A DNA stretch of 64,000 bases from contig NW_026782224.1 of assembly GCF_031769215.1 (NCBI RefSeq), positions 620,001-684,000 of the forward strand. The letters run 5' to 3'. Made by a program: the position numbers and the translations under genes. Shown here one piece after another: positions 1-64,000 of the stretch. Position 1 is the first letter of the stretch; every line of letters begins with the position of its first letter. The notes under the pieces are model-generated. The model had not been told where the DNA came from and made no database searches. It saw only the letters and a list, made by a program, of their open reading frames with translations. Source of the DNA: Ylistrum balloti. Its lineage: Eukaryota.

Positions 1-316
1 TGACCAATGATGAGGAGACATTCAACAACTAATACTGACCAATGATGAGGAGACATTCAACAACTAATACTGACCAATGATGAGGAGACATTCAACAACT
101 AATACTGACCAATGATGAGGAGACATTCAACAACTAATACTGACCAATGATGAGGAGACATTCAACAACTAATACTGACCAATGATGAGGAGACATTCAA
201 CAACTAATACTGACCAATGATGAGGAGACATTCAGCAGCTAGCACCGACCAATGATGAGGAGACATACAACAACTAATACTGACCAATGAGGAGACATAC
301 AACAACTAATACTGAC
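1..316. repeat. 35-bp minisatellite, ~9 copies, truncated by window start
   Basis: Unit TGACCAATGATGAGGAGACATTCAACAACTAATAC recurs at 1, 36, 71 and onward; the last copies are degenerate. Confidence 0.97.
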
Positions 317-371
317 AAATAATCTCAGCTATCATCAAGAAATAATGATAGATAGACAATCTTACAGTTAA

Positions 372-2187
372 AAATACCGACCAAATATTAGATAATACCG
401 ACCAAATATTAGAAAATACCGACCAAATATTAGAAAATACCGACCTAATATTGGATAATACCGACCAAATATTAGATAATACCGACCAAATATTGGATAA
501 TACCGACCAAATATTAGAAAATACCGACCAAATATTGGATAATACCGACCTAATATTAGATAATACCGACCAAATATTGGATATCACCTACCAAATATTG
601 GATAATACCGACCAAATATTGGATATCACCTACCAAATATTAGATAATACCGACCAAATATTAGATAATACCGACCAAATATTGGATAATACCGACCAAA
701 TATTGGATATCACCTACCAAATATTGGATAATACCGACCAAATATTGGATAATACCGACCAAATATTGGATAATACCGACCAAATATTGGATAATACCGA
801 CCAAATATTGGATATCACCTACCAAATATTAGATAATACCGACCAAATATTAGATAATACCGACCAAATATTGGATAATACCGACCAAATATTGGATATC
901 ACCGACCAAATATTTGATAATACCGACCAAATATTAGATAATACCGACCAAATATTGGATAATACCGACCAAATATTGGATATCACCTACCAAATATTGG
1001 ATATCACCTACCAAATATTGGATATCACCTACCAAATATTGGATATCACCTACCAAATATTGGATATCACCTACCAAATATTGGATATCACCTACCAAAT
1101 ATTGGATTTCACCTCCCAAATATTGGATATCACCTACCAAATATTAGTTAATACCGACCAAATATTAGATAATACCGACCAAATATTGGATATCACCTAC
1201 CAAATATTGGATATCACCTACCAAATATTAGAAAATACCGACCAAATATTAGATAATACCGACCAAATATTGGATAATACCGACCAAATATTAGATAATA
1301 CCGACCAAATATTGGATATCACCTACCAAATATTGGATATCACCTACCAAATATTGGATATCACCTACCAAATATTAGAAAATACCGACCAAATATTGGA
1401 TATCACCTACCAAATATTAGTTAATACCGACCAAATATTAGATAATACCGACCAAATATTGGATAATACCGACCAAATATTAGATAATACCGACCTAATA
1501 TTAGAAAATACCGACCAAATATTAGTTAATACCGACCTGATATTAGATAACACCTACCAAATATTGGATAATACCGACCAAATATTAGATAATACCGACC
1601 AAATATTAGATAATACCGACCAAATATTAGATAATACCGACCAAATATTAGATAATACCGACCAAATATTGGATATCACCTACCAAATATTGGATATCAC
1701 CTACCAAATATTGGATATCACCTACCAAATATTGGATATCACCTACCAAATATTGGATAATACCGACCAAATATTAGAAAATACCGACCAAATATTGGAT
1801 ATCACCTACCAAATATTAGTTAATACCGACCAAATATTAGATAATACCGACCAAATATTAGAAAATACCGACCAAATATTAGTTAATACCTACCAAATAT
1901 TAGATAATACCGACCTGATATTAGATAATACCGACCTAATATTAGATAATACCTACCAAATATTGGATAATACCGACCAAATATTAGATAATACCGACCT
2001 AATATTAGAAAATACCGACCAAATATTAGATAATACCGACCAAATATTGGATAATACCGACCAAATATTGGATATCACCTACCAAATATTAGAAAATACC
2101 GACCAAATTTTAGATAATACCGACCTAATATTAGAAAATACCGACCAAATATTAGTTAATACCGACCAAATATTAGAAAATACCGAC
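372..2187. repeat. 21-bp minisatellite, ~86 copies; source of the 601-aa (DNTDQIL)n ORF
   Basis: Unit GATAATACCGACCAAATATTA/G with a few recurring variants (ATCACCTAC, GAAAAT, GTTAAT, CTAATA). The period is a multiple of 3, so one frame stays open. Confidence 0.97.
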
Positions 2188-2709
2188 TACAGTGCAATGA
2201 TAGTGCATTCGTTGTTACTAAAAATCTACATAGAATACAGCTATAATGGTGGATAATATGAGAGATTATTTCAATAGTATACAGACACGAGCGTAATATC
2301 ATTACCGATTTTTAAATATGTCCCTTTACACTTCCATTCTTTAGGAGTATCACTATATATCGATTTATCGCCGTTTGTCTACATGATACTGTTGAACAGG
2401 ATTACTTCAAAGTTCAGTAACATAATTGACCGGAAATAATTTACCAGTTACATGATTAACTGCATGCTCATGTTCAACGTTATTAAATTTACCTATTAAT
2501 ATACTCTTCAAAGCAACTGTTACCAGTTTTAATCGAAACTGCAACTGAAACCAATTATTTTCATATACAGTGAACTCCTGTTACAATGTGTCGTCACTGA
2601 GCTGAGAGACACAGATTTCCCTACATTTGAATAAAAAAGAAATGTTACAATACAGGAACCGTAATGTCATTTGTTATTGTTGTAAATGCCATTCATAAAA
2701 GTGGAAAAC

Positions 2710-3870
2710 TACACTCAACAAAAATAGAAACGCACAAATTTCTCACTGCAGTACACTTTAGCTGTAAGGAAATAATGGAATATTTGGTCAGGTATTACAT
2801 CAAGAATATCTCCCTTCTCGACAATATATCCTAAAATCAGCCAAGCGTGACAATATCATTGTCTGACTATGTGAGCTTCTTTAGTACAAATCATGCGGCG
2901 TGATCAAGCCATGCCGGATTTTTCAAACGAATACTATCATGGGATACCCCAAGTTCAGCCACATTAATATTCCCCGTTGGCATTTTGATTTCGCCATTGA
3001 CCGATATGCCAGTTCAGAGGGGTAGAGCAGTTGCGGTGTTTAAGGATGGTCATAGCCAGTCTGTCTATATACATTGTCTTGCTACTGGGTTGGTTTCCGA
3101 TCGTCCCAGGTGCGGTCTTCCGACATGGCCCGAATAGGTTTGGGATTCGTCGGTGGAGGCGTTTGATGTTCACCGACGCGACGAGTCTAGATTCTGTCTG
3201 TATCGTTCAAAGGGAAAAGAATATATCACAGACGTTGCGCCGCCGACACATGCGTTGTTAAACGCGATAGATTCTAAAATGTTTTTGGGAGGAATCTCCC
3301 ATGTAGTAAAATCCCCCTGATTGGTTCTTGATCAAAACATCAAAGCCGTTCGATACAGAGACCAGATCCTCCAACCACATGTCCTTCGACTTCTCAGACC
3401 TCATAACCAAATTTTTCATCAAGACTATGCTCGACCGAATTTTGCCAGAGTCTGTCGTGATTTTGTCATGGCAAACAACTTTCAGCCTCTAAAATGGCCC
3501 GCATGTAGCCCAACATGTCTCCCATTGAGCATCTTAGGGATGAGCAGGAGAGGCGTATTAGAAAACGTCAAAAACCCCAAACTAACCGCGCCCAGTTTGT
3601 CGTAGCATTAACACTAGAATGTAACAACATTCCTTTAAGTCGAATTAATGTTCTCATGAATTCAAATCCGTGAAGTCATTCGTGCATGAGGTGCCCACAC
3701 TAGGTACTAAAGTGTCATTATGATTTTCGCGTGTATCCCACTTTGAGTAACAATTAACGACACGTTTGACGTCACACAGACTTTCGGTATTGTAAAGAAT
3801 AGACTTCACATTGATATAAAATTTTGTACAAACTATCACATTGATATAAAAGTGTGTTTTTTTGTACAAT
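2710..3870 (+). mobile_element. Decayed Tc1/mariner (DD34E) transposon with internally deleted, frameshifted transposase
   Basis: TA followed by CACTCAACAAAAATAGAAACGCAC at 2710-2735 (Tc1-type TIR). Manual translation across frameshifts gives TGLVSDRPRCGLP (HTH motif), WRRLMFT-DESRFCL (first D), HQDYARP (second D) and WPACSP/MSPIEHL, with 34 residues between D and E. The right TIR is only weakly recognisable near 3852-3870. Confidence 0.9.
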
Positions 3871-3984
3871 TTTCCTAGCATTGAATATCATTGTGACACC
3901 ACCATAATCATTGGAAAACATAAACATAACTTAAGTGTGTTTTTTTTATGGTATAGAAAAATTCCAACATGTCAACATCATAAC

Positions 3985-4106
3985 TCGAAACTCAAATTCA
4001 ATGAATGGACGATTCACACGACAACTCTTGAAAAAAAAATATAAGGAGATTAAGACCAGGTGTTCCGGAAGTGTAAACGTCTTCTGCTTCATCGACGCCA
4101 TCAGCC
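3985..4106 (-). mobile_element. Fragment of a dispersed retroelement 3' tail shared with the Penelope-like element at 16.2-17.0 kb
   Basis: Minus strand reads GTCGATGAAGCAGAAGACGTTTACACTTCCGGAACACCTGGTC and later ATTGAATTTGAGTTTCGAGTTATGA; the first motif matches 12243-12303 and 16850-16893. Confidence 0.7.
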
Positions 4107-5128
4107 AATGGTCAATCCAAGTAATTAATGTCACGTTCTCAAATGAGAACAAGGTAAACAACAACCGAACCGAGCATAAAATACGTCCTTCATATCGTAC
4201 AAATAAATAGAATATTTGTCAGTGAGATCACTATGACGACCGTAAAACTTCCCCATAATTATCCTCAACTTGCATCTGTTGAACCCCTGTGTTATGAAAT
4301 TGTTAGTCAGTTGACGAGCTGTTGTGTATATATAAACGTTTAATGTAAAGGCAGTTATCTAACGTAGAACGTTTATTGTAATAATACTCCGTGTCATAAA
4401 AACTGAATATTGTGAACTTTATTTTCTGAACGCATATGATTCGTCAAGGAAAATAATTTCCGACAGTATCACCACGATTTCTTTTTTAATTCAGTCGCCT
4501 GGTAGCAAGTGTTGGCCTAAAAATATACCGCATTGGACAAAAATTAACAAATGCCTTATCACAAAGTATGATGTTCCAGCTGAAATGTCTTTGTATGTAA
4601 GATACTGGTAAGCGAACACATACATCAGTCTATATCAACTACGAGGTTTATAAAGGAGGCACAAACAAACAGATGATTCACCATTCATCCAACTAATTCT
4701 AATGCTTATGGGATATCTTCACTATTTTTTTCGTACTAAGGTTTTGAATAAAATACATAATATAAACAGAATCACTTTGTAACAGATATTATATTAACTG
4801 GTAGTTTGGAATTTAATCATTCTAGATTATATTTCTCAGCCAATTTAAGAATATACTACTTTTAGAATTGAAAAATTGAGAAAAAAAAAATTGAAAATCA
4901 TTTTTTTAAAAAATTACAATTTTAGGTTTTCTCGATGACAATGAACAATTTAAATATATATGGTATGATGTTTGAATATCGTAGGAATGGATTTACATAT
5001 AGATGTATCACCTTCATGTTTTTGTTTACATGTACCAATGTCAATATAATCATAATCCAAACTCAAATTTAATAGAATAATGGTAGAATATTAACAAAAG
5101 AAAGATTTACACAGAGGCTCATGCAAAA

Positions 5129-5803
5129 GTATTCTACACAACTTCTCTAAACTAGAATCTTACTCTGTCTGGTATTCTACACAACCTCTCTAAACTAGAG
5201 TCTCACACTGTCTGATATTCTACACAACCTCTCTAAACTAGAATCGTACACTGTCTGGTATTCCACACAACCGCTCTACACTAGAATCGTACACATTCGG
5301 ACAATCTACATAATTACTGACTACCGTGACATAATCTTGACTTCCCTATATAAATATAAACTAGAATCGTACACTGTCGGGTATTCCACACAACCTCTCT
5401 AAACTAGAATCGTACACTGTCGGGTATTCCACACAACCTCTCTAAACTAGAATCGTACACTGTCGGGTATTCCACACAACCTCTCTAAACTAGAATCCAC
5501 GTATTCCACACAACCTCTCACTGTACACTGTTATTCCACACAACCTCTCTAAACTAGAATCGTACACTGTCTGTTATTCCACACAACCTCTCTAAACTAG
5601 AATCGTACACTGTCGGGTATTCCACACAACCTCTCTAAACTAGAATCGTACACTGTCTGGTATTCCACACAACCGCTCTACACTAGAATCGTACACTGTC
5701 TGGTATTCTACACAACCGCTCTATACTAGAATCGTACACATTCGGACTATCTGCATAATTACTGACTATCGTGACATAGTCTTGACTACCCTATATAAAT
5801 ATA
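5129..5803. repeat. 43-bp minisatellite interrupted by a duplicated ~63-bp spacer
   Basis: Unit GTATTCCACACAACCTCTCTAAACTAGAATCGTACACTGTCGG (AAACTAGAAT at 5401 and 5444). The ATTCGGAC...TATATAAATATA block occurs at ~5296 and ~5740. Confidence 0.95.
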
Positions 5804-6238
5804 GATTAAAATCCTTCCAATACCTGTCATGTAGTTATTGATCCAGTAATGCCAATGTTCTAAATGATAAAATTGTTAAAAACGAAACCATCAGTCATGT
5901 TAACAGCAACAAACATGTCAAACCTAATATCCATCCAAATATCGAATATTTCTCAATGAGATCATTAGGACGACCAACCTAATCTTCATCAGCCTGCAGT
6001 TCTATGTTGTTTGTCAGACACGTTCCACGACATGATGATATTGTGAACAAACCCTTGTATATCCGATCGACGTGTAAACACCAGATATAAGGGATTCACG
6101 TATCTTGCTGTCCACAAACGGAAAGTTCACAAACAGGGAATATGATTTATCCTATTTATCTCTTAGCTTGATTGAAAACTGTCCTTGTTGGTTTTGTTGT
6201 AATAAAGATCAAAATAAGAGGCTGATATTGAAGAATCG

Positions 6239-7177
6239 TCCGTGTCCTTGATTTCTAATTATTGTGGAAATGTATCCTCGTGTCATTGATTTCTAATCAT
6301 TGTGGAAATGTATCCTCGTGTCCTTGATTTCTAATCATTGTGGAAATGTATCCTCGTGTCCTTGATTTCTAATTATTGCGGAAATGTATCCTCGTGTCCT
6401 TGATTTCTAATCATTGTGGAAATGTATCCTCGTGTCCTTGATTTCTAATTATTGTGGAAATGTATCCCCGTGTCCTTGATTTCTAATTATGGTGGAAATG
6501 TATCCCTGTGTCCTTGATTTCTAATTATGGTGGAAATGTATCCTCGTGTCCTTGATTTCTAATTATTGTGGAAATGTATACCCATGTCCTTGATTTCTAA
6601 TTATTGTGGAAATGTATCCCTGTGTCCTTGATTTCTAATTATGGTGGAAATGTATCCCCGTGTCCTTGATTTCTAATTATTGTGGAAATGTATCCCCGTG
6701 TCCTTGATTTCTAATTATTGTGGAAATGTCTCCCTGTGTCCTTGATTTCTAATTATGGTGGAAATGTATCCTCGTGTCCTTGATTTCTAATTATTGCGGA
6801 AATGTATCCTCGTGTCCTTGATTTCTAATTATTGTGGAAATGTATCCCTGTGTCGATTTCTAATTATGGTGGAAATGTATCCCCGTGTCCTTGATTTCTA
6901 ATTATTGTGGAAATGTTTACCCATGTCCTTGATTTCTAATTATTGTGGAAATGTATCCCTGTGTCCTTGATTTCTAATTATGGTGGAAATGTATCCTCAT
7001 GTCCTTGATTTCTAATTATTGTGGAAATGTATCCTCGTGTCCTTGATTTCTAATTATTGCGGAAATGTATCCTCGTGTCCTTGATTTCTAATCATTGTGG
7101 AAATGTATCCTCGTGTCCTTGATTTCTAATTATTGTAGAAAATGTATCCTCGTGTCCTTGATTTCTAATTATTGTGG
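6239..7177. repeat. 38-bp minisatellite, ~25 copies
   Basis: Unit CCTCGTGTCCTTGATTTCTAATTATTGTGGAAATGTAT. Confidence 0.97.
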
Positions 7178-7442
7178 GAATTAATTCTATACAGCACGAT
7201 ATCGCCATTAACATAACGCCTATACAATGATAATGACTATTATGACAATAGATATTACCTTTAATTATTAAAATTAGTTCGCCTCATACTTTTACACCTA
7301 CAAAGAGATCCAATAAAACAGCTACAAAAAGTAGTACCCAGTATTAAGACATACAATAAGGCTGAGTCATGTTTTTAGATTTACGGCTGTTATACAAACT
7401 GGTTTAATAAAACAGCTACAAAAAGGGAAGGGGAGACGAGTT

Positions 7443-7562
7443 AGATGATAACAAGATCGGGATTACATCTTCGTGTGATTTGTGTGGGAGATAGATGATA
7501 ACAAGATCGGGATTACATCTTCGTGTGATTTGTGTGGGAGATAGATGATAACAAGATCGGGA
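7443..7562. repeat. 50-bp tandem duplication, ~2.4 copies
   Basis: ACAAGATCGG recurs at 7451, 7501 and 7551. Confidence 0.9.
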
Positions 7563-7571
7563 CTTTGTATT

Positions 7572-7700
7572 CGTCTTCAATGTTGGTTAGTATATCTGGT
7601 GGTTTGTTTGTACAACATTAACCTTAATGTCCCTCAATGCTGGTTAGTATATCTGGTGGTTTGTTTGTACAACATTAACCTCGATGTCCCTCGATGCTTG
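7572..7700. repeat. 57-bp tandem duplication, ~2.2 copies
   Basis: TGGTTAGTATATCTGGTGGTTTGTTTGTACAACATTAACCT is repeated at a 57-bp offset. Confidence 0.85.
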
Positions 7701-8685
7701 TTAGTATCCGAAGTCTTTTACATCACAAACGAGTCCTCGAGGGCAAATCTTCAATCATTGTTTTTACAATATTGAAAAGCGCTATATAACTTAATGTAGT
7801 AACCGCCGTGTTTTTAGAAACTATGTGATCTATCAGCTTTCTTTGTAATTAGCGTTCACCAACCTCACAATGTGTATTCATCATCACATCACGTGTTTTT
7901 ATAATCACACTCATGATATTTTCGCTGTGATGTGTTTTTGTCAGTACAGTAAATTATCGTTTTACAATCGTCCCCATCGTCCAACAGTTGCAGATTCAGC
8001 AGAAATTGATATTTGTAAAAATGCGCGATGCATGCGATATATTAAGAGACCGTATTGCCGTGTTGGGTTTTGTCTATGACTAACCTGAAGACTTTCACTC
8101 CCTGAACCCGGACGTCTACAGTACATTGCCTCTACGTGGGGGGATGGTAAACTTTTGTTACTTACATGGATGAGTCATGTAGGTTTTAAAACAGACGGAA
8201 CATCAAAATTATCAGCAGGCGAAAGTAAGATTTCCCAGGCGGAGATGTGATAGAGGAGCTAAGTATCGCTCAATTGATCATTTCTGTTGTTTTAATCTGA
8301 GGATTTCGTCTGGAGATGGACTCCAAGATACAATTAAATCATGGTCGTGCACGTGGACTATGCACGTGGTTTGACATCACTGGTACGTGCTATATGGTAT
8401 AATCAAACACTGTTAATCAATTTTGCTCATATCGATTACAATTGTTATGCTGTGGCTTAAGAGTCGAGAGATAATATAGAAATATTTGTTATATAGTGTA
8501 ACACTGATCAAAATGCAATATCGGTAAAGTCAGAGAGGAATTTGGTTGAAATAGTCCAGAAACAAAACGACAGCCGATAGGAAAATTACTTCATATATAA
8601 CATTTCATCAATATATCCTAACAAGCATTTATCCTTGTATAGCACAAAATGATACTATACAAAAATGTTGTAACTCAGCTGTTCG

Positions 8686-9010
8686 TGTTACTAAAGTTGT
8701 GGTACAGAAATGTTTTAAAGAATCTCTTCGTGTTACCGAGATTACGATTGAGAAACGTTATAAGTGAACATTTCGAGTTGCTGAAGTTACGACAGAGAAA
8801 TGTTGAAAGTGAAATCTATCGGTTACTGAGATTATGATGCAGAAATAAGGTAACTAAAACGTTCGTGTTACCGAGGTTACGATAAAGAAACGTTATAAAT
8901 GAACATTTCGAGTTGCCGAAGTTACGACAGAGAAATGTTGAAAGTGAACTCTTCGTGTTAATGAGGTTACGATATAGAGATGTTGTAAATACTTCGAATT
9001 ACTAACACTT
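8686..9010. repeat. Degenerate composite repeat with a 135-bp higher-order duplication
   Basis: TTCGTGTTACCGAG...GAACATTTCGAGTTG...GTTACGACAGAGAAATGTTGAAAGTGAA at 8727 and 8862; short G(T/A)TTACGA subunits recur throughout. Confidence 0.8.
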
Positions 9011-10760
9011 TGATATTATAAACACTTTAAGCAACTAAAGCTCAGATAATGAGGTTTCCGACTAAAGTTAACTAACGAGAAACTTAATTAACTAAAACTG
9101 AAATTTTAGTCTAGCTTAAGTGTTTTACATGAAAGACGGTGAAGAGATCTTTTATCGGACAATAATTGCGCCCATGCTGTTGACTAATATAAAAAAGAAA
9201 GCCCCGAGGAACAAGATGGCTGATAACCAAGCACTTGAAAACACGACCCTGACTGTGCAGCGGTAACGACGTACTGGATCCGAGCCACGTGGTCAGGTTT
9301 AGCACCAGTACTTGGCAATAGAAACGAGAATCACCCACAGTGTTCGGTCACATTATGCTTAAAATCACACGTAGGGAATGTCACACAGGTACTTGATGTT
9401 CATTGCATGTCTATAGGTATATCATGTGTTAACGTTAAGGTAAGACGTCCCCGTGGCCGGTAGGAAACATTTACCCTAGCAGTAACACACACATGCCATG
9501 CTCCTGGCTGTTGACGATATATATATGTGATAATTGTCCCTGAATCATTTTCTGTAATTGGAATACGCCACTGGAGTGCTGTGATCGTGCTTCGTTTTGC
9601 CGCGATTATAGATGATATTGATGTGTGTGGGTTGTGATTCTGCATTGAATGTAAGTAACGACCTTTGGGTATCATACTAAAAAATGTACCGAATGTATGT
9701 ATCTGATGAAATACAATCGCGCGCGCATGCTCGCCATCATGGACTCTTTTAAGATATGTATATTTCATTTGTGCTTTAAACATAAAAAAATGAACGGAAC
9801 AGAATTTCGATGTTTATCTTGTAATGGATTTTTGTTTTTGTGTTGATAAACTGTTCTGCATTTAAATACAGGTGTATATAGAAACATGTCTGCTGCATTA
9901 TAGGAACCAAACATTCAAAACAATTTTATGTTAGTAAAAAAAACATACTTAGATAGACATGTCATTGTTTTTTTCTCCGTTTCAGATAAGTTGCTCGGAT
10001 TGGGCTGATGTTTCTTTTCTCGGATACCAGACCTAAATGAACGACTTAGTTTGTGGGTAAGTTATCAGGATAAGTGAATGCATGTGTGTCTATTCTATAG
10101 GTTGTATCTATAACATCTATTAAGTGTTCAAGAAGGGCTGCTGTGAGGAATTGGTTTATGGTAATGTCAGAAAACGGATTCCTGGACATCAACTCATCGA
10201 TGATAAATGGAATTCCGTCAGAGTTGTGAGAAGTATAGGGTTGTAAATTGATGAAATTCTTTTCAGTAATATTAAAAGAATTTTCATTGATAATAAATTT
10301 AAGTAAATTCTTTGAATATTCAAAGCTTTCTGTTTCGGGATTAAAAATTATGGCACAAAGAAGAACAGATCTCGTCAATGACCGTTATGTACTTACATAC
10401 GTTCAAAGTTTTAATTTTAAAAAAGTTGTTGATATGATGAAGTATACGTATGATGTACTCCCTTGAATCTTGGAGTAGCGGTTGGTACGATAATAGAACG
10501 GTAATCCTTAGTTTAATTTACTGTTCATTAAACCCTACCCTGCTGCGATCTGAATCAGATGTAGGTACATTTCATCAGGGCTGATATCCTCTCTGTGTAG
10601 TTCTCTCAGCGTTACGGCCACAGTACTCAGAAGTCATCCACAGGATCGTAATATGAGGACATTGATTGGGAAACTCATGCTGCCATGTTCGAAAATATGG
10701 CATTCCCTCATGAAAATCAATTAAATAGGCGCAAACTACGAACCCCCCTCCCTCCACTAT

Positions 10761-11753
10761 TCATCCAATAAACAAATACACCTTAAACGATATCCTTGAA
10801 AAGTGATGTCCAGTTCTCAAAATAGAACAAGGTGATGAATCCAACACATTTAACTTGGATCGTTCAAAGAAAATAAAGCATCCCAGTAAGATTATGACAA
10901 TGACCATAAATTGGTTTCCGTTAAAACTGTGTTGTAACGCGCTCAGCTGTCGACAACTTTTATGATTTTTTATAGGCCATCTATACAATTGTGATACATA
11001 GAAGTAAGTTATTCCTGTTGGTTGCGTGGTAAGGTTGAGGTAAGCGGCTGGTGTGTCAGATTTGTTATACAAGTAAGTTATTCCTGTTGGTTGCGTGGTA
11101 AGGTTGAGGTAAGCGACTGGTGTGTCAGACTTGTTATAGAAGTAAGTTATTCCTGTTGGTTGCGTGGTAAGGTTGAGGTAAGCGGCTGGTGTGTCAGACT
11201 TGTTATACAAGTAAGTTATTCCTGTTGGTTGCGTGGTAAGGTTGAGGTAAGCGGCTGGTGTGTCAGATTTGTTATACAAGTAAGTTATTCCTGTTGGTTG
11301 CGTGGTAAGGTTGAGGTAAGCGACTGGTGTGTCAGACTTGTTATAGAAGTAAGTTATTCCTGTTGGTTGCGTGGTAAGGTTGAGGTAAGCGGCTGGTGTG
11401 TCAGATTTGTTATACAAGTAAGTTATTCCTGTTGGTTGCGTGGTAAGGTTGAGGTAAGCGACTGGTGTGTCAGACTTGTTATAGAAGTAAGTTATTCCTG
11501 TTGGTTGCGTGGTAAGGTTGAGGTAAGCGGCTGGTGTGTCAGATTTGTTATACAAGTAAGTTATTCCTGTTGGTTGCGTGGTAAGGTTGAGGTAAGCGGC
11601 TGGTGTGTCAGATTTGTTATACAAGTGAGTTATTCCTGTTGGTTGCGTGGTAAGGTTGAGGTAAGCGGCTGGTGTGTCAGACTTGTTATAGAAGTAAGTT
11701 ATTCCTGTTGGTTGCGTGGTAAGGTTGAGGTAAGCGGCTGGTGTGTCAGACAT
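10761..11753 (-). CDS. Possible mucin-like repeat membrane protein ORF (330 aa); may be a repeat artefact
   Basis: 23-aa Thr-rich repeat with two N-glycosylation sequons per unit (NKS, NLT), then unique sequence containing the hydrophobic stretch FMVIVIILLGCFIFF followed by ERSK. No signal peptide, and the opposite strand is also open. Confidence 0.2.
   Translation of the reverse strand: MSDTPAAYLNLTTQPTGITYFYNKSDTPAAYLNLTTQPTGITHLYNKSDTPAAYLNLTTQPTGITYLYNKSDTPAAYLNLTTQPTGITYFYNKSDTPVAYLNLTTQPTGITYLYNKSDTPAAYLNLTTQPTGITYFYNKSDTPVAYLNLTTQPTGITYLYNKSDTPAAYLNLTTQPTGITYLYNKSDTPAAYLNLTTQPTGITYFYNKSDTPVAYLNLTTQPTGITYLYNKSDTPAAYLNLTTQPTGITYFYVSQLYRWPIKNHKSCRQLSALQHSFNGNQFMVIVIILLGCFIFFERSKLNVLDSSPCSILRTGHHFSRISFKVYLFIG
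10999..11750. repeat. 69-bp minisatellite, ~11 highly homogeneous copies
   Basis: Unit GTAAGTTATTCCTGTTGGTTGCGTGGTAAGGTTGAGGTAAGCGGCTGGTGTGTCAGATTTGTTATACAA with essentially three variable sites. Confidence 0.97.
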
Positions 11754-12242
11754 GTGGTTTATTGCCTATTCTGTAAAGTAAATACACAACAAGATACCGG
11801 CGGTATACCTTAAGGTGACACGTAACAGCATGACGAGGCCCTTCTTCCCTGTTAAAAGCCCATCAAGAAACCTCGTATGAAAATAAGATTACAAGACCTC
11901 ATCAGTATATCTTAAAGTGAAATGAGAGGACATAACGAGGTCTTCATGTTTGAGAGATGTACGGTTGTTTCCCACGGGATCGCATTGAAGACTTTACCAC
12001 CAAACTAAATGGAAATATTATCAATGAGAGATATTTTTACAATTTCATCAACTGACGGACAAACACGTATCACAGGGAATCAAAAGATGCCGTTTGATGG
12101 AGAAGTTTTACGTCTTCATAGTGATATCATTGAGAATTATTCTATTTTGTGCGATCTGAAGCAGGACGTGTTTCATGCCTGTTAGTTTCCTTGTTGTATT
12201 TTTTGGTCTCGTTTGTTTGAGAACTTGACATAATTTACATAG

Positions 12243-12350
12243 CGGGTGTTGTCGATGAAGCGGAAGACACTTACTCTTCCGAAACACCTGGTCTCATTCT
12301 CCCTTTGTGAGGTTTGATTACAGACCAGCATTCCGAGATTAGGTTATGTA
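12243..12350 (+). mobile_element. Second copy of the retroelement 3' tail motif
   Basis: GGGTGTTGTCGATGAAGCGGAAGACACTTACTCTTCCGAAACACCTGGTCTC matches 16850-16893 and the reverse strand of 4045-4106. Confidence 0.7.
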
Positions 12351-15300
12351 AATTCGCTTTTAAATTCACACGTATTCATCATTTCAAAATGTAGTTTACA
12401 ACATTGTCTCTCTGCTACAGTATATTGAATTACTCACATTTACCACCAGTCGGCTATGTAAAATCATTTAATTTATAAATGATTAACGACCAGTTATAAT
12501 TCCACGTGAATATACGTCCCTTTTAACTCGTGCACGTATAATACCTTTCTGAAAATCAGCTCAACAAATTGAAAGTTTAAACAAGTTAGCAACATGCAAG
12601 TGATCTTATCGTAGACTTCTGGGTGTAGTGTATAAGGAATCACGTGACTTGATATTATCCGTCAGGTTGTCATTTTGTGACCTAGGCGGAGAGGAAAAGC
12701 ACGGTCAAATATGTTTATGTGTTTATAGCTCTTGTCAGAGTAATTATTTTTAAGCTTCGTTCGATTTTATTCTAACTTTTTTTTTTTGTCCGCGTTATGT
12801 TTTTCAGGTCCGTTGATGTTTCTAAAATAATGTGAGTAAAGTTAGATTAGTATAAGGCAGACCTTCAGTACGTGTAATTAAATACCGTTAATATAAAATG
12901 TAAATAAACACGTTAACTGCCTGAAACGTTTAGTGATACAGCCAAAATGTCAAGGTAGAATGTCGGCTCTGTAACACAGCAGAAATATTTCATTACTGTC
13001 TGAAGATCCCAACATCCATTATTAATAAGGACATATTGATCAAAGTGTTCAACATATTCTGCTTAGTTACATCTTTTTTATTTATTTTTATTTATTTATT
13101 TATTCATTTTTTTTGCTTGTTTTTTTTTTCGTCATCATATCAATAATTGTATTGCCTACCGTTAGGACAAGACCTTTACCTAGAGTACACCACATGCATC
13201 TATTATCTAACGCTAACTGTGTACTGTCTTAGACTTAAAAATAATACGCCTTACTCAGATCTAAATTCTTTTAATTATATTTTAATGAGGAATTTATGAT
13301 GTCTAAGGATTTTTTTTTAATTTAATACCATATACCCTCAGATATACACAGCTGAATGATGGAACATTCTAATAAATGACAATTCATTTTAAGTGGAGTG
13401 GAGGTAGAACCAATGTCAGATAATATATATACATATGTCGGGGACAACTACATCACCTACAACTTTCCTTGTGTATTTAGTTGCATCGTGAAACTCGAGA
13501 AACATGTGTTTTGATAAAAAAAAAAAGAGCTTGAGTCGGTAACTTTATATGCTGTCTGATGATAGGGGCAGGTTGAAAAGCCATGGTGGTGCTGGAACCA
13601 TATTGATCATAAAGACCGCTTACAACAATGATAAAAGACGTGACATCACTCTATAAAGAGTACTAGTGCGCTTAAATACCAATTGTATAGTCCTAAAACA
13701 AGTGGTTCCTTGATGCAGCCCTGATCCCTCTGATCAATGGTACGTGTGTCTGTGAATACTCCGTCTGTTAGGGAACCTAGGTCGCTGTGGTCTGTTTAAC
13801 AATATATCATAGAATAGAAAACCAGGGTCACGTGGTACCATTGTTTCAGAATACATTGATAGGGTAGTGAAAAGGGTCACATGGTACAATTGTTAAACGA
13901 CATATCGATAGGATGGTAAATTAGGACCACAGGTCATCTAGATTGATTGATTGACAGGTTTTCCGCCTCCGTGACTCCCCACGTGTCCGCGTATTGTCTC
14001 ACGTGACGTGGAGCACTCTTAGTGTTGAAACTTAAACATTATTCGGTTGTGATAAGTAAAACTGGCCTGTTCTTGGGAACCGTATTAAACTTCTCTCCAA
14101 TCATTTCTGTTGCTATTAAAGCTTTCTCTCCAAATTTACTGCTTTTGCATTCATATCGTTAAGCTACAGACGGAGAGGTAAAACTATCGGAATGTGGATT
14201 CACAAGTTTTTTTATAAACTGATATATTTAAATATAGTGTCTTCCGTCATAACAGTTTTCTCTTTCTGCAACACTGTCCTCTTGTTAACATATATTTCGG
14301 ATTGTAAATATTCAGATATGGAAATTTCACACGTTTACCATACAGCTTGGTGGACAGCTGTTCATGTTGGTTTCGTTGAAGGAAAATATCGAGATGGGCA
14401 GCTGATAGCAAAGAGTATGTCGTATCCATGATTTCCAATCCTGATAGGTATACATATTTATACGGTGGACTTGGTCATTTTTTTTTTAATTTACAGACAA
14501 GGCATCTATCTCCAAAAGAAATGAAAGGACTTTGCAAGGTTTTCTGAGCTGTTGTGATAATTTGTACAACAGATTCAGTCTGATATGAAATATAAAAAAT
14601 GTCACCCAAAAGAGTAGCATGGGTCAAAATTTGTCAAAATCTTAGGAAACAGCTTCAGGTATGTCTTTTCATAATAGTCGTAAGACATTCACATTCATCG
14701 CAGAACAGATTTATATTATATAGCATATGTTCAGGATATACTAAGGTTTTATAGTTGGTTGTGATAATGAATATTCCAGCAGACAATAACGAAAACATAC
14801 ATGTAGCTGTCGTTGAACCGTGACACTTTTTGGCTACCATAACCTTGATCTTAGTCATAACGACACATATGAACACATTATCGTTACTTTAAATCTGTCA
14901 TCTGCCCAAATGTTGGCTGGAGTTAATAGAAGATCGTAAGATGGTAAACATTTACTTGTACTTAAATATGATGTCGAACATGTAGGATTCATCTCAGAAA
15001 TTGGTTTGGTAGAGATAAAGTTTCACATAATTACAAAACCTGGGATATATACAACTTAAAACATTCATAAAAACGATGGTTTAAAAAAGATGTCCATGTT
15101 GAAATGCAAACCAGAATAGAACAAATAGGTAAAACATCACAAACTAAATTTGGATACCTCGACGTTTTAGTCCGAGGAATGACGTCAACAAGTCCACTAT
15201 TTTAGGATCTCTTAGTGTCTGTAGGAAAAGAAATACCTGTTAATTTGCACATAATTACATCATCGATTGTGACCAGACAAACTATATATCTGTTTCTGGA

Positions 15301-15463
15301 ACAGTTCATCACGATCCTTATGTATATTTCAACCAGACAAACGGTATGTCTGGTCATCAGCGTCGACAAACTCTAAAAAGGCCATCAGTGTTATAAAACT
15401 TATTCTCTATTACAAATCCAATTTTAACAATATACGTTTGATACAGTGAAAATTATTAAATTT

Positions 15464-15791
15464 NNNNNNNNNNNNNNNNNNNNNNNNNNNNNNNNNNNNN
15501 NNNNNNNNNNNNNNNNNNNNNNNNNNNNNNNNNNNNNNNNNNNNNNNNNNNNNNNNNNNNNNNNNNNNNNNNNNNNNNNNNNNNNNNNNNNNNNNNNNNN
15601 NNNNNNNNNNNNNNNNNNNNNNNNNNNNNNNNNNNNNNNNNNNNNNNNNNNNNNNNNNNNNNNNNNNNNNNNNNNNNNNNNNNNNNNNNNNNNNNNNNNN
15701 NNNNNNNNNNNNNNNNNNNNNNNNNNNNNNNNNNNNNNNNNNNNNNNNNNNNNNNNNNNNNNNNNNNNNNNNNNNNNNNNNNNNNNNNNNN
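15464..15791. other. Assembly gap (328 N)
   Basis: Run of N; the ORFs spanning it are artefacts. Confidence 1.
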
Positions 15792-16202
15792 CGTTTGATA
15801 TTATGATCATTCAGCGGTTGTAAACATCACAAACGAAAAATATTTTAGTACGAATTTGTGATAACAACATCAAAGAACTGTTTCGTCTTTCTAGATAAAA
15901 TATCACAATACGTTCTCTTTGATACTGCCTTGATCACTTTCTGCTAACTTAACCTGGTGAGTTTTCTAAAGTGTCAGTACATTCGTTATTTGTTGTTTGT
16001 AATCTTTGAATATTAAAAGAAATAAAATATTGGTAGTATTGCATTTTTATCCACAAGGCCTCGCAGTATTTATTGTTATCAAAGAATGAATCTGTGCTGA
16101 GAAATCATGAATTGTGGTCGAATTTTTATATCTGATTCAGCTGTGTCAAGTGACAAACGATTACACGATATTGCAAGGATTTGTTCGAACTAATTGAGAA
16201 AC

Positions 16203-16985
16203 ATACGGAGGACGAAATCATAAAATCATTCGCTGGCCGAGTTTTTTTTATACGATGAAGACTTTGTCGAAGGGCTTATCGCAACAAGTGACAAAGACCT
16301 TGCTAAGTCGTTTAATTTCACATTCAGATATATTGATGACGTCTTGCTTTCAGGTAACAAGAAATTTATTGACTATCGTATATACATGTACCCTCCTGAG
16401 TTTGAAATCGAAGACACGACAGACTCTTCTATACCACTCGCTTATCTCCATCTTTTCTTTCCACCAAATAAAGATCGACATCTTCCTATTAAGCTGTACA
16501 ATAAGCGTAATGATTTCAGTATTCCTACTTTGAATGTTCCATTTCTGGATTGCAACATCTCTGCATTCCCAACCTATATTAATTACATGTTGATTCGGTA
16601 TTCATGGACTTGTTTTGAATGCCAACACATTTTCGTGCAAAATATCGACAGCTGGCAGAAAAACTCACAACACATGGTTTCACCAGAATTCAGATCGATG
16701 AAAGTTATATGGAAGTTTCATGGTCTCATTGAGAAACATTATTTTTCTTTGTGCAATATGAAGATGCATTTGTGGAACCCTCGTTAGATGGCTTGTACTC
16801 GTTTTGGAATGTGATATTGCCTATTTGGATTGGCTATGATTTACTTGATGCGTGTCGTCGATGGGGCAGAAGACACTTACTCTTCCGGAACACTTTACTT
16901 TGTTCGTACTTTTTTTGCGTCTCTGTGTAATATCTTTTATTCATTTATCATTATTATCCGAGTTTGGGTTATGATTCTGTTAACA
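16203..16985 (+). mobile_element. 5'-truncated, decayed Penelope-like retroelement: RT core/thumb plus 3' tail
   Basis: The frame of ORF 16344-16787 extends upstream to give SLAEFFLYDEDFVEGL...LAKSFNFTFRYIDDVLL...YPPEFEIEDTTDS...KLYNKRNDFS...NVPFLDCNI...LIRYSWTC, the catalytic YIDD and thumb motifs of invertebrate Penelope-like RTs (Naiad/Chlamys type by my recollection). KHTEDEIIK just upstream is joined by a deletion/frameshift. Confidence 0.9.
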
Positions 16986-17905
16986 GGTTGATCAATTCTG
17001 ATTCAATAAATTTTGTGCTTAAAACACGAAAAAATGCGTAATACACTTGCAATGACATAAATGGTAATCAATACTTAACAACATTGAGCCTAATCATATT
17101 TCAAACTCAAATTCAATAAAACTTGGGCCAGATATGAACAAAAAGATTTTCGTGGAAACTCCTGATAAAATACAAGAGATGCATTCTAATTGTTTCAACA
17201 TCTACTTACGCTCCGACAAGCCATTAAAAAACTTTCCCCATACATGTATGCCCTTCCCGTACTAACAGGAGTCATTTCCTCCCTATCACGAATCTTTTCC
17301 GCCCCGAGACATTTCCATTCAGCTACGTGCAGCTCCCAGTATTGTTCCAATGTCACCGTCAGACCGTTGTTTCGAATGTCTGCTTTCTGTCCAATCTATC
17401 GTTTGACTTGGCTGACCTATATATTTGTTATGTTACCAGCAGGAATGAGACCTCTAGTATGGTGTTATCTAATTACGGTAGGTGTTATATTTGTTTGGAA
17501 GATCACCATAGACCAGTCACCTACAGTCACCCAGACAGTCATACGCAGTGCCTGAAAACACAATAGCGTCTAGTACACTCGATACTATCGCAACAAAAAA
17601 ATAAAATAAAACAAAACAAACGAAAAACAATGTAATTTGGACCTAGATTCCTGACAAGTTGGATTTATATTTCTTCTGTAATTTCGTTTATTTTGTTTGT
17701 TTAATTGTCTTCCAAACGAATCGCTTTCTTTCATTGATGTAACAGTGGTTAACGCCTTTTGATCTGAGATATGTTGTAAACCACGGCTGGATGACTAATT
17801 TTACCTTCTGAATTATTGGTGAGACAAGAAGACCACCAAGATGTGTTCTGTACAGAAAGGTAACTATCACTATTGCTAAAACCGTTAGTGATGACTTTCG
17901 CTAAA

Positions 17906-18461
17906 AGTTCGAATAAATTCTGTACCTGGAGGCTTCCTTACATACAACAGACATTGACACAGTTTGAATAAATTCTGTACCTGGGGGCTTCCTTACATAC
18001 AACAGACATTGACACAGTTTGAATAAATTCTGTACCTGGAGGCTTCCTTACATACAACAGACATTGACACAGTTTGAATAAATTCTGTACCTGAAGGCTT
18101 CCTTACATACAACAGACATTGACACAGTTTGAATAAATTCTGTACCTGGGGGCTTCCTTACATACAACTGACATTGACACAGTTTGAATAAATTCTGTAC
18201 CTGGAGGCTTCCTTACATACAACAGACATTGACACAGTTTGAATAAATTCTGTACCTGGGGGCTTCCTTACATACAACAGACATTGACACAGTTTGAATA
18301 AATTCTGTACCTGGGGGCTTCCTTACATACAACAGACATTGACACAGTTTGAATAAATTCTGTACCTGGAGGCTTCCTTACATACAACAGACATTGACAC
18401 AGTTTGAATAAATTCTGTACCTGGGGGCTTCCTTACATACCACAGACATTGACACAGTTTG
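17906..18461. repeat. 55-bp minisatellite, ~10 copies
   Basis: Unit GTTTGAATAAATTCTGTACCTGG(A/G)GGCTTCCTTACATACAACAGACATTGACACA. Confidence 0.97.
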
Positions 18462-18491
18462 CTAAAGATGGTTTGCAATATCAATTTGGTC

Positions 18492-20614
18492 TTTGGTGTA
18501 GGGTGTTTATATTATGGGTACGTTATTTGGTGTAGGGTGTTTACATTATGGGTACGTTATTTAGTGTAGGGTGTTTATATTATGGGTACGTTATTTAGTG
18601 TAGGGTGTTTATATTATGGGTACGGTATTTAGTGTAGGGTGTTTATATTATGGGTACGTTATTTGGTGTAGGGTGTTTATATTATGGGTACGTTATTTAG
18701 TGTAGGGTGTTTATATTATGGGTACGTTATTTGGTGTAGGGTGTTTACATTATGGGTACGTTATTTGATGTAGGGTGTTTATATTATGGGTACGTTATTT
18801 AATGTTGAGTGTTTATATTATGGGTACGTTACTTAGTGTAGGGTGTTTATATTATGGGTTTAAATTATGGGTACGTTATTTGATGTAGGGTGTTTATATT
18901 ATGGGTACGTGTAGGGTGTTTGATGTTATTTGGTGTAGGGTGTTTATATTTACGTTATTTGTGTAGGGTGTTTACATTATATTATAGGGTGTTTATATTA
19001 CGTTATTTGATGTAGGGTGTTTATATTATGGGTACGTTATTTAATGTTGAGTGTTTATATTATGGGTACGTTACTTAGTGTAGGGTGTTTATATTATGGG
19101 TACGGTATTTGGTGTAGGGTGTTTACATTATGGGTACGTTATTTGGTGTAGGGTGTTTACATTATGGGTACGTTATTTGGTGTAGGGTGTTTATATTATG
19201 GGTACGTTATTTGGTGTAGGGTGTTTATATTATGGGTACGTTATTTGGTGTAGGGTGTTTACATTATGGGTACGTTATTTGGTGTAGGGTGTTTATATTA
19301 TGGGTACGGTATTTGGTGTAGGGTGTTTATATTATGGGTACGTTATTTGATGTAGGGTGTTTATATTATGGGTACGTTATTTAGTGTAGGGTGTTTATAT
19401 TATGGGTACGTTATTTGGTGTAGGGTGTTTATATTATGGGTACGTTATTTGGTGTAGGGTGTTTCCATTATGGGTACGTTATTTAGTGTAGGGTGTTTAT
19501 ATTATGGGTACGTTATTTGGTGTAGGGTGTTTACATTATGGGTACGTTATTTAGTGTAGGGTGTTTATATTATGGGTACGTTATTTGGTGTAGGGTGTTT
19601 ACATTATGGGTACGTTATTTAGTGTAGGGTGTTTATATTATGGGTACGTTATTTGATGTAGGTTGTTTATATTATGGGTACGTTATTTGGTGTAGGGTGT
19701 TTATATTATGGGTACGTTATTTGGTGTAGGGTGTTTATATTATGGGTACGTTATTTGGTGTAGGGTGTTTCCATTATGGGTACGTTATTTAGTGTAGGGT
19801 GTTTATATTATGGGTACGTTATTTGGTGTAGGGTGTTTATATTATGGGTACGTTATTTGGTGTAGGGTGTTTATATTATGGGTACGTTATTTGATGTATG
19901 GTGTTTATATTATGGGTACGTTATTTGGTGTAGGGTGTTTATATTATGGGTACGTTATTTGGTGTAGGGTGTTTATATTATGGGTACGTTATTTGGTGTA
20001 GGGTGTTTATATTATGGGTACGTTATTTGGTGTAGGGTGTTTATATTATGGGTACGTTATTTGGTGTAGGGTGTTTATATTATGGGTACGTTATTTAGTG
20101 TAGGGTGTTTATATTATGGGTACGTTATTTGGTGTAGGGTGTTTATATTATGGGTACGTTATTTAGTGTAGGGTGTTTATATTATGGGTACGTTATTTAG
20201 TGTAGGGTGTTTATATTATGGGTACGTTATTTGGTGTAGGGTGTTTATATTATGGGTACGTTATTTAGTGTAGGGTGTTTATATTATGGGTACGTTATTT
20301 GGTGTAGGGTGTTTATATTATGGTACGTTATTTAGTGTAGGGTGTTTATATTATGGGTACGTTATTTAGTGTAGGGTGTTTATATTATGGGTACGTTATT
20401 TGGTGTAGGGTGTTTATATTATGGGTACGTTATTTGGTGTAGGGTGTTTACATTATGGGTACGTTATTTGGTGTAGGGTGTTTACAATATGGGTACGTTA
20501 TTTGGTGTAGGGTGTTTATATTATGGGTACGTTATTTAGTGTAGGGTGTTTATATTATGGGTACCATTATGGGTACGTTATTTAGTGTAGGGTGTTTATA
20601 TTATGGGTACGTTA
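18492..20614. repeat. 34-bp minisatellite, ~62 copies
   Basis: Unit TAGGGTGTTTATATTATGGGTACGTTATTTGGTG; a scrambled patch lies near 18860-19010. Confidence 0.98.
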
Positions 20615-20894
20615 ACTTCTGGAAGCTCAGAGTCCCTGCTGGCCTTGGCTAGAGGGAAAGGCTTGATAAATCACAGCTGTGTCGTCACAACCTACTATCA
20701 TCTTGAATAAATGCAATATCATAACTTTTATGACTTTGTCGAGAGCACTATCAATATTTAATCACATGTCTTGCTAGAAATCAATATGACTTAGACGGAT
20801 AATTGGTCATTTACTGACAGCTGTCCGCGGAAGATCAATACGATAATATCCCCCTTCACCAAGAAAGCCATTGTATAATCGTCCTGGAATTTGT

Positions 20895-21430
20895 TAAAAC
20901 ACTGATTTTCTCGGTGATGAATTTGAGTTCTGTTGGAAAATTATTTTTTTCGGTGATAATTTCAAAGTCTACTCGGACATTAATTGTTCGGTGGTTAATT
21001 CGACGTCCGTTAGAACATTGATTTTTCTGTGGTTATTTTGAAGTCCGTTAGAACATTGATTTGTTTGGTGATAGTTTCAATGTCTGTTAAGACATTGATT
21101 TTCCTGTGATCATTTCGAGGACTGTTAAGACAATGATTTTCGTTGATAGTCATGAGGTCTGTTAAGAACACTGATTTTTTCGGTGATAATTTTGAGGACT
21201 GTTAAGACAATGATTTTCGTTGATAGTCATGAGGAGTGTTAATAACACTGATTTTTTCGGTGATAATTTTGAGGACTGTTAAGACAATGATTTTCGTTGA
21301 TAGTCATGAGGAGTGTTAATAACTCTGATTTTTTCGGTGATCATTTCGAGGACTGTTAAGACAATGATTTTCGTTGATAGTCATGAGGTGTGTTAAGAAC
21401 ACTGATTGTTCTGTTAAAATTTTAAAGTCT
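20895..21430. repeat. Degenerate ~38-bp repeat organised as a 77-bp dimer
   Basis: ACTGTTAAGA at 21121, 21198, 21275 and 21352; related older copies lie on both sides. Confidence 0.85.
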
Positions 21431-22581
21431 TTTATGACACTGAATACCCGTTAAAGTCTGGTGACGAAAATGAAAAACATATAGATCATACTTGAAATGT
21501 CAGCTTTAACCAGATGTTTGCGGCGATTTAAGATTGATCTATCATCTCCCAGGTGTATACCGTGGCTCTCAAATCCAATCTGCTATTTACTTGGGTTGAA
21601 ACTGTGTTTTTCCTTACCATGAAAACTTCGTAATTAATCATTACCTAAAAACAATTAAATACAAAGAGAGATACCGCAGCTAAGTTGACGACCATTACAC
21701 ATGTACCCATATGATTACAATATGATAGCTTCCGAATTTCCAATTGCTTTCCCAACCAAAAGTGTAACATACCGTAGTGTATTTGTTACATAAGGCCCCG
21801 TCGTAAGTATCACAGTATCCGTTGAATGTATTGATAGCTGATGTGAAATCGAGCAGCATCGTTATTTCGAGTGTAGACTGCGAGATAACAGGGAAAATAT
21901 ATACGCCGTCATAATCTCATTTCGAAACACTCAATGTGCAGTATGAGATAATGGACAGTTGTTAACTTGATGGTTTCTGTGTCTCTTCCCCGACACACAT
22001 TTTGAGGTCATGAAAATACTCAGATTGATCAAGATTTATACTGATCGATGAAGCAGAACATGTGGTATAGTATTTAGTGCCTCTGATGATGAGAAATGTT
22101 TAGTTATAATACATTTTATAACTTTTTAGTTGGTATATAAACACACAAACTAAAAGACAGCGCTTGGGATATCTTACATGAATCTGGTTAGTCACCACAA
22201 AACCGTAAATTGTCAAAATGACCTTATCTAAACACATAATTACACACACAGTACAGATAGATGTTCTGGATCTCAATCAGCGATCAAACAGGACACGTTA
22301 ACATCATCTTTGTGTTTTACTGCCGTGTGAACTTCCTGAGATACCACCGATCTGATAATTACTATTGACGGTGTGGCTTTATATTAAACCGTAATAGTGA
22401 AGATTTCTGTCGGAATTAACGGGTGTGCTTGTCTTATCGATTTTACTGATGTAAACAGTGAGTAAAGGTTTATCTTGATCATTTCTGCCGCACTAGAACA
22501 TTGCATACATCGTATCTAATTAAAAAGTGGCTTTTCAGAAAATGTGGTAAGTCTTCTTGAAATGAAACCTCTATAATTCGA

Positions 22582-23768
22582 TGTCTAGTTCACCTGTAGT
22601 TTGATATCTAGTCCACCTGTAGTTCAATATCTAGTTCACCTGTAGTTCAATATCAAGTTCACCTGTAGTTCAATATCTAGTTCATCTGTAGTTTGATATC
22701 TAGTTCACCTGTAGTTTGATATCTAGTTCACCTGTAGTTTGATATCTAGTTCACCTGTAGTTTGATATCTAGTTCACCTGTAATTTGATATCTGGTTCAG
22801 CTGTAGTTTGATATATAGTCTACTTGTAGTTTCATATCTAGTTCACTTGTAGTTTGATATCTAGTTCACCTGTAGTTTGATATCTAGTCCACCTGTAGTT
22901 TGATATCTAGTCCACCTGTAGTTTGATATCTAGTCCACCTGTAGTTTGATGTATAGTCCGCCTGTAGTTTGATATCTAGTTTACCTGTAGTTTGATATCT
23001 AGTTCACCTGTAGTTTGATATCTGGTTCACCTGTAGTTTGATATATAGTCTACTTGTAGTTTTATATCTAGTTCACTTGTAGTTTGATATCTAGTTCACC
23101 TGTAGTTTGATATCTAGTCTACCTGTAGTTTGATATCTAGTTCACCTGTAGTTTGATATCTAGTCCACCTGTAGTTCAATATCTAGTTCACCTGTAGTTC
23201 AATATCAAGTTCACCTGTAGTTCAATATCTAGTTCATCTGTAGTTTGATATCTAGTTCACCTGTAGTTTGATATCTAGTTCACCTGTATTTTGATATCTG
23301 GTTCACCTGTAGTTTGATATATAGTCTACTTGTAGTTTCATATCTAGTTCACTTGTAGTTTGATATCTAGTTCACCTGTAGTTTGATATGTATAGTCCGC
23401 CTGTAGTTTGATATCTAGTCCACCTGTAGTTCAATATCTAGTTCACCTGTAGTTCAATATCAAGTTCACCTGTAGTTCAATATCTAGTTCATCTGTAGTT
23501 TGATATCTAGTTCACCTGTAGTTTGATATCTAGTTCACCTGTTGTTTGATATCTGGTTCACTTGTAGTTTGATATATAGTCTACTTGTAGTTTTATATCT
23601 AGTTCACTTGTAGTTTGATATCTAGTTCACCTGTAGTTTGATATCTAGTCTACCTGTAGTTTGATATCTAGTTCACCTGTAGTTTGATATATAGTCCACC
23701 TGTAGTTTGATATCTAGTCCACCTGTAGTTTGATATCTAGTCCACCTGTAGTTTGATATTTTGTTCAC
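22582..23768. repeat. 23-bp minisatellite, ~51 copies, with block duplications
   Basis: Unit CTAGTTCACCTGTAGTTTGATAT; the variant TATCAAG recurs at 22651, 23203 and 23458. Confidence 0.97.
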
Positions 23769-26080
23769 GTATTACAGTTTGAATGCAGAACAAATAATTA
23801 TTACATCTATTGTCGACCTTGACGAACCATGTTGTGAATTGAGTTCTTTACAGGTTTTAAGAGTCTGATATCACAAAACATCAATTCACTTTTGTGCAAA
23901 TTTTATACTGATATCAATTCTCAGATTACACAGCTGCACAGTGTCTGGCTGACGCAGCCAAACGTCTGTTGTGTGTTGACATATAACTCACTTATTTATC
24001 TGTTGTCTGTCGACTCCACAGATACAATATTGTTTTATCTTGTTCAAGCCGACCTGTAATATCTATTGTATGCAACGATCAACATCACTTTAGTTTAATG
24101 TCATCATGGCCGCGTCGTCTTTCCTCCGACGTCGTGTGCCATCCGCCGTGCAAAAACGTTTACATATTCAAATTCCATAAGTAGGATTGAGCTTGTCTGA
24201 AATGATCCTAGGATAGTCCTGAGTGTTGTGATATTTTGGGTCAATCCGAAAACCAATATGGCCTCAATCTTAAACGATTATAACATTGTTAGCGTTGAAT
24301 TGATAGGGGCTGTTAAAGAAAGGGAGGCCATTAAAAGCTATTAGTTTTCGGTCTCATTAACAACATGCCTTTTTGTAACAATCATTGCTTCCGTGCACAT
24401 GACATATTTTAAACATCTTCTGAAGTTCAACACATTGAAATTAGCTGAAACTTGCCTGAAATGACCCTGAGATGGTCCTGACCAAGAATTGGTGTTTTTT
24501 CGCTTCAATTTAAAATACAATATGGCTGCTGTTGTCTCAAGATTAAAACACATTTGACTACAAGTACCGCTGACGCAAATGTGCTAAATTTTGTGAGGAT
24601 GAATCTCCAATAAAAAGTGCTATTCTGCTGAGTATTCCGAACTGTTTTCAACATTCATAAAATGTTCCTACCACTATTGCTGATGGTACATCCTATGTAG
24701 GTCTTTAAAGTGCAATAACCGTTAAGGCCCATGGAACTATGTTTCTATTCTTTGTAAAGCTCAATTCGATACCTTATAACGAAGGAAATTAACTATAAAA
24801 TGTGACAACTGTGACTTCCTTCAAAACAATCGTGACCAATTTCTGAAGTCAGCTAGTGCTGAAGTTCTGCGGTGGAGTTCAAGTGGTTCGTGTTGCTACA
24901 GTTTGTACTGCTGCGCTAGCCAGGGCCATGAAAGGCCATATTTTAGCTCAACCATTCTCACGGTGACTAATAAATTACAAGTTGATCAAATTAGGGTACT
25001 TAAACGGGCCCGACGAGAAATTCCAACAGATATTATGTCCGACCCAGACATAATAGGTTCTCGATGGCCCATCCGCAAATATTTTTGCATGATTAATAAA
25101 ACCTCAAAGATCAAGTCAGTGTATTCATTCTCGGGCCATGTTGCAGAAGTCTTTCAACGACATTTTGGGGTTGGCAAGGAGATTTGGCCGATTTAACTGA
25201 CCTCTGATGCGATAACCTTGTAGTTCTAATTTACATCCGATCTCATTTCACGTGAACATTAATTATTTATATTTCATTTAAGAGTAACCTGATTACCTCT
25301 CACGTTGTTGACTTACACGGGATCTTCATGGAGGTAATGCCTTTGTTTGAAGAACCAGAACATAAAGATTCCGTTCCATACTATGCACAACGGACAGTCA
25401 TACCGAAATATCGAAATTCGTTTTGAAAACGTAATAGTTTTTGTGTGTCTGGATGCAGTAATATTAATGTTCAGCAAGACTCTTCCTTTAAACTATACCT
25501 AATATTAGCCAGCTAAATAGAAATGTTATACAGGGAAACAAAAAAATCATAGACAAGCTTTGTCGTCACCCGTCCTAACAGTGAAAAACAACATAGAGTA
25601 GATATTGAATAGTCTTATCTATTAGAAATATATGTATCGCAATAGGGATAGATATTGCGCGTGATTATGACGGATCTATCGAAGTGAAATCGTCTCATGT
25701 GTGTACATGATGTGTATTTACAATATCTTTAACAGTGTAGGGCGTTTTTATAAATTATAACCGTACTTTTAAACATACGTTTATGATGTTGTATTTATAG
25801 ACAGAAGAAAAATATTTCAGATCTTATATTTGGAAAATAAGAGAAAAATGTAGACTTGTATGAATATATATGATCATCGGTGACTTTATCAGTATAATTA
25901 TAGATTACTTAATATAACAAGGGTGTAGATTATCTTTATTTATTGAAATACGTTTTGTTATGATACTGTCATATTCACCGTAACCCTAACAGTCCGTGTT
26001 TTGTTCCCTTAAATTGAATAATATAAGATTTGCTTGTTATCATATCCCAGTTAATATAATGCATAGATAATTGATGTGGA

Positions 26081-26485
26081 CTTCCGAACGTCTGACTAGT
26101 CTTAGTCTTCCAAACGTCTGATCAGTCTTAGCCTTGCGAACGTCTGTCTAGTCTTAGCCTTCCGAACGTCTGACTAGTCTTAGCCTTCCGAACGTCTGAC
26201 TAGTCTTAGTCTTCCAAACGTCTGATCAGTCTTAGTCTTCCAAACGTCTGATCAGTCTTAGTCTTCCAAACGTCTGACTAGTCTTAGCCTTCCGAACGTC
26301 TGATCAGTCTTAGCCTTCCGAACGTCTGACTAGTCTTAGCTTTCCGAACGTCTGATCAGTCTTAGCCTTCCGAACGTCTGATCAGTCTTAGCTTTCCGAA
26401 CGTCTGACTAGTCTTAGCCTTCCGAACGTCTAACTTGTCTTAGTCTTCCGAATGTCTAACCAGTCTTAGCCTTCCGAACGTCTGA
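26081..26485. repeat. 26-bp minisatellite, ~15 copies
   Basis: Unit CTTCCGAACGTCTGA(CT/TC)AGTCTTAGC. Confidence 0.96.
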
Positions 26486-29400
26486 ATTATAGCCCTTTCA
26501 ACATCAATAGAGCTAATTACAGCTTTCCGCAAAAATACCACTTTATATGACCGGTAGTTGAGAATATAATAAACAATTAGTCGAATCTATTGGATAACAA
26601 CGACATGGTTTTACACGAACATGATGACGTGTAATGGTTTATAACATTAGAGTTTAAAGATAAAACATTTCTAAATACCTACAAACTCACTCTATTTGTA
26701 GTATAATCTTAGAAATGGCCAATTTTAGAATTTCTAAACTATGTTTAAATGGAAAGTATTATCGGAAGCAATTGGAAAATGGAGAGCAGTTGGTCATGTT
26801 GCAGCTTGTATTCTGAGTTGAAATGATGTGTATACTGATTACAGATAAAGAACTCAGATACTCTAAAAGTGTAGGGAGTCGAATGAAAGTTTTGGCTGAT
26901 TAAAAAACATTCAAGCGTATCTATTCATGTCATATTCATTTATCGATATATTGATTGATTTTTTTTTATATTTGAATTATTCTGTTGGTTGGTCAATCGA
27001 AAACAACAGGAATATACCGACATGTTAATATAGTCATAATCTAAGATCATGTAGAAAGATGATAAGATAAGGTTTACCGTTATCTGTTTCACTGACGGTA
27101 CCTGTCGTGTAAATCATGGTCAATCTTAGAAGTGATATCACGGCCTACCTAGACATACTAAGAGGCACCTAGCACATCTACCTTCATATTACATTGATAT
27201 TAACACGATGTGACTTATTTCTCATCGGCAACATTCTTACTTTTTAATCTACCTTCAACAACAGAGTGAACCACTTTAAGCCGTTTTAATTAATTGGCTG
27301 GTGTTTCCAGCAGCCAGGTTACAAAGATTTCTACTTCGAACAATCGATTGCCTTGGACTGGTTTCCCATGCAATTCGCTCGTTCACAAATATCGTTTGAT
27401 ACCAGCACAGCGTTAATCATTTTCGGCCAATGAACCAAAATATCCCATCGGGAAAAGTCATATTTGAGAAAAAGATAAATATTTTCAAGATATTCCCTTT
27501 ATCGGTATAACTGTAACAACATTGAACACATCTGTCTTTATATTACACAATGAAATACATTGCTTCTCAATGAAATGATGATGACGACCCTACGGAATTA
27601 ACCTTATATCTATCCATCTCTACGAGGAGTTTAAACAATTTATCAAAGAGCTAATATTTAACTATCAGCCAGTCCAGTAAATTAAATTGTCATTACGACG
27701 ACCATGCAATATCCATGCAAAGAAACTTTCTTTGAACATCAGGAAAGCCGACTTTCATAGGTCACAGCTTGGAGCCTTAAACTAGGACATGACTGGTAGA
27801 AAGTCTCCGAGACTGTTATACAGGGACGCAAACACATACTCTTTTGCTATCGATTTTTGGTTTTCAACATAAAATTCACCTCTGCCACTAATTAGACTGA
27901 AGGATTAGGTCTCCGATGGGAGTTTATGTTGTAGTGCCTAAATTTTGTTTGTTGAAGTCAAGGTTACTAAATTTATAGTGAAAAGCACTAAATGTAAATC
28001 ATCCCAATAATCTTGATCACCGTATCATAAATCAGTAATAGTCGCGCCTCGACAGTACTCGTCAAATAGTCACACTCTTTCTCAAAAGTTGTCATATTGT
28101 TCTAAAATGCTTTCAATCAGCTGTTATCTTCATCAAACCTCCAAACTGTTTTCCTTGTCAAACGACAAAACTGATCTCCTGTCTGCTCATTTGCCCCACA
28201 CTTGTCCTCTTGACAAATCCTCACACATATCTCCTCTCGATTGTCTCCGTCTTTTCCCCCTGCCAAACCTTTACACTGTTTCTAACCCTTAAACATATCA
28301 CGCTCCGTGGCCTTACACTTTTCTGCTTGTCACACTGGTACCCTTATTAAAACATCACTTGCTTAACCCTGGAATATACTCCGTCGCATGTCCTCGTACT
28401 TCTCTCTTTGTCAAACCAGTACTTTGTACATGTATCTTCTCTCCATACCTTCCGTTTTCCTTATAACCCTGGCATTTGCCTCAAAGCCTCAACACACATT
28501 GTCTCTCTTATCAATACCCTGACATTGTTCTCCTTTCCGAACCCTGACACTTTTCGCCTTGTCCAAAACTCAATACATATCTCTTCTCTCCTTACCCTCA
28601 CACTGATCTCGCTAAGCCATGCCATTTTCTCCTTGTCTAAATCTCAACACATCTCTTCTTTTCTTCTCCCCTCTCCATACCCTTCCTCTCTTCTCCAAAC
28701 CCTGACTCTTTTCTCATAGTCCTCAACACATTCCATCTCCTATACACACTCTTTACGCTAATCTATGTGCTTAGCCAGGACATGTTTCTCCTTGTCCAAA
28801 AATCAACACATATTACCTCTCCACACCCTTACACTTTCTTCATTGTCAAACCTTATTACCATGTCTCTGATTAAATCATTGATACCAGGAGTGCAATCTT
28901 GGATGACTGTTTTATTGGTGAAAACAAACCCTATACACAATTATACGTTTTTGTTGCTGATACAGGAAAAGATGTTACATCTGAAAATGTCAAAATGTTA
29001 TCAAAAAAAAAAAGTAGAAAGCTCTAGGCTTTGTTTTTCCGAAAGGTTACAATCTACAATATCAGAATGTCTGTATCCAAGAGGACAGTTTGTTACATAG
29101 GACAACAGCACTGTAAGAAGTTTGCCTCAAGGATCATGCTAGTCTCGCCGATTGGTCTGCAATACTTTCTATCTAGGGGTTTGTGGCTGTTGGTTATGAA
29201 CACAGACCGAATGATGACGCCTGGATTATATGCTATCTTTAGGAACAGAAGTTTCAAATAATGCATGACAACGCTTGTACTAAGACTGTCGGGTTAAGAT
29301 AATTGTCAATTTTAACTATTAAAAAGACCAATCATGTTAGGCCGGAAGTTCATGCTCTTGAAATACAATTATAGCTTGTACAAATTTGTATTTTTTTTCT

Positions 29401-30014
29401 TTCTATTAATCATTGAGTCCGTGCAAAAACAAATGTACATTTACGTAAACCATGAAAGAAGCTGTTTACTGTGATTTATTTACAAATTTATATATTGGAT
29501 TATAAACAGATATCGTTGGAACAAGGAGCATATACATGTAGATAAAGACAAAAGGCACGATCATGACATATTCAATATAGAATTTGATTCAAGAGAGGAA
29601 AATGATGTAGTCGTAGTCAGTGATACAGTGGGCCGCATCTACTGAAGACAAAGTCAGTCTAGAGATCGCACAAAAGACACAAAAATGAATAAGTTCTTTC
29701 AGACGTCAAATTTTTTATCATCAATAATTATCAATACATTTAATCAAAGTTGTGGATTATGAGAGACAAGCAACGTTACCGAAAATGTGCCGAAAACGAC
29801 GGAAAGTCAGTTATTACTATCTAAATAAGAAACAAAAAAACATATAGTAAATGTGTTTCTGAAATAGTGTGCGTTAAATAAACAACCTTTACATGTCATC
29901 AAGACACTCAAGACCTGAGAACTCATTAGCATATATCGCAATCAAAACCGATGTTAATAACCAACTTGAACATCGGGACAATCATATTCTCGGATGTTCT
30001 TATTTCCTAGCGTA

Positions 30015-31388
30015 GACTGTGAACAAGGAGACAGTGTTATCCTCGGTTATCCCTGGTGATGTATTACGTAGTGTTAACTGTGAACAAGGGGACAGTGTCA
30101 TCCTCGATTATCCCTGGTGATATATTACGTAGTGTTGGCTGTGAACAAGGAGACAGTGTGATCCTCGGCGATGTATAACGTAGTGCTGACTGTGAACAAG
30201 GAGACAGTGTCATCCTCGATTATCCCTGGTGATATATTACGTAGTGTTGGCTGTGAACAAGGAGACAGTGTGATCCTCGGCGATATATAACGTAGTTTTG
30301 ACTGTGAACAAGGAGACAGCGTCATCCTCGATTATCCTCGACGATATATTACCTAGCGTTGGCTGTGAACAAGGAGACAGTGTGATCCTCGGTGATATAT
30401 AACGTAGTTTTGACTGTGAACAAGGAGACAGTGTCATCCTCGATTATCCCTGACGATATATAACATAGTTTTGACTGTGAACAAGGAGACAGTGTCATCC
30501 TCGATTATCCCTGGTGATATATTACGTGGTGTTGGCTGTGAACAAGGAGACAGTGTGATCCTCGGCGATATATAACGTAGTTTTGACTGTGAACAAGGGG
30601 ACAGTGTCATCCTCGATTATCCCTGACGATATATAACGTGGTGTTGGCTGTGAACAAGGAGACAGTGTGATCCTCGGCGATATATAACGTAGTTTTGACT
30701 GTGAACAAGGAGACAGTGTCATCCTCGATTATCCCTGACGATATATAACGTGGTGTTGGCTGTGAACAAGGAGACAGTGTGATCCTCGGCGATATATAAC
30801 GTAGTGTTGGCTGTGAACAAGGAGACAGTGTCATCCTCGATTATCCCTGACGATATATAACATAGTGTTGGCTGTGAACAAGGAGACAGTGTCATCCTCG
30901 ATTATTCCTGGTGATATATTACGTAGTGTTGGCTATGAACAAGGAGACAGTGTCATCCTCGATTATCCATGGTGATATATAACGTAGTGTTGGCTGTGAA
31001 CAAGGAGACAGTGTCATCCTCGATTATCCTCGGCGATGTATAACGTAGTGTTGGCTGTGAACAAGGAGACAGTGTCATCCTCGATTATTCCTGGTGATAT
31101 ATAACGTAGTGTTGACTGTGAACAAGGAGACAGTGTCATCCTCGATTATCCATGGTGATATATAACGTAGTGTTGGCTGTGAACAAGGAGACAGTGTCAT
31201 CCTCGATTATCCATGGTGATATATTACGTAGTGTTGACTGTGAACAAGGAGACAGTGTCATCCTCGATTATTCCTGGTGATATATTACGTAGTGTTGACT
31301 GTGAACAAGGAGACAGTGTCATCCTCGATTATCCCCGGCGATATATTACGTAGTGTTGGCTGTGAACAAGGAGACAGTGTCATCCTCG
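30015..31388. repeat. 61/51-bp minisatellite with a 112-bp higher-order repeat in its left half
   Basis: GAACAAGG at 30021, 30082, 30143 and 30194; long (61) and short (51) units alternate on the left, long units only on the right. Confidence 0.96.
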
Positions 31389-31816
31389 GTAATTTCTGTT
31401 TTGTAGTCTTGACGTAACTTGTAATTGGATTTCTTATTAAGATCGTATATAAATCGCAAATCTCTGAAATAGACCACAATTCAATAAGTGTGTTACTTGT
31501 AACGAAAACGACCCTTATTCAGATTCAAATACATTTGCAAACAAACACAACTTACGGATAAATAAAGAATAAATAGGGTAGATTGTATCACTAACCAGGG
31601 CCGTCATCTTGTTGCATTGTATGTAGACTGTTTTCAATTGATCCTCTACAAAACGTGACAATGTCACTCAGAGGAATGATTATCGATAGATATGTGTGGG
31701 GTTGGTATGAAATTGTGGCGAAAAGCTTTCTCTATATAGATCATTTAAAGTTGTTTTGGTCAGAAAATTTCACTAGCATATTTATAAGGTATAACCGGTT
31801 TCTATCTGTTTGGTCG

Positions 31817-32220
31817 TCCTCGATACTCCAGGGGTAACAGTCACTTTCGCTCTCCGCACCCCTGGAACCATCCTCGACACTCCAGGGGTTACAGTCACTT
31901 TCGCTCTCCGCGCCCCTGGAACCATCCTCGATACTCCAGGGGTTACTGTCACTTTCGCTCTCCGCGCCCCTGGAACCATCCTCGACACTCCAGGGGTTAG
32001 TCACTTTCGCTCTCCGCACCCCTGGAACCATCCTCGACACTCCAGGGGTTACAGTCACTTTCGCTCTCCGCACCCCTGGAACCATCCTCGACACTCCAGG
32101 GGTTACAGTCACTTTCGCTCTCCGCACCCCTGGAACCATCACCGATACTCCAGAGTTACGATCACTTTCGCTCTCCGCACCCCTGGAACCATCCTCGACA
32201 CTCCTCGACACCCCTGGAAC
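31817..32220. repeat. 54-bp GC-rich minisatellite with internal inverted repeat, ~7 copies
   Basis: Unit CCTCGATACTCCAGGGGTTACAGTCACTTTCGCTCTCCGCACCCCTGGAACCAT; TCCAGGGGT pairs with ACCCCTGGA. Confidence 0.96.
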
Positions 32221-32746
32221 ATGTCATGGAAAAATTGGAAGTGTGCAATACCTTGTGGACAAAATGAAAAGACTAGTTTGATCATGTGATGTTTATTATT
32301 GTGTAATCTTCAAAAGGAGCATATCACCATGTGATTGGTCAGTTTTTTTCTCCTTGAACCAATGAAGTTACTTCGCTCCTGCCTTCAACTTTGTCATGAC
32401 AAATCTCAGGGATGCAGGATGCGAAAGTGATAATAGCCATTAGAGTATAGAAAATGCGGTTTGATGAGAGACACGAAATGAGTCTAGTACCATCAAGAGC
32501 TCTTTGGTAGTAACTGCAACCCCGTCTAGTAAAATCCAGGGGGCTTGAAAACACTCTCCAGATCCTAAAATGAGAAAAAAACCTACTGCAACATATTTGA
32601 GAAGTCGTTATGAAGTGACACATGTTGTGTTCGTTCAACATGTCGTTACGATATTAGTATTACATGGGGTGGGGTTACCACATCACACTGCCTACACAGA
32701 TCTAAATAATTGGTCTCATTCTCAATAAATAAGGGCTAAAGAGATT

Positions 32747-33195
32747 CTAGCCCTGGTTGTTCAAAGGCTGGTTTGGGATAACAAGTGGTTGTTCAAAGGC
32801 TGGTTTGGGATAACAAGTGGTTATTGAAAAGGCTGGTTTAGTATAACCAGTGTTTAGTGAAAAGGCTGGTTTAGTATAACCAGTGTTTAGTGAAAAGGCT
32901 GGTTTAGGATAACCAGTGTTTAGTGAAAAGGCTGGTTTAGTATAACCAGTGGTTAATGAAACAGCTGGTTTAGTTTAACCAGTGGTTAGCGTAAAGGCTG
33001 GTTTAGTTTAACCAGTGGTTAGCGAAAAGGCTGGTTTAGTATAACCAGTGGTTAGCGAAAAGGCTGGTTTAGTTTAACCAGTGGTTAGCGAAAAGGCTGG
33101 TTTAGTTTAACCAGTGGTTAGCGTAAAGGCTGGTTTAGGATAACAAGTGGTTAGTGAAACAGCTGGTTTAGGTTAACCAATGGTTAGTGAAACCC
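32747..33195 (+). repeat. 33-bp minisatellite starting at a MITE-like terminal inverted repeat
   Basis: CTAGCCCTGGTTGTTCAAAG at 32747 resembles the termini of the MITE at 44909-45158; it is followed by ~12 units of AAAGGCTGGTTTAGTATAACCAGTGTTTAGTGA. Confidence 0.88.
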
Positions 33196-34014
33196 TGAAG
33201 CAAACAAATTTTCATTAGACTGTCTTTATCATTTCACAGTTGCAGATTTGTCAGGTCAGATTGATATATATCTAGTCATACTTTTTCGCTCTTGTTTTTC
33301 AGTAGTAATATTTTTTTTCATTAACCACTGGTTAACTTAATATGAGGTACCAGGCCTTGCAGGTTAACCATCCGGGTCAGCAACTCTGCCAGATATTTCC
33401 TTCCACCTAGGTTTTGCCAACTCTCGCCGAAAATAATCCCCGGAAAATAACGATATAGTTAACCCACACCACGGAAGTATTGTAACATAATACTGAAATA
33501 TTTAATACGTTTATAAATACTTATGGTAGAAATTGATACATAGTCTCCTTCAGTTGTCACAATTCAAAAAATCTGGGACAATGCAGTCAGCAACAGCCAC
33601 GACTTTCCGTCTAATATCATACATGTCATTTCAGTATATCACTTATCGATGTCTGCAATACATCTAAGCGTCTGACTATTAAGGTGCACCTTTTATGTTC
33701 CAGTTCGAAAATTACGTGTAATTATCGAAGCTAGTTACAATTTTGTAGGAAATTAATATATTCATATTGTTAGCTGTCTATCTTCATCGACAGTAACGAG
33801 GTCTCTTACTGAGCGTGTTCACATTTCGTCCAGAGTTTGCCGGGGTACATTAAAGCTGTCGCTACTTGTACAGACTCTAACAGACGCACATTAATGTCGC
33901 TCCTAGAGAGTGGTGTCTGTAACACACCACGCTCCGTAGATCACCATAAAAACTCTAAATTATACTTACATAGGTAGATGATGATATATATCATATCGTG
34001 ATGAAACAATCCAG

Positions 34015-34289
34015 CTTGGTCCGTATTCATGAAACCATTCTCATGCCCATGCATAGATTTTGTGCTCAAGCAAACTTTTTTTTAATAATTCGCTTAAATA
34101 ATATGAAATAATACATATATTAAATATAAACATTGAATATAACTTTGATTTGAAGTCCTTTCAATTTTTTTTTTTAAATCTTTGGCAAAAATCAGCCTTA
34201 TCTATAATGTTTTAAATTAACCAAGACATAAGGCTTGAGCACAAAATTCATGCTTGAGCATGAGAACGGTTTCATGAAAACGGTCCCAG
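34015..34289. mobile_element. MITE of ~275 bp with ~57-bp imperfect TIRs (PIF/Harbinger-like by terminal sequence)
   Basis: Left CTTGGTCCGTATTCATGAAACCATTCTCATGCCCATGCATAGATTTTGTGCTCAAGC; reverse complement of the right end CTGGGACCGTTTTCATGAAACCGTTCTCATGCTCAAGCATGAATTTTGTGCTCAAGC. AT-rich core; TSD not resolved. Confidence 0.85.
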
Positions 34290-34650
34290 GTAGGATTTGG
34301 AAGACACGTTTGGTGTTATTGGAATGGAGGCTTGGTGAGGATATTTAGGCACCAAATTATCATAACAAGACGCTCTTTAAAATATACCTTTATACAAGCA
34401 ATGAGCCATCAGTGTCCATTTTTTAGAATCAACTTATGAACATAACACTGCCCGAATTTTTTAAAAATCCTAATCATATTGATCGGGAGCGCCTAAAATA
34501 TTAAAATCTTATTGATTTAGTAATTAAATGTACATCCCAATCAGCATTTGCAATTGTATAATTAAGCTTCAAGGGGAAAAGGACGAGCTCTATTTACCAT
34601 GTTGTTTTAAAGGTCATTAGGTCATCTCGTGTAATCCAATTAAATAAGAT

Positions 34651-34730
34651 ACAGTAAACCTCGGATAAGTCGAAGTCGATGGGACCAAGTAATATATTCG
34701 ACTTATCCGATGGTTCGACTCAACCGTGGT
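34651..34730 (+). mobile_element. One end of a Tc1/pogo-type MITE
   Basis: TA followed by CAGTAAACCTCGGATAAGTCGAA, with an internal inverted copy TTCGACTTATCCGA; no partner terminus found. Confidence 0.5.
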
Positions 34731-35325
34731 TTTGTCTATCGCCTGTAATAATAATAAGATGTATGTGGATGTCAGTACTTAGTTACAATTGAAACGTGAT
34801 ATAAGATGTGACATCTTTTATATCAGTTCCTTTATCTATATCCAACCCTGGTCCCTGAACTTCAGAATATCACAAGAAAGTGATGAACTTACATATGTAG
34901 TTAGTTTCTATCTAATCTAAGAGAACTCCTTAACACACTCGCAGAATATGATTCTAAATTTTATAATTTACATGCCAATTCCAATTACTTAATTTCCACC
35001 TGAATTTACAGGTATAAAGATCTTATCCTCCTTCTGTGTGATGCGCCGGTGATTGATTAACTCCCACAGGTGAATTACATTGAGATACATATCGGAACAT
35101 TTGTTTTTCAAGTATGTTTACTTTTCACTGCACGTATGAACTATTTTGTGTTTGATATCTTCATGGTATGCTAGTTGAGACTCATGCTCCATTAATTTCC
35201 TGATATATTTATTTATTCATTTATCTAATCATGGGGATGCTGAACATCCCAAACTAGATTTTTACTCTTCTTCCGATTACATTGGACTTTCCTTTGTCTC
35301 CTGGGCTTCAAACTTGCGGCCCCTA

Positions 35326-35368
35326 GCATCACGGATGATCCCTTTGATGACGAAACAGTTGTAGATGC
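35326..35368 (+). ncRNA. Degenerate minimal type I hammerhead ribozyme relic (probably inactive)
   Basis: GCATCA-CGGATGA-TCCCTTTGATGAC-GAAA-CAGTT-GTA-GATGC: stem I GCATC/GATGC, core CUGAUGA mutated to CGGAUGA, GAAA, near-palindromic stem III and a GUA cleavage triplet. Confidence 0.45.
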
Positions 35369-35883
35369 AGTTAAATTCATCGTTTAGCCCTGCTTTATTT
35401 AGCTCTAAATTATCAAAAGGTGCTATTCACTTGTGTGTCTTTAGGACAATCTTTAATCAATAACATAATAGGTGTTCAGAATGTCACGTCGTGTTGATTT
35501 AACAAGATATTGTACAATACATCTTAATAAAACCCCAATTTCTTAATAGAATCCAGTATCAAACTCGGAAAAACGATAGGGAACGTTAAACAAGTTGACT
35601 TTGTTTTATTCGCAGAAGAGACGTGTCTTACAACGTGATACCCCATGTCTACCACGTCTTTTAATCAGAGTAATGAACATTAATTCCCTCGGGAACATTT
35701 TGTAACATTACAAAATGTCGATATGGTCCGGATGATGTACGAGGCTAACATTAAACCTTGCACCGCCTTCATTATTTCTCGTCCCTTGACGTTCTGTGTG
35801 GGATGATTTTTTTCCATCAACATGAAATATCGCAATAAATGACAACCCTATATCCGGCAAGCAGGATAGATACTATCAAGAAA

Positions 35884-36092
35884 GGGTGGTCTGGTGGCGC
35901 AGTGGTAACGCACTCGCCTTTCATCTAGCCGTCCGGGGTTCGACTCCTGGAACAAACGTGAAAAGGTTAGGGGTCACATGCCCGACCGCGTAGGTTTTTC
36001 CCGGTTACTCCGGTTTCATACCACAATAAGACCCATCGCGCGCTTACATCCGGACAGTTGTTGTAAAATAAGTAAAGTTTATAGTTTATAGT
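35884..36092 (+). mobile_element. tRNA-derived SINE, near full length
   Basis: Pol III A box TGGCGCAGTGG (35895-35905) and B box GGTTCGACTCC (35937-35947), central GGTTTTTCCCGGTTACTCCGGTTTC motif (V-SINE-like by recollection) and a TTTATAG-repeat tail. No tRNA acceptor stem or anticodon arm. Confidence 0.88.
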
Positions 36093-36666
36093 AGGAAAGG
36101 GATCTTTCAGGACCATTGTTGTAATCGCCATCTTAGTAATCAGGCAGACTGTATGAAAAGTTTAAATGATTACTTCAACTTCTGGATCAAGTCACGCAGG
36201 ACAATGATTTGAGTGTCAAATTTTGATCTTCATAGCGTACACTTGTGTTCCAGTTTAAAACTCCCTAACCTCTACTTGAGAAAGGAAAGTAAGAAATAAT
36301 TTTTTTCCTGTCACATTTTTAAAATGTTCAGATATAGAAAACGTGAATATTAACAACTCAGTGAGATTGGCCTTCGTGTTTACCTCGTTACTTTACATTG
36401 AACTGACCCATCAGATATGTTCCGAAGGTGTTTTATCTCGTTACTTTACATTGAACTGACCCATCAGATATATTCCGAATGTAATAATTTAGGTTCGTTG
36501 ATAATGGCACGTCTCGTTCCTCTGTTGATGAGAGGTATTCCGAAAACGATGACAAGTTATCAATGATTTTTGTGTGAACAGAAAGAATCCTGATCGACAT
36601 TTTTATTACAACATGCTGTCAGTATATATGTCGAGTTGAGCCTTTCCATGTCATCACCCATCTTAC

Positions 36667-36813
36667 TTGATTAAGCCTTGGCAAAGTTTGTGAAAATCTC
36701 TCATTTTTTGATAAATTGATATCGGTTCGCAAATCATTTCCTATCATACTTGGTCGTTGTGGTGCGAGTGGATGATGTATCTCAAGCTCAGATCTTGAAG
36801 TGTTTGTTTGTGC
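36667..36813 (-). CDS. Candidate internal coding exon of an unidentified minus-strand gene (147 nt, phase 0-0)
   Basis: TTTATTTACAG acceptor and CAA|GTAAGA donor flank 49 open codons: AQTNTSRSELEIHHPLAPQRPSMIGNDLRTDINLSKNERFSQTLPRLNQ. No recognisable domain. Confidence 0.3.
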
Positions 36814-39769
36814 CTGTAAATAAACCATGAACTGTTATAAGTGGGCTCCTTTAGTCCCCGAGGTTTGTCGTAACCCTGATGACTATTTGTCATCTTCAGA
36901 AGAAGAACCAGTTTTAATTTTACACAAAAACTTAACGTATTTAAAAAATCATCAGTTATTTTACGAATTATTTCATTAACATTAAATTATATGATTGTTG
37001 CACATCCTCTGCTCTACGTGTATTTCCAATTTGATAATACCTAAAATTTTCTTAAATTGCACTCTGGATTTCGACACTTTTGGCCCTGAATCACTCAGTC
37101 GCCATCAACCTGAATCTAAAGAAATCCCGATACTGTCCTCTCAGCAGTTGGAAAATTCCCTAGTTATCAAGCAAGACTTTGATTTTTATACAAGAAAGAA
37201 GTGTGTTGAGTGCGTATACTTATATATATATTCAGCATACAGTTAGCCGTCAACACAAAACAAAGCCCCTGTCAAATCAACATCTTACTGAGTAGATCAA
37301 TATGTTTATCACAAACACCTGCTTTTATTCTCCTTGTACATTTTCAGGAGTTTCCGTACATTTTTTTTTGTCATTTTTGACATAAGTTTTATTGAATTTG
37401 AGTTTAGACTATGATTATGTTGACATATTGATATTTTATTGTTGTTTTTGTTGTGACATTCCGAAATGAAATATATTGATGGACGCCGATACGGACTTAC
37501 ACATTGACATCTTAAATAAGATATATTCTGCAGAAATTAATTCTCATAGGTCTTATCATTAAGTATAACTCAATAGAAACTCGCTGAAATACTAGAAAAA
37601 AATTCTCAAGACTAGTGTCATCATCTCCCCCCCCCCATCCCCCTTTAACACTAACCCTAAACATATCCATAATTTCCTATTGAACCAAGTGATCTGCAGA
37701 CTACCACAACCCCTCCCCCCACCCCACCCACACCCCTCTCCTAAATAAAATCGAAGAAAATGTATGGATTATTATTAGAGTCCTGGTCTACTTCCGTGGT
37801 GGCCATCGGCACGAGGACGATGACCGCTAGTTTTTCTACTTTCAGTTTTAAAAGGAGTCTGTACGGTCAACATCAATATATCAATACTTATGATATTATA
37901 TTGATCTTTCATCAGCGTTAGTTTTACATAATGTACATGTCATTTTTTCCAACATAATATTTGGGTATGCCTACACCACGACCCCTGACACGGCGCCCTT
38001 AAGACCATACGTTGTTATGGTGTAGCCTCTTAATGTGGCTGCAATACTTTATAAATATTATCGAAACTTATACACAAACAGCGATACCCACTTATGAACT
38101 TTGTATATGTGTGAAAGGTCGGCTGTGTTATGGTATCATGGTAATGTACCCCATCGCTTACTAAGGCTACACAGACTCTCGAACAGCGAGGTGGGGAGTG
38201 GTTCTTTGAGGCCAATAACCATCATATAAACAAACAAGACGGTGTCTGCTGACGTCCGATTACCTTGTAACTAAAACTTGTGCCAAAAGACGGCACCAAG
38301 TAAGCGTTCGTGGTCAGTCACGCCTACAGAGGAACTCAGGCATAACGGGTCAATCAAAATGTACTTCACAACTAAAACGTGCATGCAGTGATTAGTGTTT
38401 GTGAAATGGATTAGCGCGGTTGACATCTAACATTGTGTGTACGTTATCTAAGTCAGTCCTGATTAGCTGATTAATGAAACGCGGGCTGAGGTGTAATCCC
38501 TTAATCTAGATCCAATTATAAGTGGAAAATGACAAACGTATAAATCCCGGTGTAGACTTTATGGACAAAGCGTGAGTGGTTATCCCGGAAAAATCAAACA
38601 AAAAAACCTCATTGACGCATCTAGTGGCATGGTAACCGGGACACTCGAGACTTCCGGTTTAGTTTCCCGCCAGCTCGTGTCGGTTTGACGTCCGCCATGT
38701 GTCTCGACAATTAAGCCCTATTTAGAAAGTGACACGGGTCATTCGTCTCACTAAACAAAACGGGTGAAGACGGGTGTAAATTATGTTCTAGGCTTAATTG
38801 GTGTTGAGAGTATTTCCAGCTGCACCTGATCTCGATGTCTGACGTCTACACCAGCATTTATATCCTGAAATGACGAAAAGAATGATGTCTCTGGAAATAT
38901 GAGCGATTTACAAACAACGGCAGTGAACTAACATTATATATATCTCTGTTATCGTTGTGTGATAGGTCATTCACCTCTACTCGAACGTGTTAAATGTGCA
39001 GGACACTGACCTATGAGCAACTTGAACAAAAATAGCTTTTACCTCTTAAAAATCATTGAATCCCGTTATTTCTACAGAGTAGTTACCAGTGAAAATATTA
39101 AGCACGGAAAAAGTCAATGTTCCTGTCTATTTCTGACTAACTAATTATGGTTAATGACAGAAGATGTTTGCTGGCGTGCCTTAAACACTGGCCTTGTGTA
39201 ATTATGCCAGAAAAAATTAGGTAATCGTGATATTGTGTGTGTATCAATGCAGTCAACAAACCTATATCAACTTGGTGTGTTGATAAAGCTTACCTGTCTA
39301 ATTGTCTCTATATGGTAGGTCGGTTGAAAAGTGTTACATTTACAAGCTGATTTAAAACATGTTATATTGTATCAAACAATCGGATTCGGTTCAATTTATT
39401 ATAAATCATACTGACACACACAGAGGCGATCAATTCGAACAATTTCTGTTTTGTCTGTAAAATAAAACCTGTTGACGGATTTTATAAAATTGATCAAACC
39501 ATTTCTTCTGTGTCTACAAACGGATGTTCTTTGTTAACTTTATAAGTATATACAAAACCAAGATTTAGAAAGAGCAAGCGTCTCTTTAGTTCAATTGGGG
39601 GAAAATTGTGAAAGACATTTCCCTAAGTGTTTCCACGGCTATGGGTATGGCCTCTTTAATCGGAACTCCGCGAAGACTTGTGTTAATGCAACTAATGAAA
39701 TACAATATCGGACAAATATTAGTTCAAAAAATATATTTTCTAGCTATTAAAGATCTGGAGAAAATTTAA

Positions 39770-40136
39770 CCGGAAGTATGTACAGAGCGTCCTATGGCGC
39801 TATAATGAAGCGGACGCGTGTTTCAGCTGTGTCCTGTGAGCCGTACAGCCCTTCTTTAATTACATGAAAATCGATTTCATAATTGCTCACATACAGTAAA
39901 CAGTAAATATTTATGTCTTGCAAATAATTCGATTAGGCTCGTGATGGTTTTATACCGGCACCAGCACACTCTCCCGATATCGTTAGGCTACCAGGCGGAC
40001 AGGCGCTGAAGCAGTGCGCGAGGCTCGCTTGATCTCTGGAGGAGTGTTCGATATATGATAGATGATGGTTAACGTGCTGTTTACACGGAAATAACATTAA
40101 GATGATTCATTATTGGGACATATCGCAAAGGTAAGG
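39770..40136 (+). promoter_or_regulatory. Candidate promoter and non-coding first exon of the 49.9-kb gene
   Basis: ETS motif CCGGAAGT at 39770-39777, a GC/CpG-rich stretch at ~39950-40050 and a strong donor AAG|GTAAGG at 40130/40131. Linkage to the downstream CDS is inferred only. Confidence 0.35.
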
Positions 40137-41524
40137 TTATGTCTTTTAAGGTCTTTCGCTACATAAGTGTTGAGACCATAATTCGATAAAGTAGTGACTG
40201 TTTTTTTTTCTTTATAAAAATCGTGATTATATAATATTCAGAATCGCGGAATTTCGAACAAAAATGCCGTAGGGTTCTGGTAGAGTTTGAGTGTCCGCCT
40301 GTTCAGTCGTTCATTTCTTACCTTTGTTTAGTGTCACACAACATTTTACTACTTTTCCCACAGTGATGATCAGTAAAAACTTCAGCATTGTGTCATAGAA
40401 CTACTTCAGTTCTACACGTGGCTAAGACAGACGTTAAGCAACAGACTTCACATAACGCTGTGCAGTGAATTGTGTCTATATATAACACATTATAACCATT
40501 GTAATTATATTTTCGCGTTTACGTTGTGTCTTTAGGGATTTTTCATATATTCTACGACTCGTTTGCACGTCTTCTTTTCTGAAAACTAAATTTCCCTCGT
40601 CTACACTTGGTGAAAGAGTTTTTCGTTTCCCACTAAAACGTGCATTGATAAGGCTGTCTGTTAGTGTGGAAAATAGGTAAGTGTGTGTTACATTAATATA
40701 AATTAACCAGTCGTCTCCCAGTACTGGGTAACTCTATAGATGTTGTTTGTGTAACTTTGTACATGAGTACGCGCCAGTAAACATCTGTTTTAATTATTGA
40801 TCTGTAATCTTAGAAACAGATCGATGTGTGTTCAAGGGTCATGTCCAAGCGTGATTAATTCGGCAGCTACATGTACATTGTATACACTGTAGAACGAAGT
40901 GGCAAGTAAGCACATTTACATATTGCATGAGCATGTAATTTTTCTATCATTCGAACAAAAACTCTATATCATCAGCGATCTATGATAATTTGTGTTAGTC
41001 ACAACATGGTCGCGTCCGTAGTAATACAAATTAAGGAGGAAAATGAATACTTTTGATCGGCGCGTTCGTCAAATCGCTCAAGCTTACACCACTTGAATTG
41101 TAACCAAGGCCACTGTTATTTAGTGATACTGTGTGATGTCGACACATTTTGGGATCAATTAATAGGAATAAATGCTAAAATTATTACCAACAGAATGTTG
41201 TTAAAAACGTAAAATACATTGACCTTTTATGAAATCTAGCCAGTTGACGTATAGTGAGTTATAATTAACAAGTTGAATATTGTGACGTCATCAAATGATA
41301 CGGAAATGACGCCACATTCTTGCATATATGTATATAATTATATATACTGCTTCTGTCATGACTTTGTCATCAACAGAATATGAAATAGGCACTGCCTAAA
41401 ACCAAGCACAATTTGGTCAACAAGATGCACATTTTGAACTGCCTGATCCATGTCTGCGCTGAAGCGTGTTTTTAAAATTTGTTTTATATTTTTTATTTTT
41501 GATAAAACATCGGTACATACATAT

Positions 41525-41734
41525 NNNNNNNNNNNNNNNNNNNNNNNNNNNNNNNNNNNNNNNNNNNNNNNNNNNNNNNNNNNNNNNNNNNNNNNNNNNN
41601 NNNNNNNNNNNNNNNNNNNNNNNNNNNNNNNNNNNNNNNNNNNNNNNNNNNNNNNNNNNNNNNNNNNNNNNNNNNNNNNNNNNNNNNNNNNNNNNNNNNN
41701 NNNNNNNNNNNNNNNNNNNNNNNNNNNNNNNNNN
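41525..41734. other. Assembly gap (210 N)
   Basis: Run of N. Confidence 1.
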
Positions 41735-41746
41735 CGTCATGATCAG

Positions 41747-41860
41747 GCGGTGGTTTGGTGGCATAGTTTTAACACACTTGTCTTTCCCAGCCGTCCGAGG
41801 TTCGATTCCCAGAAGGGATACGGGTTTCCTCCCATAGTCAGACCCCTCGCTTGCTTACAA
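41747..41860 (+). mobile_element. Second, internally deleted copy of the tRNA-derived SINE
   Basis: GGTGGTTTGGTGGCATAGTTTTAACACACTTGTCTTTCCCAGCCGTCCGAGGTTCGATTCC aligns with 35885-35947; GGTTTCCTCCCATAGTCAGACCCCTCGCTTGCTTACA aligns with the body of the first copy. Confidence 0.8.
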
Positions 41861-43901
41861 CAAGTGTGATTGGTTTAAGTTAAAATAATTAAGTTTCCAT
41901 ATGTAAATAAGTCATACCCATACAATCATGAAGACAGACAAAGAAGAACAAAACAAAAGACTCCATGAAGACAGACAAAGAAGAACAAAACAAAAGACGA
42001 CAAGATAACGCAAAGCGTGGCATTATCCCCGCGTACCGCTGTTTAAAAGAAAGACACACAATCATATACATATATATAATACTACAACAAGTTTAATTTC
42101 TATTTGTTATCTTAAATTGTTCCATAAGAAGTACAAATGTATTGAAATTGAGAAGTTCTGCTAGAGCATTAGCATGATGTCTGTACAAAGTTTTGAGTTA
42201 CGGGTAAAAACCTTGAATGATTGAAGAGAACTAGTCTGAAAAAAAAACCCTGAACTTTGTAATTTGGCTTATCTGTTTCCATGATAACAGAAACAGTATT
42301 AAAATGGTGAACTTCCCCATAGCAAAAGATACTACTATCTTAATAAGTATAAAAAGTTTTGGGCAATTATCTTGAATGGTTTCAGAGCATTGGGTCAGAA
42401 AAACTGGAATTTGTGAAGAGGGTTATCTGTTTCCATGGTAACGGAATATGTATGAATAAAGTCTTTGACAACATATCTAGACAACAAAAATTGTTAAAAA
42501 TAATATTCAAAATAAATGTACTTTAACAGTTACAGAGATTGCAAGGACGACTATCTATCTTCTTTGATTTAAAAAAGAAATGAGTTTGTAGTCAAAATAT
42601 GTAGAAAGACAATATAGTTTTAGTCGGATTTGTAAAGGCGGTGTTATATGCTTAATCAGTTTTCATCATTAAAATCAGAATGCTCTGACCTACCGTTTTC
42701 TTTTCTCTTTGCTATTGAGAGTTTCGTTCTGTTAATTAACAAATCATAAAATGGTTTAGAAGCTCAGTTTTTTAAAGCAATGTTGACTTGTCTTGAAATA
42801 AAAAAGAGGGTAAAGTTGTAAACACTGTTGAGACTATTCAGTTATACATTGTAATTCAGAAAATTAATATAAATATATGTATTTAAATGAAATTCTTATT
42901 AAAGTCACAATATATTACATAATCTGCCTTTTTCTGTTTAAAAACCTCACCACTAATAATTATCATTGAGCCTTAAAAGATTTTGCTGAAAATTTTCTAA
43001 ACATTCAAATAATTGATCATAATTAATTTCAAACAGTTATCGAAAGAACATGCACGTCTTGCAGTTTGAATGTAGTTTGGAGACGGAACAGATTTTACGC
43101 CAAATCGGGACCTTTCGGCTGCTTCCGTGTAAGAGACGATGTATTGCTCGATCACGGAAAGTGACGAAAGTACAGGAAAGTTAAACCGGAAATCAGGTAC
43201 ATCGGAGAACAAACGTGCTGTAATCTTGAATGGTTAAAATTGTAATTTTTCAACGAGATATTTGTTATATGCGTTCCAAACCATTAAAGTACATGTTTGT
43301 TAAATTAATTTGAATTATTTAAAACTTTTAGTATGATTTCATTTCCACATGAAAGCTTAAAAAAATATTTTGCAGGTCGAAATAATTTTTAATCCATTCA
43401 ACTGGTCAGCAGTTCTTATTGCGTTATGCGGTAAGTGTATTGTGGGTAATTAAGTTCCAGCCACACTTCCATTTTAAGTTGATCGTATGGGCAGGTTGTT
43501 GGAGGTGAATTAGCGCACACAAATCCATAAAGCGCTCGCTGCGCTCGCTAATATATAGAGAATCGCATATGAGGTTCCATGAGATTTACGAACAGAGCCT
43601 AAGATATGCTTCCTTTTACCGGGTCATATAAATTGGAATAAAAGATTCTGATAATGATATAACTTTAATACTTTTTGGAAGCATTCTTGAAATTGAAATT
43701 TTACAAGACGGAAAAAGATCTAAACTACTGTATATTTATGATGTCACAATGGGAGTCTTCATGCAATCACAGCTCCGCTTAGTATTATCGCACATGTGTT
43801 CTTACCAAAATCATATGTAGTTTATAACTGTCAGGGTAGTAATGCAATGGTTTTTTTTTCAAATTCACGTCAGAAGAAAATCTTACCATCCCATTGGTAC
43901 G

Positions 43902-44080
43902 ATGGCTTATTCGGGACATTGTAATATCCCGAAGCGAGACCATGATACCGCGAAGCGAGTAGGGTTAGAGGGTTAGGGAAAGGGTCTCGCTTTACGGTAT
44001 TACTGTCTTGCTTCGTCATATCGTGGTCTCGCAACATCACGTTCCCTAAAAGTGATATTACGTTGTCCCGAATCAGCCAC
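43902..44080. mobile_element. Foldback MITE-like element with a telomere-like centre
   Basis: Three nested inverted matches (GGCTTATTCGGGACATTGTAATATC / GATATTACGTTGTCCCGAATCAGCC; GCGAGACCATGATA / TATCGTGGTCTCGC; TACCGCGAAGCGAG / CTCGCTTTACGGTA) surround TAGGGTTAGAGGGTTAGGG. Confidence 0.75.
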
Positions 44081-44908
44081 CATACATCGGAGACCATTTT
44101 TGATACATGGCAGCGCCCAATGTAAAACTATTACTTTGCAATCTTTCCTCTAATGTTCAATATTTTTTACCTAGAAACCAAGCTACATACTCCCGGTAAA
44201 GGGATATAACATGCATTCTTCAGATTGCTCCAAATATAGACGAATTCACTACCTTCATGTCGAGAATGTTTATTAATGGAATATACATTTATGTGGTCAG
44301 TTACTATTGGCCAAAGGTATGTCGACAGTAATGGTGGAGCCTCATTCCGAGTGCATTGTTTTCAGTCTTGCTTATCCGTGCCGTCCCCGTTGGTTCCCCT
44401 CCTCGTCACATGGGTTTCGTGAAAGGCACATAAATCGACCCCATGTAGGCTACCTTAATATTATGTAATATTACCGACTTTGTATAATTCACTGCATGAT
44501 AAGATCAAAGTATAATTATCTCTGTTATATAATCTAAACAAGCCAAGGGATATACCGTTACATCGCTGTGTTCCGAGTTGCTGAATCAATCGTGGTGAGT
44601 GAGAAGAGTGACAACTCTGCGTAACGGATTACGTACATACACCTAACGATATCTAGTACAGTGCATCAGAGAGAGAGCGATCTTATCACTTTGTATTTTA
44701 GGTATACGTCAGAAAAATATTGGAAAGTGACCACCAGATTCACAGACACATGTTAAGCAAAGGCTACAATTTAATATTAGTGGATTAAATAACATTTCAG
44801 ACTTGAAGTTTTCAAATCACTTTCTACATTTCAATTTTTGTAAAATAATGAAAATATTTACGATGGTAATCTTTATATTTGATCATTTTTTGTGCAAATG
44901 GTACCGAT

Positions 44909-45158
44909 CTGGCCCCGGAGTTTCAAAGCTTAATCTGTGTTAACCATCGGTTAGTGAAAAATTCACTAATTGATGCCACGTAAAGGGCTTTAAAAAGCAA
45001 ACTTGAAACTCAAAAACATCAGTTTAACCTGTCTCAACAAATTTATAGCCGTGCGATGAAAAGATGAAAAAATGTTTTGGCAATTAAGTTTAACCATGTT
45101 TGAAAGAGTTTAATAACTACTGTTTAGTTCTAACTAGTCTTTGAACAAATAGGGTCAG
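44909..45158. mobile_element. MITE of 250 bp with ~20-bp degenerate TIRs (Harbinger-like)
   Basis: Left CTGGCCCCGGAGTTTCAAAG; reverse complement of the right end CTGACCCTATTTGTTCAAAG. Confidence 0.6.
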
Positions 45159-45758
45159 AGGTCAACCGGATGTTAACAGTAAAAACTAACTACCCTTTTA
45201 GGGAAACACGTACATTTCACTAAATCCTCACACATATATTAAAATGTGCTATAACTAAACATTTAATAGAGGCCAATTACTTCCATAAGAAAATCTGTCA
45301 CCATTTAGGAATCGAACCTTCCTGGGGCAACATGTTTTACGGAATCTAGATTCAGGTTGGGACATAATTGGTATGATTGCGTGGGTCCTGGAGCTTACCA
45401 GTTTTGACCTCACTCTGATAATCTGTGGTCTTTTCCCGTCATGTCAGTCTTATTAAGAAAACATCAATTAAAAGATTTATCTTACTTGTGATTCCATTTG
45501 ATGATTGTAAGCAGGTAGCTGGTGGTGATATCTGTCGGTATTGACCAGTCGCCAGAATTTGGTGACACCGATTGCATGCCGGGAGTTTTCGTAATCATTA
45601 GTTGTGCCTATGTGTTGATATGATTGTTTCACGCTGTGCGTATTTCTATGCTTTTAAAAAACACATCATCGCAGTCATCATGTTTGATATAGTAGCAGGT
45701 ACATAGCTAATATTTAGTAGGCGACCATTCAAATGTTGGAAGCCTAAGATTATAGCGG

Positions 45759-48700
45759 ACCCTGAGTAAGTCACACAGTCGACATAACCCAGTCACACAG
45801 TCGACATAACCATGAGTAAGTCACACAGTCGACATAACCCTGAGTAAGTCACACAGTCGACATAACCCAGTCACTCAGTCGACATAACCCAGTCACACAG
45901 TCTACATAACCCTAAGTAAGTCACACAGTCGACATAACCCAGTCACACAGTCTACATAACCATGAGTAAGTCACACAGTCGACATAACCCTGAGTAAGTC
46001 ACACAATCGACATAACCCTAGGTAAGTCACACAGTCGACATAACCCTGAGTAAGTCACACAGTTGATATAACCCTGAGTAAGTCATACAGTTGATATAAC
46101 CCTGAGTAAGTCACACAATCGACATAAACCTTAGTAAGTCACACAGTCGACATAACCCTAGGTAAGTCGCACAGTCGACATAACCCTAGGTAAGTCACAC
46201 AGTCGACATAACCCTGAGTAAGTCACACAGTCGACATAACCCTAGGTAGGTCACACAGTCGACATAACCCTGAGTAAGTCACACAGTTGATATAACCCTG
46301 AGTAAGTCACACAGTCGACATAACCCTGAGTAAGTCACACAGTCGACATAACGCTGAGTAAGTCACACAGTTGATATAACCCTTAGTAAGTCACACAGTC
46401 GACATAACCCTAGGTAAGTCGCACAGTAGAGATAACCCTGAGTAAGTCACACAGTCGACATAAACCTGAGTAAGTCACACAGTCGACATAACCCTAGGTA
46501 AGTCACACAGTCGACATAACCCTAGGTAAGTCACACAGTCGACATAACCCTAAGTAAGTCACACAGTCGACATAACGCTGAGTAAGTCACACAGTTGATA
46601 TAACCCTGAGTAAGTCACACAGTCGACATAACCCTTAGTAAGTCACACAGTCGACATAACCCTAGGTAAGTCGCACAGTTGATATAACCCTGAGTAAGTC
46701 ACACAGTCGACATAACCCTGAGTAAGTCACACAGTCGACATATCCCTAGGTAAGTCTCACAGTCGACATAACCCTAGGTAAGTCACACAGTCGACATAAC
46801 CCTAAGTAAGTCACACAGTCGACATAACGCTGAGTAAGTCACACAGTTGATATAACCCTGAGTAAGTCACACAGTCGACATAACCCTTAGTAAGTCACAC
46901 AGTCGACATAACCCTAGGTAAGTCGCACAGTTGATATAACCCTGAGTAAGTCACACAGTCGACATAACCCTGAGTAAGTCACACAGTCGACATAACGCTG
47001 AGTTAGTCACACAGTTGATATAACCCTGAGTAAGTCACACAGTCGACATAACCCTTAGTAAGTCACACAGTCGACATAACCCTAGGTAAGTCGCACAGTC
47101 GACATAACCCTAGGTAAGTCACACAGTTGATATAACCCTGAGTAAGTCACACAGTCGACATAACCCAGTCACTCAGTCGACATAACCCAGTCACACAGTC
47201 TACATAACCCTAAGTAAGTCACACAGTCGACATAACCCAGTCACACAGTCGACATAACCCAGTCACACAGTCTACATAACCATGAGTAAGTCACACAGTC
47301 GACATAACCCTGAGTAAGTCACACAGTCGACATAACCCTAGGTAAGTCACACAGTCGACATAACCCTGAGTAAGTCACACAGTTGATATAACCCTGAGTA
47401 AGTCATACAGTTGATATAACCCTGAGTAAGTCACACAGTCGACATAACCCTTAGTAAGTCACACAGTCGACATAACCCTAGGTAAGTCGCACAGTCGACA
47501 TAACCCTAGGTAAGTCACACAGTCGACATAACCCTGAGTAAGTCACACAGTCGACATAACCCTAGGTAGGTCACACAGTCGACATAACCCTAGGTAAGTC
47601 ACACAGTTGATATAACCCTGAGTAAGTCACACAGTCGACATAACCCTGAGTAAGTCACACAGTCGACATAACGCTGAGTAAGTCACACAGTTGATATAAC
47701 CCTTAGTAAGTCACACAGTCGACATAACCTTAGGTAAGTCGCACAGTTGATATAACCCTGAGTAGGTCACACAGTCGACATAACCCTGAGTAAGTCACAC
47801 AGTCGACATAAGCCTTCTAAAGTCCCACAGTCGACATAACCCTAGGTAAGTCACACAGTCGACATAACCCTAAGTAAGTCACACAGTCGACATAACGCTG
47901 AGTAAGTCACACAGTTGATATAACCCTGAGTAAGTCACACAGTCGACATAACCCTTAGTAAGTCACACAGTCGACATAACCCTAGGTAAGTCGCACAGTT
48001 GATATAACCCTGAGTAGGTCACACAGTCGACATAACCCTGAGTAAGTCACACAGTCGACATAACCCTAGGTAAGTCGCACAGTCGACATAACCCTAGGTA
48101 AGTCACACAGTCGACATAACCCTAAGTAAGTCACACAGTCGACATAACGCTGAGTAAGTCACACAGTTGATATAACCCTGAGTAAGTCACACAGTCGACA
48201 TAACCCTTAGTAAGTCACACAGTCGACATAACCCTAGGTAAGTCGCACAGTTGATATAACCCTGAATAAGTCACACAGTCGACATAACGCTGAGTAAGTC
48301 ACACAGTTGATATAACCCTGAGTAAGTCACACAGTCGACATAACCCTTAGTAAGTCACACAGTCGACATAACCCTAGGTAAGTCGCACAGTCGACATAAC
48401 CCTAGGTAAGTCACACAGTTGATATAACCCTGAGTAAGTCACACAGTCGACATAACCCTAAGTAAGTCACACAGTTGATATAACCCTAAGGTAAGTCACA
48501 CAGTTGATATAACCCTAGGTAAGTCACACAATTGATATAACCCTTAGTAAGTCACACAGTTGATATAACCCTTAGTAAGTCACACAGTCGACATAACCCT
48601 AAGTAAGTCACACAGTTGATATAACCCTAAGGTAAGTCACACAGTTGATATAACCCTTAGTAAGTCACACAGTTGATATAATCCTTAGTAAGTCACACAG

Positions 48701-48792
48701 TTGATATAATCCTTAGTAAGTCACACAGTCGACATAACCCTTAGTAAGTCACACAGTCGACATAGCCTAAGGTAAGTCAAACAGTGGACATA
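45759..48792. repeat. 28-bp minisatellite, ~108 copies, with 22-bp deletion variants and a large block duplication
   Basis: Unit AGTAAGTCACACAGTCGACATAACCCTG; the variant CATAACCCAGTCACTCAGTC occurs at 45861 and 47159. Confidence 0.98.
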
Positions 48793-48898
48793 TATAGACG
48801 ATCATCAATCGGTGATTACAGAAACAGCTTGAACAGGACATCAGATCGTCGTGTCGTCATCAGCTGACTCTCAGCTCTCATTCAGCAATCGCCGTCAC

Positions 48899-49767
48899 CA
48901 CTGTAGTGATCGTACGACTGATAGGACTATTCAAGATGGCGGACCAACGTAACACCGGAAGGTAAGCTCTGCTTTCAAAAAGTAATATCCATAATTTATA
49001 TACTCACTATGATCGTGACACATATTGTATCTGATTCGCAAATAGTGCTAATATTGTTGTACGTATCTATTTGGATGATGATAAACTTAAAATGCAATGA
49101 AATCTGCATGTAGACTTTGTCAGTATGCCGATTTGTTAGATCCAAACGGATGTGAGCTTAACTTTTGGCCCTAGCTAAAAGTATTAAATACATCCAGTCA
49201 GACTTTTAATGTTAAATTAAAGATTAGATAAGCCTCTATTAGAATGACAATCTTCTCTTGCGGAATCGGAAGCGTGATTGGAGAGAAAAAACACAGGAAA
49301 TTTTGACCATGAGATGGCTCGGTCTCCGTACATTTTGAGATGAGACCGAGCCTTGCATGGTCAAAATTTCCTGTGTTTTTTTCTTCAATCACGCTTCCCA
49401 TTCAGTCACAGGAGATTGTCCTTCGATTAGAGGCTTATCAAATCTTCAACTTGAAATTAAAACTCTGACTGAATTTGTTCAAGTGTTTTAGCTAGGGCTG
49501 ATAGTTGAGCTCACACCCGCTCGGATCCAACAGATCGGCATGTTGGCGAGGTTTACACGCAGATTGCACTACATTTTAAGTCTATCATCATCCAGATAGA
49601 TACGTACAACAATATTAGCTCTATTTGAGAATCAGATACAATGTGTGTCATGATCATAGTGAGTATATAAATTATGGATATTACCGTTTGAAAGCAGAGC
49701 TTACCTTCCGGTGTTACGTTGGTCCGCCATCTTGAATAGTCCTATGCATCGCACGATCACGACAGTG
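48899..49767. mobile_element. 869-bp foldback non-autonomous DNA transposon with CAC termini and 5-bp TSD (Transib/RAG-like superfamily signature)
   Basis: Arms of ~425 bp align end to end around a ~15-nt loop at ~49327-49341. Termini read CACTGTA and CACTGTC inward; GTCAC is duplicated at 48894-48898 and 49768-49772. The element itself is certain; the superfamily assignment is inference. Confidence 0.9.
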
Positions 49768-49916
49768 GTCACATCTCCTTTTATTTATTTTTTTAGTAAC
49801 ATTTTCTAAATAGCCATTTTTATAATCTGGTCTCATATTTGGTAACGTTGAAACAGTATGATAAATACAGAGAAAAGTGATAACAATGTTTTAATTCAAT
49901 GTTATTATACTTACAG

Positions 49917-51683
49917 CCTCATGACGAAATGATAAGAGATGATTTGCATACTGGAGCAACCGGAAGCTATCAAAATGCCTCTAATTTGGGAATGTACCAC
50001 GTGACTGTCAACTTAACGACGACGAACAGCAACAATGATACGTTAAGGCTCTCTACCGGAAAGTCAAGCAACGCCTCAGCTCCTGTACTTTTTGGTTCGG
50101 AAGAATGGTATCGCCAACAGCAAGCACAGTTCTATCAATCTTACGATCCTAGTGTCGGTTACAACACCGCAGCAGTTCTCGGTGGCATGTTAGTACTACT
50201 AGTTATATATGTATTCTACCGGACTAAAGTTAGAAAGCATTTAATAAATCTGGTCAGACACATCAAGGCACAGTACAAACTAAAACACCAAGCCGAATAC
50301 GGTGCTCCGGAGTCTGCCGAACAAATGACATATTCATTCGGAAACGGACCTCCAACCTCAGACGGAAATGACAACTGCGATGGTAACAACGCCGCTCAAA
50401 GTGAGATTAAATCGAAAGGTTCCAACATCCCGGTTCAGTTTCTCAGTTTTGACAGTGGTACGTTATCCGAGCATGCCAACACCGTCGGTGCTTGTAACAG
50501 GGATGAGATATTGAGGAGAGTTCGGCCTACCATATCATTTGACCGACAGCATTCTGAGGATGAATCGAAACAACTTCCCGTTGTTGTCATGGACATGGAA
50601 ATAGCCACAGCTGACTGGGTACAAAAACAACATCAATTACAACATCAGTTTCTTAGTCCGGGTGGAATCATTTTGAAAGTGAAATCAGACACCATATGTC
50701 CACCCAACAACGATAGCTACCCATCCGCCCAAACGTTACATCCTAATGCTAAGTGTTGTGCTAACCGTCAGTGCTTAAATGCCAGGCGACGACAATACAG
50801 TTGTGGTGCCCGTTCACATTATTCTTTGGATCTTAATAAAAGCATGCCGTTTTTGGAAGTTAGTGATCCTACTTTGAAAGGGATAGAGCCATGTCTCCAT
50901 GGTAACCGTAGGAAAGTACAACTTAAAGCCACAAAATTTCCAAGTGTTTCATCGGAACCAAAAACTCCTCTATTGATTAAATGTACAAAATTTTCAAGTT
51001 TGTCATCCGAACCAGTGCGGTCGGGGCGACCATCAGATCTCACGTCACAGCCTAGCCAAGACAGTGGACAACGCACGCCCATATGTCGCACCCCTCAACC
51101 GCAGACACCTGTACCACGCTCGCCCCTACCGCAACGACCACATACATTAGTGAAACAGCATACATTGACACTTCCGGTACAGCAGCACACTTTAACAGTG
51201 CCGTCACAAAAACTTAACCCGCCATCACCTCATCTCTTACGACCACCACCTCTACAGCACCGATCCCTACAGGCACCGTGTCATAAAATGACGCCATCAT
51301 CTCAAAAACACACTACCCCTCAACACATTACGCCAATTATAAAGATTCAGAATTATGATAAATCACAACGAAGAACGAACTCAGTGTCGAGAAACGAAAG
51401 TGTTGACCATGATTCGGTAAGCTCTAGTTCGTCAGAGGACGCCCAAATCTACCGTATACCGGCCGAACAGTGGCAGTCCCCTAGACCTCCTCGAAGGGGC
51501 ATACTCGTACGGGAAAACGCCGTGACGAGTCTAAGTGCCTGTCCTGTTTGTGATAAGATTCAAAGTTCCCGATCTCCACGGAAACAAGTTAGCCTGGACA
51601 CAGGTTTCCACCAACTTCGCCTCCCCTCTCCCACACCAGGGTCGAACTCGCATCATGTGTCCAACATGGAGACTCCATTATAA
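49917..51683 (+). CDS. Single large coding exon of an uncharacterised single-pass membrane protein (~585 aa)
   Basis: 594-codon non-repetitive ORF in otherwise stop-rich DNA. Its first codons (TTATTATACTTACAG) are a good splice acceptor, so the real start is probably ATG 49929 or 49992, or lies in an upstream exon. Four N-glycosylation sequons (NAS, NLT, NDT, NAS) precede a TM helix TAAVLGGMLVLLVIYVFY (~50166-50219) followed by RTKVRK; the tail is Ser/Pro/Gln-rich and ends ETPL. Confidence 0.9.
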   Translation, partial: PHDEMIRDDLHTGATGSYQNASNLGMYHVTVNLTTTNSNNDTLRLSTGKSSNASAPVLFGSEEWYRQQQAQFYQSYDPSVGYNTAAVLGGMLVLLVIYVFYRTKVRKHLINLVRHIKAQYKLKHQAEYGAPESAEQMTYSFGNGPPTSDGNDNCDGNNAAQSEIKSKGSNIPVQFLSFDSGTLSEHANTVGACNRDEILRRVRPTISFDRQHSEDESKQLPVVVMDMEIATADWVQKQHQLQHQFLSPGGIILKVKSDTICPPNNDSYPSAQTLHPNAKCCANRQCLNARRRQYSCGARSHYSLDLNKSMPFLEVSDPTLKGIEPCLHGNRRKVQLKATKFPSVSSEPKTPLLIKCTKFSSLSSEPVRSGRPSDLTSQPSQDSGQRTPICRTPQPQTPVPRSPLPQRPHTLVKQHTLTLPVQQHTLTVPSQKLNPPSPHLLRPPPLQHRSLQAPCHKMTPSSQKHTTPQHITPIIKIQNYDKSQRRTNSVSRNESVDHDSVSSSSSEDAQIYRIPAEQWQSPRPPRRGILVRENAVTSLSACPVCDKIQSSRSPRKQVSLDTGFHQLRLPSPTPGSNSHHVSNMETPL

Positions 51684-51977
51684 CAGTGCGTGTCTATCAT
51701 ATTCCACACGTGCTTGGTTTCATAAGCATAACAACTACCAGAGCCCCGATCCCGATTATTGGAATATACATGCATTAATGTATATTAACACAGTTTTTCA
51801 GCATGTTCACGAACGTCAAGCCTTTTTTCCAAATTGTACCGAACGTCAATATTTCAGGTAGCTGAAACTTTTACTTAAATAACATTTTCCGGATTATATA
51901 AGACGTTTTTATTCCACTGGTTCGCATCGATTACAATTTAAGAAAACTACAATTGAAATGCAAAGATAAATTCAAAA

Positions 51978-51983
51978 AATAAA
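51978..51983 (+). terminator. Candidate polyadenylation signal AATAAA
   Basis: Canonical hexamer ~295 nt after the stop codon, followed by T/GT-rich sequence. Confidence 0.35.
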
Positions 51984-52450
51984 TATGTCATTTTCTGTGT
52001 TTCCACCTCGGTATTTAATCAGGGATTTATGGTAATCGTGACACTGATAATTGTATACTTCCATTTAATTTGGTGATTGAAATCGGGAATGCAGCATTAA
52101 TTTTATCCGCTTATGAAACCCAAACACTGTCCCCATGGTCCCTAAATGGTCCCTGTTGGTCGCGGACGGTTATACATTGTATAAATCAGGCGGACTGACT
52201 TGTTGGTAATTCACTAGAATGGTTCCTTGTGATCAGTGTTTTGATATTTTTGTATACCAGAGATGAGTTACATGTGTTGTAAGTGTTTATACGTCATTGT
52301 ATGTTTTAAGACACAAATGCGACTGTTCTCCTTGAGATCGATATCTTATAGATTTCATTTTTATTGCTTGTAGATTTTAAGTTTGTTTGATTTGTATACG
52401 ATTGTCTACAAGTAATAATTTAAATTATTTTAACTGGAGACATACAGTAG

Positions 52451-54780
52451 TCGTTCAGAAAGAGAAGTGACCGTTGAGATAACGAAGTGACCGTTGAGAT
52501 AAGGAAGTGACCGTTGAGATAATGAAATGACCGTTGAGATAACGAAGTGACCGTTGAGATAGGAAAGTGACCGTTGAGATAGGAAAGTGACCATTGAGAT
52601 AATGAAGTGACCGTTGAGATAACGAAGTGACCGTTGAGATAGGAAAGTGACCGTTGAGATAGGAAAGTGACCGTTGAGATAATGAAGTGACCGTTGAGAT
52701 AACGAAGTGACCGTTGAGATAGGAAAGTGACCGTTGAGATAGGAAAGTGACCGTTGAGATAAGGAACTGACCATTGAGATAGGGAAGTGACCGTTGAAAT
52801 AAGGAAGTGACCGTTGAGATAAGGAAGTGACCGTTGATATAGGGAAGTGACCGTTGAGATAGGGAAGTGGCCGTTGAGATAAGGAAGTGACCGTTGAGAT
52901 AGGGAATTGACCGTTGAGAGAGGGAAGTGACCGTGAAGATAGGAAAGTGACCATTGAGATAATGAAGTGACCGTTGAGATAACGAAGTGACCGTTGAGAT
53001 AGGAAAGTGACCATTGAGATAAGGAACTGACCATTGAGATAGGGAAGTGTCCGTCGAAATCAGGAAGTGACCGTTGAGATAAGGAAGTGACCGTTGATAT
53101 GGGGAAGTGACCGTTGAGATAAGGAAGTGACCGTTGAGATAAGGAAGTGACCGTTGAGATAGGGAATTGACCGTTGAGATAGAAAAGTGACCGTGGAGAT
53201 AGGAAAGTTACCGTTGAGATAAGGAAATAAACGTTGAGATAAGGAAGTGACTTTGAGATAAGGAAGTGACCGTTGAGATAAGGAAGCGACCGTTGAGATA
53301 ACGAAATGACCGTTGAGATAACGAAGTGACCGATGAGATAGAGAAGTGACCGTTGAGATAACTAAGTGACCGTTGAGAAGGAAGTGACCGATGAGATAAC
53401 GACGTGAACGATGAGATAAAGAAGGACTTTTGAGATAGGGAAGTGACCGCTGAGATAGGGAAGTGGTCGTTGAGATAAGAAAGTGACCGTTGAGATAAGG
53501 AAGTGACCGTTGATATAGGGAAGTGACCGTTGAGATAGGGAAGTAGCCGTTGAGATAAGGAAGTGACCGTTGAGATAGGGAAGTGACCGTTGAGAGAGGA
53601 AAGTGACCGTGGAGATAGGAAAGTGACCATTGAGATAATGAAGTGACCGTTGAGATAACGAAGTGACCGTTGAGATAGGAAAGTGACCGTTGAGATAAGG
53701 AACTGACCATTGAGATAGGGAAGTGACCGTTGAAATAAGGAAGTGACCGTTGAGATAAGGAAGTGACCGTTGATATGGGGAAGTGACCGTTGAGATAGGG
53801 AAGTGGCCGTTGAGATAAGGAAGTGACCGTTGAGATAAGGAAGTGACCGTTGAGATAGGGAATTGACCGTTGAGATAGGAAAGTGACCGTGGAGATAGGA
53901 AAGTTACCGTTGAGATAAGGAAATAAACGTTGAGATAAGGAAGTGACTTTGAGATAAGGAAGTGACCGTTGAGATAAGGAAGCGACCGTTGAGATAACGA
54001 AATGACCGTTGAGATAACGAAGTGACCGATGAGATAGAGAAGTGACCGTTGAGATAACTAAGTGACCGTTGAGATAAGGAAGTGACCGATGAGATAACGA
54101 AGTGAACGATGAGATAAAGAAGGACTGTTGAGATAAGGAAGTGACCGTTGAGATAGGGAAGTGGCCGTTGATATGGGGAAGTGACCGTTGAGATAAGGAA
54201 GTGACCGTTGAGATAAGGAAGTGACCGTTGAGATAGGGAAGTGACCGTTGAGATAAGGAAGTGACCGTTGAGATAAGGAAGCGACCGTGGAGATAACGAA
54301 ATGACCGTTGAGATAACGAAATGACCGTTGAGATAACGAAATGACCGTTGAGATAAGGAAGTGACCGTTGAGATAAGGAAGTGACCGTTGAGATAGGGAA
54401 GTGGCCGTTGAGATAAGGAAGTGACCGTTGAGATAGGGAAGTGACCGTTGAGATAAGGAAGTGACCGTTGAGATAAGGAAGCGACCGTGGAGATAACGAA
54501 ATGACCGTTGAGATAACGAAATGACCGTTGAGATAACGAAATGACCGTTGAGATAACGAAGTGACCGATGAGATAGGGAAGCTACCGTTGAGATAGTGAA
54601 GTGACCTTTGAGATAGGGAAGTGACCTTTGAAATAGGGAAGCTACCATTGTGATAGGGAAGTGACCTTTGAGACAGGGAAGTGACCTTTGAGATAGGGAA
54701 GCTACCGTTGAGACAGGGAGGTGACCTTTGAGATAAGGAAGCTATCGTTGAGATACGAAAGTGACCGTTGAGATAAGGAA
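52451..54780. repeat. 21-bp purine-rich minisatellite, ~110 copies, with block duplications
   Basis: Unit GAAGTGACCGTTGAGATAAGG; the rare variant AAGGAAATAAACGTTGAG recurs at ~53221 and ~53917. Explains the minus-strand ORFs at 52420-54648. Confidence 0.98.
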
Positions 54781-56559
54781 TGAACTACTGACTCTTGAAA
54801 CCTTAATATGTAAATTATAGGTTTAGTGATTATTGTCTTAGTATCAGTTGAAATTAATATTAGTACCTTGCGCTAAATAATGTGTACGCAATCAGTATGC
54901 TATATTGTCCTCAATAAAAGATGTCTTATTATGTTAGAGACTGATGTGGAGACTAAAGGACGGGATAATTTACAATAAGCTGTATCCTGCTTGGGATTCT
55001 GTGAACATGGTAGGTAATTAGTAGTATAAAGATGAATAAGGAACTCCCGACCAAATCTTAAACCTAGTCAAGATATTGTTTGTCTCGAACTATTAGTCCA
55101 GCTGGTACACGTTTTTATTGGAATAAAGTATTAATGTCCTTGACGATTTGTTGTACATTGTACAATGTATACAAACTTACAGTAAACATTATGTCCATCC
55201 GTTGGCTTTTAAACAAAGCAATTAAATGATATCTCCTCATTCAGGTATACGGTCCCCCATGTTTTTTTTATTGTTTGGCTATTTTCAATCCTTTTCTTAT
55301 CGATTTATTTATTGGTAGATATTGTTCAACCATATCTTCGTTCAACAATCCTCATTATTGTGTTTTTTTCTGAGCTGATAGGTACTCGTTTGACCAGCAA
55401 TTAGACACTATGTATTGTGTTAACGGAATCTTTCTCTGTAGCGTTTATAAACCTGGGACTATTTAAGATCTGCATTTTCTCTTTAGTGTTGCCTGCTTAC
55501 GCTTAAGACATATATTGCGGCAAGGTATGAATTGGTCACGATTTCGAACCCTTGAGTGTTACCGCTTTTAAACATTTCCGTTTTCAAAATTTTGTAGTGT
55601 AGTGTCCCTCTAATTTGATAATTTGATGGACGAAACCTTCAATGATTTAAATTCTGCAGGAGGGTCATTGTAGTTCTATGGCAGGAAGATTCACCGAAGG
55701 TACATTGTACCAGAATCTTGTTGACAGAAACAGGCCTTTTAATACAAATTAACACATATAATCATTTTTCCCTCCAGACAGTAGTTATCATGCATGAAAC
55801 TCAAGCCATTATAACTAATATATTTTCAGAGACATCTGTCGTAAATAACTTCCGATCAAAAAAAAAATTTAATTCAATTCAAAGATGTATTTTGGACAGA
55901 TATTATGTTTTTGATGTTAACCTACCGTCTCACATGGAGAAATACTTGGTCAGTATATCAAGGGAGGTTTCTTCGTTGTTAAATAATCCGAGATCATTCC
56001 GTTGGCATGAAGTATAAATGAAGCATATACATTGGCAAAATTGAATAAGAAAAAACTACATATATAAAGATTTCATTAAAAACTTCGGGACAAAACCGTT
56101 TAATGTTTAAAAGGAGCTCACAAACACAGCTATAGCTAAAACACACGCTACATAAATGACATGTTCCAGTGCTGATGGATTGAATGACGTGTCTAACATT
56201 CATGTTACCTCTCCGTTTGTCGGCTACCTCATTTCTCCTACAGTTTTAACAAAATTATGTATTTAGGGCAGATATTTGCTAACGATATCAGCTAAAGAGC
56301 CAGTTTTTTTTATTGAAAAGTCTATTAGTTTGTTGTGCTGTATAATGTTCTATGATATTTATGTATGTGTCTTATCCATATGCCAGAAGAACGTACATGT
56401 TCTAGATTTCCACTCAATTTAACGTTTTGAAATATAATTTGTGAAACTGCAGGAGATATGGATTACAACTTCAATCTATTGATTGGTGTTATAGATGTTA
56501 TTGCCAATGTTAAGTGATGGTTTACTGATGTTAGTAAGGTTAACAATTGTTTTGTATAA

Positions 56560-57130
56560 ACCGTACTTATCATCGTCAAAGATTATGTTTATATATAAAC
56601 TCTTTTTAACTATTGTTTATGTTACCGTTTCCATGAAACCATCGATGTTGCTAACTGTGGTTAGGTTTTCTTTATGTTATCGTTTCTATGGTAACTATAA
56701 ACAACGTTTAAATTATTTTGTTATTATTTGTATGGTTACCATAGACGACGATGTTAATAACTTCCGTGTGGTTAACTATTCTTTGCGTTAACGTTCCTGT
56801 AGTTATCATGGTCACTGATGTTACTAACTATCGTTAACTGTTCTTTACGTTATCGTTTCTATAGTTACCATGGTCACTGATGTTACTAACTATCGTTAAC
56901 TGTTCTTTACGTTATCGTTTCTATAGTTACCATGGTCACTGATGTTACTAACTATCGTTTACTATTCTTTGTGTTATCGTTCCTATAGTTACCATTATCG
57001 ATAATGTTAATAACTATGGTTAACTATTGGTTCCGTTATCGTTTCTCTGGTAACCATTATCGATGATGTTACGTACAGTGGATAACTATTGTTTACATTA
57101 TCGTTTCTATGGTTATCGTAAACAATGGTA
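56560..57130. repeat. 62-bp repeat: three near-identical central copies with degenerate flanking copies
   Basis: TTACTAACTA at 56821, 56883 and 56945. Confidence 0.88.
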
Positions 57131-57189
57131 CTAACTGTGTTATTGTTTGTGTTTATCTGTTTTGTGTTAAACTGTACAGTGGTCACTCA

Positions 57190-59815
57190 GTAACCATTGG
57201 TAAATGATGACGAGATGGATCTGTGTGTCTATAAACATTGGTAAATGATGGTGAGATAGGTCTGTGTGTCTATAAATATTGGTAAATGATGGTGAGATGG
57301 GTCGGTGTGTTTATAAACATTGGTAAATGATGGTGAGATGGGTCGGTGTGTCTATAAACAATGGTAAATGATGGTGAGATGGATCTGTGTGTCTATAAAC
57401 AATGGTAAATGATGGTGAGATGGGTCTGTGTGTCTATAAACATTGGTAAATGATGGTGAGATGGATCTGTCTGTCTATAAACATTGGTAAATGATGGTGA
57501 GATGGGTCTGTGTGTCTATAAACATTGGTAAATGATGGTGAGATGGGTCTGTGTGTCTATAAACATTGGTAAATGATGGTGAGATGGTTCTGTGTGTCTA
57601 TAACCATTGGTAAATGATGGTGATATGGATCTGTGTGTCTATAAACATTGGTAAATGATGGTGAGATGGATCTGTGTGTCTATAACCATTGGTAAATGAT
57701 GACGAGATGGATGTGTGTCTATAAACATTGGTAAATGATGGTGAGATGGGTCTGTCTGTCTATAAACATTGGTTAATGATGGTGAGATTGGTGTGTGTGT
57801 CTATAAACATTGGTAAATGATGGTGAGGTGGGTCGGTGTGTCTATAAACATTGGTAAATGATGGTGAGATGGGTCTGTGTGTCTATAAACATTGGTAAAT
57901 GATGGTGAGGTGGGTCTATGTGTCTATACCATTGGTAAATGATGACGATATGGGTCTGTGTGTCTATAAATATTGGTAAATAATGACGAGATGGGTCGGT
58001 GTGTCTATAAACATTGGTAAATGATGGTGACATGGGTCTGTGTGTCTATAAACATTGGTAAATGATGGTGAGATGGATCTGTGTGTCTATAAACATTGGT
58101 AAATGATGGTGAGATGAGTCTGTGTGTCTATAAACATTGGTAAATGATGGTGAGATGGATCTGTCTGTCTATAAACATTGGTAAATGATGGTGAGATGGA
58201 TCTGTCTGTCTATAAACATTGGTAAATGATGGTGAGATGGATCTGTGTGTCTGTAAACATTGGTAAATGATGGTGAGGTGGGTCTGTGTGTCTGTAAACA
58301 TTGGTAAATGATGGTGAGGTGGATCTGTCTGTCTCTAAACATTGGTAAATGATGGCGAAATGAGTCTGTGTGTCTGTAAACATTGGTAAATGATGGTGAG
58401 GTGGGTCTGTGTGTCTATAAACATTGGTAAATGATGGCGAGATGGGTCTGTGTGTCTATAAATATTGGTAAATAATGACGAGATGGGTCGGTGTGTCTAT
58501 AAACATTGGTAAATGATGGTGAGATGGATCTGTCTGTCTATAAACATTGGTAAATGATGGCGAGATGAGTCTGTGTGTCTGTAAACATTGGTAAATGATG
58601 GTGAGGTGGGTCTGTGTGTCTATAAACATTGGTAAATGATGGCGAGATAGGTCTGTGTGTCTATAAACATTGGTAAATGATGGTGAGATGGGTCTGTGTG
58701 TCTATAAATATTGGTAAATAATGACGAGATGGGTCTGTGTGTCTATAAACATTGGTAAATGATGGTGAGATTGGTGTGTGTGTCTATAAACATTGGTAAA
58801 TGATGGTGAGATGGATCTGTGTGTCTATAAACATTGGTAAATGATGACGAGATGGGTCGGTGTGTCTATAAACATTGGTAAATGATGGTGAGATGGGTCT
58901 GTGTGTCTATAAATATTGGTAAATAATGACGAGATGGGTCGGTGTGTTTATAAACATTGGTAAATGATGGTGAGATTGGTGTGTGTGTCTATAAACATTG
59001 GTAAATGATGGTGAGATGGATCTGTGTGTCTATAAACATTGGTGTGTGTGTCTATAAACATTGGTAAATGATGGTGAGATGGATCTGTGTGTCTATAAAC
59101 ATTGGTAAATGATGGTGAGATGGGTCTGTGTGTCTATAAATATTGGTAAATAATGACGAGATGGGTCGGTGTGTTTATAAACATTGGTTAGTAATGGTAA
59201 GATTGGTCTGTGTGTCTGTAAACATTGGTAAATGATGGTGAGATGATTCGGTGTGTCTATAAACATTGGTAAATGATTGTGAGATGAGTCTGTGTGTCTG
59301 TAAACATTGGTAAATGATGGCGAGATGAGTCTGTGTGTCTATAAACATTGGTAAATGATGGTGAAATGGGTCTGTGTGTCTGTAAACATTGGTAAATAAT
59401 GGTGAGATGGATCTGTGTGTCTGTAAACAATGGTAAATGATGGTGAGATGTATCTGTGTGTCTATAAACATTGGTTAATAATGGTAAGATGGGTGTGTGT
59501 GTCTGTAAACATTGGTAAATGATGGTGAGATGGATCTGTGTGTCTATAAACATTGGTAAATGATGGTGTGTGTGTCTGTAAACATTGGTAAATGATGGTG
59601 AGATGGATATGTGTGTCTAAAAACATTGGTAAATGATGATGAGATGAGTCTGTGTGTCTATAAACATTGGTTAATAATGGTAAGATGGGTGTGTGTGTCT
59701 GTAAACATTGGTAAATGATGGTGAGATGGATCTGTGTGTCTAAAAACATTGGTAAATGATGATGAGATGAGTCTGTGTGTCTGTAAACATTGGTAAAAGA
59801 TGGTGAGATGGATCG
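57190..59815. repeat. 41-bp minisatellite, ~64 copies
   Basis: Unit AAACATTGGTAAATGATGGTGAGATGGGTCTGTGTGTCTAT. Confidence 0.98.
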
Positions 59816-60879
59816 TGTTTAAATATATACGCTTCTCTGGTTGACCACTGTCAGAATGAAGTGTTTCATTGTCAATTCTACTCTGGTTACTCATTTTTTC
59901 TCTGTCTACTTTTATAATTACGTTAACAATACTTTCTGTTTCATTGCTGTACGTATCATTTAATGCCGCTTGTCTAGAATCATAACAACTTAATATACTC
60001 AGAATCCTGGCGTGTTGTATTTGATAATGGTAACACCTTAACGACCCTGCCAATAATACAACAAACTCTCTAATACGGATACAAACATACGGTTATTCGG
60101 AATTCCGAATTGTTCAGAATGCCATATCCTTTTACAGACTATCGAATCCTTGTCCAAAGTAATGAGACATTTTCTAGGGCAGCAACTCATAGTTCGGAAC
60201 ACCATTATTGTCTGGACTAGCAAGATCTAACTCATTGGGAGATAATCTCCACTTAATTGGTTATTTTTTTTTCAGTCAGAACAGAAGAGAAATAAGAACC
60301 AGCCTTGTTCAGTTCATTTGAAACTGCAGGATATACACTAAGTAAAAACGATTTGTGACGAAGACGCTGGTTTTAATTAATTCACAGCGTTGGAGCGAGT
60401 GAGTGTGGGAACAAGACATCTCTAAAGTGTTCGAGGTTATTTTCCCTATTATTTACAAATATAAGTTTGTCAAACAATGAAAATTAAAAGCGCCTGATTG
60501 TAAAACTGATATTGTGTCTTTCAGGATCTGTATGAATAAAACAAATGGCGATGATTATCGTGGATCTGCTCTTATGTTGTCATTCGATATTGGTATTATT
60601 ACAATCATTATCTACATGTAGATACCAAAAGTCTTGAAATATCTGAAAAAAATCCATAATGCTGATAACCACATAAACTAATGAAGCCATCTTTTAGATG
60701 AACAAACGTGTATTTTGCAAAAAAAAAAAATGATACAAATTTTAAAATAGAAAAATGATCAAATACTTTATCATTGAGCACAATAATCTTGAACTGTTCT
60801 GAGCTGTTTAAAGGTGTTACTAGGTTACCGCAATGCACTGTGGGAGATATTGACATCGGTGCACGTTAGCGGCAAATGA

Positions 60880-62310
60880 CAGGTGTACTTATGTCAGTTC
60901 AGACTTCCGACATCAGCCGAGAGGTAACCTAAAGTCAGGTCAGACCTCCGACATCAGTCGAGAGGTGTACTAATGTCAGTTCAGACCTCCGACGTCAGTC
61001 GATAGGTATACTAATGTCAGTTCTGACCTCCGACATCAGCCGAGAGGTGTGCCAATGTCAGTTCAGACCTCCGACATCAGTCGAGAGGTGTACTAATGTC
61101 AGTTCAGACCTCCGACGTCAGTCGATAGGTATACTAATGTCAGTTCAGACCTCCGACATCAGCCGAGAGGAGTACTAATGTCAGTTCAGACCTCCGACAT
61201 CAGTCGAGAGGTATACTAATGTCAGTTCAGACCTCCGACATCAGTCGAGAGGTAACCTAAAGTCAGTTCAGACCTCCGACATCAGCCGAGAGGTATACTA
61301 ATGTCAATTCAGACCTCCGACATCAGTCGAGAGGTATACTAATGTCAGTTCAGACCTCCGACATCAGTCGAGAGGTATACTAATGTCAGTTCAGACCTCC
61401 GACATCAGTCGAGAGGTAACCTAAAGTCAGTTCAGACCTCCGACATCAGCCGAGAGGTATACTAATGTCAGTTCAGACCTTCGACATCAGTCGAGAGGTA
61501 TACTAATGTCAGTTCAGACCTCCGACATCAGTCGAGAGGTGTACTAATGTCAGTTCAGACCTCCGACATCAGTCGAGAGGTGTGCCAATGTCAGTTCAGA
61601 CCTCCGACATCAGTCGAGAGTTAACCTAAAGTCAGTTCAGACCTCCGACATTAGTCGAGAGGTGTACTAATGTCAGTTCAGACCTCCTACATCAGTCGTG
61701 AGGTGTACTAATGTCAGGTCAGACCTCCGACGTCAGTCGAGAGGTATACTAATGTCAGTTCAGACCTTCGACATCAGTCGAGAGGTAACCTAAAGTCAGG
61801 TCAGACCTCCGACATCAGTCGAGAGGTGTACTAATGTCAGTTCAGACCTCCGACATCAGCCGAGAGATAAACTAATGTCAGGTCAGACCTCCGACATCAG
61901 CCGAGAGGTGTACCAATGTCAGTTCAGACCTCTGACATCAGTAGAAAGGTGTACTAATGTCAGTTCAGACCTCCGACGTCAGTCGAGAGGTGTACTAATG
62001 TCAGTTCAGACCTCCGACATCAGTCGAGAGGTATACTAAAGTCAGTTCAGACCTCCGACATCAGTCGAGAGGTATACTAATGTCAGTTCAGACCTCCGAC
62101 ATCAGTCGAGAGGTGTACTAATGTCAGTTCAGACCTCCGACATCAGTCAAGAGGTGTACTAATGTCAGTTCAGACCTCCGACATCAGTCGAGAGGTGCTC
62201 TAATGTCAGTTCAGACCTCCGACATCAGTCGAGAGGTGTACCAATGTCAGTTCAGATCTCCGACATCAGTCGAGAGGTAACCTTAAGTCAGTTCAGACCT
62301 CCGACATCGA
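60880..62310. repeat. 41-bp hairpin-containing minisatellite, ~35 copies, unrelated to the preceding 41-mer
   Basis: Unit GTCAGTTCAGACCTCCGACATCAGTCGAGAGGTATACTAAT; ACCTCCGAC pairs with GTCG(A)GAGGT around an ATCA loop. Confidence 0.98.
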
Positions 62311-63163
62311 GGTGAATTGCTGATGTGTCCCTGTTTATATATGACATCGTAACAACGTAGCAATACCTTGTGGCTGTTTAAATTGGAGAGAAAAATAAAG
62401 TAAAACCTCGTTACTCTATATATAGCATATGTAAACAAAGTAAAGAGATAATCCCGCTGCAAGAGCCAAGAAGCATATATTTATTTTAATATCCCCCGTA
62501 AAATTATGAAAACAGACTCACGAGGAATTGACTCTTGGCCGACGATATACTCCCGTTGCTCTTAAAACATGTTCGAAGGGATACAACTCGTGCAACTTAC
62601 GATGTATGGCCAGCGCTATTCCACATCAAATCGCAATCTCAAGGACTGGCGCAAAGGTTTTGGTTTCAACATAAAATGGATTTCGTCCAAGTAGGTTAGC
62701 TATAGGTAGCAGGCATTTTTGAGTCAGAGGCTAGCATGAATCTCGGTGATTGGCCGCCATGTCCTCTGTGTTTTGCTAGTCTGACACAAGAAGCACAGCC
62801 TTGACTTCACATTCTGAGATATTGTAATTCGTTTCACTCTGTAGCGATAAGCCTGACAGCTGATGGGATTTGAAAATGAGGTTTCAAGTGTGTCTCATTA
62901 ACTGATATGTAGGTTTTGATAAATTTCCTCTCACTGGCAACATACACTGATTTGTTGAAGTTGTCTGTCTCGAAAGGACAAGGGAATGTTCCCTAGAATC
63001 TCTACTTTGTCTCTGTTTATTTTGTTTGCTCGTAATCGTGATTGTCATACTATAATCCAAAACAGACGTGATATCAGGGTAAAAAACACACACCCCACAA
63101 AAAAAAAAAAAAACAACGAAAATCTAGTATATAAATATTTCAAATATTTTTACAGACACCTCT

Positions 63164-64000
63164 TCCAAACTTGTTAGAGGCCTTCCTAAGTGTAAATACT
63201 AACACCAAACTTGTCAGAGGCCTTCCTCAGTGTAAATACTTATACCAAACTTGTCAGAGGCCTTCCTCAGTGTAAATACTTATACCAAACTTGTCGGAGG
63301 CCTTCCTCAGCGTAAAGACTTATACCAAACTTGTCAGAGGCCTTCCTCAGTGTATAGACTTATACCAAACTTGTCGGAGGCCTTCCTCAGTGTAAAGACT
63401 TATACCAAACTTGTCAGAGGCCTTCCTCAGTGTAAAGACTTATACCAAACTTGTCGGAGGCCTTCCTCAGTGTAAATACTTACACCAAACTTGTTAGAGG
63501 CCTTCCTCAGTGTAAAGACTTATACCAAACTTGTCGGAGGCCTTCCTCAGTGTAAAGACTTATACCAAACTTGTCGGAGGCCTTCCTCAGTGTATAGACT
63601 TATACCAAACTTGTCGGAGGCCTCCCTCAGTGTAAAGACTTATACCAAACTTGTCGGAGGCCTCCCTCAGTGTAAAGACTGATACCAAACTTGTCAGAGG
63701 CCTTCCTCAGTGTAAATACTTACACCAAACTTGTCGGAGGCCTTCCTCAGTGTAAAGACTTACACCAAACTTGTCAGAGGCCTTCCTCAGTGTAAATACT
63801 TATGCCAAACTTGTCGGAGGCCTTCCTCAGTGTAAAAACTTATACCAAACTTGTCAGAGGCCTTCCTCAGTGTAAATACTTACACCAAACTTGTCAGAGG
63901 CCTTCCTCAGTGTAAATACTTATACCAAACTTGTCGGAGGCCTCCCTCAGTGTAAAGACTTATACCAAACTTGTCAGAGGCCTTCCTCAGTGTAAATACT
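63164..64000. repeat. 40-bp minisatellite, at least 21 copies, truncated by window end
   Basis: Unit ACCAAACTTGTCAGAGGCCTTCCTCAGTGTAAATACTTAT. Confidence 0.98.

What the first reader, a model, noticed from the sequence alone, without database searches (positions are those of the whole stretch)
48894..49772. Giant foldback element with Transib/RAG-transposon hallmarks
Seen: an almost perfectly palindromic 869-bp element (arms ~425 bp, roughly 85% identical by eye, best conserved at the outer ends and beside the loop), CAC at both termini and an exact 5-bp duplication GTCAC. Known: CAC termini with a 5-bp TSD characterise Transib and RAG-like (ProtoRAG/RAGL) transposons, whereas CACTA/EnSpm make 2-3-bp TSDs, and the 2- and 3-bp flanks here do not match. 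RAGL elements are reported from bivalves. As I recall the amphioxus ProtoRAG TIRs, they have heptamer CACTATG and a distal GCCATCTTG. Here that 9-mer lies 26 nt from each terminal 7-mer but in the opposite orientation (48932-48940, 49726-49734), and CACTATG occurs internally in both arms (49005-49011, 49655-49661). Inference: a non-autonomous derivative of a possibly undescribed Transib/RAGL family.
Basis: partly seen in the sequence, partly recalled or inferred. Interest (0 to 1): 0.78.

Follow-up and report, generated by a model that had tools for sequence, protein, structure and literature searches.

The report
Foldback DNA transposon with Transib-like ends
This is an old, fixed copy of a multi-copy hairpin-shaped "jumping gene" in a scallop genome whose ends (CAC...GTG, 5-bp target duplication, a YY1-type box) look like those of the transposon family that gave rise to the antibody-gene recombinase RAG, but the enzyme that moved it was not found.

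Summary
Positions 48899-49767 form an 869-bp near-palindrome whose arms are 87% complementary over 427 aligned pairs. It ends in CAC...GTG and is flanked by GTCAC on both sides.

Contigs from four public runs show a repeat family with tens of copies. Their homology breaks exactly at 49767, so the right boundary is confirmed independently. 17 of 19 family-majority letters restore arm pairing, so the family ancestor was a near-perfect foldback and this copy is old. Both junctions are present in all four runs and no empty allele was seen. In those runs the left flank reads GTTAC, a 4/5 match.

With these boundaries only a 5-bp duplication fits. CAC ends plus 5 bp point to Transib/RAGL within the CACTA-Transib clade.

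TR5 is GCCATCTTG, 27/31 bp from the heptamer. That 9-mer is a YY1 site. Here it lies 26 bp in but inverted, followed by an ETS-like box, an ATG and a splice donor, which reads as an inward promoter/first-exon module.

The protostome RAGL TIR consensus and the Transib nonamer are not matched. No other full copy or transposase could be fetched.

Verdict: a real non-autonomous foldback transposon. Transib-type mobilisation is likely (about 0.55) but unproven. The same stretch was also noted once more by this scan (s1-263000).

The parts
48894..48898 (.). Left copy of the putative 5-bp target-site duplication. It reads GTCAC in the assembly and GTTAC in four other individuals.
   Evidence: The SNP 48896 C>T is seen in all 4 runs on the contig bridging 48735-48949.
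48899..49767 (.). The foldback element, 869 bp, consisting of two arms of about 430 bp and a loop of about 15 nt.
   Evidence: Multi-copy depth inside it and many different flanks starting after 49767.
48899..48905 (+). Left terminal 7-mer CACTGTA, the heptamer position.
   Evidence: It matches the RSS heptamer CACAGTG at 5/7, ProtoRAG CACTATG at 5/7 and Transib CACAATG at 4/7 (consensus sequences).
48932..48940 (+). CAAGATGGC, a YY1-type box (AAGATGGCGG at 48933-48942). It is the reverse complement of ProtoRAG TR5 and lies 26 nt from the 7-mer.
48936..48967 (+). Exon-like module: ATG GCG GAC CAA CGT AAC ACC GGA AG, then the splice donor GTAAGC (48962-48967). An ETS-like CCGGAAG lies at 48955-48961.
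   Evidence: Read directly. The function is inferred, because no RNA data were available.
49005..49011 (+). Internal CACTATG, mirrored at 49655-49661. It is followed by ATGATCGTG, which loosely resembles the tip sequence CACTGTAGTGATCGT.
   Evidence: There is no repeat family of subterminal motifs, so this is probably of little weight.
49325..49339 (.). Centre (loop) of the palindrome. Other family members carry different and longer palindromic sequence here.
   Evidence: for the loop. Loose ends at 49324, 49341 and 49355 are mutually reverse-complementary and run on for 130-145 nt.
49699..49734 (-). Mirror module of the right arm: YY1 box (49726-49734), ATG (49730-49728) and donor GTAAGC (49704-49699), all pointing inward.
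49761..49767 (-). Right terminal 7-mer. It reads CACTGTC on the minus strand, and the family boundary lies after 49767.
   Evidence: At 49767, 9-12 contigs per run become loose ends with dissimilar flanks, with 2-4 more at 49768.
49768..49772 (.). Right copy of the putative 5-bp target-site duplication, GTCAC.
49917..51683 (+). Context: the coding exon of a conserved scallop gene for a single-pass membrane protein. The conserved acceptor ttacag|CCTCATGACGAA precedes the ATG at 49929. The element ends 150 bp upstream of that acceptor.

Best explanation
This is an old, fixed copy of a non-autonomous foldback (very long TIR) cut-and-paste DNA transposon that exists in tens of copies in this scallop.

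The family ancestor was an almost perfect palindrome. It probably arose as an inverted duplication of the 5' end of an autonomous element, namely the tip, an inward YY1/ETS promoter, a short first exon and part of the intron.

It encodes nothing. It would have been moved in trans by a transposase that recognises the CAC tips and makes a 5-bp staggered cut in the target. That signature is the one of Transib/RAG1-like (RAGL) enzymes, which cleave by nick-hairpin at the CAC border.

Shown here: the palindrome, the multi-copy family, the exact right boundary, the fit of 5 bp only at this copy, the age of the copy, its fixation in the sampled animals, and the presence and orientation of the motifs. 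Inferred: the transposase superfamily, the promoter/first-exon role of the ends, and the origin of the element by inverted duplication.
For: Palindrome.

Family and boundary: summed contig depth is 200-1000 inside the element against 10-18 in the single-copy right flank. 22-26 distinct contigs per run cover the tip region. 9-12 contigs per run diverge exactly after 49767 into unlike flanks. An internally deleted derivative is seen, with a joint from 49138 to 49715 and a TA filler, which is typical of DNA-transposon gap repair.

Ancestral perfect foldback: 17 of 19 family-majority letters restore arm pairing.

TSD: only k=5 matches. The target GTSAC is palindromic, like the CASTG/CAWTG targets of mosquito Transib-N families (PMC1131882). 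The local target is more GC-rich (48%) than the window (38%).

CAC ends with C at position 3 argue against hAT, whose third base is always G. The CMCT clade shares CA..TG ends with TSDs of 2-5 bp, and 5 bp is the Transib value.

A YY1 box identical to ProtoRAG TR5 lies 26 bp from the 7-mer, against 27/31 bp in ProtoRAG.

Earlier scan notes report RAG1/Transib-like transposases in this genome. This is a lead only and was not tested.
Against: The TSD length rests on a single copy. In four other individuals the left repeat is GTTAC.

No second complete copy, no longer coding member and no transposase could be fetched.

Beyond CACT the ends do not match the protostome RAGL TIR consensus. There is no A-rich TR2 and no Transib nonamer. 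The YY1 box is inverted relative to ProtoRAG.

An ORF-based survey found only one Transib among 27 bivalve genomes. The RAG1-like family noted earlier in this genome is said to have CAT ends and no TSD.

The flank consensus of the other copies begins ATGTT, which is not GC-rich.
Confidence: 0.55

Rival explanations
1. The element is a non-autonomous member of a CMC lineage (EnSpm/CACTA, Chapaev or Mirage) or of an undescribed CMCT lineage other than Transib. These lineages also have CAC(TG) tips.
For: The tip CACTG is classic for CACTA-like elements. CMC elements are present in all mollusc genomes surveyed, whereas Transib is nearly absent. The CMCT clade shares CA..TG termini and has TSDs of 2-5 bp.
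Against: With the boundary fixed, flanks of 2, 3 and 4 bp do not match while 5 bp matches exactly. No subterminal repeat arrays of the kind typical of EnSpm are present.
Confidence: 0.15
2. The element is a non-autonomous hAT5 element, a hAT lineage that makes 5-bp TSDs.
For: [quoted passage not shown] An earlier scan note reports another young foldback element in this genome with an 8-bp TSD (untested).
Against: The third nucleotide of hAT termini is always G, and here it is C (PMC1131882 Fig. S7 legend). The tip does not fit the usual hAT YARNG pattern (own knowledge).
Confidence: 0.07
3. The 5-bp match is a coincidence and the family belongs to some other or unknown superfamily, with no TSD or a decayed one. 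One candidate is the TSD-less RAG1-like two-gene family noted elsewhere in this genome.
For: Only one copy was examined. Four of five sampled individuals have a 4/5 match, for which the chance probability is about 0.016.
Against: An exact 5/5 match has a chance probability of about 0.001. An old insertion is expected to have acquired a mutation in a TSD, since the arms are about 6% diverged each. The family noted earlier is said to have CAT ends rather than CAC ends.
Confidence: 0.15
4. Whatever moved it, this copy now serves the host. It would supply a promoter and a non-coding first exon, or a hairpin RNA, to the membrane-protein gene 150 bp downstream.
For: An inward-facing YY1/ETS/ATG/donor module sits in the left arm, on the same strand as the gene. 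A conserved acceptor lies at 49916/49917, so the gene needs an upstream exon. The outer 200 bp of the arms are significantly better preserved than the middle. The insertion is fixed in all samples. The same idea was raised in note s1-263000.
Against: No RNA run holds the stretch. G:U-compatible substitutions are balanced between the strands, 18 against 14, so there is no sign of selection for an RNA hairpin. Rfam gives only sub-threshold hairpin look-alikes. Orthologues in three other scallops have the same acceptor, but their upstream DNA is not alignable, so the ancestral exon 1 is unknown.
Confidence: 0.15
5. It is a local, single-locus inverted duplication or a hairpin-RNA gene and not a mobile element.
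For: There is only one copy in the 64-kb window.
Against: Multi-copy depth, dozens of distinct contigs, and many different flanks beginning at one position.
Confidence: 0.02

Closest known systems
Non-autonomous Transib elements (the Transib-N families of insects and sea urchin; Kapitonov & Jurka 2005, PMC1131882)
   Same: They share the 5'-CAC...GTG-3' tips, the 5-bp TSD, a palindromic 5-bp target (GTSAC here, CASTG/CAWTG there), the absence of coding capacity and a heptamer-like first 7 nt.
   Different: The arms here are about 430 bp rather than TIRs of about 38-60 bp. There is no A-rich nonamer 23 or 12 bp from the heptamer. The 7-mer is CACTGTA/C rather than CACAATG. The host is a scallop, a group in which Transib is hardly recorded. 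The partner transposase is unknown.
ProtoRAG / RAGL-B transposons (amphioxus; oysters and a ribbon worm among protostomes)
   Same: They share the CAC tip and the 5-bp TSD. The exact 9-mer of TR5 (GCCATCTTG, a YY1 site) lies at nearly the same distance from the heptamer, 26 bp against 27/31 bp. In ProtoRAG both TIRs carry promoter activity directed inward (PMC7481187), and both ends here carry an inward promoter-like module.
   Different: The 9-mer is in the opposite orientation. TR2 (the AAA at positions 8-10) and the protostome consensus CACTWMCAAACKTYKBB are not matched. No RAG1L or RAG2L gene is linked to it. TR5 was reported as specific to lancelets.
Foldback-type long-TIR derivatives of DNA transposons (for example Drosophila FB and Galileo; own knowledge)
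   Same: The element consists almost wholly of two long inverted arms around a variable centre. It is multi-copy, non-coding and prone to deletions at the centre.
   Different: FB has arms built of tandem repeats and a 9-bp TSD, and Galileo (P superfamily) has a 7-bp TSD. Here the arms are unique sequence and the TSD is 5 bp.
CACTA/EnSpm, Chapaev and Mirage (CMC)
   Same: They share CACTG-type tips and membership of the same wider CMCT clade as Transib.
   Different: Their TSDs of 2-4 bp do not fit this copy, and no subterminal repeat arrays are present.

Membership tests
Transib superfamily | Termini 5'-CAC...GTG-3', defined by where copies stop being alike | tested here: met
   The family boundary lies after 49767 (...ACAGTG). 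The left tip CACTGTA is placed by symmetry. Loose ends at the left tip were not among the rows printed.
Transib superfamily | 5-bp target-site duplication | tested here: inconclusive
   This copy has GTCAC on both sides, and only k=5 fits. However, this is one copy only, and the left repeat is GTTAC in four other individuals. The TSD was not tabulated across copies.
Transib superfamily | TIR made of a CACAATG-like heptamer, a 23- or 12-bp spacer and an A-rich nonamer | tested here: not met
   The heptamer matches 4/7 (CACTGTA). Positions 31-39 read ATTCAAGAT, which is not an A-rich nonamer (against the consensus). Many Transib TIRs have little similarity to the nonamer (introduction).
Transib superfamily | An autonomous partner encoding a Transib/RAG1-core DDE transposase between the same ends | not testable with these tools
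   The host genome could not be searched. Scans of the metagenome, viral and prokaryote collections and an ORF-based search gave nothing.
RAGL / ProtoRAG | Heptamer CACTATG-like followed by an A-rich TR2 (protostome consensus CACTWMCAAACKTYKBB) | tested here: not met
   The tips are CACTGTAGTGATCGTAC and CACTGTCGTGATCGTGC. Only CACT (plus C7 in one arm) agrees, and positions 8-10 are GTG rather than AAA.
RAGL / ProtoRAG | TR5 GCCATCTTG 27/31 bp inside the heptamer, read inward | tested here: not met
   The 9-mer is present at 26 bp, but as its reverse complement CAAGATGGC when read inward.
RAGL / ProtoRAG | A convergent RAG1L-RAG2L gene pair | not testable with these tools
   The element is non-coding, with its longest ORF at 67 aa across the loop. 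No longer member was retrieved.
CMC (EnSpm/Chapaev/Mirage) | TSD of 2-4 bp flanking the CAC tips | tested here: not met
   AC against GT, CAC against GTC, and TCAC against GTCA.
hAT (hAT5) | Third base of the terminus is G (YAG...) | tested here: not met
   The third base is C at both tips. The rule comes from PMC1131882.
Foldback (FB)/MULE-like | TSD of 9-10 bp and arms made of tandem repeats | tested here: not met
   There is no match at 9 or 10 bp, and the arms contain no internal direct repeats.

The most novel reading that the evidence does not exclude
The family would be the non-autonomous face of an undescribed scallop Transib/RAGL lineage whose ends, like those of amphioxus ProtoRAG, carry a YY1 site about 26 bp from the heptamer together with an inward promoter at both ends. 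That would mean the YY1-TIR partnership, so far reported as lancelet-specific, is either ancient or has evolved repeatedly in RAG-type transposons. It would also mean that the longer family members hinted at by the loose ends at the centre may be long-TIR autonomous elements.
Probability: 0.2. Interest if true: 0.7.

Novelty: new member of a known kind. Interest (0 to 1): 0.45.

Why it matters
Transib/RAG-like transposons are the source of the V(D)J recombinase, and they are scarcely documented in bivalves. One survey found a single Transib ORF in 27 bivalve genomes. About 30% of a scallop genome is 'unclassified' repeat.

A well-bounded family of tens of copies with CAC tips and a 5-bp TSD gives a concrete handle, its terminal 60-130 bp, with which to fish out the autonomous element from the assembly.

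If that element is RAG1-like, the YY1 box in its ends would bear directly on how host factors were recruited to RAG-type transposon ends before the RSS nonamer evolved. If it is not, the element is one more ordinary MITE-like repeat sitting in a gene's 5' region.

Tried and rejected
(1) Empty-site test in sister species. The adjacent gene's orthologues were fetched from Mizuhopecten yessoensis, Pecten maximus and Argopecten irradians with 10-kb flanks. Only the coding exon and about 40 bp upstream align, so no conclusion about an empty site could be drawn.

(2) Empty allele within the species. No contig joins 48898 to 49768 in four runs, and both junctions are bridged. The insertion is fixed in that sample.

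(3) Other copies. There are none in the window. A 21-mer scan of metagenome contigs gave one chance hit in a 52%-GC bacterial contig, L004. Scans of viral and prokaryote genomes gave nothing.

(4) Retrieving other copies through spurious ORFs called on Logan contigs.

(5) Rfam. Only sub-threshold miRNA-shaped matches at the loop were found, so this was rejected as a known RNA family.

(6) Selection for an RNA hairpin. G:U-compatible transitions are balanced between the strands, so this was rejected.

(7) Subterminal repeats. None were found. The internal CACTATG is a weak look-alike of the tip.

(8) The neighbouring 594-codon ORF as a transposase. It has no Pfam hit, contains a transmembrane helix and is conserved as a host gene in scallops, mussels and oysters, so this was rejected.

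(9) The paper on YY1 motifs in core promoters (PMC1891339) is not held. Statements about YY1 boxes overlapping start codons therefore rest on my own knowledge.

The two N runs (15464-15791 and 41525-41734) were left untouched.

Full report
WHAT IS THERE

Positions 48899-49767 form an 869-bp near-palindrome. The repeat finder reports arms 48894-49290 and 49376-49772 at 86% complementarity. A gapped alignment extends pairing almost to the centre, with 427 aligned pairs at 87.4% identity, 32 transitions and 22 transversions. As RNA it folds into one hairpin of -588 kcal/mol, z = -54.

The tips read CACTGTA... and ...GACAGTG. The five bases outside each tip are GTCAC. With these boundaries only k=5 gives a direct repeat among k=2-10.

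IT IS A MOBILE-ELEMENT FAMILY, AND THE BOUNDARY IS INDEPENDENTLY CONFIRMED

The window holds only this copy. Logan contigs of four public DNA runs were laid on 47400-51300 at 85% or more likeness. The runs carry two organism labels, but both differ from the window by only about 0.3% in the unique flank.

- Summed depth is 200-1000 inside the element, against 10-18 in the single-copy right flank.
- 22-26 distinct contigs per run cover the tip region.
- 9-12 contigs per run stop matching exactly after 49767 and continue into mutually unlike sequence (flank consensus agreement 0.45). Another 2-4 stop at 49768, which is about the number expected to share the next base by chance.
- One internally deleted derivative is seen, with a joint from 49138 to 49715 and a TA filler.

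This is the signature of tens of dispersed copies that share a sharp end at ...CAGTG. The left boundary follows by symmetry. Loose ends at the left tip were not among the rows the tool printed.

THE ANCESTOR WAS A NEAR-PERFECT FOLDBACK, AND THIS COPY IS OLD AND FIXED

At 19 positions the majority of family contigs differ from this copy. At 17 of them the family letter restores pairing with the other arm. The 12.6% arm divergence is therefore mostly decay after insertion, about 6% per arm.

- G:U-compatible transitions are balanced between the strands, 18 against 14, so nothing suggests selection for an RNA hairpin.
- Both junctions of this insertion are bridged by contigs in all four runs, and no empty-site joint appears.
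- In all four runs 48896 is T, so the left repeat is GTTAC there. That is expected for an old TSD, but it means the exact 5/5 match is seen only in the assembled individual.
- Other family members carry different, longer and still palindromic sequence at the centre. The loose ends at 49324 and 49355 are reverse complements of each other and run on for 130-145 nt. This copy therefore has a shortened centre, and full-length members are longer.

An oddity remains unexplained. The outer 200 bp of the arms are much better preserved than the middle: 12/199 mismatches against 33/150, p = 1.7e-5.

ANATOMY OF THE ENDS

Reading inward from each tip, the order is:

- CACTGTA (or CACTGTC in the right arm);
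- 26 nt of spacer;
- CAAGATGGC, extended to AAGATGGCGG, a YY1-type box;
- an ATG lying inside that box at 48936, followed by 26 nt of open frame that contains an ETS-like CCGGAAG;
- a consensus splice donor AAG|GTAAGC at 48962;
- AT-rich sequence full of stops.

I read this as an inward-facing promoter and first-exon module inherited from the 5' end of an autonomous element. That is inference, because no RNA run holds the stretch. The chance expectation for the 9-mer is 0.29 per window on both strands.

COMPARISON WITH THE LITERATURE

TR1 is CACTATG and TR5 is GCCATCTTG, separated by 27 bp in the 5' TIR and 31 bp in the 3' TIR and read inward (PMC8289069; supplementary alignment and oligos). 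But TR5 is a YY1-binding site that drives and tunes ProtoRAG transcription and end recognition, and it was described as lancelet-specific (PMC7481187). Here the same 9-mer sits at nearly the same distance but inverted. A YY1 box is a common promoter element, so independent acquisition is at least as likely as homology.

- The protostome RAGL TIR consensus CACTWMCAAACKTYKBB (PMC7204232) agrees only at CACT.
- The A-rich TR2 is absent.
- The Transib consensus is CACAATG-N23-AAAAAAATC (PMC1131882). It matches 4/7 in the heptamer, and there is no nonamer.
- In favour of Transib, that paper records 5-bp TSDs as the superfamily's hallmark, palindromic 5-bp targets (CASTG/CAWTG) that resemble GTSAC here, and the rule that hAT ends always have G at position 3, where this element has C.
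- Later work shows that hAT5 also makes 5-bp TSDs. It also shows that EnSpm, Mirage, Chapaev and Transib form one clade with CA..TG ends and TSDs of 2-5 bp (PMC12730594).
- A bivalve-wide ORF survey found only one Transib (PMC10294476).
- Earlier notes of this scan report RAG1/Transib-like transposases in this same scallop genome. The one that was followed up is said to have CAT ends and no TSD. These are leads that I did not test.

CONTEXT

The genome is a scallop's. The 594-codon ORF at 49899-51683 is not a transposase. It has no Pfam hit and contains a transmembrane helix. It is 82-86% identical to uncharacterised proteins of Mizuhopecten, Pecten and Argopecten, with weaker relatives in mussels and oysters.

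Its true start is the ATG at 49929, preceded by a conserved 3' splice site (ttacag|CCTCATGACGAA) in all four scallops. The foldback therefore lies in the gene's 5' intron or promoter, 150 bp upstream of that acceptor. Upstream DNA of the three orthologues does not align, so no cross-species empty site could be examined.

A 3-kb minisatellite (28 bp x 110) ends 106 bp upstream of the element. A 20-bp x 117 array follows the gene.

VERDICT

It is a real, bounded, multi-copy, non-autonomous foldback DNA transposon, with confidence of about 0.95 for that part. CAC tips and a 5-bp duplication make a Transib/RAG1-like transposase the most likely mover (about 0.55). That rests on one polymorphic TSD and on end features that only partly fit the known TIR consensus sequences. 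The partner enzyme was not found.

The ProtoRAG-like 9-mer is genuine but is a YY1 site in the opposite orientation. Attempts to obtain more copies all failed. The decisive test is a simple whole-assembly BLAST of the termini.

Noticed in passing
window 45759-48792: A 3-kb minisatellite of 28-bp units x 110 (ACCCTGAGTAAGTCACACAGTCGACATA, 88% matches) ends 106 bp upstream of the foldback. Each unit contains GTCAC and a CACAGTC motif. No link to the element was established.
   Followed up: partly
window 52452-54780: A second minisatellite of 20-bp units x 117 (CGTTGAGATAAGGAAGTGAC) lies just downstream of the membrane-protein gene. It explains the run of minus-strand ORFs at 52420-54648 and their weak, spurious Pfam hits.
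   Followed up: partly
window 49917-49931, and L001-L003 around 9988-10003: A conserved mini-uORF (ATG ACG AAA TGA, or ATG ACG CCA/GCA TGA in the orthologues) has a stop that overlaps the main ATG of the gene. It lies directly after a conserved splice acceptor in four scallop species, which suggests a termination-reinitiation arrangement.
   Followed up: no
window 49099-49250 versus 48899-49098: The two arms have decayed unevenly: 22% mismatches in the middle against 6% in the outer 200 bp (p = 1.7e-5). Possible causes are constraint on the promoter-like ends, arm-to-arm conversion, or a mosaic origin.
   Followed up: partly
window 49324-49355 (loose ends): Other family members continue at the centre with additional palindromic sequence (CTTAGTAACATGATCACA... 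and its reverse complement) for at least 130-145 nt. This copy therefore has a truncated centre, and longer members, possibly coding ones, exist.
   Followed up: no
window 451-2256: A 601-codon ORF has coiled-coil-type Pfam matches (DUF745, COG3_N, PMC2NT). It is probably an exon of a host gene or a low-complexity frame.
   Followed up: no
L004 5647-5667: The only metagenome hit to the 21-mer ACGTTGGTCCGCCATCTTGAA lies in a 52%-GC bacterial-looking contig and has no further similarity to the element. It is a chance match.
   Followed up: yes
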